A stretch of 58,985 nt of DNA, filler included, from Sanchytrium tribonematis (lineage: Eukaryota): assembly GCA_018985235.1 (NCBI GenBank). It is 5 parts of 5 records of this genome, joined end to end, with 100 filler letters (N's around TTAATTAATTAA, not from the genome) between each part and the next. Parts side by side here need not be neighbours in the genome. Positions count along the whole stretch, not along the records: positions 1 to 11,743 come from JADGIG010000249.1; 4 more parts are not named here. One strand, written 5' to 3'. Position numbers and translations under genes: made by a program. Positions within the stretch are counted from its first letter, which is position 1; every line of letters starts with the position of its first letter. Under the pieces are notes generated by a model. The model had not been told where the DNA came from. It searched no databases and saw nothing but the letters and a program-made list of their open reading frames with translations. This document shows positions 1-58,985 of the stretch, piece by piece.

Positions 1-1976
1 ATTCACCATTGTATTGAACATTACCAGCAGGGATACCACGAGCAGCAAGTGATATGGCAACATCCTGCGCAGTTTGATTGGGCTCTTGAATATTGATAAT
101 TTGACCGGCAAAGTGGATTTTGAAAGCGTATACAAGCTGAATGCCACACAACATGTAGACGTATACCAAAAACTGAAGTAATTGAGCAGCATTTAGTCGA
201 ATTTTGGGGAAAGTGGACAATTTAAATTTGGGCTGATTTAGAGAAGAAATGCACTCAAAGTGATTTACTGAATTCAGTCTAGTGTACTGCGGATCCAGCT
301 GTACATTCTTCCCTAAATAAGTCAATAAAAACCCTTGCAAGTGAAATTTATATGAAATTTCAACTTCATCAAAATCAGGTTGTAAATAATCCAATGTCAT
401 TTCTGGTTGCATCTGGATTCTTTTGCCACTTCTATTGGTCTGCCAAATTGAGATATTACCCATCAATGTTTGTTGGTTTGAATCGGAGACTGCTTGAACT
501 GAATGTTGTCAGGACACTCCTTTAGCTCTTGAATCTGTTCAATCGGCATGCCACCATTGTAGTGATAAATGAATGCAATTTGACTGATTTAGGGCCAGGA
601 TGTTTTGTCAATGTGGAGTTCTGGTCCAGAGAGAGTCCAATATTTGTCAATTTTACCATTTGGAGTTGAATTTGATTCTGGTGCTTTTTCAACTTTCTAT
701 TGTACTGTACCAAGTAAAATCGACGTGTAGCAAGGATCAAAAATTGCATTTCTCTTAGTAAATAGATTTTTTGGAGTGCCTGTTTGTCATTTACAGAAAT
801 ATTGGCTAAGGTAGATCTATCTACTCTGCATTTGAACAAATGGATGCTTTGAGTATCAAACAACTCATCTGCTTCTAAATGGCTCAATTTCTTTAACATG
901 CAAATCTGAGTAAGTTGAACAACTAAATATTGTAATCGTGATTGGAATGTATTTGTGTTGGATTCGTTGCGTTGCAAAGTGATGATTACGATGTTTGATG
1001 TTGATTGGGATGATTTATAACCACGTACACAAGGACAGATGATTGGCTGGTTTTTCATCAATTTTATGATGACTTCCATGGTTGTTTCACTTGGATTGGA
1101 AAATACTTAAGTCTGAAATGATGTGCTTTGTGCGTAATTCTTTTGGCAAATTTGTTGTAGTGCTTCTGGATTGTGTATTTCCTTCCAATTTTCAGGGAAT
1201 GAGAGACAGTCAAGATTAAATTGCTTGATGTTATCAAATTTGACATCGGTAATAAATGCAGATGGGGAGTATTGATTGATTAGTGGCAAAATAGCAAGCT
1301 GGTTGATGGATTTTGAATCCAAAATAATGTGCACTGTGTGGATTCTTTGACTAAAGGCTTTTGAATCTACATCTTTAGTAGATGTAATTTGCAAAAACAA
1401 AAACTCCAATAAGTCTTCAATTTCACATTTGTTAATATGACCACATCGTTGAATGGGTGTCTTTGTTGATTCAGATGGATCCATTTGCATTTCGGAAGTG
1501 CAGCCTGCGTGGATAATAGAATCGCCAAATGTGTGGATTTCGATTGTTTCTTGCGTTTTGTGGGCAGGACAGTTTAAAATAAAGCCATTTTGTTTCAATT
1601 TGAATAGCAATTTGATAAACTGAGATTTATCTGTGATTTGAGACTTTAATTTGCTTAAAAGTGTTGAAATGAAATTGGTGGTTGTTACAGTTTGCTTTTG
1701 GCCCAACACAATAAGATTTTGAGATTGCGTAATTGGTGGCACGTGGCTCTCCGGCTGTTTGACGTTCATTTGAGAGTCATTTGAAGAGTCACTGAGAAGC
1801 GAAGATGCGAAACCATTGTCGAATGATTCAATATCATTAGAATTTGTTGAGTGGATGATGGGTTTTACAATTTCGATGGAATCGTGTAATTTGTTCGTGT
1901 TGTAATTGCTGTTTTGAGTATTTTCAGGCATGATCTGTGCGTTTACAGAAGAGAGAGTAGCTTCTCCGAGTGTCAT
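1..1976 (-). pseudogene. Long disrupted reading frame of unknown function, probably TE-associated; runs off the window start
   Basis: ORFs 1107-1976 and 522-1079 are in the same frame, separated by a single TAA. After a frameshift, another frame stays open from about 460 to base 1 (...GKRIQMQPEMTLDYLQ...AARGIPAGNVQYNGE). No family recognised with confidence. Confidence 0.4.
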
Positions 1977-3703
1977 TGTGCAGCAAATTGCTCATGGATA
2001 AATAAACCGTATTACTTAATGCGAAAAAACAGATGATAGAGGTCTTTGTTAGAATAATATGATGTGATAGAGCAGAGATTACAAAGTGATCAATTATTAA
2101 ATGCGCTAATTTTGTTTTCAATTTAAAGTCATATTGAAATGAATTGATGATAGTTGCAACATGGAAGTCCATGTCACTGACAATAGCAAAATTGCATTGA
2201 AGTGGCGTATTAATAACCCAATTTATTCTTGTTATACGTATCCAAAAGAGAAACTAGACTTTTTTTAAGTTTTCCTGAGAAATCAAATTTGTTAGACAAT
2301 AAAAAAACTTTTGAAAAGCAGGAATGGGAGACTCTGAGATCATAATTTTGCTAGTTGGTAAAGCAATAAGAATTGGAGTACAGGAAGTTGCACCCTTTAC
2401 CTTTCATGATTTAGATACTCGTCGTTTCCCATACTTTCATGTTAATGGAAGACAATACATTGCAGATAGAACTACTAGTAGAACTGTGATACTGAGAAAT
2501 ATGATTTTTAATCTGGATAGTCGCTATCGAAATTGTAATGATTAGTTATTTTATCATTTTGATTTTATCAAAAAAGCCGAATTATGGAAATTAACATTTG
2601 AACAACAAAAAATTTGGACAAAGTATATTCTGTTAAAGGTATCCTCAAAGAATCAAAATGAAAACATCAGAACTATTTCTGTATTAGTTCAAGAATCTTC
2701 TTCATTGAACTTTTTGTAACGAACACCTCATCTATTCGGGGTTGAGTACATAAAGAAAATAAGATTTATTAACACAACTAAGCATAAATTATATCTTTAA
2801 TCTTCAATAAACTTCTTTTCTTATTATTTACAAGACTACATATTCCTACATTTCAACATTTTATGCAAGTAATATTTATCAGTTTGCACATGTTCATAAA
2901 TTAACAGACATTTTAGGAAAAGAACGATTAAACTCATAACAGCTTTGATATATTTGTAGATATGACTAGTAAGTTGTTTGAAATTTAAATAATTCTTAAT
3001 TTATGATGTACCAATTCTCTTACTCTCCATATATCTAAATCTTTTAAATAATGGAGTCTCATCACACATGAATATCTACAAATGTAGTAGCAAACAGCAC
3101 AATTCTTTAATCTCTTATATTTACGATAAGAAAGTAAAATATCCATTGAAAGCAAACCAAAATAGCAATCTTTCTTATTTGGGAATCCAATTTGACTTTG
3201 TTTGACATTGATTGAAAAGCGATATTTAAAATCAAAAAGTGAATGTAAAAAAATTAAACTAAGCGATCCCGAAACGAACGAGACTATCGTTATTATAATC
3301 ATATGGATCTTTATATTGATAGATTAAATGAATATGACTATAATCAAATTATTGAAATCAAGTGGGGTTTGGAATCAAATGGATAAAGAGAAATTACATA
3401 GCTCCAAATCTAACAACGATTATAGAGGTTATTTTAACAAAAATTTGCTGGGTAAAAATGTCGATCAACCACTCGAACTGGGTAGACAAGATGTAGATTG
3501 AAAATAGGCATTCTAAAAACTATTTGAGCGTCTAATTCAGAGATTGAGCAAATCGAAATATGTATTCTCTTAAATCTAACACAAACAGTGTGCAGGTAGG
3601 ACCACTAAATTACTCGCAATACTGTCTTTACAATAATAGTTAAAACCAAAGATAGATTCCACATTATATATGGCTACTTAATAAAACATAAAACTCTTGC
3701 TAT

Positions 3704-3931
3704 TTGGAGACCCTCATCACAATTAATGCAACGCCTATACAAAATACAAAAATCGAGGATGTAATACAATCATTAAATCGCAATTGGATCCAGATATTTG
3801 GACAACCAAAAGAAAGGATTGCAGACAATGGAAGTCGATTTCCGTCAAAAAAGTTTTATACGTACGTGGAAAGTTTAGATTGCATTGTGCAAAGGCAGCT
3901 GGGTAGAACGATACCTTATATCTCTAGGTAG
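3704..3931 (+). mobile_element. Degenerate retroviral-type (rve) integrase fragment
   Basis: WIQIFGQPKERIADNGSRF matches the integrase-core pattern W...FG.P..I.SDNG..F; flanked by stops. Confidence 0.7.
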
Positions 3932-4559
3932 CAAAATAGAGCTCTCCGACATCTGTCAGAAAATTTATAGACAGATTTCCTGTCTCAATTCTGGCTATTA
4001 ATTGGAAAGGATAACACTAAATTTCACCAAAGATAAGCCATATACGACAAAATTGAGAGACCGAGATAAAACAATAGCATGTGCCCACAAAAACAAGCGC
4101 GATAAGGTGTATATATCAAATTCATGGCGAACATCTAAGTTAGATATTATTTCTTACAAGAACAGATGAAATTTGTCAAAGAACTCGAGACAAACATTGT
4201 TGAGTCGAAAGCCGACAATGATAAGTATGTTCAATGCCATATGCATGATGTTTGATTAGCTTTAATCCAATAAGGGTGGTCGCGTCCTATTTTAAATTTA
4301 CTTGATCACCTGTTTAATTAATTGTAAATGGAAAAGGAAAATCAAACCAAAATCAAGTAACGAACGAAGATACTGCAAAAATGTAGCTTTTTAGTATGCT
4401 GTTTTGTTTAGAATTTGGAAATGGAGATGCGAATCAGCTCATTTTGAATTGGCAAAGAGAAGGGGCGTGACCCTGGTGATTGGGTCAATTTGAAATTGCC
4501 AATTGAGTGGCAAATGTAGAACATAAAAGAGAAGAAGATGATTAATAAAATTCTTTTTA

Positions 4560-7500
4560 CTGAAAATGAGTGATTTACAAGTCTCCAGTGGTAACGCAGA
4601 ACACACTATTTCTGATTTTGCGCAATGACGCGTGATCGACTATAATTTCGATCATAGAGTCGGACTTACCACTTGGCGTTTTGGGTTTTCGAATTTTGCT
4701 AGTGCATTGAATGTCCCAGAGCATATGTATTTTCGAGAAATGCTGAAAAATTTACAGCAGGAGTACATCAGCTAATACACTTGGGTGGTCCAATGAGATC
4801 TCTTTCTCATCACGTAATCTCAAATGATGCAAATGAGTTGCAACCAAATCAATCCCAACATCACAATCCCCTGTTGCAAACTAATTTGTGAACATTAACA
4901 ACTGATCAGAATGTGCTCTGAATGTTTACTAATCACTCTTAACATCCCCTGTACTATCTGGATAGCACGCTCAGCAATCCCATTCTCTTTCTTCACATCT
5001 GGATGGCTCTTTTTCATCTTAATATGCTCTGATTTTACAAATTCATCAAATTTCCCAAGAAATTCACATCCGCTTTGTCTGACACTAGTAAACTCGGAAA
5101 CCCCCACTTTGAGCAGTATTTAATCAATGCAAAAGCTGTTTAATACGCAGATTTGTTAATCATGGGGTGTAAATGGGTGCATCCACTGAACATGTCCGGA
5201 ATCACTGCCACATATTTAAAATCTCCTTCATCAATTTCCATCAGATCTATCCCAACAATCTCATTTACACCCTTTGGCATTCTGAATTTCATTACAATAC
5301 GGACAGCATTTCACAAAATTAATGATCATTTCATCCTTGTTTTTAAAGTGATAATTGGATAGTAATAGGCGCATGGGCCCTATTGCAGCATGGTACTTGT
5401 GTGTGGCTCTTAATAATCCTGCAACATCCTCCAAATTGGCTTCATTTCCCTGGTGTAAATCATCTTGAGGTAATTCGTCATGAGAAATCATCCCCTTGCA
5501 AAATGCACACATGAAATCATCTTCCAAGTCACTGTCCATCAATCCATAACAGTCTTGATGAGCGAACCTGTCACATTCTCTACATTGGACCATCACATCT
5601 CTCTCGACATTGACTTTGCAAATGCATGCAGTGACATCTGGTTGGAGGGTTTCAGCATTCTCCATTGGTACTGGCTGCTTTCTAGATAATTCCGAATCAT
5701 CATCAATCAATTTTGCTTCCAATTTATCATTTTCCAACTTTGCTCCCTTGCTCCTTGTTTGGTATATTGGTAATCGTGATAACAGATCTGCTTGGCCATT
5801 TGCTTTTCCTTTAATCGGCACATACTGAATATTTTATGGCTGGACAATATCTATCCAGGATTTGACCTTGTTGGTCAATTTGCTACCATATCCCCTGACA
5901 AACCAACCACCACTCTCTGAATCACAATGAATTCTAATCAGATTGGATCCCATGTACTTGCCATACTTTAATATCCCCTTTTCAATGGCATACATCTCCT
6001 TTTCATGAATTGAGTACTTCTTCTCACTCTTATCCAGAGACTTGGAAAATATTGCAATCAATTTCCCATCTTGATAGAGTGTACATCCAATCGCAAATCC
6101 ACTCGCGTCCGTATACATGTCGTACGGCATTTCATTCTTGAAATATGCCAACTTGGTGCTTTCTAATAAATCCATGGCCCATTTTAATGCCTTTTCTGCT
6201 TCATCGTCCCAGTAAAATAGCTTTCTGGCATTGTAGATTCTAATGGGGGCAATCACATCCTCGAAATTCATCACAAAGTCGCGCACCCAACTGAACATCC
6301 CGAGGATTCTAGCATATTCTCTCCTCGTTTCAGGGGATTTATTTCCTTTCAATTGAATCAAATAGCCAGGTTTACACGTAAATCCAGTAGAATCAACCTT
6401 GAAACCGCAGGAAATGACTTATTTCTGAGCCAAACTGGATTTTCTCCCAATTGATGTTTACATTCTTCTTGGTTGCAATTTCGATGAAATGATTCACATT
6501 CTGGTAATGCTCCTCTAATGTTTTATCCTTTAAAACAGTGTCATCAACAAAGACAGCCTTATTCTTGATATCCTTGAATGCTTCAGTACTGGAATATTGG
6601 AAGATTCCCATGGACTGTTTAAGTCCCTGTCCAAGACGCAGTATATTATACTGGCCATTGGGAGTACACACACTAATCAATTCACCTGTTTCCTTATCAA
6701 CACCATTATTAAAGAAAAAATCCTTCTGATGAACTTTAGAAACCACTCAAATCCCTCAAATAGCTGCAACTAGTCTAAAAGCAGTGGGATGGGATACCCC
6801 ATGTGTTTAGTGGCCATATTGACTCTGCGGTAGTCAGATACGCATCTTCAATCCCCATTTCTTTTGGCAACTAAAAACATGGCAGAACAAATCTCACTGA
6901 TTCCATGATACATGATATTTCTATTTAGTAAATCATCTACTTTGGCATTCAATACGCCCACATTGTTGCTTTTGTAGGGTAATTGGCGTAGTTTAAAAAT
7001 ATCTGCTCCATCAACCAACTCAATTCTGGCAAGTGGACATCAGCCGGTCGTATGTCATCGTGAGAATACTTGTCAATGAGCTGGTAAAAGTCATTCAATT
7101 TGATCTTGCTGGGAATTTTCGGTGATGCTTTCTTCAAATTCCAAACTAGACTGCTTTTCATCTTTTCCTTCAGGATGTCTCTACCAATGATAGGATGGGA
7201 TGGATAATGACTATCTAACACTAAAAAGGGGTGCTGGGGAAAAGAATTCCCATGAATATTTAATTCAACCAATGCACTCCCCAAACAATTAATTGGTTCT
7301 CCACCACCAATAATTTGGCAATTACTGTCTTTTAGTTCCAATTTCAATAAATCAACATGGATTGACTCACAACACTTGCATCAGCTCCAGTATCTAAAAT
7401 TGACTTGATTGGCTGCTTATTCATTTAAACAACATGATGTTGATCAACTGGGGCTTGATTGGACATTTTAATGAAATTAATCACTGATTTACCCTCTCTT

Positions 7501-7890
7501 TCTTTTTTGCAAATATTCCAATCATAAACATAATTGGATCCACAGGCAAAAAAAGGTCGGCAAATCTTGCTTGGGCTTCAAATACCTGGGATTTCCCTGC
7601 TCAAATCTCTCACAACTAGCCACAACATTCTTCAATTCTTTAAAATCATTGTAGATGTTTCCAACAATGAATTTCTTGATTGATGGCTTCAAACCATCAA
7701 TGGTCTGCTCTAAAGCTTCATTTGTGCCTAATTATAAAAGACGCCCATTGGCCTCCATTCTATTCAAATACACATCAGATGCTTAATCAATTGGACCAAA
7801 CAAGATGATGCAACTTAGGCACATTGGATTATTTAAAAATGGGTTGCCTCTGGATATTTGTGGTGTCCTATTGACCTCGCAACTTTGGGA
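4560..7890 (-). mobile_element. Decayed Ty3/Gypsy LTR retrotransposon internal region (gag-PR-RT-RH-PHD-INT)
   Basis: Order on the minus strand: gag-like remnant with degenerate zinc knuckle (about 7510-7890); protease ILDTGAD (about 7400); RT DYRRVN...GLKQS...FVDD (6393-6950); RNase H DASGFAIG...EKEMYAI...HCD (5834-6361); KANGQADLLSR; PHD finger; HHCC zinc finger; integrase ENGIAERAIQ (4895-5107). Multiple stops and frameshifts; LTRs not found. Confidence 0.93.
5498..5626 (-). other. PHD finger (C4HC3) embedded in Gypsy pol
   Basis: CICKVNVERDVMVQCRECDRFAHQDCYGL...FMCAFC: all eight zinc ligands at PHD spacing. Confidence 0.88.
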
Positions 7891-8900
7891 TGCAGTTAAT
7901 TCAATTTTCCAAAAATCAACACAAAATTTTACAAGGCAAAATCCGTAAAATCATAAAATTACTACTTGGATCTACAATCTCAATGCCTAATTTATTATTA
8001 AAGAAGGCTTGCATCTATCCTGACACTTTAAAAAGAAATCAATATTTTATTCAAAAACAACGAGTTGGAGATGGGATGCATCATTTGAGAATATCTATTT
8101 CATTAAATAATCGTTTAAATTTCATTTTCATTTTTCTCTTATCAATCAAATTAATTTTTGGAAATTTAAACCAAATTCAAGAAATTTTCATTGTGACAAA
8201 TGTGATTCATTTCACCCATATTTACAGTCTGAATTACAATGTGCTGTCAATAATGGCTTATTTGATGGACTTAATACCTTAAGTGATACCGCAAATCGAA
8301 ATCATTCCCCAAACAATCAAGACTTAGAAACATATCCAAATCACATCTCAAATTTCAATAGATATACACTCACACCTGATACGTCATTAACGGATGATTA
8401 TATTGGTATTGGAATCATCGTAACCAAGCCAAATTCCAACGATTCATTTTCAGAATTCAATTACAAATTACATTGCACAAATGGCATTCAACCATGCAGC
8501 ACAGAAATTGAATGCATTGCTATTAATATGTGCATACAATATGCACTGGCTAATTCATTTACAAACATTAGAATATTTAATAATAATCAAGGGAGTGTAA
8601 AGATTAATCAATAATTTATTGTACGGAAATGACCCTGCTAAGAATCCATTTTCATACCATTTTAGAGAATATACAAAATTTATGTATGATCCGCCCCAAA
8701 TTGAGTGGATAAAAGGTCACAATGGCCCCATTTTAAACGATAGAGCTGATTTTTTAGCAAAATCTGCTCAAAATTCACAAATATTACCATTTAAATCAAA
8801 GACTTTTATTAAACCACGATTAAATAATATTATTTATTTATTTATTTGATAACGAAATTAATATTAATGATTTGAATGAGCAACAAACTAATTTACTAAA
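7890..8900 (+). mobile_element. Decayed non-LTR retrotransposon fragment with cellular-type RNase H
   Basis: IGIGII...TEIECIAI...IEWIKGHNGPILNDRADFLAK (RNase HI C-terminal motif WVKGH.G...N..AD.LAK); very AT-rich and interrupted by stops. Confidence 0.7.
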
Positions 8901-9059
8901 TACAAGAATCAATACATTTAAGGAAAATTATAATTTGCATTATTAGTGCATTGGTGTTTAGCATTGTCGTTGGCAGTTGTAGACCCTATTAATAAAATTT
9001 CTTTCTTTCTTTCAGAAGTAAGATTATCTGAAATTTATCTGTCTGCTTGTTTTAATGAT

Positions 9060-10490
9060 CTTCAAACTACTTGCCTCCTTGGCACGGGTGCCAATGTCTC
9101 TATTTTACGTGCAAAAATGCTTGGAAACATGAAGGATGTGCAGATGCAAAATTGTGATTTGAGGATTTCTTGTGGAGGCGTATTGAAGCCAATATTAGGA
9201 AGAGCTTTGGTAAGAGTTAAGCTAAATGATTTTAAGCCATTTTGGCATTGGTTTTACGTGCTAGAGGGAAACTACCCACTCCATCTAATTATTGAAACTG
9301 ACATTCTCAATAACCATTTCACATCTAAATTGGTGATTGGTGATTCAGGAAAAGGATTAAGTGTTCAATAATGTGGCATATAAAAATGAGATTAAATCAA
9401 TTTTGAGACCCAAATTAGCACACTTGGATGAAAAACATCTTCAATGGTACTGGTAATATTCGAGAAATATCATGTGGATCCCCTGAAACCTATTAAAGTT
9501 TTTCCAATTGATTTGGAATTGAAAGATAATGTGGATTTCAGCTGAGTCAGAACCATACCCAGATTCATATCCAAAGATGAGATTGCTGATAAATATATGG
9601 CTCTTGGATTCATTAAAAAGGGTGAAAGTCAATAAAGAATGGAAAGATAAGACTAGTGATCGATTATCGTAAAGTGAATCATAATACCAAGCTAAATAGT
9701 CTACCCATTGCACGAATTGATGGTTACAAATATGTATCCTGTTCTAATTACGTCCCCACTTTGAAGAGCCAATTAGAGATGTAATATCTATGAAATCAAA
9801 GTTTATATGGACACCAGCACCAGAAACAGCTTCGAGAAATGCACTAGATTGGGCTCGCAGCATCAGATTTCCAACATCTAGAATGGTGCAAATTGTGACT
9901 TGTTTGTTGATACAAGTCAAGCCAGTGTCGGAGGTGCCATATTCGAGAATAGCATCCTGGTGGGACTGTTTTCTCGCAAATTAAATCGCACCATGCAAAC
10001 TTGGGATTGCTTTGAAAAAGAATTATACGGTGCTTACGTGGGATTGAACAAGTTTGGTAGGTATTTGGGTGGCAACAGAGTCACTATTAGATCAGACAAT
10101 GAGGCAGCCATCTACTTGTTGAATGGTATGGAAATAAGAAATCTCCGAAAATCCTAAGTTGGATTAAATCCATCCAACTTTGGCTGGTCTGTGTAAACAA
10201 ATCAATAGTGGATTTGAAGATGGTGACATCCGTCGCTTTGACTTCTTTTTAGACCATCAATTCATGGAAGTCATTTATTTGAGTATCTACCAATCAGAAG
10301 TGTTACACGCATTACAGCAACTAAAAGAAATTTCAACTTTTAAAGAGCAGTTTTGCAAAGCAAACACTTTAGTGATAATCAATTCATGCTCGTGTTGCAT
10401 AAAAAACAAGATTTGAAGAAACAAGAGATTGCAAGACTGAAATTGTTGGTGAAAGAAATTGGGAAATTTGTGTATTTGACATAAAATACC
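9060..10490 (+). mobile_element. Second, heavily decayed Ty3/Gypsy pol fragment (PR, RNase H, integrase Zn finger remnant)
   Basis: LLGTGANVS (protease DTGA, mutated); FVDTSQASVGGAIF...FSRKLN...EKELYG...IRSDN (Gypsy RNase H); much of RT missing. Confidence 0.8.
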
Positions 10491-10849
10491 CAAGTCTTCA
10501 ACAAATTGTGCAAGTATTTAATATCTATTTATTGCAAATTGACCAGCACCAGTGGAAAAGCGCGTTTAAAGTTGAATGAAGTTGGTGATTTAGGAAATGG
10601 TAACTTGACTGACGAAATGGATCATTCTGATGAAGATATCTTTTCCTTTTTTGAAAACACCACTACGAAAGTCCACATTCGCGTTATCAACACCGCTAAT
10701 TTGTGTTTCCAAATGACTGTTAAAATTAATTTACTAGACATTACACATCGCCGAAACAAATGGAATCCAAACTTTCACAGCATACTCTTAAATAAGAGAA
10801 CAATTACAAACTCTAATCCAAAATTGAAAAAAAAACGACCAAATTGAAA

Positions 10850-11743
10850 TAAATGGCTAATTACTGAGTGGCTCGAGAAATAGAGTCAATTCTCAAACCC
10901 ACATTCATTTAATAATTACCATCGTAATTTTAGACATCTTAATGGCATCCAGGTATGGGGTGTTATCTACCAGCTGCAGAAGCATCAAATGCTAGTGAAT
11001 ATTTTATGACTAATTTCTATTCTGTAGGGGGTCCAAATACTCTGTCTATCGGTGATTACAACAAAGATTTGATTAATCTAAATAATTTTCCCAAGTAACT
11101 TCTTTTTCATCAAAATACATATGAACAAAATTTAGAGATAGCAGGATGTAATAATAGTGATTTGTCATTCATATCGTACAATGGGAGCCGCCACAGTAAC
11201 ATGGACATTTTGATTTTCCCCATGTCAACTCCTTATTATCTAGAAATCTCTGCTTTAAATCACTCTTGTTCAGATCATTTGCCAATTCTAGTACATGCTG
11301 ATGAAGATATCGATTCTGAAGATATCATTTTAGCAAAGCAAGAGAAAATTAGATTAAATAAATTTAAAGAATTTACTTTTGATGAATTTAATCATAAAAT
11401 TTATCCTATTAGAAATCATTACAAACTGCTTACCGCATCAAAACTTCGATTATTTCAACACACTTTCTATCAACATTTATCTGAGAAGAATTTAGATTCT
11501 GCATTAGATTTTCTTGGTGAAATACTGATTGAATCTGCAAATCATTCCGCTGGATTCAGTAGAGGGCGCAAATAATTCATTTCTGATCATATGCATGAAC
11601 TAGGACAGGCATTTCAACAATTATCTCAAAACGGCTTTATTTCCGGTAATTCTCAAAATTTCATAGCTAATTACAATCAGTCTCAGAAATGAGATCTCCG
11701 AGAGTGATCTACTAAAATCACTATTTTTAGTATTTGCGCATCC
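10850..11743 (+). mobile_element. Decayed LINE-type apurinic endonuclease (EEP) fragment
   Basis: IGDYN, SFISYNGSRHSNMDILI and CSDHLPI motifs; truncated by contig end. Confidence 0.7.
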
Positions 11744-11843
11744 NNNNNNNNNNNNNNNNNNNNNNNNNNNNNNNNNNNNNNNNNNNNTTAATTAATTAAN
11801 NNNNNNNNNNNNNNNNNNNNNNNNNNNNNNNNNNNNNNNNNNN
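11744..11843. other. Artificial contig linker
   Basis: 44 N + TTAATTAATTAA (stops in all six frames) + 44 N. Confidence 0.98.
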
Positions 11844-11905
11844 ACGAAAAAGATTTAATCTAGATAATATTTTAGGATAGACATTCAAGGAAATCCCCCT
11901 GTTTC

Positions 11906-12922
11906 ATGAATATTAGTTTTAAAAAAGTGTTGAATACCTTTCCCATTTGGAATAGGTTTTTAAAATGTTGGATCTCAACGGTAAAGCAAGATTTAATCGT
12001 CTCTGATGAGCTCGCACTTTTGAATTTGATACCTTATCCATACTCAATTGAGAAAGTAATGCTGAGCGAAAGCAGCTATATCAATACCCTTAAGTTAAAT
12101 GGTAAAGGGCGCAGAAATACAATTGTGATGACTCATGGATATGGTGCTGGTTTAGGATATTTTTATAAAAATCTATCTTCTCTAGGTGAGTGTCTTGGGG
12201 ATGTGAATGCCATTTATGCTATAGATTGGCTTGGTATGGGAGAATCTTCGAGATGTGAAATCAAACTGGGTTCTATTTCTGATGTTGAAAATTATTTTGT
12301 AGATTCACTGGAGCAATGGAGAATTAAATTAAATTTGAAAAAACTAATCCTTTGCGGACATTCTTTTGGTGGCTACCTCTGCACTGTATATGCTCTAAAG
12401 TATCCAGAAAATGTTGAGCGATTGGTTTTAATATCTCCGGTTGGCTTTGCTGAGAAGCCTCTTCAAAATTTTAGAATACCACCAAAGTTTATTGAAATTT
12501 GCTGGAATTTTAATGTGACCCCCCAAACGCTCTTAAGGTTCATGGGTCCAATAAGCTATTTAGTAGTTTCTTTAATGACAACTAATAGATTTAAAAATAT
12601 ATCCCATGAAGAATTGGTGGCAATTACATCTTATTCTCATCATATAAATGTTAAATACAGAGGCAGTGGTGAATATGCAATGAACCCGTTATTATTGCCC
12701 GGTGCTTACGCCCGAAAGCCATTAATATACAGGTATAAGAAAATAAGTTGTCCTATTGATTTTATCTTTGGAAAAAATGACTGGTGTGAATCAGAAATGC
12801 TCGTGGAAATGACTGATGACTTGTTGCAGCACGTAATCCATTTCTGCGATGGTGGGCATTTCATGTTTTTGGATCATCCTGAAAAATTCAATAATTTGAT
12901 GGTTGATATTTTGAAATATTGA
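11906..12922 (+). CDS. Alpha/beta hydrolase, ABHD4/5 (Cld1/Ict1-like) lipase/acyltransferase
   Basis: HGYGAG, DWLGMGESSR, GHSFGG nucleophile elbow, C-terminal HxxxxD (HFMFLD). Confidence 0.9.
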   Translation: MNISFKKVLNTFPIWNRFLKCWISTVKQDLIVSDELALLNLIPYPYSIEKVMLSESSYINTLKLNGKGRRNTIVMTHGYGAGLGYFYKNLSSLGECLGDVNAIYAIDWLGMGESSRCEIKLGSISDVENYFVDSLEQWRIKLNLKKLILCGHSFGGYLCTVYALKYPENVERLVLISPVGFAEKPLQNFRIPPKFIEICWNFNVTPQTLLRFMGPISYLVVSLMTTNRFKNISHEELVAITSYSHHINVKYRGSGEYAMNPLLLPGAYARKPLIYRYKKISCPIDFIFGKNDWCESEMLVEMTDDLLQHVIHFCDGGHFMFLDHPEKFNNLMVDILKY

Positions 12923-13022
12923 TAATAGTGTATATTAGCTTGATATTCGCAACCAAATGAATTTCAATTGACAATTAAATAAAATTTTGAACTATAAGAA
13001 TCGGAGGTGAAACAATTTCTCA

Positions 13023-13325
13023 ATGTCATCCGTCACAACAACCTCACTGCCAATTAAGCGACAACTAGAGACACTGGATGATAAAAGGCTATCGAAAAAG
13101 CAGCATTACGATGACAATGTATTGGAACCAGCCGTTATGAATTGGAACAATTTACCCTTTTTGATTCTCATCCATGTTTTTCTAATTAGCTGGATGAGCT
13201 TTATAATCGTTTCAACCATTGGTCTTGCTATAAATTTATTAGCCTTGGCACTCATAGTTGCACCATTTAAAATTGTTGAAATTTTGCTGAACAAGGGCAA
13301 CAATTCAAAGCAGAATAAATCTTAA
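13023..13325 (+). CDS. Small hypothetical membrane protein
   Basis: 100-aa ATG ORF with a long hydrophobic segment. Confidence 0.5.
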   Translation: MSSVTTTSLPIKRQLETLDDKRLSKKQHYDDNVLEPAVMNWNNLPFLILIHVFLISWMSFIIVSTIGLAINLLALALIVAPFKIVEILLNKGNNSKQNKS

Positions 13326-13869
13326 ATGCTGTTCCCTTCTTGGATACGCACACTTTTTAAATGTCAGCTGGTAATTTTTCCATCACTTTTTCAGTATCAC
13401 TTAAGTGTCGCCGCATGAAAATTTGGGTTCATCCGTTGAAACTCGATGATTTCTAATTTTTTTACTGAGCAAACATCTGAACATGATCAAGTAAAGAGAA
13501 TGAACTCTACTAGAATTAAGGTGGAGCAACTTGAATCTTGGCCACACCAAAACAAACCTACTTTGTCAATTTATCCGCATAATTTCAAATGCATTCAACA
13601 CCCTATTGTTTACGACCTAATGAAGCATTTAAATGAAGAAATTTGATGTTTAATTAATAAAAAACATTTAAAATATAAAGGCAACACTCAATTTATTTTT
13701 TCAGATTTCCCACACTACCATCATTTCTAAAATCATTTAGAGGCAATCGCAACGCAAATCTTTAACTTTATTTCTTGATCAGATAATCTAAAGGAGAAGC
13801 ATGAAAATCCCTGAAATTGAATTTTGTCAACTTGACAAATAATTTCAGTAATTTTGAAACGATATTATA

Positions 13870-14957
13870 ATGGAAAGTTTTGATTTTCCAGAAAACCCAC
13901 ATCAGTATGAAATAGAAAATAAGATCGGTGAAGGAACCTTTGCGAGTGTTTATATCTGTAAGCATTCAAGTGGAATGAAATACGCAGCCAAAAAAATGCA
14001 TTGGTCAATGCTCAAATTACAAAAACTGGACAAATATATATACAACGAGATACATATTATGAAAGAGATAAGCAGAGGCCACTCGAATTTACTTCAATTA
14101 ATTGATTATTATTACGAACAGCATTATTTGTATTTGATAATGGAGCTTTTGGAGGGTGGTGAGTTGATGGACAAGCTTTTAGAACTTCAGCATTTTGATG
14201 AAGGCCATGCAAAGTTGATCTTTAAGCAGGTGCTAAGTGGCGTTTCTTATTTACATGATCACTGTATCGTACATAGAGATATCAAGCCAGAAAATATTGT
14301 ATTTAGGTATAAAGATAAATTAGATGTTGTTCTAGTAGATTTTGGACTTGCCGTGCATTTAGATCCACTTGAAAGACCTACACTTTCTAGTCCAGCTGGA
14401 AGTAAGGGATTCGTGGCGCCTGAAATTTTACTAGGTGATCCTTACAACGAAGCAGTTGATTTATGGAGTATCGGGGTGACAACTTATTTTGTTCTCTGTG
14501 GATACACTCCATTTGAAAATTTAGAAAAAGATGAAGGGCTAGATGAGCACCTTCGAATCATGAGTGGGAATTACCGCTTTAATAAAGGTGACTGGGATTC
14601 AGTTAGTCTAGAAGCAAAGGATTTTATAAGGCATTTATTGTGTGTTGATCCAGAAAAGAGGCTGACAGCAAAGCAAGCCATGAAGCATCACTGGCTAGCT
14701 AATGTCTCGACTTTAGGAAGGGAGACAACGGAAGCAACAGTAACATTTCATTTATTTAGGGCCCCAATCTTCTTCCAAACATACATGGCCATCTATCCAG
14801 ATTTAAGGCTGTGGTTAATGCCGTACAGTTTGTTCAAAAAGTGCATAATGTACTATTAAAAACGCCCCCTACCCCAACGCAAGGTACAGATGAACCATAT
14901 CATAGAAGTCCTGATGAAATGAGGCAGGCCCTCGTTGAAAAACTAAAATCAGGATAA
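13870..14957 (+). CDS. Ca2+/calmodulin-dependent protein kinase (CaMKI/Cmk-like), 2 exons: 13870-14739, 14760-14957
   Basis: GEGTFA, HRDIKPEN, DFG, APE, DLWSIG. Removing the 20-nt intron gives a CaMK-like regulatory tail, NLLPNI...FKAVVNAVQF, ending TAA at 14957. Confidence 0.9.
14740..14759 (+). other. 20-nt spliceosomal intron
   Basis: gtaacatttcatttatttag; removal restores the CaMK-like tail. Confidence 0.75.
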
Positions 14958-14983
14958 CATAAGAATTCATGTCCAATAATAAA

Positions 14984-15847
14984 TCAAGGTGGCGCCAAAT
15001 ATTTTTCAAGATGATGTTTTTGCACACCTTCTTCAGTCATAATATATAAATACGTCTTGAAAATGAAAGCATCAAGGATTGGCAAATCATTTTCCTCGCA
15101 AATAACCATTGTTTGCACACGCGGTTCTTTCATCATATCTAAATGAGCCACTTTGAAGTCGGAAATAGCCAATACTCCATACTTTGTAATTTTGAAGTTT
15201 GAAGTAGAGAAGGGAACGGGTAATTCAGACATTTTCTCAAAATATTGATTACAAACATCAAATTTACAAATGTTGTCCTGGATATACAAAAGTCCGTAAA
15301 AGAGTAAATCAATATCGAAAATGGTAGCCCAGCTCACTCTCATTTTCAATGCTTTTATACTGACCATAGTTTCTCGAGTATAAATTACCAGGTATTCCTT
15401 ATAATGTGCCAAAACATGTTTGGGAGTTGATTGTATATTGTGACATTGTTGGAATAAATGAGGTGTAAATAAGCAAGATTTTTCATCCCTGTCTCTCCAA
15501 CTCGGTATATGGATACCAGCTTCATTGCAGTAAATCGCCCCTATAGGATCAAAATGAATTAAGGTTGGCTTTTCGTACAAATAAATGGTGTGTTTCAATG
15601 GCAGAACTTGGGAATAATGGGGATGCTCAACTTGAACAACAACACTATCACCAATGCAAAATGTCCCATAACTTTCTATTCCGTCAATTATAATCCCGTT
15701 TTTAGTGAGTTGTACAATTTTGCCTTCTATGACGGCAAGCTCAATTTTTTCTTGCTGCTTTAATGAAGCATACTGCTTTTTCTTTTTGGAAAGAATACGC
15801 TCACGTTTGTGAACCAAATTGGACAGCAAATTGGAATAATATTCCAT
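14984..15847 (-). CDS. Hypothetical protein
   Basis: 287-aa ATG ORF tightly packed between recognisable genes. Confidence 0.7.
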   Translation of the reverse strand: MEYYSNLLSNLVHKRERILSKKKKQYASLKQQEKIELAVIEGKIVQLTKNGIIIDGIESYGTFCIGDSVVVQVEHPHYSQVLPLKHTIYLYEKPTLIHFDPIGAIYCNEAGIHIPSWRDRDEKSCLFTPHLFQQCHNIQSTPKHVLAHYKEYLVIYTRETMVSIKALKMRVSWATIFDIDLLFYGLLYIQDNICKFDVCNQYFEKMSELPVPFSTSNFKITKYGVLAISDFKVAHLDMMKEPRVQTMVICEENDLPILDAFIFKTYLYIMTEEGVQKHHLEKYLAPP

Positions 15848-15873
15848 TTAAAAACAAGGAGCAAATGCACATA

Positions 15874-16236
15874 TTAGAAATAGGACTTTATTTTAATACC
15901 TTCTGGATCAAGAGGAAGTTGGGTAGGAAGAAGCTTATCTTGCGCTAATTTTGTCTTGTAAGGACTTTCAAGTCCTCTTTCTTTTGCAGCGTGGAGAATT
16001 CTGACTGTATTTCTATCAGATTCCGCTTGTAAAAAAGGCATCAAGCTAATTCTAAGCCATGCTTTTTCTCTTTTCAGCTCTTCTTGCTCCTCAAATCCTT
16101 TCAAAAAATGATACCAGCCATAACCCATGAAAGAGAAGACACCTAATAAAAGTAATGCACTTGATGGCCCTCGATTTGGTAGATTTCTTTGGTATTTGAT
16201 TGATGCAAATTTTTCTTTGGGTGGCAAATCTTGCAT
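15874..16236 (-). CDS. NDUFA13: Mitochondrial complex I subunit NDUFA13/GRIM-19
   Basis: MQDLPP...IKYQRNLPNRGPS, TM segment, ELKREKAWLRISLMPFLQAESDR. Confidence 0.92.
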   Translation of the reverse strand: MQDLPPKEKFASIKYQRNLPNRGPSSALLLLGVFSFMGYGWYHFLKGFEEQEELKREKAWLRISLMPFLQAESDRNTVRILHAAKERGLESPYKTKLAQDKLLPTQLPLDPEGIKIKSYF

Positions 16237-16263
16237 TCTAAAAACAAGGAGAAATTTTTATTG

Positions 16264-18699
16264 TCAGCGGAATATGGAGTAATCATTGCTTGGTCTGTAT
16301 TTTCTATCATTACCTCGAAAATCTCTATTATTTCTTTCATATGTAGGTGCAACCCGACTTGTTTTGTATTGACTACTATCTGTTCTATCTGCCAAAATGT
16401 GACGAGGGAATCGATCATTTCTAGGATTGTGAATGCGATCTACATCCCAGTTTGTCAGTTCCTTTCTTGGAAATCTGGCTCCTTCTAAGAGTCCAAATGG
16501 GATAAATTTAGACTGAGACATATCGAAATGAAGACAAACAACTGAAGAATTTTCTACAAAAGGAATATCCAAATTTGGAACCGGATAATTTAAACTGCAT
16601 CCGGGATACCCTTCATACTGTGATTTTGTCAATAGTCCGTGAATATTCAATTTAGAAGAACAGTCCACCACAACATATTTCCCAGACTCAGAAAATGCAG
16701 AGGCACATGTATTGAATGCTTCATGGTGCTCAGATACATATATTATATCTCTCCCAGGAGCATTTAATATGACGTCTCGAGTATCAAGTAATTCATCAAC
16801 CTTTTTCAAGGCATTAGCCATTCGATCATCGTCAATAAATGGCAAAAGTACAACACCTTGCCAAGAAAATTTTTTACCATTGAGGTCTATCGGAAACTCT
16901 AAAGGATAGTAATCAATAATCTCTGAATTTTTGCTAGTCATCAAAAATCTCCATGGTTTTGGAATAAAATCTTGAGATTGTGAGGGTAACACTCTCATCA
17001 GTTGTTCTAATGGCTTGTAGGGTTTTCCTAGCTTAAATGATATCTGTAATTCTCCAATATTAGTAAAGTCGCTCGCAAATGGAGCGTAATGGTATCTGTA
17101 AACATATTGCCATGAAGGACAGCCCAAATAATAATATTCGAAGACCCAACAAAGTCCTTCGATATAATTTTCAATTATACTGTAATGAATTTTTCTACTT
17201 TCTTCACTATTTTCAGATATGTCGATATGAAACTTTTCTTGATAATATCTTTGCCTCCACCCTTGCTCGTAAAAGCGAATGTTGTCTACTGGCTCTTCCA
17301 CCGCTGGTTCTTTTTCCGGATTAGTAACCTGGAGACTAGATGTGTTATCTTCATTTATCAGATTTTCTTGGGCTTCGCCTTTGACTTTTTTAGGATCAGG
17401 CAAATCATCTTCATCTGGTGACTTTCTTTTTAATTTCTCTCGCATTTCTTCTGCGGCAGCAATGTTTGCTTGACGCAATAACCCTCTGTTCTCCAGCATT
17501 TCATGAGTACTATTTTTTAAAGAGTCAGCTTCATTCACAGGAACAGCATATTTCAGAGGATCAAATCCTTTTTCAGATGTGATCCCACCAGGGTGAGAGA
17601 TCTCGACTTTTTTGCCAATCTTACGCTCTTCTGCTTCCTTCTCGCGTTGCTTCCTACTGTCTTCTCTATCCTGATCTTGTTGCTTTCTGCGTTGGAATAT
17701 AATATCTTCTGCTTTGCCAAGTTCAGCAACCAATATTTGCACATTTTTTAGAAGAACCTTTCCATTTTCGGTTAGATGACCTGTTTGCTGAAAATTTCTC
17801 TTATAAAGATCAACTAGCAAGTTGATAGCACCTTCTCTGATTTCTAAACTAGGTAAATGCGGCAAAAAATCATTGCCAACGAAAAAGCAAAGAAAAACCC
17901 AATCATCTAGACCTCGTTCAAGATTCCACATATCATGACGAGGATTGAGTTCTATTTCCAAATATTCTCTAAGAACGGGAATGCTAATCATAATGTATGG
18001 TGGGTGTCCATTAAATTGATCATAAATATTAATCTTTTCGACCCCGCTATCAACTGCCTGCCTTTTTATTCTTTCGAGAAGAAGGACATCTTCTCTCATA
18101 ACAAAAAAATTTGACTCATGAGTGGCAATTCCAAGCATCATGAGATCTGCATCCAAACCCAAGACACAGTGCTTGGTATTTGGGTCATAATTTTTGTCAA
18201 TTCTCAAGGATCTGACAAAATTGCAAATTTTGTGCTCGCCTTCTCCCTCAACATTTGAATCACTTACAATCACGACACATTTCTTCCATAATTCATGATT
18301 TTTTAATCTTTCTTGGATATAAATTTTTAAAGCATTTGTTAAATTAAACATAAATGCGGTACCAGGTGTGATCTGATTAGAATCCCAGGCACCTGGCTCA
18401 TTTTCTAATGCACTTCTAAATCTTCTGCTTCGTTGTTGTGCTTGCTTAGCTGATGGTGCGGGACCATCTATTGCCATAAATATCAATGAGGGTCTTACAA
18501 GCTCGATGATATGATCAATATAATTAAAAATATTATTAAACATTTCTTCCTCAGTAGTTGGTTGAGCGCCACCTTCTGGGTGGGTACACGGATGGATTAT
18601 ACCATTCATATCTAGATACAGATTATCAATTGGCTCAACCTTTTGTACAATCTTTGGATACTTTCGTTGCACAAATCTAAAAAATTGCGGAACTCCCAT
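16264..18699 (-). CDS. XRN2: 5'-3' exoribonuclease 2 (Rat1/Dhp1)
   Basis: MGVPQFFR, DNLYLDMNGIIHPC, QQRSRRF, ITPGT, GEGEHKI, GNDFLPHLP, YHYAPFASD. Confidence 0.96.
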   Translation of the reverse strand: MGVPQFFRFVQRKYPKIVQKVEPIDNLYLDMNGIIHPCTHPEGGAQPTTEEEMFNNIFNYIDHIIELVRPSLIFMAIDGPAPSAKQAQQRSRRFRSALENEPGAWDSNQITPGTAFMFNLTNALKIYIQERLKNHELWKKCVVIVSDSNVEGEGEHKICNFVRSLRIDKNYDPNTKHCVLGLDADLMMLGIATHESNFFVMREDVLLLERIKRQAVDSGVEKINIYDQFNGHPPYIMISIPVLREYLEIELNPRHDMWNLERGLDDWVFLCFFVGNDFLPHLPSLEIREGAINLLVDLYKRNFQQTGHLTENGKVLLKNVQILVAELGKAEDIIFQRRKQQDQDREDSRKQREKEAEERKIGKKVEISHPGGITSEKGFDPLKYAVPVNEADSLKNSTHEMLENRGLLRQANIAAAEEMREKLKRKSPDEDDLPDPKKVKGEAQENLINEDNTSSLQVTNPEKEPAVEEPVDNIRFYEQGWRQRYYQEKFHIDISENSEESRKIHYSIIENYIEGLCWVFEYYYLGCPSWQYVYRYHYAPFASDFTNIGELQISFKLGKPYKPLEQLMRVLPSQSQDFIPKPWRFLMTSKNSEIIDYYPLEFPIDLNGKKFSWQGVVLLPFIDDDRMANALKKVDELLDTRDVILNAPGRDIIYVSEHHEAFNTCASAFSESGKYVVVDCSSKLNIHGLLTKSQYEGYPGCSLNYPVPNLDIPFVENSSVVCLHFDMSQSKFIPFGLLEGARFPRKELTNWDVDRIHNPRNDRFPRHILADRTDSSQYKTSRVAPTYERNNRDFRGNDRKYRPSNDYSIFR

Positions 18700-18848
18700 G
18701 TTTCTTAATTGTAACCCTTACAAGTTGTAATGGATAAAAAATTTATTCTTATTTTCGATTTGTTATCAGAAGTTAATGTTCAAATACGGAAAAGATTCGG
18801 GTTTATCTAAGCTGATAATTATAATCAAAGGGTGTGAAACATCTAATC

Positions 18849-19625
18849 ATGTTGTTAACGTCTTTCAAGGTTGCTTTAGGCATACAATGTGCATTTGGAA
18901 TTCCGAGCTCGATTCTAAAAACCGAAAAATTGTATGATTTCAGCGGAGCATTAACGCATATTGCAATAGTTGCTGTAGCATTACGATTTAAAAATCCAAA
19001 CATTCATCAAACAATTGCTAGTGCGATTAGTATTGGCTGGGCGGTCAGATTGGGAGGATTTTTGGCATACAGGATGTATAAAACTCATTCGGACACCAGG
19101 TTTGATGCATTTAAAGGTTCCAGCCTTCGATTTTTTGGAATGTGGATTGGTCAAGCGTTTTGGTGCTCTTTAATTCAAGTTCCTGTTGTATTGATGTTAA
19201 GCAGAGCTCCATTGGGACCATTGACTTTAGTTGACAAAATTTTGGGTGGTAGTTGGTTGGCTTGTGTTGTTTTAGAGGCAATAGCAGATCAACAAAAATG
19301 GAATTACAAGGCAAGTAAGACAAAAGAGGACCCTGGATTTACTCACACAGGGCTTTGGAAATATTCTCAACATCCTAATTATTTCTTTGAGATTAGCGCA
19401 TGGACCTGCGCATGGCTATTTTGCTGTAAACATTTACCAGTTCATTTGTTTACTATTGGCGCTGTGTCTCCTCTATTCACATCGCTACTACTTTTGAAAG
19501 TGAGTGGTATTCCTTTGGATAAAAAGAAAGAAAAATATGGTACTGACAACAGATTAGTTGCTTATAAAGAAAACACCAGTTTATTAGTTCCTTGGTTTCC
19601 GAAAAAATCAAATAAACAAGATTGA
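18849..19625 (+). CDS. DUF1295 / steroid 5-alpha-reductase-like membrane protein
   Basis: LYDFSG, WAVRLGGFL, EAIADQQK, GLWKYSQHPNYFFE, SGIP. Start taken at the first ATG. Confidence 0.9.
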   Translation: MLLTSFKVALGIQCAFGIPSSILKTEKLYDFSGALTHIAIVAVALRFKNPNIHQTIASAISIGWAVRLGGFLAYRMYKTHSDTRFDAFKGSSLRFFGMWIGQAFWCSLIQVPVVLMLSRAPLGPLTLVDKILGGSWLACVVLEAIADQQKWNYKASKTKEDPGFTHTGLWKYSQHPNYFFEISAWTCAWLFCCKHLPVHLFTIGAVSPLFTSLLLLKVSGIPLDKKKEKYGTDNRLVAYKENTSLLVPWFPKKSNKQD

Positions 19626-19627
19626 TT

Positions 19628-20476
19628 TTATTTATGGAAACGGTTTTGCTGCTTCTTAGTGTATTCTTTATTAGGACTTATACGACTCAAAAGATCCCAT
19701 TCAACTTCGTGCATATTTTCACATGATGGAATTATTAACGAATGTAGCGGTTCGCCAAATTCCATATTTTTCAATTCTTCCATACTCCCACAAACATATT
19801 GTTGCGAATCAGTACCTATTCTTAAAGCAGCAACAATCAAAGTGTCTGATAGTAAAGTTGGGTCTTCCCATTTTTCCGAAATATCTAATAATTGTTCGAT
19901 TGCAGTATTGACTGTCATATAGCGTGGCGGGAGATATTCAGGCTTACCCTTAGCCAAGCTTTCCCAGGTAGGCTCCTTGACTTTAATATCTAATAAACAT
20001 AAAGTGTGTAATTTTTGTGATAAATTTGATTCAATTTTCTCATAAAAAGACTCTGGTTGCCAATTACCTTGCCAAAAGGGAATTGATACTATTTGACCAT
20101 AATGGTACAAAGATATTCCACAACTCCCGACTGAATTGATTATACTTGCGTTATGAATAATTTTTACCTCTATGTTCATCTCGTATGCTCTCAAAAGAAG
20201 GTCTGAATGAGTTGTTGCGGAAAACGGATCGCCAACAACCAGCAGACAGACTTCCATACTCTGAGCGTCTTCAAGGAAACTTGGATTTTCTTCAATATTT
20301 TGCCGATCAGCGACATCAACTTTAATTTGGTAAACAGACTCTAATTCCTTCACGTTACTTTGCAATATTGAAGTGTAATGCTCCAAAACTACTTTATCGG
20401 CCTTCTTTATAATATTTAGCGCTTTAACACTGATATCTTCCACATCGCCCAATCCCAATCCGATCAAATACAACAT
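19628..20476 (-). CDS. DPH5: Diphthine methyl ester synthase
   Basis: MLYLIGLGLGD, VVGDPFSATTHSDL, HTLCLLDIKVKE, FGEPLHSLII. Confidence 0.96.
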   Translation of the reverse strand: MLYLIGLGLGDVEDISVKALNIIKKADKVVLEHYTSILQSNVKELESVYQIKVDVADRQNIEENPSFLEDAQSMEVCLLVVGDPFSATTHSDLLLRAYEMNIEVKIIHNASIINSVGSCGISLYHYGQIVSIPFWQGNWQPESFYEKIESNLSQKLHTLCLLDIKVKEPTWESLAKGKPEYLPPRYMTVNTAIEQLLDISEKWEDPTLLSDTLIVAALRIGTDSQQYVCGSMEELKNMEFGEPLHSLIIPSCENMHEVEWDLLSRISPNKEYTKKQQNRFHK

Positions 20477-20570
20477 CTCCTAGATGATTCTAGCCAATTA
20501 CGATTCGTCGCGAATCCCTCTAATTTCTCTAAATAAATATTTTGAAATCCACCCCTTTCGTATATCAAAA

Positions 20571-21512
20571 ATGAAATTGAATTCAGAAGTTGCTAGTGAC
20601 AGCAGTAAAGCTGTTGCAAACTATATTGGAACCTTAAACCAAGAAAATAATGACCCTAGTATCCAAAACAATTTATTTGAGCCATTTGAGTTGCTCGAAA
20701 TCCCTCACAATCAAATGCCGTTATATCCGGCTCCATTACCACCAAATTTTAATGCTGCTGCCTATGTAGCAGAGACCACCACTCGAATTAACACTGCAAA
20801 ACTAGCCGCGAAAGCTAAAGGTATTGCGAAACCAGTGTCGTCAAAGCCTACATTAAAACAGCAGCCCCAAATACTTAGAGAGGCCATCAAAATGACACCC
20901 GGTAGAGCTCCAGATGATTTGAGAAAAGCTGTTTTATCGGGTTTTTTAGCATATAAAGATGATTTGAAACGATTAGGTGGTAGAACCAGTGAGAAACAGA
21001 TTGTGAAAAGAAAAATCATTGACAACTTTCTAAATAACCGAGTTTTTAGTGGAGTAGACATGAGTGTAGTTGATGAGAAATTTATTGCGGCTATTTATGA
21101 TCTTGAACATACAAATTTCGTAAGATACATGGAAAGAGCAATGAAAAGTGGTTCAGGAGCCACTAAAAAAACTGCTCTGTTTGATTTAGGGTTTGAATTA
21201 TGGAAAGGAGACCCAAAAGCGATTGAACCAGTTCGTATAAAATTAGGCAGACCAGTTGAAGAAATTACACGTGATATGGTGACTCCCAAATTTGAGCCTA
21301 TAAAACCAATACAAGATGATGACTTAAAGCAGCTGCACAACAAAGCCACAAAGAAGAAGTCCGATGATGCCAATAGTCTTAGTTTAAAAAACGAAACAAT
21401 GATGACGATTCGTGATACCAACAAGAGATTTAATTCATATATGGATACAAGTGAAGAATATATGAAATTAAAGATTCAATTGATGTTAAAACAATTAAAT
21501 GGAGAACAATAA
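20571..21512 (+). CDS. Probable Harbinger ORF2 (Myb/SANT-like DNA-binding partner)
   Basis: Convergent with a Harbinger transposase; central KSGSG...LFDLGFELW..DP...P pattern and coiled-coil C-terminus resemble PIF/Harbinger partner proteins. Start could be 20484 or 20571. Confidence 0.6.
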   Translation: MKLNSEVASDSSKAVANYIGTLNQENNDPSIQNNLFEPFELLEIPHNQMPLYPAPLPPNFNAAAYVAETTTRINTAKLAAKAKGIAKPVSSKPTLKQQPQILREAIKMTPGRAPDDLRKAVLSGFLAYKDDLKRLGGRTSEKQIVKRKIIDNFLNNRVFSGVDMSVVDEKFIAAIYDLEHTNFVRYMERAMKSGSGATKKTALFDLGFELWKGDPKAIEPVRIKLGRPVEEITRDMVTPKFEPIKPIQDDDLKQLHNKATKKKSDDANSLSLKNETMMTIRDTNKRFNSYMDTSEEYMKLKIQLMLKQLNGEQ

Positions 21513-21576
21513 ATATTTAAGATTTAAATTATATGCATCTTGATTGGTAGTTCACACGTGCATATTCACCAAATAT

Positions 21577-22795
21577 TTATCCATCAAACAAAGACATGAT
21601 ATACTGGCAATAAATTTCTCTGTTTCCTTGAGAAAATGCACGTCTATTATCATCATTATTCTCCATTTCACCAAATATTGCACTTAATTGAGACACTTCC
21701 CTACACATTTCATAAAACTTCATCTGATTGGTATCCATTTCAATCAAACCAATACTTGTATCACCTAAATTAATTGCAATCACCAATATCAATACAATAA
21801 TTGTGTATTATCATCAATGCTTTGGTTAATTTGACATGCATGGACTTGGAGACTGCAACTGCAAAACTGAGAAATTTCCATCTTCTCTTTATCATACCAA
21901 ATGTCATTTCTGTTTTTACTCGTGCCCTGCTCAGATGTAAATTGAATAAATTTCGCACATCACTACATACTCGAATTTCATTGATGTCAAAAGGCACAAA
22001 CATGTTTGGTTGTATAGGGAACCCACCATCTGCAACAACAACATACTCTAAACCAATTTGATCTAACCATGGCTTTAAATTAGATGTGTTAAAACCATAG
22101 GAGTCCTGTCTACACCCAGGAATACCCAAATCAGCACCAATTACTCGACATTTAGCATCTACCATACAGATACAATTAAGACTATAGAAACCTTTATGGT
22201 TATAATAGCTAGTTTCTGTACCTTTTTCAGTTATGGCAATTGGAAAATGGACACCATCGATTGCGCCGCACACGTTTGGAAATATTGATTTTGAATAAGT
22301 TTTAAAATCAGAACAATTTTGTTTAATTTGTTCTATCGAGGACGGTAGAGAAATGTAGCTATCAAATACCTGTAAAATAGCATCAGTAAATTCATAAATT
22401 ATTCGTCTAGCTGTTGATTCAGATAATCCAAATGCAAATCCAGCATTAAATATGTCTGGATCTCTACCGCAATAATACAAAAACATGCCAAATCGAATAG
22501 AATCATTGATTCTAGGTCTTCCAGTAGTGTTAGGTGCAGCACTATCCAAATGTGGCTTAATTATGTCCAAAAAAGAAATAAATGTTTCTGGCGAAAGTCG
22601 ATAAATCTTAATAAAACGTGCTCTGGATATAGCGTTGTTTTCAATTTGTTCAATCGGGTCATGTAGTCTTACATAATCAAAATATTCTCTATGTTGCAAA
22701 TTAGTGATAGATTGATTGTAAAACAATTGAACGTTTGTTAAATATTGCGCAATTAGTGGAATTCCAGTTATTATTTCTTGATCTTCCTCTAACAT
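21577..22795 (-). CDS. PIF/Harbinger (HARBI1-like, DDE_Tnp_4) transposase, 2 exons: 22795-21784, 21764-21577
   Basis: GAIDGVHFPI, YNHKGFYSLN, ADGGF, RVKTEMTFGMIKRRW, IIHNYC. Removing the 19-nt intron gives a 399-aa protein. Confidence 0.92.
21765..21783 (-). other. 19-nt spliceosomal intron in transposase
   Basis: gtgattgcaattaatttag; joins the two ORFs in frame. Confidence 0.75.
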
Positions 22796-22992
22796 GTAGA
22801 ATTAGTTTTGAAATTGTAAAGCATATTTTATTAACAACTAGAGCCACATGCCTCTAAAAATGCTTCTGATCTGATCAGAAATGACTTTTAAATTTGGGCC
22901 TAAGCAATCATGTAAAAAGTTGGATTTCATGTGGCAGCATAAGAGCGCATCTGCACAGTTTTTATTGAAGTTGATCCTCAAACTCAAACCAC

Positions 22993-23325
22993 ATGTCTAA
23001 TCTTGAAATTCAAAGAAAAGAAAACTACTATAACAAAAAGATTGATAGTGCTCAACCCTTGCATTGCACCAATACTGAAGAGCACAAAAAAACTTGGATC
23101 CAAAAATGCTTTATATCAAAATTATTGAGTATTTTCAAGGACGAAGAATCTGAAGAGGTTAAATTGGAATTGACCGACTTTGATCTAAATCGAACTTGTT
23201 TTTGCATGGAGTGCGCTACGTGTCGCAGCTTATTGAATAGAAACTTAGAATCTGAAATTGATCCGTTAGAAACTTCTCTTGAATTTCTGACGGTATTTGA
23301 AGGAGCGAAAACCTCAGTCCAATGA
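22993..23325 (+). CDS. Hypothetical protein
   Basis: 110-aa ATG ORF with CxCxxCxxC. Confidence 0.4.
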   Translation: MSNLEIQRKENYYNKKIDSAQPLHCTNTEEHKKTWIQKCFISKLLSIFKDEESEEVKLELTDFDLNRTCFCMECATCRSLLNRNLESEIDPLETSLEFLTVFEGAKTSVQ

Positions 23326-23566
23326 TACCTTAATGAATTTAAATTAGAAATATCCTTAATAAACAAGGTTTTATTTTTAAAAATTGATTTTTTAAATGTT
23401 GGCCAAGAAATCATTCAAATCATATTTGTAATTTAACTCTTGCTCTTTTGACTCTTCAAGAAATCTTTTGTTCTGTATAATTTCTAACTGAAGTCTTGTG
23501 AAGTGATTCTTTTGCAATATATTTTGCTTTGAAACTAGCCCTTGTATTTTGTCCTTCAACTTTTCT

Positions 23567-23666
23567 NNNNNNNNNNNNNNNNNNNNNNNNNNNNNNNNNN
23601 NNNNNNNNNNTTAATTAATTAANNNNNNNNNNNNNNNNNNNNNNNNNNNNNNNNNNNNNNNNNNNN
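23567..23666. other. Artificial contig linker
   Basis: N44-TTAATTAATTAA-N44. Confidence 0.98.
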
Positions 23667-23737
23667 GTCGTATAATTGAGGGATCATGGCAGATGACATT
23701 TCAATAAATAGGGGGTTTTGAAAAATATTTTAAGAAT

Positions 23738-25049
23738 TTATTTTTTCAAACTTTGTAAGATTCCATTTGTATCTGCAATTTTACCAAACCATAAATCTAT
23801 AAAATCATTAATTTCTTGATTGGCTTTACTCTGAATCACATCTGTCGTACTAGAATTCATTTTGAAATACGTGGTGCATCCCATACCTTTACTTTGAGTC
23901 AATTGAGCCGTAATAGTTAAATCTTTGTCATTTTCATGAGTTTGCATCTCACTAAACATTTGTTTGCTAATCATTCCACGATATTTAGCATTATTAGCAT
24001 GAAAGAACATGAAAGACCCATCTATCCATTTATGCACGAATATTAAACCACAAAAAAAGTGTTTTTCATTATCTTGATAGCCTACAAATGTGGGAAGATT
24101 TAATATCTCATAATAGGGTTTGTTTAATGCCAATGCTGCAAATCTAAATACATCTTTATCACCAAATAAAAAAGAATACCTAAATAAATGAAAATGACCA
24201 ATAATCATGATTTTGAAGCATTGTAAACCCTAATAATAGGGTCTCATAGTGTATGTTTTTATTGACGACTAATTGACCACTCTCATTTTCAAATCCTTCT
24301 TTGCATTTCACATTAAAAATATCAAAAATGGGATTATTTGGATTTGTTTTCCACGTGTCTTTCCATAGTAATAAACCAGTATTTAAATATTCTAATGAAC
24401 TAAATAGTATTTCAGGATCTTGCATTAAATAATTATCATCATCTAAATATAATATTTCTTGAAAATTGGTGGCTAAAAGAGCTGCTAATTTTAAATGATA
24501 ATTTCTAAATCCACCACTAAATTGGATTGGAATACCATTAAATTGACGTCTCACTAGACTATATACAGATACATCGGGTATAAGACTGATAATTCGAACT
24601 TCTTTTTCATTTAATTCGTCATGGTGAAATACTTCAATGGGTAAACTGGTTTTTGCTCGCAATGTTAATAAACCAGCTACAGTAATTTGGAAATAAGTAG
24701 AACTAGTGACATAAACAATGCCTTTTCCATTTCCAACGTGTCTTTGTTTAATTTTCATTAATTTATCTAATTTCCGTTGAGCACGATTGAGTAATATGTC
24801 ATCAAAATCATTCCATAAATGACTATCTGGTTTATTATCTATTTGTTCTGGATATATATTAGGGATAGGACATGATTGAATGAGATTTAATTTGTGTTTT
24901 TGTTGATCGGATAAATATGGCTCAATTTTAGACCAGTCAGTGACATGTTCTTTGATGATATGGGATACGGTGTCATAAATTATAAATGGCTGTTTAGAAT
25001 CACTGGATATTATAAAAAGAAATAGGATGAAAATGAATTTTGAAATCAT
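23738..25049 (-). CDS. GT71 alpha-mannosyltransferase (MNN2-like), 2 exons
   Basis: N-terminal TM/signal, LPIEVFH, KLAALLATNFQEILYLDDDN, WKDTW, ESGQLVVNK; spliced junction gives HDYWYSFLFGDKDVFRFA. Confidence 0.88.
24180..24198 (-). other. 19-nt spliceosomal intron
   Basis: gtcattttcatttatttag; restores the GDKD motif in frame. Confidence 0.85.
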
Positions 25050-25083
25050 GTTTCAAAGAAAATTTAATTTTGAGATACTTTAT

Positions 25084-25933
25084 TTAAGCATGAACTGAAG
25101 ATCTATTCAGCAATTCTATATCAGTGACTCTTCTTTGATTGTTAGCTGGTCTTTCCATTGATTCCGCTACTGAAGATTGATGCTGTGAACTGCGAATGTT
25201 TTCAATTCCAGAAATTGCATTGGCGCGTCGATTATCCTTGATATGCTTATTAGCAACCATCAAAAAGTTACTGACAACACTCACAAATCCAGTCAATGCA
25301 ATAAATCCAACAGAAGAATCCAATAATCTCCCTTCTTCAAAAAATACCCCAGCCAATTGCCAAAAATGAACATGGTCCTGCAAAACAGAATGCAAATATG
25401 ATGGTGTAGTAACTAATGACTAATAATCTAGTCTGCTTTCCATTCTCTCGTGCCATTGGGTTATTTCGAATCATAAACACGATTTTGAGCAACAAATATC
25501 CTCCAAAACAAAACATAAATGGCATGATGCTCAAATACGCGTAAAATCCAATCGTACTTGATAAAAACCCTCTTGCACTTAATCCATACACCATACAAGC
25601 AACATACGTCAAGAAATATCCAACATATCCAAATATCTTGACATTTTGACTCAACAAGTGATAAACACGCACAAATGGATATGCAGAAAACAAGATACAA
25701 TACGTAGCAGTGAAAAATGGCATCATCACCCAAAAGAAAGGGGTTCTCGTGTAGATCAGGGCTGTAATGGAAGCAGTTAACATGCTCACGTCAATCGCGA
25801 TCACATAATATTGGGCCTTGCTGGATTCAAAGATCATCAATGCGATAGAACTTAAACATAAACCAGATAGAGATAGAATAAACCCCATTCCATAACTGTA
25901 AGAAAAGTAAAATGTATCGTGAATCAAAGTCAT
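25084..25933 (-). CDS. Multi-pass membrane protein (about 7 TM) split by a frameshift
   Basis: Two overlapping hydrophobic ORFs. The frame switch falls at a T6 run near 25340: homopolymer error, pseudogene, or atypical 16-nt intron. Confidence 0.55.
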
Positions 25934-26401
25934 GACTTCAAATGGCTTTTATTTGAGCCCCTTTTTAGATTTACTACGATGCTCGTGTTAACTCGGCTCG
26001 ATGGTAATTAGAAAATGATGGATGCGCGTGTTGAAATTTATTTAAAATGTGTTAAAGCAATCCAACCAGCTGAATTGAAATCAAGTAATACTCATCGGAA
26101 TATGTTCTTGGAGAAGCAAGTTATCTAATGACGCGTAATACTTGAGTCATTAAATACCAGTGCAACTTCTGTTTTTCAATATCATTAATTTGAAAAATTG
26201 TGGCTTGAGACAAATGATCCAATAGCAACATTATTAACAATTTACAGTGGAATTCATAGTACACCTATACATCTCATGGGGCAATTATTTTTGATTGACC
26301 ACAAAAGAAAGTTGTATCACCAGCATATTCATTTAATTGGGTATTTTCACATTGTTCTGTGATTTGTCTCAAAAGAATCACTTTCCATTTTCATTTTAAC
26401 C

Positions 26402-27043
26402 ATGTTGTTACTTACATTGGTAAAGGTATTTTCTACTTTTAATTCCCGAATCAATGTCTATTGCAAATCTAAGAAATGGTATCAGTTCACTTTGGATTTA
26501 GATGGAGATGAAGTTTACAAAAAGCAAACTGGTCTGTCTCTAAAGTATAAAAAGGGAAATCATGAACTTAGAGAATACAATAAGATTCAAATTAGACTTG
26601 ACCATGGAACTCCCATTCATAAAGAAAATACTCGAGAGATGTCGTTCCACATTCAACGAAATGACATCTTTAATTGGACGCAAATCTACCCCACCACCCA
26701 AATTGAAGAAACAGTATCAGATACGAGTGTATTGAAGAATCCCATTTTATTCCATGGATATAACTGCTACCCTGTTAAATTGTTTAATTTTAAATTAATT
26801 TGTAAAAAAGAAGACGGTCAGAATGCGTTTAAACCCATTGAGATTTTTTCAAATAATTTTGAAATTCACTTAAAGAATTGGCTGGTTATTGGAAAATACG
26901 TAAACGGTGAGGAGTATCAAATTAAAATCAAATCCAACAATATGGATATTGGACTAGCTGTAAAATACAATCAAAATGGCAATTTATATAAGTCGCAAGA
27001 CATAATTGAGGGTTTAAGCTGCAGTATTGATCCATATGATTAA
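26402..27043 (+). CDS. Hypothetical protein with short signal-like N-terminus
   Basis: 213-aa ORF starting MLLLTLVKVFS. Confidence 0.65.
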   Translation: MLLLTLVKVFSTFNSRINVYCKSKKWYQFTLDLDGDEVYKKQTGLSLKYKKGNHELREYNKIQIRLDHGTPIHKENTREMSFHIQRNDIFNWTQIYPTTQIEETVSDTSVLKNPILFHGYNCYPVKLFNFKLICKKEDGQNAFKPIEIFSNNFEIHLKNWLVIGKYVNGEEYQIKIKSNNMDIGLAVKYNQNGNLYKSQDIIEGLSCSIDPYD

Positions 27044-27048
27044 ATTAT

Positions 27049-27648
27049 TTATTTATTAATTTCCAATTTGGTGGATTTATGATTCAATATTTCTGCCTCA
27101 ACATAAAACTTTTTAGGATATCTCGCAATATTCTTTAAATAATCCAAATTTTGTTTTCTCTCGTCTTTCCAATGAGTACTGACTGGTTTATTTCTTGCCT
27201 TGTCAATCCTCTGTTGAATTTTAACATTCTCCAATTCAATTTTATCTTGTTGTTTTTGACGATGCATTTTTAATCTATTTTCCATTAATTGGCTAGATTG
27301 AGATGGTTTGGGGATACTAGGTTGAATAGATTGTATTTTATGGTATAATTTCATATTCTGTCTCTCAATATCACGATTTCTATCTTTTTCCATTTGTAAT
27401 TTCTTACTTGAAGAAGGATGGCGCATATATTTAGGTGGACTGGTATCTACAATGGATTTGACATTTAATATCTTCTCTGATAGTTTATCTTTGAGATAAT
27501 TATCATATTTCTTGGCTACATGGACATTATGATGTCTATTCAAATCTAGAGTCTTATTTTTGATAATTGGAAGATTTAAATCATGAATGAGTTGGCCTTC
27601 TACTATGGCTTTGATTTTAGTATCCATAGAAGGGATAAAAAGTGCCAT
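27049..27648 (-). CDS. CFAP97/KIAA1430 (hemingway)-domain cilia/flagella-associated protein
   Basis: KSIVDTSPP...KKLQMEKDRNRDIERQNMKLYHKIQSI...KIELENVKIQQRI pattern. Confidence 0.7.
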   Translation of the reverse strand: MALFIPSMDTKIKAIVEGQLIHDLNLPIIKNKTLDLNRHHNVHVAKKYDNYLKDKLSEKILNVKSIVDTSPPKYMRHPSSSKKLQMEKDRNRDIERQNMKLYHKIQSIQPSIPKPSQSSQLMENRLKMHRQKQQDKIELENVKIQQRIDKARNKPVSTHWKDERKQNLDYLKNIARYPKKFYVEAEILNHKSTKLEINK

Positions 27649-27781
27649 TTTTGGGGGAATTTTCTGGCCGATTTTGGAAAGAGCCGGGGTTTGATTTCAG
27701 GTTTCATAGACAACAATTTATTCTGTGATTGGCAGTTAGGGCTGATAAATCTACTAAAGAAAAGGGCTGTCACGAGTTTTA

Positions 27782-28954
27782 ATGATCTTCTTGATGCTCG
27801 TATTTGCCATGAACAAAAGATCATTAGCTAAATTGTTTGGTAGACGAACAAGATCACCTGTTACTGCCACAGCGGTACAACCAATTCTTGTGAATACGCA
27901 GGATGAAATGGATATCAAATTACTAGATGAGTATTACAATGAAATGGTTAAAATTATAGAAAAGATACAATCTAAGAGTGATGAAGAATTGAATGATGCG
28001 CAACAGCGAAGTTCATTCTATATTGCAATTCAAATAAAAGAGGCACTACTAAATAAAGGTAACAAAATCATAGATACCGAACAAAATAGTGAAATTAACA
28101 ACAAGAAACAAGAAATTGTAAAAGAAATTAATGAAAAAATTCAAGCTATGACTTTTAACAAACAATTATTCTGGTTACAAATGACTGATTCCAAAAGGTA
28201 TGATTTTGCAGATATGATTTTGACAACTTATTATCTCAAAATGACACGACTTAAAGTGGAATTTTTAACAGGATTAGAAGCATCAAAATTAAATCAAGAA
28301 AATATTCAATTGTATGTTACCCAACTTCATGAATTAGAAACAGATCAAAGAAGTGAGATAGAAGCAATTATACTAAGACGGAAGACCAAACCAATGGAAG
28401 ATTATGAACAAGAACAGAACAATGAACGAATCAAGGGAGATTCTTCAATCAAACTCAAAAAACTGGAGTTGAATGAAAGGTTAATGTTTCAATATGATAG
28501 TTATATGGAACCAGAAAATCATAAATACCAACTTACAAAGCAATTAATCGATCTAATAACTGAAAATGAGAAATATTCAACGCTTAAAGAGGAATCCAAA
28601 ATGAAACGTGTTGATTTACATATCGTTAAAAATGTAGAAACGAAAAAGACGGTTTATGACATGCATGAAATATTAAAGTTTGATATTACTAAATTGAAAA
28701 ACAAAATTAGATTCCAAATGAATCGTTTGCGACTAAACAAAATTCGAAATTTCAAGAGTTTAATGGATTTAAAAAATTCAAGATCGCCATCGACAAATTT
28801 GGAACCACTAGAAGAGCTCGAAGCATCATTGGCACTAACCGGCGAATATTACAGTGTGAAATTACAATCATTACCACCAATTCAAGAAGAGGAGATTAAG
28901 CCGCAAAGTTCCATCTCAGCCACAAAGCATATTGACAGGGAAATTAATCTCTGA
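27782..28954 (+). CDS. Putative secreted helical protein, family member 1
   Basis: MIFLMLVFA N-terminus; charged helical body; C-terminal LEPLEE and LPPIQEEE; AATAAA just after the stop. Confidence 0.8.
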   Translation: MIFLMLVFAMNKRSLAKLFGRRTRSPVTATAVQPILVNTQDEMDIKLLDEYYNEMVKIIEKIQSKSDEELNDAQQRSSFYIAIQIKEALLNKGNKIIDTEQNSEINNKKQEIVKEINEKIQAMTFNKQLFWLQMTDSKRYDFADMILTTYYLKMTRLKVEFLTGLEASKLNQENIQLYVTQLHELETDQRSEIEAIILRRKTKPMEDYEQEQNNERIKGDSSIKLKKLELNERLMFQYDSYMEPENHKYQLTKQLIDLITENEKYSTLKEESKMKRVDLHIVKNVETKKTVYDMHEILKFDITKLKNKIRFQMNRLRLNKIRNFKSLMDLKNSRSPSTNLEPLEELEASLALTGEYYSVKLQSLPPIQEEEIKPQSSISATKHIDREINL

Positions 28955-29120
28955 AAGAAATAAATATTTCAATGATTCCATTTCCAATGACAACTCGATT
29001 GACTCGCAATTGAATTCCTTGGGGGTAAATTTTAGGAGTTGCAAGGAATCGGCAAGCTTGTTTGTGATTGGTTAATAGGCCTGTTGGACTACTTAACACC
29101 AACACATGCCCCACCAACTA

Positions 29121-30491
29121 ATGATCTACTTGATACTCGTATTTGCAATGAGTCCCGGATCATCATTGTTACAAGCATTGATGAGAAATAGAAATGCTAG
29201 AAGAATTGTCCCTGAACCATCCTCAGCATCAGCACAAATCATAAGAACTAGAGCTGATGTAAATCGAATTTATGATGAAATCATGTCATCTTATAAGCTC
29301 GAAGTAGCCAATTTATTGCAACAATCCTATTCAAGTGGGTTGGATGCTGGAATTGAACAAATTAAATTTAAAATTGATTCGCTCAATAGTCTTTTACCAA
29401 CTGCAATTAGCAATGTCGCATCAAGAGATTTCAGCAGTATTCCAAGCATATTTAAAAATCACATCAATATCCAACGAGTTCAAACTCGACGAGACATTCA
29501 AGCGCTGACAATTGAGTTGAATCCAGATCAACAATTACAGTTTTTAGAAGCAGTGGATCCTCAAGGATACAAAGTAGCGGAACAGATTCAATCAGTATTT
29601 GACAATCATATGCAAAGACTTAAAGGCAATTTGTTGGATGAATTAAACAAAAATGATAGAAATGAAAATGTTATTCAACAAATTACAACTAAAATCAACG
29701 AATTATTTGCTGAAAAATCAACTATTTTTGGTGAGATTATCAATGGACAGGGAAACGAAGTACAGAGAGACTATCAGACTGAAATTAGTGCTTTAGAAAT
29801 TGATTATCGAGTATTCAGTAGAATTACAGATTCAATTTTGCGTCGAACAAATCCAATTCATAAAATTGAATATCTCAAAATCACTGAGCCATTTAATGTA
29901 AAGTATCAAATTGCATTCAATGATTTAGAGAGTTTAAAAGAAGTTTATAAAATCAGAAAATTAAAACAAGTGGATATTCCATTGATTCATGCGCTAAATG
30001 ATGCCACTGATTTACAAGATCCAGCCTTAAAATTGAAATTAAATGAGTTGAAAAATACAGCCAATCTATTAAATCAAGAATATATCCAACGTATTCTCAG
30101 AATACCAACCTTGACGTATGAAGAAATGAAAAGTGATATCAATGAGAATCGTAAAGAACGAGATAAAAGTAAAGCTCAAAATGAATTGGATTTAAAGACA
30201 TTTCGACAATTTGGTTCAAATGCAGAAATTACAAAAAAAACTGAATTTGATTATTATCGTAAGCCAACTCCATTTGCATCCAATACAAGACAATCAATGG
30301 ATGCAATGCGTAGAGAGATACATACAATCACCATTCCTAAAGTTGAAATAGATACTGGGTTGACAGATACTGGGTTTACAGATACAAGCATTAAATTGCC
30401 AACTATTCCAGAATCATCAGAATTAGAATCAGGTTCTACAATCAGCCATGAAGTAGGAGAAGCAAAACTTGCAGATCACCCTATAAAATAG
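29121..30491 (+). CDS. Putative secreted helical protein, family member 2
   Basis: MIYLILVFA N-terminus (ATG 29121); C-terminal LPTIPESSE. Confidence 0.8.
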   Translation: MIYLILVFAMSPGSSLLQALMRNRNARRIVPEPSSASAQIIRTRADVNRIYDEIMSSYKLEVANLLQQSYSSGLDAGIEQIKFKIDSLNSLLPTAISNVASRDFSSIPSIFKNHINIQRVQTRRDIQALTIELNPDQQLQFLEAVDPQGYKVAEQIQSVFDNHMQRLKGNLLDELNKNDRNENVIQQITTKINELFAEKSTIFGEIINGQGNEVQRDYQTEISALEIDYRVFSRITDSILRRTNPIHKIEYLKITEPFNVKYQIAFNDLESLKEVYKIRKLKQVDIPLIHALNDATDLQDPALKLKLNELKNTANLLNQEYIQRILRIPTLTYEEMKSDINENRKERDKSKAQNELDLKTFRQFGSNAEITKKTEFDYYRKPTPFASNTRQSMDAMRREIHTITIPKVEIDTGLTDTGFTDTSIKLPTIPESSELESGSTISHEVGEAKLADHPIK

Positions 30492-30891
30492 ACAATAAAT
30501 AGATGGTATAACATTTGATGCACAATTGCACTAAAGTATCAAAGAATATGAATCCAGAATCATCAGATTATATCATGATAGATCAAGAATTTTAGATTAC
30601 GTTATTAGAGGTCAACAATATAAATACTAACAATTATAATTTGAAATGATTATTATTCTACTGTCCATACTGCGTTGAAAACCATTTCAAAATAGGTCAA
30701 TTCGAACGTCGATTTGAATTTTTGTTACATCAGGAATTAGGTATCGATTTTGTCTGATAATTAATCATCAGAAACAATCATTGGATCAATTAAATGATGT
30801 GAATATCGAGCTCATTTCAAACAGTGTCATTGATTGGATATCAGGATTATCAAGACAATAAAAAGAACCATGAATGATTGAATTATCGAAA

Positions 30892-31539
30892 ATGATTTAT
30901 TGGATGATTTTATTTGCAATACCAGTTTTATCAACAGAGCAGAACAGATTGATTAACATAGTGAATGTGTTTACTGATTACCAAATTGCAAAAGTGCAAT
31001 ATGAATATTTACAATCATTAAGTGGAGGTAATGAGGTCTTGAAAAATAAGGAAGTCCTTTTGGCTAAAGTCAATAAGCTCGTAAATTACAGAAATGCAGC
31101 TATTGAACAAATTAATCATGGTAAATTGAAGGTATTTCAATTACACCCTAATTTGCAAAACTTTGATCCGAATTTATCAAAATGGTCAATTTTACAATTA
31201 CACAAGGAAATGAACCAATTTTGGAATGGATTGAGTGACGAAAAGAGAGAAATATATAAAAAATCAGGATTTCAGAGTCATGGATGGACTGGATGGAATA
31301 ATGGTAACACTAAAGGAGGAGAAACTGGCACTGTTCAAATTAAATTGCAAGAGGCACTTAGTGAGGCCAAATCAAATGTTGCAGCAAATATACCATCATC
31401 TAAAGTTCTTTCCCCTATTGGTACTGCAGACCAGTATGTGGCAGAAGGTCCTAATATTAATTTGGATTCAATCGCGGGAGTGACTTCTGGAATTGAAGGT
31501 ACGGACCCAAAAGGCGAAGTAAGAAAACCTGGTTTTTAA
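30892..31539 (+). CDS. Putative secreted protein, family member 3
   Basis: MIYWMILFA N-terminus (ATG 30892); AATAAA overlaps the stop. Confidence 0.75.
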   Translation: MIYWMILFAIPVLSTEQNRLINIVNVFTDYQIAKVQYEYLQSLSGGNEVLKNKEVLLAKVNKLVNYRNAAIEQINHGKLKVFQLHPNLQNFDPNLSKWSILQLHKEMNQFWNGLSDEKREIYKKSGFQSHGWTGWNNGNTKGGETGTVQIKLQEALSEAKSNVAANIPSSKVLSPIGTADQYVAEGPNINLDSIAGVTSGIEGTDPKGEVRKPGF

Positions 31540-31726
31540 TAAACTATTATTTTGATTAAATGCAGTTAATCCAAATTGTTCAAGGTATTTCAGATTCCGC
31601 AGGGGTAAATGCCTGATAATTATCAAATTTCAGTTACAATCATTGGCCACAGACTATTTTGCAGCTTTATTATTGGGTGACGGGATATTCAAATGATTCA
31701 AAAAGCATGTACCATCCAAATGTATT

Positions 31727-32656
31727 ATGATCTTCTTGATTTTATTTGCAATGGCAACATCAACTCAGCAACAACTCAAATCAAAAATTAACTATGTTTA
31801 CAGCATGAAAATGCTAGAACTGAAATTGAAATTTGTAAAACCAAATGGTAAAGACTCAATTTGGGAAAGTTTTAGAAATTATTGGGGTGGGGATGAAATG
31901 ACGAGATTTAAAACAAATATTGCAGCACTTGAAGCAGAAAAGAATGCTGCATTGGAAAAATTAAAAAATGGTGACCTTGGTAAACTTGACCAATATAATT
32001 TGATCCATACAGATGCCGACTTGAAGACTCAAAAAATAGAGGAATTAAGAGCGGCATTGTCAAAATTGTCTGATGACAGATTATCTGTTTTCGATCAACT
32101 ATTTTTTGATCAATATACAAAAAGGTTTCATAGAGTAAACGATTTGGAAAAAATTCAAGCATTCAATGCTATCATGAAAGATACGGTAACTACTGATCTT
32201 GTTATACAATATTTTAAAGTTGACAATGACAGAAAGTCTGACTTGAATATGGCTAGATCTGATCCAGATTTTCTTCCGTATTCTGATAAACTGACACAGA
32301 CAAGGATCAAATCAATGTCTCACGTGGAAATGATTTATAAGACTTTCGAATCAGAACTATTGCATCCATATGTGCGTCATATGCTTAAAAATTTAGTGGA
32401 TTGGAATAATCGTCAAGATGGAGAACCAAATCTGCAAGATTTTAAGAGTGAAATTCAAAAAGAAATCAAAAAATTGCCAAAGGTCATTAAATGGCGAAAT
32501 CTACAAAACTCAAGAATAAAATTTCAGCCATCACTGGAAATAATACCTGAAGATGCATCTCTATCAGAAGGAACAAACAATAAAGAGCAAATTACGGAGC
32601 CTGATGGGGCAAACCATAATAGCCAAGAACCATCGAAACCAGAATTAATTGTTTGA
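31727..32656 (+). CDS. Putative secreted protein, family member 4
   Basis: MIFLILFA N-terminus; C-terminal LEIIPED. Confidence 0.8.
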   Translation: MIFLILFAMATSTQQQLKSKINYVYSMKMLELKLKFVKPNGKDSIWESFRNYWGGDEMTRFKTNIAALEAEKNAALEKLKNGDLGKLDQYNLIHTDADLKTQKIEELRAALSKLSDDRLSVFDQLFFDQYTKRFHRVNDLEKIQAFNAIMKDTVTTDLVIQYFKVDNDRKSDLNMARSDPDFLPYSDKLTQTRIKSMSHVEMIYKTFESELLHPYVRHMLKNLVDWNNRQDGEPNLQDFKSEIQKEIKKLPKVIKWRNLQNSRIKFQPSLEIIPEDASLSEGTNNKEQITEPDGANHNSQEPSKPELIV

Positions 32657-32722
32657 GATGAATAAAATTTAAAACATTCACAATGCTATTTCATATCTCT
32701 ATTTCAATGAAATCCAAATGCC

Positions 32723-33388
32723 ATGTCACTCAAATCTTCAAATTATCTCAGAATTGGATTTTGGAATATTAATGGCAAATTACTCAAAAATCTACCCATT
32801 TTTAAATCAAACTTCAAATCTCATCAATTTGATATATTTTATTTACTGGATACAAAATGCAAACAACACTTAAATGGATATGATGCATGTTTTCCAACGA
32901 CAACACATTCTTGTGGCATGTCTATTTTGTATAATTCTAAAACACGGCAAATGATTGAATATATTCAGGGATATCAATATTGGACAGTCATAAAAATGCC
33001 TCAATTGGCTATATTAAGTATTTATAATGCACCTAGTATAGAGAATCATAGTATTTATGAGATTATTAGGGATTTTACAATGTCACATGAAAATATTTCA
33101 AAATATATTTTAGGTGATTTTAATATGAATTTATCAAGAATGAATAAATGGGATAAATTATTGTTGAATCAATTTATTCAATTTGGATATTGTAAATGTG
33201 ACTATACTCCACCCAATTTGACTACATTTGAAAGAATGTGCAACAAGAAATTACAATCTTCGCAAATTGATCATGTCTTTGCATGTCATAGGCATCAATC
33301 TATTCAATTACAAGTACAACCACGATGCCATCCAATATCCAACATATCTGATCATAAATTGATTGAATTTTCAGTCCCAATTTATTAA
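32723..33388 (+). CDS. Stand-alone EEP/APE-like endonuclease domain protein
   Basis: FWNING, SIYNAP, ILGDFN, SQIDHVF, ISDHKLI; stop and AATAAA directly after the domain; no RT. Confidence 0.82.
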   Translation: MSLKSSNYLRIGFWNINGKLLKNLPIFKSNFKSHQFDIFYLLDTKCKQHLNGYDACFPTTTHSCGMSILYNSKTRQMIEYIQGYQYWTVIKMPQLAILSIYNAPSIENHSIYEIIRDFTMSHENISKYILGDFNMNLSRMNKWDKLLLNQFIQFGYCKCDYTPPNLTTFERMCNKKLQSSQIDHVFACHRHQSIQLQVQPRCHPISNISDHKLIEFSVPIY

Positions 33389-33402
33389 AATAATAAATTT
33401 AA

Positions 33403-34359
33403 TTAAGCTGTTAAAATATGATATCTGACATCTTGTGGTACTCTTCCAAATGCAATTTGTGTCTCTGAAAGTACTCCAAATGTCCATGGATCCATTTCAC
33501 TCCAACAACACCCCGTGATACTCGGTTCATGAATATTATCCCATTTTGCAATTAATGAATTTTCTAATAGATTCTCTTGATCCATCACTTGCTTACTAGA
33601 ATATTGTGCTAAATCATATAATATCACAGCACCATCTGCACCTGTTGTCATGATTAATTGGTCATAACTCGGATTATATTTGCAATTCATGACCCAATGC
33701 GTGTGATCATGTAATTCCATAACTGCAGTACTTGGATTTCGGATATCCCACACCAGGCAGCATCTATCCATCCCGCCACTTGCAAAATAATGAGATACAT
33801 TTGAATTGACATCTAATGACAACACTTGTCCCTGATGCTGATTAAACTCAATTTTACTTTTACTAAGTGGATCTACCATGCAAATAGTAGACCCGGAAGC
33901 GATTAAATCATATTTATTGGATTTGCAAATAGTTTGAATTTGCTTAAAGAATGATGTGGGTGTAAATTGCCATGTATTGGCATCTAAATACCCTAATTGA
34001 GCATCATTGGGTGTATTGTTGGTAGTGGGTGTCTTTTTAACAGCTAATAAATCATGATTTAGTACGATATGCTCTAAATTGACTGAATAATTATCATGAT
34101 TTGTGATTCTTAAACCAAATTGGTTTTTATCATAATAAGTATACATGAATAGATCCTTGTACATATTGCATTGGATAATACTGACATCTACTTCAATTTG
34201 TTCTGATTGAACTGAAAAATGGTCATTTAATGTTAATAATGAAATGGAGTTTCTTTCTTTTATAGAGCATGTACCTGCTATAAATTGGTTTTTATGGCAT
34301 TTTAATGCATTTCCAATACAGGGTAATGAAAAATTGGTTTGTTCAGTTAATTCTGTCAT
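33403..34359 (-). CDS. WD40 protein, EIPR1/TSSC1-like
   Basis: SGGMDRCCLVWDIR, HTHWVMNCKYNPSYDQLIMT, WSEMDPWTF. Confidence 0.8.
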   Translation of the reverse strand: MTELTEQTNFSLPCIGNALKCHKNQFIAGTCSIKERNSISLLTLNDHFSVQSEQIEVDVSIIQCNMYKDLFMYTYYDKNQFGLRITNHDNYSVNLEHIVLNHDLLAVKKTPTTNNTPNDAQLGYLDANTWQFTPTSFFKQIQTICKSNKYDLIASGSTICMVDPLSKSKIEFNQHQGQVLSLDVNSNVSHYFASGGMDRCCLVWDIRNPSTAVMELHDHTHWVMNCKYNPSYDQLIMTTGADGAVILYDLAQYSSKQVMDQENLLENSLIAKWDNIHEPSITGCCWSEMDPWTFGVLSETQIAFGRVPQDVRYHILTA

Positions 34360-34546
34360 AAAACAGTGTTTTGAAAAATAAAAAACACCGTGATTTCATC
34401 AGACACGTGAAGCCACTTCATATAATTTCAGATACTTTGATTGGTCACAGAGTATCACAAATCAATTACCAATATAATACAGGAAATGCGATTGGATGCT
34501 AGGGGCGTACATCAAACATAAAAGACGCACGCGACAACAAATTATC

Positions 34547-35194
34547 ATGATTTACTTGACACTAATAATTGCATTACCTTTTTGGGGACTGATTCGACCA
34601 GCAGATCCTTTGGCGAGTTATTCTGATACTCAGTTGATCCAAAAATATTATGATATTAAAAGCAGACAAATACAAGTTGAAATATTAAAATTGATTCAGC
34701 AAGATCCTAATGAGATACTCGCAAAAAATAACAAAATATTGCAATACGGCAAACTTTTTTCAAAAAATGAGATTCAAAGAACGAAGGATTTAAATGACTT
34801 GAAAATCACTGATGAAATGAAAGAAGTTATCAAAAAAAAAATTTTAAACATCCTAGAAAACGATGAGAGAAACAGAGTCATTTTAGAAAAAGGAAAATTT
34901 GGCGCTTTAGGAAAAAAGTTTGATTCATATATATTTAGTTTGAAGAATTCCCTACATTTACAGACCCTAAGGCAGCAACCATTTAAAGAGCATCTGCAAG
35001 ATGCAATTCGAGCTGCCGAATCTGACACTCAAGTAACTAGAAGCGACAGTACCAAACAAAGTAATCAAGCTGAAGTACTTGCAGAACAGCCTGTACTTGC
35101 AGAACAGCCTGGGAGTTTTACAACTAAGCCAACCGGATTGGAATACAAACTCCCTGCTGAAACTTTTCCAAGAGGGCGAGCAATTCCCGTTTAA
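34547..35194 (+). CDS. Putative secreted protein, family member 5
   Basis: MIYLTLIIA N-terminus (ATG 34547); AATAAA overlaps the stop. Confidence 0.75.
   Translation: MIYLTLIIALPFWGLIRPADPLASYSDTQLIQKYYDIKSRQIQVEILKLIQQDPNEILAKNNKILQYGKLFSKNEIQRTKDLNDLKITDEMKEVIKKKILNILENDERNRVILEKGKFGALGKKFDSYIFSLKNSLHLQTLRQQPFKEHLQDAIRAAESDTQVTRSDSTKQSNQAEVLAEQPVLAEQPGSFTTKPTGLEYKLPAETFPRGRAIPV
35075..35110 (+). repeat. Perfect 18-bp tandem duplication (VLAEQP x2)
   Basis: gtacttgcagaacagcct twice. Confidence 0.95.
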
Positions 35195-35388
35195 TAAATT
35201 TATCATCTTAATTCAAAACACTGTCTCAAATTAGTTCAAATGGAAGATTGGAATATCTCAGATCTTAAATATGCCATTTACATCATCAATACAAGCATGA
35301 TATCATTAGGACTATTAAATATGTTCCAATATTCATGTTTTAGAGCATTAAATATCATTTCAAGTTTATTTTTAATATCTGTGGGTAT

Positions 35389-35488
35389 NNNNNNNNNNNN
35401 NNNNNNNNNNNNNNNNNNNNNNNNNNNNNNNNTTAATTAATTAANNNNNNNNNNNNNNNNNNNNNNNNNNNNNNNNNNNNNNNNNNNN
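35389..35488. other. Artificial contig linker
   Basis: N44-TTAATTAATTAA-N44. Confidence 0.98.
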
Positions 35489-36541
35489 TTTGTTCTCAAT
35501 TTTCCAGAAATCATGTACAATAGTACCCCAGAAAAGAAAGGATATACCAAACTGAAAGAATATGAGCCCCCGAACATGTAATTGTGTATGGTTAAGAACC
35601 CAAACCAAGAAAATAGTTGAAAATAAAGTAAGCACCAATGAATCCTACAATATCGAATTATTATAAAAAATGTAATATTCAGTGCCCACTCGATAGATAG
35701 TGACCAGCCTTAGTAAATTTTAAATACTTGGTGCATTGCAAACAAATCTATAATTGAACCATCCATTTCTGACAGGATTATCATAATATCTCCACATGTG
35801 AGTCAGGCTTAAACAGCGATATAAAACATCCGAATGAAGCAATCTTGTATTGACTGGGTCAAACACATTTATATAATAAAAACTAATTGCTGCATAAATC
35901 AATGCGGTGAACCAATGCAATGGATAAAATCTCGAAATTCGACTCGCCATCAAATTCCATAAATTGCTACTTCTTGTAGAATTCCAATACACTTTCGCTA
36001 AAATAAACCCGCTAAGCACTACAAATACTTCCACCATACAATGTCCAAATCTAGACATGTCAAAAATGAAAGATTTTTCTTGCTTAATTGTTGTCCAATA
36101 ATCTTCGGAAACGATGTTAGAATTAATAATATGGTAAAATACCACAATAACACAGGCAATTCCTCGTAGTGAATCCAGATGATGACTCCTTCCAGATGTC
36201 GTCGGTACATTTTCCAACAAGTACAAAGTTAATTTGGTATTTGGTATTTTAGAGAAAGTTGCGTCTATTTTCCCCAGTAAAGTATGTATACAGTTTTTCA
36301 ATTTGAACAAGATGTATTCGAGTGATTCTCTTGATTTCAAAAAGTAATAAAAATGTGTCAAAGTATATATAATTCGTAGCCAAATGGGAATTTTCATTAA
36401 TTCGTAACTTGCCAAGTTGACGATTAAAGAAAAGACAAGCCAATAAATGTCCTTATTTTTTGGGCATGATTTTTGCTTTGATTCATGACTATCAAACTTT
36501 TCATCTATATTTTTGTTTAATGGTAAATATGGAGTGTCCAT
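35489..36541 (-). CDS. Acyltransferase-3 (OafA-like) membrane protein, 3'-truncated by contig end, 2 exons
   Basis: HLDSLRGIAC, VEVFVVLSGFIL, RISRFYPLH; spliced junction gives NAPSWSLSIEW. Confidence 0.88.
35709..35727 (-). other. 19-nt spliceosomal intron
   Basis: gtatttaaaatttactaag; restores the WSLSxE motif. Confidence 0.85.
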
Positions 36542-36616
36542 AAATTTATTTGAAACAAAAGGAAAAGTTTAGGAATGAGGCAAATTTTATTTACAAATGG
36601 TTATGATCAAGGATAC

Positions 36617-37886
36617 TTATATATGCTTGCATTTAAATTTAAAATCAAACCAGCCTGCTTTGGCACCTAAAGCCTCCACGGGAGAAGGAATTCCTCCTTT
36701 TTTCCAACACTCGCCTTGTACATAAGTCCAGCTTACGCATTTTGAATCCTGATAACAATCAGTTACACATTTCTCAAATGTTGTCTTGAAGTGATCATAG
36801 TCACTACCCTTAAGATCAAATCCATTTTTAAATTCTATTTCTATATTTTTCTCTTCTACAATTATGATAGTCTTATCGTTGAACGAAAATGATTTCTGAA
36901 ATAAACCATCTTTTTTGGCTAAAGACTCAAATATGTCTCCTAAAGTAGTCAGTGTATCGAGGCCTCTTTCTCTTTTAATTCGTTGCTCCATCTCAAATAA
37001 AATTTGGACTTGGTTAGGAAAAAGGTGGTGAAACCTAAATAAGAAAAACATACGTGAATGGTCTTTCACAGGGATTGTGGTAGTTGTGTTTATGTGGAGG
37101 ATGTCCATGGAATGAACCTTTAGAAGCGTCCCCGTCTATTAAAATACCTTGATCTCTTAAGCACAGAGATGTTCTAATGTCCCCTGCCCAGCATGTAGAG
37201 TATTTCTCAATACATTTGTCGAGCCCATCAACTAGCTTGCTTAAAGATGTCTTGCTCATAGCAATACCACTACCACCATGCGCAAATGAGGGCCCCTCAC
37301 CAAAAGATTTAACACCATCACAACCCACAAACATATTAGGACTTCCTAAATAATACTTGTAATTTGAATTTAAGGTACTCAGATGGTTTTCTAAATTATT
37401 TATAAACAAGTAGGTGTCATCGTCTATCATAATGTGCCAATCTGTATCTGGAAATTGGTCTTTCATAACCTTGAATCCAGGGAGGTTCTTCCATGCGTCT
37501 AGTTTCCAACCGACAGAAGACTCGTCCGGTTTTTGCTCGTCGGTAACAATACTGTTAGAGTGCCTGCCCTCAGGTAGCGTCTTTCTTTTCTTGTTATCCG
37601 GTAACATATCCTTAACGTGATACTCACCTAGTCCTTCTTCAAAATCGCTTATTATCAATGGGTTTCTATTTCTTAAAAATGTTAGAAGTTGTATTGGTAT
37701 TCTATCATAACTTGTCTCCACTCCGGTCTTCAGGCATATGGCCAATATTGGTTTTGGTTGATCCAACCGATTGGAAACGGAAAAATGTTGAGTCATCTCA
37801 ACTATTCGCGCTTCAGGGATGTATACAATTATATATAAGATCAAGCATGAAAAGAATCTTTTCAGATTCATATCTTTTTTATACAT
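36617..37886 (-). CDS. GT31 Fringe/core-1-like glycosyltransferase with C-terminal PAN/Apple-like module, 2 exons
   Basis: GWKLDAWK, IDDDTY, FAHGGSGI, CWAGD; spliced junction gives RPFTFHH; C-terminal C..DC..DSKCVSWTY..GECW. Confidence 0.85.
37035..37053 (-). other. 19-nt spliceosomal intron
   Basis: gtatgtttttcttatttag; restores TFHH. Confidence 0.85.
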
Positions 37887-38346
37887 GAATATAAATTTGA
37901 AATGTTTCAAATTTTACATTTTTGAAACGCTCTGTGAATTCGAATATGGTCAAACGTTTTGAATAAATTCATACCATTTGACGTCCAATATAAGAGCCGT
38001 ATACTCAATGCTGCTATTTTAGGGGACATGTTAACATAATACATACCGTAGATATGTTTTGTGAAAAGAATTTTTGCCTTGTACTTTTATCATTAAACAA
38101 GGTGTGGGGTTTAGAGTTGTTTGCTCCCTTGAATCACTTAGCGCTTCAAATGGTGATGGAAACGTAGCAGATGCTGAAGATATTAAACGGAAAAAAATAA
38201 ACCGTTGGTCAGAGAAACATAAGTCGCCTTCACCATCATTGCAACCGCATTGTATTCATGTGTGGAAATACCACTCATTGCGTTTATCACAAAGTAAACC
38301 ACTTTTTCATGAAATGTAAGAACTTTCACAGAGCGTATCCTATATT

Positions 38347-39813
38347 TTATTTCTTTTCATGATTTTTAATTAGGCTACAAATTGATCTATAATAGAAAAT
38401 TATGCTTTTACAATTAAAATTGTAGGAAGTACTCAAATCAGATTTCATGTTTGCAAGTTCGCGTATGCATTTCTTAACATCGTTGCAAGGACCAGTTGAA
38501 CTATTTTCAATTCGTTTTTCCCTAAGATGAAATAATTCAAGAAAGAGTTCAACTACTGTGATGGAGTTTTCTGGATTTACAAGGGAATCAACTTTAATAT
38601 TCCATTCCTCATAAAAACTTTGAAAAGCAGATTTCATTGCTGCGCATTGCTTTTTGTCAAAATTTAAATCTATTGGTTCTAACGATGGTACTATCGATAT
38701 AAATGCGTCCTGCAGAACATCTATAATATGCAGCGCCTTTCTAACTGAAAAAAGTCCTTGATATAAAGAGAGCAAATGTGACCGTATGGCCTTCAGTCTT
38801 TGAGACATTGACTCATCAACGTAATATTCATCAAATTCAGACAATTCCGAATTGTTTTCCAATTTTATAGCGTCTCTCTCTGTTATTATTTCAATTATAT
38901 CATTTTTCCAAAGTTGGAATTGCATGAGGTCATGTTTGTACATGTCTAGTTTCGGGTAAATTTCAATTAGATTGGTGGTTTTTGATACCAAATCATCTGG
39001 AAATGTGTAGCAGCTGCTAAAAGATCTTAAACAATTAGCAAAGTTTGATGGTAAGATATGGAGAGACTCTAAGGACGTCGAGCTGCCAATTTCACCAACA
39101 TTTTGCAATCTTCGCGGTATCAAAATATCAGTTACACTAAAATACAATGGCTTCTTATCCAGTGGCAAACAAGGTTTTAAATTGCATAAAAATGAAGTAA
39201 ATAATTGCAATTCTGTCGCTTCTGGACTTTTGTCTGCATAGAGTTGTACCAGTTCATCAACGTTATGATCATTCCAGTCTTTGTCTAAAGGGTTGGCACC
39301 ATAAAGCATCAATAGCCGACAAATATCGTGTTGCATATTGCAAGCAGCAACATGTAAGCTAATTATTCCCTGGCAGTAAACTACATTACCGTCAACCCAC
39401 TCTGTGGTACTTTTTATATTCGGATTTGCACCATAAGTCAAAAGCAAGAGAACTACCTCATAGCAACTCACATAAGAAGCCTGATGTAGTGGTGTCCACC
39501 CGTAAATTTCTTGATGTGAAACATTTGCACCAATTTTTAGTAGATATTCAACAATTTCAACTTGAGAATGAAAAGCAGCCAAATTTAATGCGGAATTGCT
39601 TTCGTGATCGATGCTTTCTATATCAGCTCCAAATTCAATCAGCATTTTCATGGTTTCTAAATTTCCCTTGACTGCACAATTGTGCAACATTGTAAAATTG
39701 TTGAATTTAGATTCTAATAAATCTGGGTTTTTATTCAGCGTCTTTCTTAATTTATCTGCCTGGTTTTTTTCACTTAATTTATGAGCATTTTCTATAATTG
39801 GGTCATTTGTCAT
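38347..39813 (-). CDS. Ankyrin-repeat protein with helical C-terminus
   Basis: TMLHNCA...GADI, SALNLAA, GWTPLHQA, SLHVAA repeats. Confidence 0.9.
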   Translation of the reverse strand: MTNDPIIENAHKLSEKNQADKLRKTLNKNPDLLESKFNNFTMLHNCAVKGNLETMKMLIEFGADIESIDHESNSALNLAAFHSQVEIVEYLLKIGANVSHQEIYGWTPLHQASYVSCYEVVLLLLTYGANPNIKSTTEWVDGNVVYCQGIISLHVAACNMQHDICRLLMLYGANPLDKDWNDHNVDELVQLYADKSPEATELQLFTSFLCNLKPCLPLDKKPLYFSVTDILIPRRLQNVGEIGSSTSLESLHILPSNFANCLRSFSSCYTFPDDLVSKTTNLIEIYPKLDMYKHDLMQFQLWKNDIIEIITERDAIKLENNSELSEFDEYYVDESMSQRLKAIRSHLLSLYQGLFSVRKALHIIDVLQDAFISIVPSLEPIDLNFDKKQCAAMKSAFQSFYEEWNIKVDSLVNPENSITVVELFLELFHLREKRIENSSTGPCNDVKKCIRELANMKSDLSTSYNFNCKSIIFYYRSICSLIKNHEKK

Positions 39814-39892
39814 GAGGAGAAAAAGCGGAGATCGTATAAATCAAATGTGCTATAAATAGAGTTTAAATATAGATTTGGCAAATGAAATTTTA

Positions 39893-40643
39893 TTAATAAT
39901 TAAAGTTGTTGAAAAAGCTGTTTTTAATTGGTATATTTTCCGCATCATAAAGCTTCCGTTTTGCTAATGGGGATGCATTACGGCTAACTGGAGAATGATC
40001 AAATACGCAGCTTCTCTCACCCACCGAGATTGGAGTGAAAAATTCCCTGGGTGTACGGCTATTAATTTGGGAGGTTATTTCAGCAATCCAGGCTTTCCTC
40101 TCTCTTTCACAAATTTGAAGTTGCTTTGTAAAATTTATATCACCCATCAGAAGATACTTTTCCTGATAAGTGTATCCATATACTTGGTGCCAAGCTTTGT
40201 AGCCACCATCCAAAATGTATATATCTGGATAATCAAGATTAGGGTAAATATTTTGTCTCCGATCATACTGTCTCAATAACTGAGCCCTAAATTAAAGAAG
40301 GATACATATCTGGACCTCTTTTCGAAGAGAACTCGCAGTGGAAAATTATTTTTCTTGAATATCTCGTCTGGTCAAACAAAAAAGAGAGCATTTCTTCGGG
40401 ATTATGACAATTTTTAGCGTGTGGGATATGTCCAACCTCATATTCATATGGATATCTACAGTCAAATAGCAGAGTTTCTCCATTTTCAATTTCTTGGCGG
40501 ACTCTATTTACCCAGTCAGCATTAACGCGATGAAATGAGTCTTTATTACTGATTGTCGGCTTCACAGGAGTAACGAATTTCTTGTGTACTACTGGCTTTA
40601 ACAAGTTATTAGAATGTGGTATCGTCTTGGCTTCTAAATTCAT
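39893..40643 (-). CDS. CDC25: Cdc25-type M-phase inducer phosphatase, 2 exons
   Basis: DCRYPYEYEVGHI, HCEFSSKRGP; spliced junction gives RGPDMAQLLRQYDR; YPDIYILDGGY. Confidence 0.92.
40287..40305 (-). other. 19-nt spliceosomal intron
   Basis: gtatccttctttaatttag. Confidence 0.88.
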
Positions 40644-40691
40644 ATCGAAGCTTGAAACAATAAAATCTCCCAACCAAAATCATTACGCCCA

Positions 40692-40955
40692 CTAAAATTT
40701 TATTATGTAACTTTTTGAATTCGTAGCAAATGAGCTTTTAGGATCTAGTGTGTCTGTTTGTTTGCTATAATTTCCAACCAACCTAAAGTCCCTTTCTAAT
40801 AACATTTTTTCAAATAAATCCATTCCGTGTCGCTGTGGTACTCCATCGTTGACCCAGGTGGACAATTTTTTGTTTGCAAACGCTCCAGCAGCCAACACTC
40901 CGGTAATAATACCCAAAGGTAGTAAACTTTGAACTGGAATTCTGAAATTGGACAT
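40692..40955 (-). CDS. NDUFA1: Complex I subunit NDUFA1 (MWFE)-like
   Basis: IPVQSLLPLGII...NDG..QRH..D....MLLERDFRLVG...QTD matches the fungal MWFE pattern; ATG at 40955. Confidence 0.75.
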   Translation of the reverse strand: MSNFRIPVQSLLPLGIITGVLAAGAFANKKLSTWVNDGVPQRHGMDLFEKMLLERDFRLVGNYSKQTDTLDPKSSFATNSKSYIIKF

Positions 40956-41128
40956 ACTGTTTGGAAATAAACTCCTGCTGGCTATAAACAAAAAACAGAT
41001 GCGGCCATTCAATTTTTTATTATTGGTACAAGCAAAATATATGAAATGCTTGCCGAGCAAGACTTCCATGACTTGTCATTGGTGTTTCTTTGCTTTGGCA
41101 AATAAAATTCCCCGAAATCACAAATCAA

Positions 41129-41653
41129 ATGATTGACCCAAGAGCCAATCAAATTTTCATTGTCAATATATTAGCGAAAAATCCCAATTCGATTATGGAA
41201 TCAACAGACTATTATAATCAAATCTATGGATATGTTCCAAATAATTTAGATGGTTATCAAATGAATAACACTGAATATTTTTACCAATATGAGGAGATAC
41301 AAGGCTCGATGTTTTTATTGGAAGAAAACATCGACATTGACCAATTTTATATGCTAGAACTGCTTCAAAAGGAGCTTAATATACCCGATTATTGTGTGAT
41401 TTTGGCAAATTACTACTTCTTAAAGACTTGCAATCTATGCCCTCTAGAATTTGATTTGATGTTGACTTGCCTGATGATCGCATATAAATTTAACACAGAT
41501 TTGCAAGTGAAAAATAGTTCAGTTGAAATGTTTATTGGATACAACACTTTTGCTTTAAATTCTCTAGAGGCTCATGTGCTGCAATTACTAGATTATCGAT
41601 TGAAAATTCCAGAAGACGAGCTGGCGGCATATTCTGGTTTTTACGGATTTTAA
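41129..41653 (+). CDS. Pho80/Pcl-type cyclin-like protein
   Basis: LMIAYKFNTDLQVKN...LNSLEAHVLQLLDYRL cyclin-box pattern; start uncertain. Confidence 0.72.
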   Translation: MIDPRANQIFIVNILAKNPNSIMESTDYYNQIYGYVPNNLDGYQMNNTEYFYQYEEIQGSMFLLEENIDIDQFYMLELLQKELNIPDYCVILANYYFLKTCNLCPLEFDLMLTCLMIAYKFNTDLQVKNSSVEMFIGYNTFALNSLEAHVLQLLDYRLKIPEDELAAYSGFYGF

Positions 41654-41902
41654 ACTAATAAAAATTCTTAATTTGATGTGATGTGATACAGGGAAAGTAT
41701 GACACAGAACAAGGAATTTTTCATTAGTTATTAGGTAATAGCCCTGCACCTATCATGAGAGTTTGCCGTGGTTGGCAAGACTTGGCAAATTCATCTAAAT
41801 CCAATCATCCAATCGGCAAGTTCCTGTGGTGGATAATTAATAACTGTGATTGGATACAATCAAAAGATATTATTTTAATAAGGAAAAATCATCCATTTGA
41901 GT

Positions 41903-42334
41903 ATGATTATAACCCGACCGATTGAGTATTTGATTACTTATCAAAGCAATGAAGTTCAAGTTCTTCCTAAAAAACATCCCTTTGCAAAACGAAGGAAGTC
42001 TGTACCCGTACCTTGTGAGCTTGTCGAACTTTTAAAGTCTCATGTCTCTTCTGACATTTTACCCGATGTTATAAAGCTTGTATATTTGTTCAAAGTACCA
42101 AGACCCACAGTTGAACTTGCAATTCAATATCTTGATTTTTACTCAAAAGTTGAAACTACAGAAAGGGAACGAGTAATGGCTTCTGTATTGATATCTCACA
42201 AAGTGAACCACGATTTGGTTATAAAAAATGCTATGTGGTCAAAATATGCAGAAGTATCCACCAAAAGGCTTACTGAATTGGAGAGACAGCTTCTGCAAAA
42301 ATTACAATTTTCAGTGTACGTAAACGGGATCTAA
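41903..42334 (+). CDS. Pho80/Pcl-type cyclin-like protein
   Basis: LAIQYL...VLISHKVNHDLVIKNAMWSKYA...LERQLLQKLQFSVYV. Confidence 0.78.
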   Translation: MIITRPIEYLITYQSNEVQVLPKKHPFAKRRKSVPVPCELVELLKSHVSSDILPDVIKLVYLFKVPRPTVELAIQYLDFYSKVETTERERVMASVLISHKVNHDLVIKNAMWSKYAEVSTKRLTELERQLLQKLQFSVYVNGI

Positions 42335-42436
42335 AATGAATTTGTTTGTAATGCGTCCAACCTTTGATATTTCGATTTAGTAAATTGGCAATGTCTTTAA
42401 ACATTTCTCCTATTTTTAATTCTAAAACAGTCTCAA

Positions 42437-43883
42437 ATGGAACATACTATTGAAAGTCTGATTGATTTAGTTTATAAAGAGTCTGGAGCTTTAGATCAGG
42501 TGGAGCAAGTTTTGATTCAATGCCCTGAGTTGATTAATCAACTTGACAAATATGGGGAGCTACCACTTCTGGCAGCAGTCGATAAAAACAATATCGAAAT
42601 GTCTAAATTATTACTGAGATTTGGGGCAGATGTCAACAAAAAGACTGGAAAATATAACGGTAGAAGCCCCTTTTTATTGTCAATCTGGAGAGAACATACA
42701 AGTTTAGTGGAGCTAATGTTGGAAAGGGCAGATTTTTCAATCTGTGATGATGGAAATAGCGGTGTTTTCCATCAGGTTTGTTTAGCAGCTGTACCCAATT
42801 CTCAAATATTGGACGTTTTGAAGAAGAAAAATGATTGGGCTCCTTATTTAGGATTGGGAAACAAATGGGGTGTTTCACCACTTCATTATTCAGCGTATAA
42901 GGATCTTGACGTCACAGAAAAATTGATTACCAGTGGTGCCAATGTTAATGCTCAAACAGTTGAAAGAAGTACTATTCGAATAAGTGGTGATGCTCACACG
43001 ATGATTGATCCTGGAATGTAATGTTTTTTAATGTAGGACTCCTTTACATGTCGTAGCTATGAAAGGTGAAATAGAAAACGCTAAACTACTTCTAAGATAT
43101 GGCGCATCGAGCTTGATTAACGATTGGTACGGAAGAAATGCAATCGAAACTGCAAAATTACATCAAAGATCTCAAATGGCAGATGTTCTCTCGCAAAATT
43201 TAGAGTTTGAACAGGCAACTAATGAAATAGTTAAGTATTCCGTGTTGCTAAGCGATAAGGCAAAAATTGATGCAGTACAGGTAAAACATGAACTAATTGC
43301 AATTTGTGATGAGGTGAATGCGGAAAAATACAAGCAGGCAATCAAAGATTTTCCAGATCGCGATACCTACGAATATTCCAGTATATTGAAACTTTTTCAA
43401 AATCTTCGAAAGTACAAGCCGAAAGATCTTTTGGAAATTGAAAAAACATTGAAAAAGCTGAAGAGGGACGCCGCAAATGGCAAATTCAGTCCATCTTTAC
43501 AAAAGGAAATAGAAGGAAAAATCGAGAATGTTAAATTGATTACACAAGAAGACCTTACCTTTCTTGAAAATTCTTGGTATTCAGCAATGGAAAAACAAAA
43601 TGACGCTCATGGCCAGTCAGCTATTGTAGAATTTCAGACACAAATATATGAAATTATAGATCTTTTTGAAAATTTAAATTCGAAAAAGGTTTCCAAGGAA
43701 TTTGTCAAGTTGAATTTAGCTACAGAAATTATTCAGACCGAAATGAATGATGACCTTCAGTGGCGACTGTCAATTATAGAAGCTTTGTATTTTCTATATC
43801 ATGAATTTACATTGAATCGTGTTCAAACTTCCCTAGTTTATGCAGAAACTGATCTTAAGGTTCTGACGGCCCTTCAATCTTAA
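42437..43883 (+). CDS. Ankyrin-repeat protein, 2 exons: 42437-43017, 43037-43883
   Basis: GELPLLAA, GRSPF, GVSPLHYS; spliced junction gives GMTPLHVVA. Confidence 0.88.
43018..43036 (+). other. 19-nt spliceosomal intron
   Basis: gtaatgttttttaatgtag; restores the ankyrin TPLH. Confidence 0.88.
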
Positions 43884-43889
43884 ATAAAT

Positions 43890-44255
43890 TTATTCCTCTA
43901 ATATCAGGATTCGCTTGGTCGACCACAATTTATTATTCTTAAATATTACTACTGGAATTCCATTTTCTGTATTTTGATGATTTTGTGCGATTCTGAATCT
44001 CTTAAAGCTCCTAAAAACACAAGTGGTTGAGGTACCAGGTTGCACAATAAAAGACGACGGAAAGCAGTGTATTTCGTTGCAAACTGTCAAAATGTCAATG
44101 GAATATGGAATGCCTTGATTTTTGCCTTGGAATTCCATTAATAAAACATCCTTGAATTCGCTGTCACTGTCGAATTTTGGCCTCAAGATTTCTGGAAGTT
44201 GCCCTTCTTTCAGACTACCAATTGGAGCAGAATGCAATCTGAAAAAGTCTTCCAT
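43890..44255 (-). CDS. Hypothetical protein
   Basis: About 120-aa ORF filling the gap between two genes. Confidence 0.5.
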   Translation of the reverse strand: MEDFFRLHSAPIGSLKEGQLPEILRPKFDSDSEFKDVLLMEFQGKNQGIPYSIDILTVCNEIHCFPSSFIVQPGTSTTCVFRSFKRFRIAQNHQNTENGIPVVIFKNNKLWSTKRILILEE

Positions 44256-44288
44256 TAGTTTCAAAACAATCTACTATTTTCTTAGGGG

Positions 44289-45497
44289 ATGTCACAAATT
44301 TTACTTGTTGCAATTTCAATTACTACCTTTTACTTAATTTACATTAGAATTAATGAAGAGTATATGGATGAACCTTTTCACATCCCTCAAGCTCAAAGAT
44401 ACTGCAAATATGACTTCACATGGGATCCGAAAATAACGACACCGCCAGGGCTGTACTATATTAGTTTTATGCTGAACCCTTTAATAGGCTGTTCTTTCCC
44501 AGCCCTTAGATTGACGAATTTGGGCCTTTCCTTTTTAAAGTTTTATGTGCTTGGCTTATTGTCAAACGATCCATTGTGGTTGTATTTTATGCCGATTAGT
44601 TTCTTGTATAACCATTTGTATTATACCGATAACTTATCGGAATTACTTCTTCTTTTAAGTTTTTATGGGGTCAAAAGAGGATCGAAGCCTGAGATATATG
44701 TATTTGGATTTCTTTCAATATTTGTGCGTCAAACAAATTTTGTATTATATATATGGCTAGTCTTTTGGGGAATCTATGAGAGGAACAAATACCTTAATCC
44801 GCTTCTTAATATTCCATTATACCAGCTTAATTTGAAAAAGTCTTTCCAGATTATAGTCATGTTTGTACATGTAGTATTCACAAAATCATTAGTGGACATT
44901 AGTTTAGTATGCCTCTCCATAAGTTATTTAGGCTATCTTGTATCAAAGTTTGGAATCGTGCAAGGTGACAAGGAAAATCATCAATTATCCTTTCATTTCG
45001 CACAAATGCTCTATTTTGGTTGCACCTTAGTAGGTGTTTTTGCAATATTTGACTTGAATATTTTCACTAAAATTCGTATAAAAAGGTTTCTCGCACTTTG
45101 GGTGATTATTTTCTTTATTGTGAAATTTTTCACAATTCATCATATTTTCCTGCTGAGTGACAATCGACACTTAACATTTTATTTTTGGAAAGCTTTCTAC
45201 TCCAACTTGACAATATTTCATGAAATTACGTACGCAATGGTTTATACAATTGTTTGGTATATTATATTGACATACTTGTCTAATTTCCCATTAATACCCG
45301 TACTAGGCTATATAGTTTCACTGCTTTTAATCCTAGTACCGTCGCCATTATTTGAAATTCGGTATTATATTTTTCATTTAACTGTATTTGGAATAGTATT
45401 TCACAAATTCGATAAAAAATCCAAAGCTATGACCATCATCCTTAACACTTTTGTATTAGGACTATTCATATTTCATCCAAACCACATCATGTGGTAA
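44289..45497 (+). CDS. ALG10: Dol-P-Glc alpha-1,2-glucosyltransferase (Die2)
   Basis: YMDEPFHIPQAQRYC, WDPKITTPPGLY, RQTN, GDKENH, DNRH, PSPLFEIRY. Confidence 0.95.
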   Translation: MSQILLVAISITTFYLIYIRINEEYMDEPFHIPQAQRYCKYDFTWDPKITTPPGLYYISFMLNPLIGCSFPALRLTNLGLSFLKFYVLGLLSNDPLWLYFMPISFLYNHLYYTDNLSELLLLLSFYGVKRGSKPEIYVFGFLSIFVRQTNFVLYIWLVFWGIYERNKYLNPLLNIPLYQLNLKKSFQIIVMFVHVVFTKSLVDISLVCLSISYLGYLVSKFGIVQGDKENHQLSFHFAQMLYFGCTLVGVFAIFDLNIFTKIRIKRFLALWVIIFFIVKFFTIHHIFLLSDNRHLTFYFWKAFYSNLTIFHEITYAMVYTIVWYIILTYLSNFPLIPVLGYIVSLLLILVPSPLFEIRYYIFHLTVFGIVFHKFDKKSKAMTIILNTFVLGLFIFHPNHIMW

Positions 45498-45530
45498 TGT
45501 AAATAAGGTAAAACAAATCAAATAAATTTA

Positions 45531-46766
45531 ATGTCAGAAGAAGCATATCTTTTGGTTTTTCAAAATGCTCCCCAAAATTTACCATTAAATAAACTATTGA
45601 ACTACCCATTAGAATTGCCTGAAAAGTTACAAATTGAAATTTTGATAAAGGCAGTTTGTGAAAATCATGCAGAGTATATTGTAAATGCTTGTTTTTTGGA
45701 AATGCTGCAATTTATGTTTAGCGAGAACAAAAGAATGGCTTATTTGTACAATCTCGCAACCAGATTAAATTCAGCTCATTCAATTGGAATAATTAATCAA
45801 CATATTGAAAGACATAGCCTCGGCCAATATTTTAAATTAAGTATTCAAAAATACGAGTTCCTAATTCCCGAATATCCATTCGAACCAAAGAAAAAAGAGC
45901 AAGTTTTAATCAATTTGTATCCGATATGGTCTCAGATAAGGGAGCAGGATGTTGTGCATTTGAAAAAAGGGATTTCAACAGTCGATGCGGACGATTTAAA
46001 CGACAGCACAGATGTTTTAAACAGCGAATATGAAGGTTCCTTCAAAATGACCTACTCGACTGCTACTTTGACCATTCAGAAAGGCACAGTGACGGAAATT
46101 AGTTTAAAATCTATTCAAGCTTACACTTGGCAAGAGATGGAGAATCCATCAGTAAAAATTAAAAGAAAGCCGGTTCCTCGAGCAAGTCTTAGCGCTTATG
46201 AAGACGACTCTGTTGACGTAGGAGACACTGTATTTTCAAAATGTAAGTCACTTTGCCTTCTAGTGGATCGTAAAATGATTAATTTTTTCCCCATTTTACC
46301 TTCTGAAATTCCACGAATTGACAAAATTTTACAGACTCTCATAGAAAAAAAATCGTTTGAGCACAACTCATTTCTCTCCTTAATTTTATATGACAAATTG
46401 ACCGAAATTAAAAGAGCATTAGGTGTGAAAGCCAATTTGGCAAATGATAACTCAAAAATCCTCGTAAATCAAAAACAAATTATTCAATGCCTTCATTCAC
46501 TTCTAAAAGATCAAGCAGCCCAGCCTCAATATTTGTTACTTCTCGTTGAGTTGAGTTGCAGATCAGAAATTCAAGTTTTAAGGGAAACAATCAATGTTCT
46601 GAAACAATACTGGACTATAACCTACACTGAGCAAAGACAACTGAATGTATTGAGTTGCCTAGCGAGAATATTATCTGCACTAGCGCAATCGTCTAGATAT
46701 AATGTGGAACTTGTCAAGGACTGGCTCATACATATGGAAGATACAATTTCGCCTTACCAACAGTAA
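45531..46766 (+). CDS. Hypothetical protein
   Basis: 411-aa ATG ORF; no motif recognised. Confidence 0.7.
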   Translation: MSEEAYLLVFQNAPQNLPLNKLLNYPLELPEKLQIEILIKAVCENHAEYIVNACFLEMLQFMFSENKRMAYLYNLATRLNSAHSIGIINQHIERHSLGQYFKLSIQKYEFLIPEYPFEPKKKEQVLINLYPIWSQIREQDVVHLKKGISTVDADDLNDSTDVLNSEYEGSFKMTYSTATLTIQKGTVTEISLKSIQAYTWQEMENPSVKIKRKPVPRASLSAYEDDSVDVGDTVFSKCKSLCLLVDRKMINFFPILPSEIPRIDKILQTLIEKKSFEHNSFLSLILYDKLTEIKRALGVKANLANDNSKILVNQKQIIQCLHSLLKDQAAQPQYLLLLVELSCRSEIQVLRETINVLKQYWTITYTEQRQLNVLSCLARILSALAQSSRYNVELVKDWLIHMEDTISPYQQ

Positions 46767-46956
46767 TATTCGCTAAATTAGCCCAGATGCTTTAAAAATT
46801 GTCGTTTATTTGCTCAAAACGGTGCACAACATAGAAACAAATCCATTGATTTCACGAACTCGCATCAACGAGCGAGAATTCGATAGTTACGACATGATGA
46901 AATCTTATCAAAATAGTACTTGGAATTTTTAAAATAAAACTTTTTTCAAACAAAAC

Positions 46957-47188
46957 ATGTCCAAAGAATCTATATTTTGGCACACTCAACCAGTAACAGA
47001 CGAACCAAAAGCGGAAGGTGAATTGCAATCAAAGAAAATGCCAGATCCAAATCCACTTGAATTGAAAGAAGGTCTACAATGGGCCACAATGGATTTATCC
47101 CAAGATACAAATATGAACCTAGTTTATCAATTGTTAGTAGATAATTATGTGAGCGATGTAAAAGACGATAGTCCAGAATCTTTTCGCT
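46957..47188 (+). CDS. NMT1: Glycylpeptide N-myristoyltransferase, 5' part (truncated by contig end)
   Basis: FWHTQPV...EGLQW...VYQLLVDNYV.D...FR. Confidence 0.85.
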
Positions 47189-47288
47189 NNNNNNNNNNNN
47201 NNNNNNNNNNNNNNNNNNNNNNNNNNNNNNNNTTAATTAATTAANNNNNNNNNNNNNNNNNNNNNNNNNNNNNNNNNNNNNNNNNNNN
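47189..47288. other. Artificial contig linker
   Basis: N44-TTAATTAATTAA-N44. Confidence 0.98.
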
Positions 47289-47637
47289 CGAGGGGTTGAG
47301 TGGTGATGAAATTGTTTTCAATAGTGGCCATGACCAATCATCTTCTTAGTTAAATTGACTAGGCGTCTTTTCTAGATATACTTGGGATTCATTTAATACT
47401 GTCGCTGATCAAATAATCATTTGAAAGTGTTTAATGTTGCAAATCTGAATTTATTTTTGGAACAACGCCGCAAATGGGAATTACACAAGACACACTCTCA
47501 TAATCAGGCTTCCACTTTTGAACCAAGGATTCCATTGATAATCGAAACCTGCTTAATATAAATTGGTAATAAATAGAATATCTTAAACATTGAAAGTGAG
47601 AGCATCTCAAAAATAAAAATTTCTTCGACATCAAACT

Positions 47638-48799
47638 ATGGAGGAAATAAATTGGGAAGATTTGAATATCCAAGTTTGCGGAGGAAAATATTTGGCAGAC
47701 ATTCAGCAAACCTTGCAGCAATTGACCAATTATTCTAGGTTTCCTGGAGCTCAACCAGTTTCTTTGGAGAAAGAGCATTTGAAAGTTTTGCAAAATGAAA
47801 AATATTTTGTTTGTGAAAAGACAGACGGTGTCAGGTTACTATTATACACAAGATTTAATAAGTTGTTAAAACGAAATGAGTCGATGTTTATAGATAGAAA
47901 AATGCAAGCCTATTATATTCCAGATCTAAAATTGTATTCGCATGATATGAAAGAATCTGTTGACACAATTCTTGACGGGGAGCTTGTAGTAGATAGAATT
48001 CCTTTTGAGCAGTATTACAAGAGGAAAAATAGAAAAGTTCCGAAGCTAGAAAATCCCCCAAAATTTAAAGTCATATACAGATGTCTTTTGTTCGATTGCA
48101 TTTACTTAAATGGTGAATTTATGGACAAAAGGCCATTTGATATCCGACTTGGTAAATTGAATGGTATTTTGAAAGCCTTTCATAAAGCAAGACAGGCATT
48201 CGGAAGCAATGTACTTTTTACCCTTGAACTGAAAGCAATGATTGAATGCTACAGGCTCAGAGAGCCTCTAGAGCACCAGAATCGTGAAAATTCGTCTGAC
48301 ACTGAGGGCAAACTCAAGCATGAAAGTGATGGTTTAATTTTTACTAAATGGAAAAACGGATTGGCTTTTGGAACTGACCATAATATGTAATTCGAATTGA
48401 TCTAGTTTGAAATGGAAACCGCCGCATTTGAACTCAGTAGATTTTAAAATTAAAGTTAAAAAGCACACGGATATCATGACCGATCAAGAAAAGATCGACT
48501 TTGTACTTCAAATATTAATCAAATCCAAGGAATATCAAGAAGTAGGTGTTTTACGCTTTGATGACTTTGACTTGCAAACGGGCTTTGAAGCGGACTGTGA
48601 AAGTCTTGAAGGAAAGATTGTTGAATGTAAGTTAGATGGCAGTCATTGGATGTACATGAGATTCAGAGATGATAAGGATGAGCCAAATCACATTTCCACG
48701 TACGAAAAGGTTTTAAAGAGCATTGAAGACAACATAACCTCAGAGGTGCTTCTATCCTTGACAGAAACAATCAAATCGAATTGGAAAACTATGTCTTGA
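47638..48799 (+). CDS. CEG1: mRNA capping guanylyltransferase, 2 exons: 47638-48386, 48406-48799
   Basis: FPGAQPVS, CEKTDGVR, LDGELV, DGLIF; spliced junction gives ILKWKP; RFRDDKDEPN. Confidence 0.95.
48387..48405 (+). other. 19-nt spliceosomal intron
   Basis: gtaattcgaattgatctag. Confidence 0.9.
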
Positions 48800-49760
48800 T
48801 TTGTACGATAGCAATAATTATTTATGCAGTTGTTAACTGCTTTCTTCCTTGGCCAATGTTTTATGTAAATTTTTTGGACATATTGTATATTTTCAAGCAT
48901 TTTTGACACGAGTGAGGTTTAATGTAAATTATTTCATGGTTGATAAAAATTCCAGAATCAATCTCATTGTGTTTTGCAATCCATTTCTCGTAATGTATAC
49001 GATAATCCAATTTCATCCGAAAAAAGACCACACATTTGACACTTTTGGAATATATTTTCCAAATAATAATGCATTATTAAAGCGAGTCCATGTCCACTTT
49101 AAAAAAAATTACAATTCTATGAAGAGAGAAAAATTTAAATTTGTCACAGTAAATCAATATTATATAGTGGAGGTATATCAGAAGAATGTGCTTTTCTGCT
49201 TGGTGTAGATTAAATTCGTTTTTCTTCGTTATCAATCCTTCCAGAATCGATGACCAGAAACAGTAATTTTGCCTAACTTTTGGCCTTAATTTCTGATTCT
49301 TTATTTGGCAGGCCCATTGGGTGTGCAAATCTTCCCATGAAACCTTTCTGTTTTAAACGCATTTTTGCCTCTAAGTTTCAACTTGTCATAGATATTAATC
49401 GACATCATTTATTTGAAACAGTGTTAATTTAAAATTAGTGGATTCTTTAAAAACAATTCTTGTTTGATGGCTATAAAAATTGTTAATAGAAAAGAGAATG
49501 GAAAACATCCCTGCGCTTAATTTGCTTGAATCGAGACTTGATCGGTCGTGTCCCATCATTTTTCTTTGAAGCAATTTCAATTTGGTCAGTTGTAGCCGTG
49601 ACACATTGTAGAATCAAGTAGAACGTGGTTGCTTTTTGAATTATGATATTCAATCTTTGGTAGGTCATTAAAAATCAAGGTGTCGTAATGTTCTGTTTTA
49701 TATTGATGAAGTCCCAAATTAAGGCCAAAAATTTGAATGCAGGGATAAAACAAATTTAAA

Positions 49761-50498
49761 ATGGGTCAATCGAGCAGTTCGCAATATCCATCGTCTAATA
49801 GATCCCACAACGGTTCTCACTATTCATCATCTAATCGACAGCAACAGAATCCGCAGAATTCATCAATACCACCGCCACTTCCTCGTCGAGATAGTTCTTC
49901 TTTCTTGTTTTTAACACCAGAAGGAAAGCCAACACAACACCTTTCAGAATTTTGCAATGCAATTTATGTCTACATTCAAGGAGCAAATCCCTCAACGACA
50001 TTTAATTTGCAAAAATGGATTTATTTTGTTCAATTGTGTTCACCAAATAATACACCTCCTGCAGTCGACGAAAGCTGGTGGTATAAATGGTGTCAATGTC
50101 ATTCCATAGAGATTGAATTTACACCTATGATGTCATTAACCAAGGTTGGATTCACTCAATCTTTGGCTGTGGATATTGCCTGCGATCCAAATGGAATGTA
50201 TGCCTTTTTGGATACGTTATTGAAGCGGGTGCCACTACAGCGAAGCAATGGGCTAACATGGTCTTTATCTCGACAAATGTTTCCAACTTATCCGATTCAG
50301 CATATTGTCCAACAGAATAATCAGGTACATAATCTTGAGACTGCCGCACAGCAAATTGATCACATGCAAGCAAATGTGCTATTAGAAAAGGCTCGACAAA
50401 CAGCAGAGATTACAAGAATGATCAACCAAATAGATGTTAGCATTGCTTGTATTTATTGTCACGGATATGGATGTTATCATTGTAATTTCAAAGGATAA
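49761..50498 (+). CDS. Hypothetical protein; possible N-myristoylation and C-terminal Cys cluster
   Basis: Starts MGQSSS; Ser/Gln/Pro-rich N-terminus; ends CIYCHGYGCYHC. Confidence 0.75.
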   Translation: MGQSSSSQYPSSNRSHNGSHYSSSNRQQQNPQNSSIPPPLPRRDSSSFLFLTPEGKPTQHLSEFCNAIYVYIQGANPSTTFNLQKWIYFVQLCSPNNTPPAVDESWWYKWCQCHSIEIEFTPMMSLTKVGFTQSLAVDIACDPNGMYAFLDTLLKRVPLQRSNGLTWSLSRQMFPTYPIQHIVQQNNQVHNLETAAQQIDHMQANVLLEKARQTAEITRMINQIDVSIACIYCHGYGCYHCNFKG

Positions 50499-50603
50499 TA
50501 TACAGAATTACAAATGGTAGAAATAAAGATGAATATCAAAAAACATTGTAGTATGTGTGCAGCAACATTTTTTTTGGATTTTCATAAATTTTGTTCATAA
50601 AAT

Positions 50604-51561
50604 TTACTTCAATTTTGCTTGAAGTATTTCTTGCAATTTGATAGCATCTGCTGCAAACTTACGGATTCCCTCTGCTAATTTTTCGTTGGCCATCGGATCT
50701 TCATTTATCATCCAGCGAAAAGTTTTTTCGTCCAAATTCACTTTCGCAACCTTTTCTGCTTCCATGGCCTTTTTAGGGGAGAGTCTTACTACTAAATCAC
50801 CATTTTCCTTGCTCAATTCGTCTAGTAATTTAGGACTAATTGTCAAAAAATCACAACTACATTAATAATAGATACCCAGCAAGATTTTTAATCTGATCCA
50901 CATTTCTAAATGAAGCTCCCATGACAATAGTTTTAACTCCGTGCTGCTTGAAATAAGTGTAAATCTGAGATACACTAACTACCCCAGGGTCATTAAGTCC
51001 AGTTATATCCTGTTTAGTATTGGTTTTGTACCAGTCGAAAATTCGACCAACAAATGGTGAAATAAGGGTCACACCAACATCAGCACAGCCAATGGCTTGT
51101 GCGATACTGAAAATGAGTGTCAAATTACAATGAATTCCTTGTTTTTCCAATGCTTTTGCTGCCTGAATACCTTCCCATGTAGCTGCAATTTTAATCAGAA
51201 TTCGATCTTTTGAAATTCCTTGCTCCTCGTATAATTTAATAAGATATTGGGCTTTCAAAATTGTTGCTTGTGTGTCAAAGCTTAATCTAGCATCCACTTC
51301 AGTGCTGACTCTACCAGGGATAATCTTTAGGATTTCAACACCAAATAAAACAATTAAATGGTCCATGATTTCTGTCACATTCTTACTTGTCTTGACAGCC
51401 TTTTCTACAATGTGAGAATAAGCTGGCAATTGCGATGCACTAAGAATCAAAGAGGGATTCGTGGTGGCATCTTGAGGCTTGAATTCTTTAAATGATTCAA
51501 AATCTCCAGTGTCTGCTACAATAGTAGTAACTTTCTTCAGTTGTTCTAAAATAGATGTCAT
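50604..51561 (-). CDS. TAL1: Transaldolase, 2 exons
   Basis: [49 protein letters not shown]; spliced junction gives [11 protein letters not shown]. Confidence 0.97.
50857..50875 (-). other. 19-nt spliceosomal intron
   Basis: gtatctattattaatgtag; restores GCDFLTISP. Confidence 0.92.
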
Positions 51562-51580
51562 CCTTTGTATCAAAAAATAA

Positions 51581-52485
51581 GTGATTAGTTTATTGAAAAA
51601 GGTAGGTATTGTACCTTAATGCAGTAATAAAAAGCAGAGAGGAAGTATAGTTCCAGAATACTGTCAAGGTAGATGAGGTTGAGCAGAAAATTAGTTACTT
51701 AGAGACAAACAGAAATCAGAGTGATAAGAAAATTAGTGAGTTGGAGTCAAATTATAATTAGAAAATTAGTGACTTAGAGACAAACAGAAAGCAGAGTGAT
51801 AAGAAAATTAGTGAGTTGGAGTCAAACTATAATTAGAAAATTAGTGACTTAGAGACAAACAGAAAGCAGAGTGATAAGAAAATAACTGAGTTGGAGTCAA
51901 ACTATAATCAGAAAATTAGTGAGATAGAGTCAAGCATTAGTGAGCTAGAGTCTAGCAAAAAGGAGAGTGACAAATTAGCGAGTTAAAGACAAAATGAATA
52001 CAATCATAAGTATTCTAAATTGCCGTCAAGTTATAACATTCTTCAATCAAATTTTTATGGAACAGCTAAGAAATCAATTGGGAATTACAGAAAAACAGTC
52101 CAAGAGTTTTGGATTATATGGTTTAAATGATATTAATGGTTTTGTTGATAATACATATACAAAAGATTGGAAGAAACAAATGACAATTGGCGCTCACCTT
52201 ATAAGTCAGCTTCTAGAACATTTAAAGAAGATTTAGATAAAGCATACAGAGCAGTGGCCACAAAATTTAGGTTTTTCTGAAACGAGTTCTGCTCTGGTGA
52301 AGCTTTCGACTGATTCGAAAAAGCCAATGAATTTGTTCATGAATCTGATAAAATATACGATCCCACTGATACAAGAGAAAAAGTCCTTATGAAATATAAT
52401 CGAAGTTATAGGAATTAAGGGAATAACGAAAATTCTCATTTTAATGTGCAGGCAATCAAATTTGTACAAGAAATATTTTCAATAA
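51581..52485 (+). pseudogene. Decayed coiled-coil repeat gene
   Basis: Frame interrupted by several TAG codons and a frameshift near 51980; retains a 19-nt intron-like element at 51606-51624. Confidence 0.55.
51685..51930 (+). repeat. 75-bp tandem repeat, about 3.3 copies
   Basis: Units start at 51685, 51760, 51835 and 51910; each encodes (Q/*)KISDLETNRKQSDKKISELESNYN. Confidence 0.95.
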
Positions 52486-52739
52486 AAAAAATATAATCTA
52501 GTATTTATTCGGTTTGTGATAAACCTCAAATTTCAAATTTTACGAACAGATTCAGCATCATCTGGCAAAATATTGGAGTATTATTTAATTACAGGTTGTT
52601 TACAGAGCAAGATACAAATTTTTGTGTTACGAATTTAAGATTATGAATAAGTATGAGGAGCGTAAATTCGATAATAGTAATTATTGATCAAGAGTAAATC
52701 TACTACGAGCCCAAGCACGGATGAAGATCAAATAATAGA

Positions 52740-53240
52740 CTAACCGCCAATTTGGATAATCCATTGCTTGACTTCATCAATATTAGAGCCGTTTCTTGCG
52801 CTTGTAGAAAGGAATGCATCGCCAGAATAATCAAGCAGTTCTCGCAATCTAATTTCATCTAACCCATTCTCAAGATCGCATTTACTAGAGACCAACAGAG
52901 TCGGAATAGCTAGTGACTTAAGAATATTTAATTCGTGCTTTGCCGACTCAAACTTGCTAAAATCTTGGCAATCGACAACAAAAATAATTCCATCTGCATC
53001 ATGACAATATTTATGCCATATTTCCCTAAACCTCGGTTGACCACCTAAATCTGCTATTCTAATCTTTGTATGCTTATCATTGATGGATTTAAATTCGACT
53101 GCAATTGTGGGGGTTGTTGGTAATAATGGCAATCCACCAAGCGCTTGAACCAATGTACTTTTCCCACTATATTGAATTCCCACAATTGCAATATTAATGT
53201 TTTTCGTATAAATATAATCATTAATATGTTTTTTAATCAT
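52740..53240 (-). CDS. Arf-like small GTPase (Arl8-like)
   Basis: GIQYSGKST, DLGGQPRFREIW..YC, IIFVVD, SKCDL; start uncertain. Confidence 0.82.
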   Translation of the reverse strand: MIKKHINDYIYTKNINIAIVGIQYSGKSTLVQALGGLPLLPTTPTIAVEFKSINDKHTKIRIADLGGQPRFREIWHKYCHDADGIIFVVDCQDFSKFESAKHELNILKSLAIPTLLVSSKCDLENGLDEIRLRELLDYSGDAFLSTSARNGSNIDEVKQWIIQIGG

Positions 53241-53345
53241 TTCAAGGCATTTTAAACAAAACATAGTTTCACCTTTTGAAAATGTTTGCAAGGAGTGCAA
53301 AGTTTGATGACAAAGCAGCGATTTCCAATCTTGTCTTATAATCAT

Positions 53346-55373
53346 TTATTTCCAATCAGATTCTAATATTTGACACACAAATGAGAATTTATCAGTCCAT
53401 TCTTGAATTGTTTTTGTGATGCTTTTTCCAGCTCCATGACCTGATTTTATTTCTGTTCTCAAATAAATTTTATCAGTCATGGTCAATTGTTGAGCAACAA
53501 ATTTATATGAATGATGTGGCACTACCCTATCATCATGATCACTAGTACAGCACAACAAATAGGGCAAATTCTGAATCGCATTGTGATATGGTGAATAACT
53601 CTTTAAATAATTTCTCATTTCCTTATCATTTGGATCATCTGGATTTCCGTAATCAGAAATCCAAGCATGTCCAATGGTATAAGTATGATATTTAAGCATA
53701 TCCAACACACCCACATCGCTTAAAACACAATCAAATGTTTTTGGAGATATTTGTGCAGTGGCTGCAGTCAATAAACCGCCATTACTGCCACCATGTGAAA
53801 ACAATTTGACATTGAACCGAGATTTTAAAAATTCCGCACCCTCTATAAAATCTAAAAATCCGCGTTTCTTATTTTTCAAAGTGCCACCAAGATGCCAATT
53901 TTGTCCAAACTCGCCTCCACCTCTACCATTAATAATAGCATACACGCCATTGCAGTGATGCACATATGCAAATCCAATGGTACTAAAATACGGCTCTAAA
54001 CTAATATTAAAACCACCATAGCCATAACAATAAATTGGACCCAAATTACCTGATTTCGGCTTTGTGATAAATATAGGAACTTTCACGCCATCACTCGCCG
54101 TAAACCAAATCTGATTACTTTCTAAATTATCAAATGTGTGTGGAAACTTGACTTGACGAAGGCTTTTAAATTTAAATTGGTCCGCCAAATCCGCTTGAAA
54201 TAATTCACCCGGAGTTTTAAATCCCTTGACCAATATTTGAATCAAAGGCTGTTCAAAATTATAAGTAAATCCGGCAATGCTAACAGGTGTATTTTGGATA
54301 AATTGGAGATGATGTAAGAATTTACAATCTAAATCGTAAATACACATTTGACCTTGAACATCTACCATAAATTCAACAACAAGATAATTATAGCATACAA
54401 ATGCAGATTGCATTACAGCATATCCAGAGGTATGATAGTCTTTTATCAAGACTTTAAAAGATTTGGAATTCAAATCATAGCTCACAAGTTGGTAATTTGG
54501 ACAATTATCATTTGTTTTTAACCATAAAATATTTTCAACATAGTATACAGGACTGTATTCTGCAGTCCAATGATCAATAATCTTTTCAATTTTAGGAGAA
54601 GGTAAATCATTTGATTTGAATCTAAATAACAAATTCATTGGATCGCAGTCTTTACTGACATAAATATAAACATAAACTCCGTCATGACTGACTGAAGTGG
54701 AAAACATAAATGTTGGATTCTTTTCATCCTTATAAATTACAGCATCTGTTTCAATATTTGTATCCCATAAATGGTATTTTAATTGTGGGTTTGTGGTACT
54801 ATCAAGTTCAGTGCCAAGATCTGCAGTTGATGGGGGCGGATATTGCTGATAAAATATCCCCTTTTCATCGTGAGTCCACGTTAATCCTGTAAATTTGCAA
54901 TACGGAATTGATTCCGAGAAATGCTCCAAAGTTTTTAAATTCATACAATACACACTAGTCCAGTCACTACCTGAAACTGATTTAGCGTATGCTATATATT
55001 TGCCATTCTTAGAAATGGAATATTGATGTAAACTGACTGTTCCATCAGTGCTCCATTGATTAGGATCTAAAATAGTTTCCACAGCCTTGGACGCACGATC
55101 TTCCCTCACTAAAATAGATTGATTCATTAGCCCTGAATTGTAAGTATAATAATAATAATCACCAACTAATTTGTAAGCAGAAAATCTTTCGTAATTAAAA
55201 AGTGTTGTTAAGTCTTTTTGAATTTTGTCATTTCTATTTAAAAACTGTCCAAATCTATTATTTTGTTGATCGATGAACTCATTTGTCCTATCACTAGCAA
55301 TTTGGAGATAGTGAAAAGGATCTTCTTTCTCGTCTTGTAAATTGCTCATGTTTCCAACTTCTCCTACTGCCAT
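53346..55373 (-). CDS. Prolyl oligopeptidase (S9A)
   Basis: LDPN, YGYGGFNIS, RGGGEFG, GGSNGG (Ser), DDRVVP (Asp), GHGAG (His). Confidence 0.95.
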   Translation of the reverse strand: MAVGEVGNMSNLQDEKEDPFHYLQIASDRTNEFIDQQNNRFGQFLNRNDKIQKDLTTLFNYERFSAYKLVGDYYYYTYNSGLMNQSILVREDRASKAVETILDPNQWSTDGTVSLHQYSISKNGKYIAYAKSVSGSDWTSVYCMNLKTLEHFSESIPYCKFTGLTWTHDEKGIFYQQYPPPSTADLGTELDSTTNPQLKYHLWDTNIETDAVIYKDEKNPTFMFSTSVSHDGVYVYIYVSKDCDPMNLLFRFKSNDLPSPKIEKIIDHWTAEYSPVYYVENILWLKTNDNCPNYQLVSYDLNSKSFKVLIKDYHTSGYAVMQSAFVCYNYLVVEFMVDVQGQMCIYDLDCKFLHHLQFIQNTPVSIAGFTYNFEQPLIQILVKGFKTPGELFQADLADQFKFKSLRQVKFPHTFDNLESNQIWFTASDGVKVPIFITKPKSGNLGPIYCYGYGGFNISLEPYFSTIGFAYVHHCNGVYAIINGRGGGEFGQNWHLGGTLKNKKRGFLDFIEGAEFLKSRFNVKLFSHGGSNGGLLTAATAQISPKTFDCVLSDVGVLDMLKYHTYTIGHAWISDYGNPDDPNDKEMRNYLKSYSPYHNAIQNLPYLLCCTSDHDDRVVPHHSYKFVAQQLTMTDKIYLRTEIKSGHGAGKSITKTIQEWTDKFSFVCQILESDWK

Positions 55374-55947
55374 ATTTTCCGGGCGATGCCAAAAATTCCT
55401 GACGATCAAAAGTGAAAACTAATCTTGAAAATCAATCATATTAATGCGTAAGGCTCTGGTGTGATATATGATTGAGCTCAAGTAGAAGCTCGTATCGCAA
55501 CTGAATTTTCCATCAAACAATTTTACAAAGTGATAAATTTAGCCTTATATTATGTTTATCCTCCAATAGATCCTTGAACCATATAATGGTTGCTTTTTAT
55601 CTTAAATTGAAGATTTTCTTATCGAAAAAAGTCTACGGTAATTGACTTTTACAGCCAATCAAAATGATCAAATCCGATCCTAGCAATCACTTATATGAAT
55701 TCTGCTTCCAATATCTCCACATATTACTTCTACATCAATCTGGACTTAGCAATCATTGTAGCACCCATAAACTTAATCAATCGGGCGAATCTTATCTAAT
55801 ATTGATTCTACTCCAATATTTTAAATGCTTATATGAAGAAATGGCAAATCTGAAGATATATTATCGCTGCTTCCAAAAGACTCTATACACTTTATTGAAT
55901 CTGCTTCCAATCGTAAAAACATATAAGGGAGCTTCTATATCGATTGT

Positions 55948-58900
55948 ATGATCCATGAAAATCTCATAGTCAAAGGTGAAGATCAAAAGTTGAAAATTGA
56001 GCTAAAGAATTTGCATGAAAAGAAGAAAGTCACGCAACAACATGGTGAATTGAATAACGAGACCATTGTTTTGTTCCGTACCTTGACTAATGAATCATAC
56101 AAATCAGTGAAGAATTCTTCCAAAAAGAAGAGGGATCCAGCGAAAGAGATTCGAAATATCAATGTACACAAGATGGCACCGGATGAGGTTGCATCTAGTT
56201 TTGGAACGACTTTGGATAAGGGCTTGGAAAAACCAAGATTGGATAAATTGAAAAAACGAGGTAAATTGAATCAGATTTCACCACCAGACACCAACTACAT
56301 TAAGAAAGGATTTGGATATGTGTTTGGAGGATTTAATGCCTTGATGTGGGTTGCGATGCTTTTATCCATTTTGTCTTACGAGCCCCTTGGTAGTTTACAA
56401 GGAGGCACGCCAGCTATCTTTAATCTAGGTGTTGGTGTACTTTTGGCATTTGTGGTCACTGTATCTGCGGTGTTCTATGCTTACGTGGATTTCAATGCAT
56501 CTCAGGCAATGAAGGCAATTAAGCAATTGGTGGCTGAATCTGCTACTGTCACTCGCGATGGTCTAGTCACTCAGGTCAATGCAGTGGATTTGTTTCCTGG
56601 TGATATTGTACACCTGTCTCTTGGTCAACGTGTCCCGGCCGACATCTATTTATTGGAGGTGTCCCAGGATGTCAAATTTGATAGATCCATTTTAACTGGT
56701 GAATCTGAATTGATTAGTGGTACAATTACCAAAACCGATGAGAATCCATTGGAAACACGCAATTTAGCACTATCATCTACATTTATTGTGCAAGGTACAG
56801 CAAAAGGCATTGTTTTCGCAACTGGCGATGATACTATTGTTGGCAAAATTTTCAGTTTGTCATTACAAGAAAAAGAAGAGCGAACTATTTTGCAAAAGGA
56901 ATTGGATCGATTTACTTACATTATCTGTATTGCTGCCGTTACTTCATTTAGTATTGCTATGATCTTCTGGGGTGCATGGACTCAATTTGCTCATCCTTTA
57001 TTTGCAACTGCACCAGTTGCTATCATCAATTCCATTGGTTGCTTGACTGCTTTAGTCCCTCAAGGTTTGCCAGTTTGCGTTGCATTGGCACTGACAATTA
57101 TTGCTAGAAGAATGGCAATTCGTAAAGTATTAGTCAAGAACTTGTCTATTGTAGAGACAGTTGGGGCTGTTAGTGTTTTATGCACTGACAAGACTGGTAC
57201 TTTAACTGAAGGCAAAATGTTTGTTGATAAGATTGCAATGTTGGATAAGGATTATTCTGATGAATCACTTGGTTTTGATGAGGGCGGTAAATTAGTGCTC
57301 CGAATGGCATATTTATGCAATGATGCACAATTCAATGATGACAGCATTGTTGGAAATAGCACGGATGTAGCTGTCTACAGATTTGCTATTCAATATAGCA
57401 ACGTTGCTGTGTACAAAGAATATACTCGAGAATTTTCAATTCCTTTCAATTCTAAATCAAAGTATATGTTGGTCATTTGTAAAGGACCTGATGGTGTGGA
57501 AATGTACTTGAAAGGTGCCCCTGATGTATTGATGAGCTATTGTGCTAATATTATGAATTCTAAAGGCGAATTAGTTTCAATTGAAGATGCCAAGAGTTTT
57601 ATTTCAAATAAGCAAAATGAATGGAGTTCCCAAGGTCAAAGAGTGTTGATGACTTGTTATAAGAAATTGGACGTGAATACGGTGCCAACCAATGAAGAGA
57701 AATTGAAATTGTTTATTAAAACGAATATGACAAGATTAACAATTACAAGTCTAATTGGTATTAAGGATCCTCCAAGAGAAGATGTTTTTGAAGCAGTTAA
57801 AGTCATGAGAACAGCTGGTGTTCGCATTTTTATGGTGACTGGTGATTTTCAATTGACTGCTGAAGCAATTGCCAAACAAGTAGGTATTTTGACTGCCAAG
57901 ACTATTCACTCTTTTTCAGACTTGTTATCTAAAAGAAATAAGAGTGCTTATTTGTTGGCTAAAGATATGGTACCATCTGATATGAAGCCTAGTGAGGATG
58001 ACGAAGCACTAGCTTTAATTTTGAATGGTAGCGACTTACTAAAAATGACCAAGGAGGATTGGGATGTGGTTTGCACTTGCTACTCAGAGACTGTGTTTGC
58101 GAGAACGAGCCCTGAACAGAAAATGAACATTGTCCAAGAATTAAAACTGCGTGGTGATAATGTGGTTGGTGTGACCGGAGATGGTATGTCGCTTCTAATG
58201 TAGGAGTAAATGATGCACCTGCATTGAAAGCTGCTGATGTTGGGTTGGCAATGGGCAGCGGCAGTGATGTTGCTAAAGAAGCAGCTCAAATGATATTGTT
58301 AAACAATGATTTTGCTTCTATTCCAGATGCGATTGAAAATGGCAGATTGGTCTTTGAAAATTTAAAGAAAGTGACATTTTATGTCATGCCTACGGGTACC
58401 TACACAGAAATGATGGCTGTAGTCTCAAATGTATTTTTTGGAATGCAAATTCCATTAACGAGTTACCAACAAGTCATCTTCTCTATTGTGCACGATGTGG
58501 TGATGTCCATTTCTCTCATGTACGAAAAAGCTGAATCCGACTTGATGAAGGTTAAACCCCGAAATATTAAAAAGGAAAGATTGGTAGATTACAAGTTCTT
58601 TATCCAATTGTACTTGTTCATTGGAGTTATCATCTGGATTTCATGCTTTGGAATGTTCTTTTTGTACTGGAAAACTCAAGGATTCGGATTCTACGATTTA
58701 ATGTTTGCTTACGATAGTTGGGGCAGTGCATGGACAGGATCACCCGACGATTTGGCAACCATGTTAGCAACCAGTCAATCTATCTTCTATGTAACTATGG
58801 TTATTATGCAATTGGGTAATATTATGGCTACACGAAACAGAAGAGTTTCTATTTTGGAATCAAATCCATTATACGGACCAAGAAAAAATTTGTTATTGTT

Positions 58901-58985
58901 GGGGGCTATTGTGGTTCATATCAGTGTGGCATTAATGAACGTTTATATCAGTACATCACCTGGTGATCCTAATATTTTCGTATTT
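55948..58985 (+). CDS. P2-type cation ATPase (Na/K-ATPase-like fungal group), runs off window end, at least 2 exons
   Basis: LTGES, DKTGTLT, KGAPD, DPPR, MVTGD, FARTSPEQK; spliced junction gives TGDGVNDAP. Confidence 0.93.
58184..58203 (+). other. 20-nt spliceosomal intron
   Basis: gtatgtcgcttctaatgtag; restores TGDGVNDAP. Confidence 0.92.

What the first reader, a model, noticed from the sequence alone, without database searches (positions are those of the whole stretch)
5261..5821. Gypsy retrotransposon with a PHD finger inserted between RNase H and integrase
Seen: a complete C4HC3 PHD finger (5498-5626), flanked by acidic linkers, lies in frame between the RNase H end (ADLLSR) and the integrase HHCC finger (HKYH...CPYC). 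Known: chromoviruses use a chromodomain at the integrase C-terminus to target chromatin, and PHD fingers read histone H3 tails; a PHD at this position is not the standard Gypsy layout. The usual cage Trp two residues before the His is Phe here. Inference: an alternative chromatin-guided integration module at the integrase N-terminus, potentially useful in a genome with little intergenic space. This copy is dead.
Basis: partly seen in the sequence, partly recalled or inferred. Interest (0 to 1): 0.72.

Follow-up and report, generated by a model that had tools for sequence, protein, structure and literature searches.

The report
PHD finger ahead of Gypsy integrase
A broken copy of a jumping gene, likely from a tiny alga-parasitising fungus, carries a histone-reader-type zinc finger just in front of its insertion enzyme, a layout shared by its whole small family and apparently also drawn for one green-alga element, which probably helps the enzyme dock on chromatin but has not been shown to steer insertion.

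Summary
A complete C4HC3 PHD finger (5498-5626, minus strand) lies in frame between RNase H and the integrase HHCC finger of a dead Ty3/Gypsy fragment (8 frame changes, 8 stops, no LTR pair). It is not a one-off: four uninterrupted relatives (RT-RH-PHD-integrase, 31-46% identical to each other) keep it, as conserved (48%) as the integrase core (44%), while the linkers are not (22-25%). They form an isolated clade (SH-aLRT 100); 0 of 107 other pol proteins carry a PHD. The finger is of the PHF20/Set3/MLL5/ASH1L class and keeps three pocket positions, including the PHF20-type Glu (7 of 7); the cage Trp varies (W/Y/F/L). A T-R-x-K motif resembling the H3 tail lies about 44 residues upstream (7 of 9, against 0 of 81). 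Best reading: an N-terminal chromatin-docking module of integrase; binding and targeting are untested. The layout is probably not new: Chlamydomonas Gypsy-7a has a PHD listed between RH and INT (legend only). This scan noted Gypsy PHDs before on other DNA, at the integrase C-terminus. New variant of a known kind.

The parts
4773..7782 (-). Internal fragment of a dead Ty3/Gypsy retrotransposon (Gag 3' part, protease, RT, RNase H, PHD, integrase); truncated at both ends, no LTR pair in the window
   Evidence: tblastn of P0004/P0003 covers it in 9 pieces at 77-90% identity; no long direct repeat
7431..7782 (-). Gag remnant with the end of a CCHC-like knuckle; broken
   Evidence: P0004 residues 95-211
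7170..7430 (-). Aspartyl protease (DTG), broken by a stop and a frameshift; limits approximate
   Evidence: matches P0004 212-299, Pfam gag-asp_proteas E 1.1e-9 in P0004
6408..6860 (-). Reverse transcriptase core (FVDD), broken; limits approximate
   Evidence: Pfam RVT_1 E 1.9e-10 on 6396-6746
5774..6130 (-). RNase H ending in ADLLSR; one stop at 5834-5836
   Evidence: Pfam RT_RNaseH E 4.6e-17
5747..5758 (-). T-R-S-K motif (H3-tail-like R-x-K, or start of a basic nuclear-import patch) just behind the likely RH/integrase protease site; this copy lacks 4 codons of that site
   Evidence: 12-base indel against other contigs at 5761-5765
5498..5626 (-). C4HC3 PHD finger, PHF20/Set3/MLL5/ASH1L class; pocket residues Asp 5636-5638, Thr 5630-5632, Glu 5603-5605, Met 5591-5593, Phe 5564-5566
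5294..5401 (-). Integrase HHCC zinc finger
   Evidence: Pfam Integrase_H2C2 E 0.018 here, E 1.5e-4 in P0006
4925..5292 (-). Integrase catalytic core, two frameshifts and a stop, followed by a deletion of about 126 codons at 4925
   Evidence: P0003 93-214 then 341; 29-base indel at 5291
4773..4925 (-). End of the integrase C-terminal region, no chromodomain in relatives
   Evidence: P0003 341-391; Pfam scans of P0002, P0003, P0007

Best explanation
This is a dead copy from a small, deep Ty3/Gypsy clade whose pol carries a conserved PHD finger between RNase H and the integrase zinc finger; the finger likely stays on the integrase as an N-terminal extension and likely docks it on histone H3 tails, which would bias where new copies insert. 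Shown: the finger, its position, its presence across the clade, its conservation at enzyme level, its class and pocket residues. Inferred: protease cleavage upstream of the finger; binding of the H3 tail at K4, with the PHF20-type Glu pointing to K4me2 or lower states; weaker or shifted binding in the subfamily of this copy (Trp to Phe or Leu). Untested: any effect on insertion sites.
For: Uninterrupted RT-RH-PHD-H2C2-core ORFs P0002, P0005, P0006, P0009, 31-46% identical to each other. Mean pairwise identity PHD 47.6% (14 pairs), integrase core 44.2% (14), RT 38.8% (6), linkers 22.3% (9) and 25.4% (14). RT-RH tree of 104 of 112 rows: the 5 clade rows form one group, SH-aLRT 100, stem 0.97; 0 of 107 other pols have a PHD. 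Best PDB matches by sequence and by fold are PHF20, Set3, ASH1L, MLL5 PHDs (model pLDDT 82). Pocket in 7 intact TE fingers: Asp 7/7, hydrophobic or Thr 7/7, Glu 7/7, Met 6/7, aromatic 6/7, matching ASH1L D2573/I2575/D2584/M2588/W2597 and PHF20 E662 by spacing (PMC9399681 passages). A [VI]-[NK]-x-hydrophobic motif recurs before the protease, after it and right after RNase H. The model of P0007 shows the PHD as a folded unit between low-confidence linkers, ahead of an integrase like PFV and Ty3. Precedent: Gypsy-7a_cRei has a PHD and a 2.6-fold intergenic insertion bias, cause undecided by its authors.
Against: No binding or insertion-site data. The cage Trp, whose loss to Ala abolishes ASH1L binding and which 50 of 60 cellular PHD hits keep, is W in only 2 of 7 intact TE fingers (those two are 79% identical), Y in 3, F here and L in the otherwise intact P0002. 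The protease site is inferred from a motif only; P0008 has a similar motif between PHD and H2C2 and P0004 lacks a clear one after the protease. This copy lacks LTRs and sits in a patchwork of element fragments, so its place says nothing on targeting. Only 7 intact fingers are known, and no PHD-less sister lineage was found for contrast.
Confidence: 0.55

Rival explanations
1. The finger read H3K4 methylation in the ancestor but in the subfamily of this copy it has become a weak or vestigial reader, kept as a folded spacer or for another surface.
For: Position I is Phe here and Leu in P0002, and the Asp after the third Cys is lost in both (R, S) while the other 5 keep it. A Trp-to-Phe change lowers histone affinity in fly Pygo (PMC3851687 abstract).
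Against: All 8 Zn ligands, Asp, Thr, Glu and Met are kept in both at 64% identity; fly Pygo still binds H3 with a shifted preference. A variant contig over the finger has 2 silent and 2 non-ligand changes (too few for a test).
Confidence: 0.17
2. The finger binds chromatin but not to choose sites: it retains the integration complex on chromosomes or in the nucleus, or acts on chromatin after insertion.
For: Authors reviewing TE PHDs propose chromatin remodelling or restructuring; the Gypsy-7a bias may come from selection.
Against: An integrase fusion is present only during insertion and in few molecules (established knowledge), which fits tethering better than later regulation.
Confidence: 0.13
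3. The finger's main ligand is the element's own T-R-x-K segment, an H3-tail mimic near the integrase N-terminus; it masks the pocket or times integrase maturation.
For: T-R-x-K within 50 aa of ADxLSR in 7 of 9 clade members, 0 of 81 other pols (16 of them have T-R); shuffled linkers give 0.10 on average, at most 3 in 5000; spacing to the first Cys 44-45 aa in 5 of the 6 T-R-x-K members where it could be measured, 51 in P0009; the Lys column is at least 90% invariant in a 22%-identity linker.
Against: Members are kin, so the count is not independent. The motif opens a basic patch that can be a nuclear-import signal; T-R-A-Q-like words follow the RH end in unrelated Gypsy pols. P0006 lacks the Arg. 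PHD fingers usually need a free N-terminus (recalled), and the cut site is unknown. The segment is low-confidence in the P0007 model.
Confidence: 0.12
4. One-off capture of a host PHD exon, or an assembly chimera, in this dead copy.
For: None found.
Against: Same position in P0002, P0005-P0009 and partial P0004, P0010, P0012 from different contigs and two source collections.
Confidence: 0.01

Closest known systems
Gypsy-7a_cRei of Chlamydomonas reinhardtii (PMC9940879; section 13 and legend read, figure not seen)
   Same: Gypsy Gag-Pol with a PHD finger; the legend lists GAG, PROT, RT, RH, PHD, INT, which suggests the same position; chromatin-related role proposed; intergenic bias 2.6-fold.
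   Different: Green alga, 15.4 kb, two ORFs, active.
REM1 of Chlamydomonas (Perez-Alegre 2005; paper not held, seen only as cited)
   Same: Cited as an LTR retrotransposon with a PHD finger.
   Different: Recalled, not checked: PHD and chromodomain lie toward the integrase C-terminus.
Chromoviruses (Gao et al. 2008, as summarised in PMC6673714)
   Same: Ty3/Gypsy order of domains; a histone-reader class domain fused to integrase.
   Different: Reader is a chromodomain at the C-terminus and points to heterochromatin; here a PHD of an H3K4-reader class at the N-terminal side, no chromodomain, and the clade does not nest in a supported chromodomain group.
PHD fingers of PHF20, yeast Set3, MLL5, ASH1L
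   Same: Best sequence and fold matches (5tab E 8.2e-10 by sequence; rank 1 by fold); pocket positions II, III, IV kept, IV is Glu as in PHF20.
   Different: Position I is F here (W, Y or L in relatives). The PHD tree (52 columns) does not resolve a donor.
Other TE-borne PHDs: CR1 ORF1, Ginger1, Chlamys Penelope-like elements, Rehavkus; Gypsy integrases ending in a PHD
   Same: PHD as a recurrent accessory domain of mobile elements; an Atlas cluster of 80 members has PHD, rve and H2C2 (score 0.77, lead only).
   Different: Different element classes or, by earlier unchecked scan notes, a C-terminal position.

Membership tests
Ty3/Gypsy LTR retrotransposon | pol order PR-RT-RH-IN | tested here: met
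Ty3/Gypsy LTR retrotransposon | Gag upstream, HHCC plus DDE integrase | tested here: met
   P0006 has zf-CCHC, protease, RT, RH, H2C2, rve in one ORF; fold matches Ty3 and PFV integrase
Ty3/Gypsy LTR retrotransposon | LTR pair, PBS, PPT, target-site duplication | tested here: inconclusive
   none in this truncated copy; DNA of intact relatives not obtainable
PHD finger | C4HC3 ligands and PHD fold | tested here: met
H3K4me reader of the PHF20/Set3/MLL5/ASH1L class | pocket positions II (Met), III (small hydrophobic or Thr), IV (acidic) | tested here: met
   M, T, E in this copy; 6/7, 7/7, 7/7 in the clade
H3K4me reader of the PHF20/Set3/MLL5/ASH1L class | position I tryptophan | tested here: not met
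   Phe in this copy; W in 2 of 7 intact fingers
H3K4me reader of the PHF20/Set3/MLL5/ASH1L class | measured binding to methylated H3K4 | not testable with these tools
   needs peptide binding assays
Chromovirus | chromodomain at the integrase C-terminus | tested here: not met
   no Chromo hit in P0002, P0003 (E up to 0.1), P0006 (0.001), P0007 (1)
Chromovirus | RT clade membership | tested here: inconclusive
   clade isolated on a long stem, attachment unsupported (32); no curated reference elements in the tree
Gypsy-7a_cRei lineage | PHD between RH and INT | tested here: inconclusive
   met here; for Gypsy-7a known only from legend order
Gypsy-7a_cRei lineage | RT/IN relatedness | not testable with these tools
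   sequence not among session results; Repbase and GyDB not available

The most novel reading that the evidence does not exclude
Probability: 0.12. Interest if true: 0.85.

Novelty: new variant of a known kind. Interest (0 to 1): 0.5.

Why it matters
Chromodomains are the best-known reader modules on Gypsy integrases, and the role of TE-borne PHD fingers has been proposed for twenty years without a test in the papers seen here. This clade gives a compact test set: a finger kept across 31-46% identical elements, with natural W/Y/F/L variants at the cage and an invariant PHF20-type Glu, in a likely host with an 11 Mb gene-dense genome. If it reads H3K4 methylation from the integrase N-terminus, it is a second way to aim LTR integration, at an active rather than silent mark, and a module for steering integrases.

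Tried and rejected
No own genome is held, so copy number, LTRs and insertion sites could not be mapped. Metagenome scan with P0002: 38 pattern matches, none confirmed. A region search with P0002 400-720 found only P0002 and P0004. Sequencing runs: 3 listed, no RNA holder listed; X1 may be the window's own source and is not independent; summed contig depth over the finger (about 150-420, against about 48 on neighbouring unique contigs) is not a copy number. X2 and X3 hold only scattered 150-base pieces. Complex prediction of the P0007 finger with its TRVK segment: no verdict (0.17, mark 0.34, alignment not used, controls not folded). ESM Atlas: all hits under 0.9; no RH+PHD+H2C2 cluster among rows shown. 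PHD-only tree too short to name a donor or show one origin. P0056 (divergent finger plus H2C2-like end, pocket not kept) and P0023 (partial) were left out of pocket counts; P0060 duplicates P0005; P0004, P0010, P0012 have incomplete fingers; 8 of 112 rows were dropped from the RT tree for short span. Papers not held: REM1, PHF20 structure. PMC8226300, PMC5408684, PMC3286476 gave nothing relevant. Scan look-ups by sequence, by place and by second word set were empty.

Full report
Observation. The minus-strand frame 5264-5833 reads from the RNase H end ADLLSR through a 49-residue linker, a C4HC3 finger at 5498-5626, a short linker, and HKYH...CPYC. Pfam calls the finger PHD_5 (E 4.5e-8), PHD_2 and PHD, each above cut-off; RNase H lies upstream in the same frame behind a single stop.

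The copy. Against its closest relatives (P0004 and P0003, 86-92% identical) the element spans 4773-7782 in 9 pieces with 8 frame changes and 8 stops, lacks the first 94 Gag codons and about 126 codons of the integrase C-terminal part. No LTR pair is present. It lies in a patchwork of element remnants at the start of the window (a second Gypsy at about 9010-10400 on +, an integrase scrap at 3692-3931, an RNase H scrap at 8601-8849), followed by densely packed cellular genes. A contig of run X1 joins 4774 to 9011 through 516 other letters, so the fragment interrupts the second family's sequence. Without LTRs its place cannot be read as an integration target.

Family. The first protein search gave 3 hits among 391 candidates; the HMMER scan of 1.84 billion representatives gave 57 hits, of which 10 show element context (P0003-P0010, P0012, P0023), one doubtful (P0056) and the rest are cellular PHD proteins by the 23 scanned and the sequences read. 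P0002, P0005, P0006 and P0009 run from RT through RH, PHD and H2C2 into the integrase core without a stop (P0005 ends inside the core) and are 31-46% identical to each other. P0002, P0003 and P0009 are labelled Sanchytrium tribonematis by their source (P0004 shares P0003's contig name); P0005-P0008, P0010, P0012 are unnamed ENA records. That species is an alga-parasitising fungus with an 11.2 Mb genome at 34.6% G+C (PMC8371127, passages); the window runs at 28-40%. The host is therefore likely a sanchytrid; this is inferred, not shown.

Conservation and descent. Mean pairwise identity is 47.6% in the finger, 44.5% in H2C2, 44.2% in the core, 38.8% in RT, 55.6% in RH, but 22.3% and 25.4% in the two linkers, so the finger is under constraint like the enzymes. 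A profile search returned 110 pols among 7990 scored candidates; apart from 3 clade members all are 21-30% identical to P0002, and 0 of those 107 contain a PHD by pattern or by profile. In an RT-RH tree (104 of 112 rows, quick IQ-TREE) the five clade rows form one group, SH-aLRT 100, on a 0.97 stem, with unsupported attachment and outside the supported groups that hold the 15 chromodomain-labelled rows. No chromodomain was found in P0002, P0003, P0006 or P0007.

The finger. Best solved matches are PHF20, Set3, MLL5 and ASH1L by sequence (33 hits) and PHF20, ASH1L, Dido, Set3 by fold. In that class the K4 pocket is Trp (I), Met (II), a small hydrophobic residue (III) and an acid (IV) (PMC12365614, passages); Glu at IV favours K4me2 in PHF20, Asp favours K4me3, and Met or Trp to Ala abolishes ASH1L binding (PMC9399681, passages). 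By spacing, the 7 intact element fingers have Glu 7/7, Met 6/7, T/I/L 7/7 and the upstream Asp 7/7; position I is W in 2, Y in 3, F here and L in P0002, against W in 50 of 60 cellular hits. So the clade keeps a reader pocket but tolerates change at its most critical residue; fly Pygo shows that Trp to Phe lowers and shifts, not necessarily ends, H3 binding (PMC3851687, abstract).

Which protein carries it. A [VI]-[NK]-x-hydrophobic word recurs before the protease (4 of 4), after it (3 of 4) and just after RNase H (7 of the 9 shown; this copy has lost 4 codons there, P0010 differs). Taking it as the protease site (inference), the finger is an N-terminal extension of integrase. P0008 has a similar word between PHD and H2C2, in a stretch that is helical in the model. 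The P0007 model (pLDDT 73 overall) shows a folded finger between low-confidence linkers, then an integrase matching PFV and Ty3 intasomes.

An extra feature. T-R-x-K follows the inferred cut in 7 of 9 members and 0 of 81 other pols, far above shuffles, 44-45 residues before the finger in most. It resembles H3 A-R-T-K (recalled motif). It may be a self-ligand or simply the start of a nuclear-import signal; members are kin, and P0006 lacks it.

Mechanism. Most likely (0.55): after polyprotein processing the integrase carries the finger on a flexible tether, the finger binds H3 tails, probably K4me2 or lower, and raises insertion near such nucleosomes. Presence, position, conservation and class are shown; cleavage, binding and targeting are inferred.

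What is known. PHD fingers are recurrent in mobile elements (PMC6673714, PMC2836005, PMC8557442; passages). Gypsy-7a_cRei of Chlamydomonas has one in Gag-Pol, listed between RH and INT, and inserts between genes 2.6 times more often than chance, cause undecided (PMC9940879, section 13 and legend; preprint passages; one supplement file, cut, no PHD hit; figure not seen). REM1, Repbase, GyDB and the thesis cited there were not available and may hold more. Searches (listings) showed no description of a PHD-bearing Gypsy in fungi or of this clade. Earlier scan notes report Gypsy and Copia PHDs at the integrase C-terminus on other DNA (unchecked).

Verdict. Real, clade-wide and conserved; layout probably precedented in one alga; lineage, likely fungal host, pocket pattern and TRxK motif appear undescribed. 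New variant of a known kind, interest 0.5.

Noticed in passing
window 9011-10400 (+) and 4662-4774 (+): Second decayed Gypsy family (protease, RT scraps, RNase H E 9e-11) sharing the odd GYG(N/S)K..PK RNase H end with the PHD clade, best matching P0009 (43%); no PHD seen in this remnant. Could be a PHD-less or truncated sister.
   Followed up: partly
window 3692-3931 (+) and 3200-4700: Integrase-core scrap and high-depth repeat sequence of a third element.
   Followed up: no
window 8111-8849 (+): Broken cellular-type RNase H (Pfam RNase_H E 9e-4 on 8601-8846), probably a non-LTR retrotransposon remnant.
   Followed up: no
window 11099-11575 (+) and 32711-33388 (-): Frames that look like endonuclease/phosphatase domains of non-LTR elements (SDHLPI, SDHKLI ends; recalled motif).
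   Followed up: no
window 21770-22801 (-): 343-aa frame that looks like a Harbinger/PIF DDE transposase, with a 342-aa partner frame at 20484-21512 (+).
   Followed up: no
window 27758-32656 (+) and 34478-35194 (+): Run of 5-6 frames with signal-peptide-like starts and no obvious family, two sharing a 33-base start (27780, 29119): a possible secreted-protein cluster of a parasite.
   Followed up: no
window about 6550 (-); P0002, P0004, P0006: RT catalytic motif is FVDD rather than YxDD in part of the clade (YVDD in P0005, YIDD in P0009).
   Followed up: no
window 51685-51936: Tandem repeat of about 75 bases, over three copies.
   Followed up: no
P0110, P0116, P0118: Gypsy pols with both a SET domain (PF00856) and a chromodomain in the precomputed Pfam list.
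   Followed up: no

Follow-up and report, generated by a model that had tools for sequence, protein, structure and literature searches.

We describe a cluster of five genes from the sanchytrid Sanchytrium tribonematis whose products, judged from their sequences, are likely secreted and also likely to reach the inside of the algal host's cells. In the reading that we favor, tentatively and at a little under even confidence, they form a cluster of secreted, host-delivered effectors in which the products of genes 1 and 2, and perhaps gene 4, dock on host PP2A-B56 through LxxIxE motifs in their tails.

Gene cluster and lineage

The window, by which we mean the whole stretch of DNA analyzed (58,985 nucleotides), is made up of five contigs of ~11.7 kb each with N spacers between them; the gene cluster is on the third contig. 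An initial annotation had described a tandem array of five co-oriented, intronless open reading frames (ORFs) opening with near-identical leaders. All five, with those leaders, are present on the + strand at the coordinates below, each as a single unbroken frame with AATAAA at the stop or a few bases from it.

27782-28954, + strand: gene 1, 390 aa; hydrophobic 9-residue leader, basic stretch, predicted helical body, putatively disordered tail; no Cys, no sequons
29121-30491, + strand: gene 2, 456 aa; paralog of gene 1; no Cys, no sequons
30892-31539, + strand: gene 3, 215 aa; leader as in the other genes; without LxxIxE
31727-32656, + strand: gene 4, 309 aa; leader one codon shorter; no Cys, no sequons
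32723-33388, + strand: ORF that interrupts the cluster; weak endonuclease/exonuclease/phosphatase domain; 8 Cys, 5 sequons; outside the group
33403-34359, - strand: EIPR1-type WD40 gene, housekeeping; interrupts the cluster; served as polymorphism control
34547-35194, + strand: gene 5, 215 aa; leader as in the other genes; without LxxIxE

The genes are thus clustered and co-oriented, but the array is not strictly tandem, as two unrelated genes, the endonuclease-domain ORF and the EIPR1 gene, sit between genes 4 and 5. An ORF at 20484-21512, which also lacks Cys, was considered as a further member and rejected, having neither a hydrophobic leader nor similarity to the group.

That the organism is a parasite is supported by the Xrn2 encoded on a neighboring contig; the contigs carrying Xrn2 and ALG10 are taken to come from the same organism as the cluster contig. 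Xrn2 has 62% identity to that of Amoeboradix gromovi and 33 to 47% to all other named proteins among the 120 listed matches, and in the Xrn2 tree it falls in a three-row clade with Amoeboradix, a sanchytrid parasite of algae (SH-aLRT 100). Sanchytrids are reported to breach the algal wall by means of a rhizoid (PMC8371127).

Relatedness of the bodies

The proposal of one family with variable bodies is supported only for genes 1 and 2, which are homologous past the leader (22% over 324 aa, E 1e-11, z 8.3); genes 3 and 4 have weak similarity (z 4.9), and the remaining 8 of 10 gene pairs score z ≤2.0. Profile tests for wider body homology were negative, with reversed sequences scoring equally high. 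A helical hairpin common to all five bodies, hinted at by alignment, was likewise discarded, as leave-one-out failed and reversed sequences matched the real scores in four of five cases.

Database searches returned little beyond the genes themselves. Against 1.84 billion representatives, a gene 1/2 profile recovered genes 1 and 2 only, and the sole match in a homolog search with gene 1 was gene 1. A profile of all five recovered only genes 1 and 3; as it missed gene 2, which is in the same collection, that search is insensitive, and the sensitive searches covered genes 1 and 2. Gene 4 had no match among phage records, and a PDB sequence search gave a single weak match (E 0.17). Structure models were predicted for genes 1 and 4, both poor. 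Foldseek with a low-confidence model found nothing at E 0.001, and the best VIA-align result (Z 9.3, 68 residues, rmsd 1.2) picked out helical hairpins of a generic kind, in a region modeled with low confidence; the missing fold match says nothing for a new fold.

Divergent second versions

The effector-like character ascribed to the group is supported by its orphan status, its lack of cysteine, and its divergence between gene versions; the set is lineage-restricted, polymorphic, and cysteine-poor, like host-delivered effectors of eukaryotic parasites. In one sequencing run (run X1), genes 1, 2, 3, and 5 each have a second version that is divergent or broken. The gene 1 version carries a gap of one base at 28285, so this copy may be dispensable. 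For gene 2, a run X1 contig links 29150 to 30537 with the body unmatched at 80%, while the second versions of genes 3 and 5 skip 30966-31591 and 34698-35170, respectively. The 37-base leader of gene 5 is found in run X1 with unlike sequence adjoining it on both sides, which points to a further locus with the same leader. Whereas the second versions of genes 2, 3, and 5 cannot be aligned at 80%, a 2,488-base housekeeping stretch has zero differences. Gene 2 codons carry 12 replacement and 6 silent changes, compared with 2 and 9 in EIPR1 (Fisher p 0.02), with a per-site replacement/silent ratio of ~0.55, at which positive selection is not demonstrated.

Leader, glycosylation sites, and cysteine

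Leader similarity is limited to the first 30 bases, of which 20 to 27 are identical between genes, versus 8 to 14 upstream and 7 to 12 downstream. Differences within the leader number 23, 14, and 9 at codon positions 3, 1, and 2, respectively, and gene 4 has an in-frame 3-base loss. The leader has an 8-residue hydropathy of 2.6 to 3.2 and ends in Ala; as a signal peptide it is unusually short and without a basic n-region. Three matches to the leader pattern in metagenome contigs, in frames of 24, 25, and 48 codons, were dismissed as chance.

The five proteins contain one N-x-S/T sequon where 11.4 are expected (0 of 5,000 local shuffles in 30-residue blocks reached so low a count). Neither seven other patterns in the same kind of comparison nor 25 background ORFs (60 sequons observed, 62 expected) display such a loss. 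The ALG10 gene in the window, on a neighboring contig, suggests that N-glycosylation exists in this organism. Cysteine is absent from all 1,585 residues, where 30 would be expected, and only 1 of 25 background ORFs is Cys-free. Selection against N-glycan sequons in apicomplexans is reportedly the subject of one study. Export does not require sequon loss, as Toxoplasma GRA16 is listed as N-glycosylated (PMC12019905). Secretion, as initially annotated, gains indirect support from the coding-constrained hydrophobic leader and the specific N-x-S/T loss, tempered by the leader's brevity, and we regard it as likely.

Were the leader instead a membrane anchor, or translation to start at the second Met (codon 9 or 10 in genes 1, 2, and 4), the proteins would stay inside and bind the parasite's own B56. 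We hold this to be very improbable. It would suit a leader of just 9 residues, the second ATG directly after the leader in the motif-bearing genes 1, 2, and 4, the basic residues 10 to 30 of genes 1 and 2 (net charge +6 in gene 1), which resemble organelle-targeting sequences, and the usual workplace of LxxIxE, the cell's own cytoplasm. However, genes 3 and 5 have no Met at the leader end, the leader varies like coding sequence, down to the in-frame loss in gene 4, and the loss of sequons would be purposeless without entry to the ER lumen.

Proteins that are secreted but remain extracellular, as adhesive, cyst-wall, or rhizoid-coat parts whose motifs never meet B56, would fit the long, helical, coiled-coil-like bodies, which suit structural roles, and the fast evolution, which is also seen in parasite surface proteins. 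On sequence reading, moreover, the first 60 residues of all five proteins lack a visible RxLR or RRL export motif. Fungal wall and surface proteins are usually glycosylated and often disulfide-bonded. The five proteins, in contrast, avoid both sequons and Cys, and they have neither a membrane segment nor a hydrophobic C-terminal anchor (best 19-residue hydropathy past residue 15, 0.59). We judge an extracellular role quite unlikely.

LxxIxE motifs in the C-terminal tails

The core of a B56 docking motif was defined as L, M, F, or I at position 1; I, L, or V at position 4; and an invariant E at position 6. The motifs claimed for the tails, LPPIQE, LEPLEE, LPTIPE, and LEIIPE, are in place, 27 to 51 residues before the C terminus; the three strict LxxIxE matches, the only ones in 1,585 residues, each lie 27 to 40 residues before it.

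28799-28816, + strand: gene 1, additional B56-type motif LEPLEE, degenerate; at a predicted helix start where model confidence is low
28871-28888, + strand: gene 1, LxxIxE motif LPPIQE, then EE; modeled as coil; the run X1 contig that spans it has no listed difference
30396-30413, + strand: gene 2, LxxIxE motif LPTIPE, then SSE; human Cyclin-G1 has the identical core in its validated B56 site
31408-31425 and 31462-31479, + strand: gene 3, near-misses from the sequence scan, LxxI minus the invariant Glu
32480-32524, + strand: gene 4, stretch of basic residues shortly before LxxIxE that contains two matches of RVxF type (PP1 docking)
32534-32551, + strand: gene 4, LxxIxE motif LEIIPE, then DAS; weakest of the three

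Acidic or Ser/Thr residues at positions 2 or 7 to 9 are given as a rule for the B56 motif (PMC10970375). At positions 2, 7, 8, and 9, gene 1 has two acidic residues, gene 2 one acidic and two Ser, and gene 4 two acidic and one Ser. The gene 1 core is close to that of AIM1. Ile at position 3, as in gene 4, occurs in 0 of 25 listed validated motifs, and the gene 4 motif scores like low-ranking human predictions (PWM p ~2.4e-4). The tail of gene 5 does not match the core motif. The P/S/T/G content of the tails is 0.27 to 0.38, versus 0.14 to 0.18 in the bodies; in agreement with this composition, both available models, of genes 1 and 4, have the motif region as coil, but pLDDT there is ~27 to 36 and both models are poor. 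The motifs of genes 1 and 2 do not align with each other. Overall, docking on B56 is plausible from sequence for genes 2 and 1 and weaker for gene 4, and the motif is absent from genes 3 and 5.

Among the window ORFs, the expected enrichment in the tails holds for the strict form, found in the last 60 aa of 3 of 5 genes versus 1 of 47 other ORFs (≥100 aa), but not clearly for the loose consensus [LMFI]xx[ILV]xE, which is near background (3 of 5 versus 8 of 47 ORFs; 1,271 of 20,000 shuffles). Shuffling within tails placed the strict motif in at least three of five in 12 of 20,000 runs, or in 2 of 50,000 when a following acidic residue was required. As the motif was picked post hoc, these values are to be read beside the frequency with which any three-residue pattern is common to at least three of five shuffled tails: 23% of runs at the LxxIxE spacing and 96% over 16 spacings. 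Correction for 100 equally specific noticeable motifs moves p from 0.0006 to 0.06 (0.004 for the acidic-context version), and look-elsewhere estimates overall span 0.004 to 0.16 by assumption. As genes 1 and 2 are paralogs, their motifs may not count as independent.

The proteins could also be real host-delivered effectors in which LxxIxE arose by chance in acidic, proline-rich tails, PP2A being no target. The look-elsewhere estimates, the motif's presence in just three of five genes, the near-background loose consensus, and the modest quality of the gene 4 site all speak for this account, which we rate as unlikely while giving it real weight. Against it are the match of the gene 2 core to a validated site and of gene 1 nearly to that of AIM1, the narrow range of distances to the C terminus, and the narrower pattern L-P-x-I-x-E, present in at least two of five tails in only 11 of 40,000 shuffles.

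Gene 4 might dock PP1 through RVxF-type sites, instead of or beside PP2A-B56, which would imply broader targeting of host phosphatases. The two matches lie 7 and 18 residues before its LxxIxE motif, where the predicted helical part ends, and RVxF is described as the main PP1 docking motif (PMC6715587). Against this, the RVxF-type pattern is common, occurring in the last 70 residues of 6 of 47 background ORFs, and the same basic residues (the 18 residues leading up to LxxIxE include 5 K/R and not a single D/E) suit a basic patch, a feature reported to strengthen B56 binding (PMC7108865). We give PP1 docking only a slim chance.

Proposed mode of action

Under the favored reading, of effectors that dock on host PP2A-B56, the leader would direct each protein to the ER, as its hydrophobicity, its coding constraint, and the sequon loss suggest. 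The unglycosylated, disulfide-free protein would then exit the rhizoid into the host cytoplasm, where the putatively disordered tail is predicted from its motif to bind the B56 pocket. By analogy with GRA18 and Ebola NP, the helical body may keep a host protein or membrane site beside the phosphatase, leading to dephosphorylation; alternatively, the motif may compete with the host's own B56 clients. Genes 3 and 5 would use the same export route, likely with different targets.

A wider extrapolation, somewhat unlikely in our estimate, is that sanchytrids possess a genome-wide class of host-delivered effectors with a portable 9-residue leader, avoidance of Cys and N-glycans, and unrelated helical bodies, several of whose tails independently hijack algal PP2A-B56 and perhaps PP1. 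In the literature searched, this would be the first fungal LxxIxE mimicry, and it would offer a first molecular handle on the control of algal cells.

Little has been described of the ways in which zoosporic fungi manipulate their algal hosts. The word "effector" is absent from the main text of the sanchytrid genome paper, and LxxIxE, "fungal," and "effector" do not occur together in the literature searched. If correct, our favored reading would supply named effector candidates and a signature by which to list the whole set, namely a short leader with neither Cys nor sequons in the protein, and would add to the examples of convergence on the B56 pocket by unrelated parasites.

Comparison with known systems

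Several known pathogen proteins invite comparison. AvrE-family effectors are reported to interact with plant B'/B56 subunits, a likeness to the present candidates, but they are bacterial and type III-delivered, and in the passages of the source available the interaction is not tied to LxxIxE (PMC10418862). Phytophthora PSR2 and (L)WY effectors are likewise secreted and join a common PP2A-recruiting part to a variable rest; their folded (L)WY repeats contact the PP2A core, so that the effector stands in for a regulatory subunit, whereas here a linear motif is predicted for B56 itself (bioRxiv 10.1101/2023.05.05.539533). Pfam gave no (L)WY family match, and fold searches with the low-confidence model gave only generic helical hairpins. 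In the viral mimics Ebola NP, HTLV-1 integrase, and HBV core, the same motif steers host PP2A-B56 to a chosen substrate (PMC10970375; PMC6715587); as these are made within the host cell, they need neither secretion nor delivery.

The closest parallel is Toxoplasma gondii GRA18, a secreted effector that binds PP2A-B56 through C-terminal LxxIxE motifs (PMC6214654). This precedent means that the concept of secreted LxxIxE effectors is not new. GRA18 has a signal peptide, an N-terminal part that binds a host protein, and a disordered C-terminal region whose two LxxIxE motifs engage B56 in the host cytoplasm (PMC6214654), an arrangement like the one proposed for the proteins described here. It differs in that a single gene encodes it, with an RRL export element and demonstrated binding, as against three candidate motif proteins from a fungal lineage with no visible RRL. 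The gene 1/2 profile found no GRA18 homology among the 1.84 billion representatives, a search that covered genes 1 and 2. The relation to GRA18 is one of working alike, not of family membership.

Genomic setting of the cluster

The cluster is real and effector-like, and it lies in a sanchytrid-type parasite, on the third contig (23667-35388). The window comprises five contigs of ~11.7 kb each, assumed to derive from a single organism; as the four identical spacers joining them (11744-11843, 23567-23666, 35389-35488, and 47189-47288; each 44 N, a 12-base all-frame stop linker, and 44 N) are artificial, gene order across them is meaningless. The genome is eukaryotic and compact in character, and a flagellar CFAP97 gene adjoins the cluster. 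Among the 120 matches listed for Xrn2 (second contig), the top two are a protein labelled P0004 (64%) and that of Amoeboradix gromovi (62%), with 33-47% identity to every other named protein. In a quick tree of 25 rows, with 24 of the 120 matches picked to span named groups, Xrn2 and these two proteins form a single clade with a long branch (SH-aLRT 100). Judged by this protein, the window organism is kin to Amoeboradix.

Other features of the window were also noted:
15874-16236 (-) and 40692-41069 (-), complex I accessory subunits GRIM-19 and MWFE; respiratory complex I is apparently kept by the parasite
20484-21512 (+), orphan ORF of 342 aa on another contig than the cluster, with neither Cys, Pfam match, nor hydrophobic leader
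21770-22795 (-), DDE_Tnp_4 nuclease or transposase, which we take to be Harbinger-type
35720-36541 (-), OpgC-like/Acyltransferase-3 membrane protein; with the adjoining PAN-domain ORF and Fringe-like glycosyltransferase it may form a group that modifies surface glycans

Cluster layout and relatedness of the genes

27782-28954 (+), gene 1, with LPPIQE at 28871-28888
29121-30491 (+), gene 2, with LPTIPE at 30396-30413
30892-31539 (+), gene 3
31727-32656 (+), gene 4, with LEIIPE at 32534-32551
34547-35194 (+), gene 5
33403-34359 (-), housekeeping gene EIPR1, the polymorphism control

Checked in the sequence, the ORF, leader, and motif positions of all five genes agree with the initial annotation. 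The array it described as tandem is not strictly so, since gene 5 is split from gene 4 by two unrelated genes. A polyadenylation-type signal (AATAAA) lies at the stop or just past it in all five ORFs, and genes 1-3 are already recorded as predicted proteins. One of the two interrupting genes is a stand-alone endonuclease/exonuclease/phosphatase-domain ORF (32723-33388, +) resembling a non-LTR retroelement endonuclease.

The five genes had been read as a single family. Genes 1 and 2 are indeed paralogs, with 22% identity across 324 residues (E 1e-11; z 8.3 with the leader excluded), and homology beyond the leader is shown for this pair alone: similarity between genes 3 and 4 is weak (z 4.9), the remaining 8 of 10 pairs have z ≤ 2.0, and profile comparisons among genes 1-5 gave leader-only matches or none. 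The common ground of the five genes is leader and composition. A helical hairpin common to the bodies was rejected, having failed a leave-one-out test.

The leaders of genes 1, 2, 3, and 5 are identical at 20-27 of 30 bases, compared with 7-14 of 30 in the flanks, and differ mainly at third codon positions. For genes 1 and 2 the leader identity reaches 27 of 30 bases even though the proteins are 22% identical, suggesting either nucleotide-level constraint or leaders that were exchanged recently.

Second versions in the sequencing data

No homologs of genes 1 and 2 were found among 1.84 billion representatives searched. One DNA run (X1) covers the region; the window may itself derive from this run, which therefore provides no independent support. 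The run's contigs show 0 differences from the housekeeping part over 2,488 bases, but at ~1/3 of the depth there are second versions that skip the gene bodies of 2, 3, and 5 and are not alignable at 80%. In the same run the gene 5 leader is bordered on both sides by unlike sequence, so the leader is probably present at one additional locus at least.

Coding differences were counted from the best 40 of 128 differing places; 32 of the 40 fall in coding frames. Among these best-supported places, replacement and silent codons number 12 and 6 in gene 2 versus 2 and 9 in EIPR1 (Fisher p 0.02), or ~0.55 versus ~0.06 replacement-to-silent per site by hand calculation from site counts. The gene 2 ratio speaks for weak constraint and does not show positive selection. 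Within 28191-28517, the second version of gene 1 differs in 20 codons (16 replacement and 4 silent when read in the frame of the window), and it lacks one base at 28285, as would fit a broken copy under neutral drift; 11 further differences near the N-terminus were excluded because 12 inserted letters make the alignment there unsure. The gene 1 motif shows no difference in the covering contig, a format that hides rare variants.

Variant contigs on 23667-35388 have depth pairs of ~2:1 (44:22, 42:24, and 51:29; sums ~66-80), a pattern compatible with triploidy or a mixed population. Adjoining the cluster is an orphan ORF (26402-27043, +) of 213 aa with a hydrophobic start and four Cys; one contig (depth 22) has 34 letters in place of 26252-27016, leaving this ORF present in one version and absent from another. 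Several loose ends of run X1 in the 3' part of a mannosyltransferase gene (23730-23843) suggest that the genome has paralogous copies at other loci.

Leader and probable secretion

The leader is very short, an 8-residue hydrophobic run with alanine at its end, and no other membrane segments were found in genes 1-5. Composition supports secretion independently of the leader: the five proteins contain no cysteine (30 expected) and a single N-x-S/T sequon, against 12.9 expected from whole-protein shuffles and 10.9-11.9 from local shuffles. Neither the seven patterns used as controls nor the 25 background ORFs showed a comparable loss. The fourth contig carries an ALG10 gene, a sign that the N-glycan pathway is probably present, and sequon avoidance would be sensible only for proteins that cross the ER lumen and need to stay unglycosylated. 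Such passage would fit threading across a membrane or cytoplasmic work. Sequon loss is no requirement, Toxoplasma GRA16 being listed as N-glycosylated (PMC12019905).

Directly after the leader, genes 1 and 2 encode a basic stretch with paired arginines (27809-27871 and 29148-29210, +); candidate roles for it are a propeptide cut by Kex2, a helix that binds membranes, or a signal targeting host organelles. A loose end in run X1 behind 29150 runs on in frame into a similarly basic stretch.

Predicted docking motifs in the tails

The strict form of LxxIxE, the docking motif for B56 subunits of PP2A, occurs three times in the 1,585 residues of genes 1-5, each 27-40 residues from the C-terminus, and within the last 60 residues of 1 of 47 other window ORFs. 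It appeared in three of five tails in 12 of 20,000 tail shuffles, and in 2 of 50,000 when an acidic residue was required after it. The loose consensus ([LMFI]xx[ILV]xE) is near background (8 of 47 ORFs; matched in 1,271 of 20,000 shuffles). Some three-residue pattern is common to three shuffled tails in 23% of cases at this spacing and 96% over 16 spacings; allowing for 20-300 motifs that might have been noticed brings the probability to 0.01-0.16, or to 0.001-0.012 when the acidic context is included. The strict-motif enrichment in the tails is real but modest.

Against the 25 rows listed from a curated set of validated sites (PMC6715587, supplementary file 2), the gene 2 core LPTIPE is identical to that of Cyclin-G1, the gene 1 core LPPIQE differs from AIM1 at two positions, and LEIIPE of gene 4 has an isoleucine at position 3 that, read by eye, is seen in none of the 25. 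LPTIPE differs from a high-affinity inhibitor peptide at one of six positions (PMC7327492), and human predictions resembling LEIIPE rank low. Upstream of its motif, gene 4 has a basic stretch containing two RVxF-type PP1 matches; such a stretch boosts binding of some B56 clients (PMC7108865). The gene 3 tail lacks strict LxxIxE and has two LxxI near-misses missing the invariant glutamate, and the gene 5 tail has no LxxIxE-type match. The predicted B56 motifs are good in two genes and weaker in a third.

The gene 1 model is all-helical (mean pLDDT 48, best at residues 41-190), with the strict motif predicted as coil. At pLDDT 35, the model of gene 4 is uninformative, and fold searches returned generic helical matches only.

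Proposed mechanism and known systems

Sanchytrids are described as attaching to algae, encysting, and penetrating the wall via a short rhizoid (PMC8371127). The leader-bearing cluster proteins very probably enter the ER, and their delivery into the alga is reasonably likely. Genes 1 and 2 would then dock on B56 via the motif while the body picks the substrate or site, a prediction from sequence that, overall, we put slightly below an even chance.

The literature searched, mostly outside subscription journals, holds no joint mention of LxxIxE, fungal, and effector, and the matches it listed include no study of sanchytrid effectors. In human, yeast, and Arabidopsis, lists of candidate clients bearing LxxIxE exist (PMC10418862). 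In architecture, as known from sequence, the cluster proteins match Toxoplasma GRA18, a PP2A-B56 binder whose signal peptide and N-terminal host-binding part are followed by a disordered C-terminal region with two LxxIxE motifs (PMC6214654); the cluster proteins lie outside the GRA18 family. Phytophthora (L)WY effectors are likewise aimed at PP2A but hijack it through the core enzyme (bioRxiv 10.1101/2023.05.05.539533), and the cluster proteins fall outside the (L)WY family as well.
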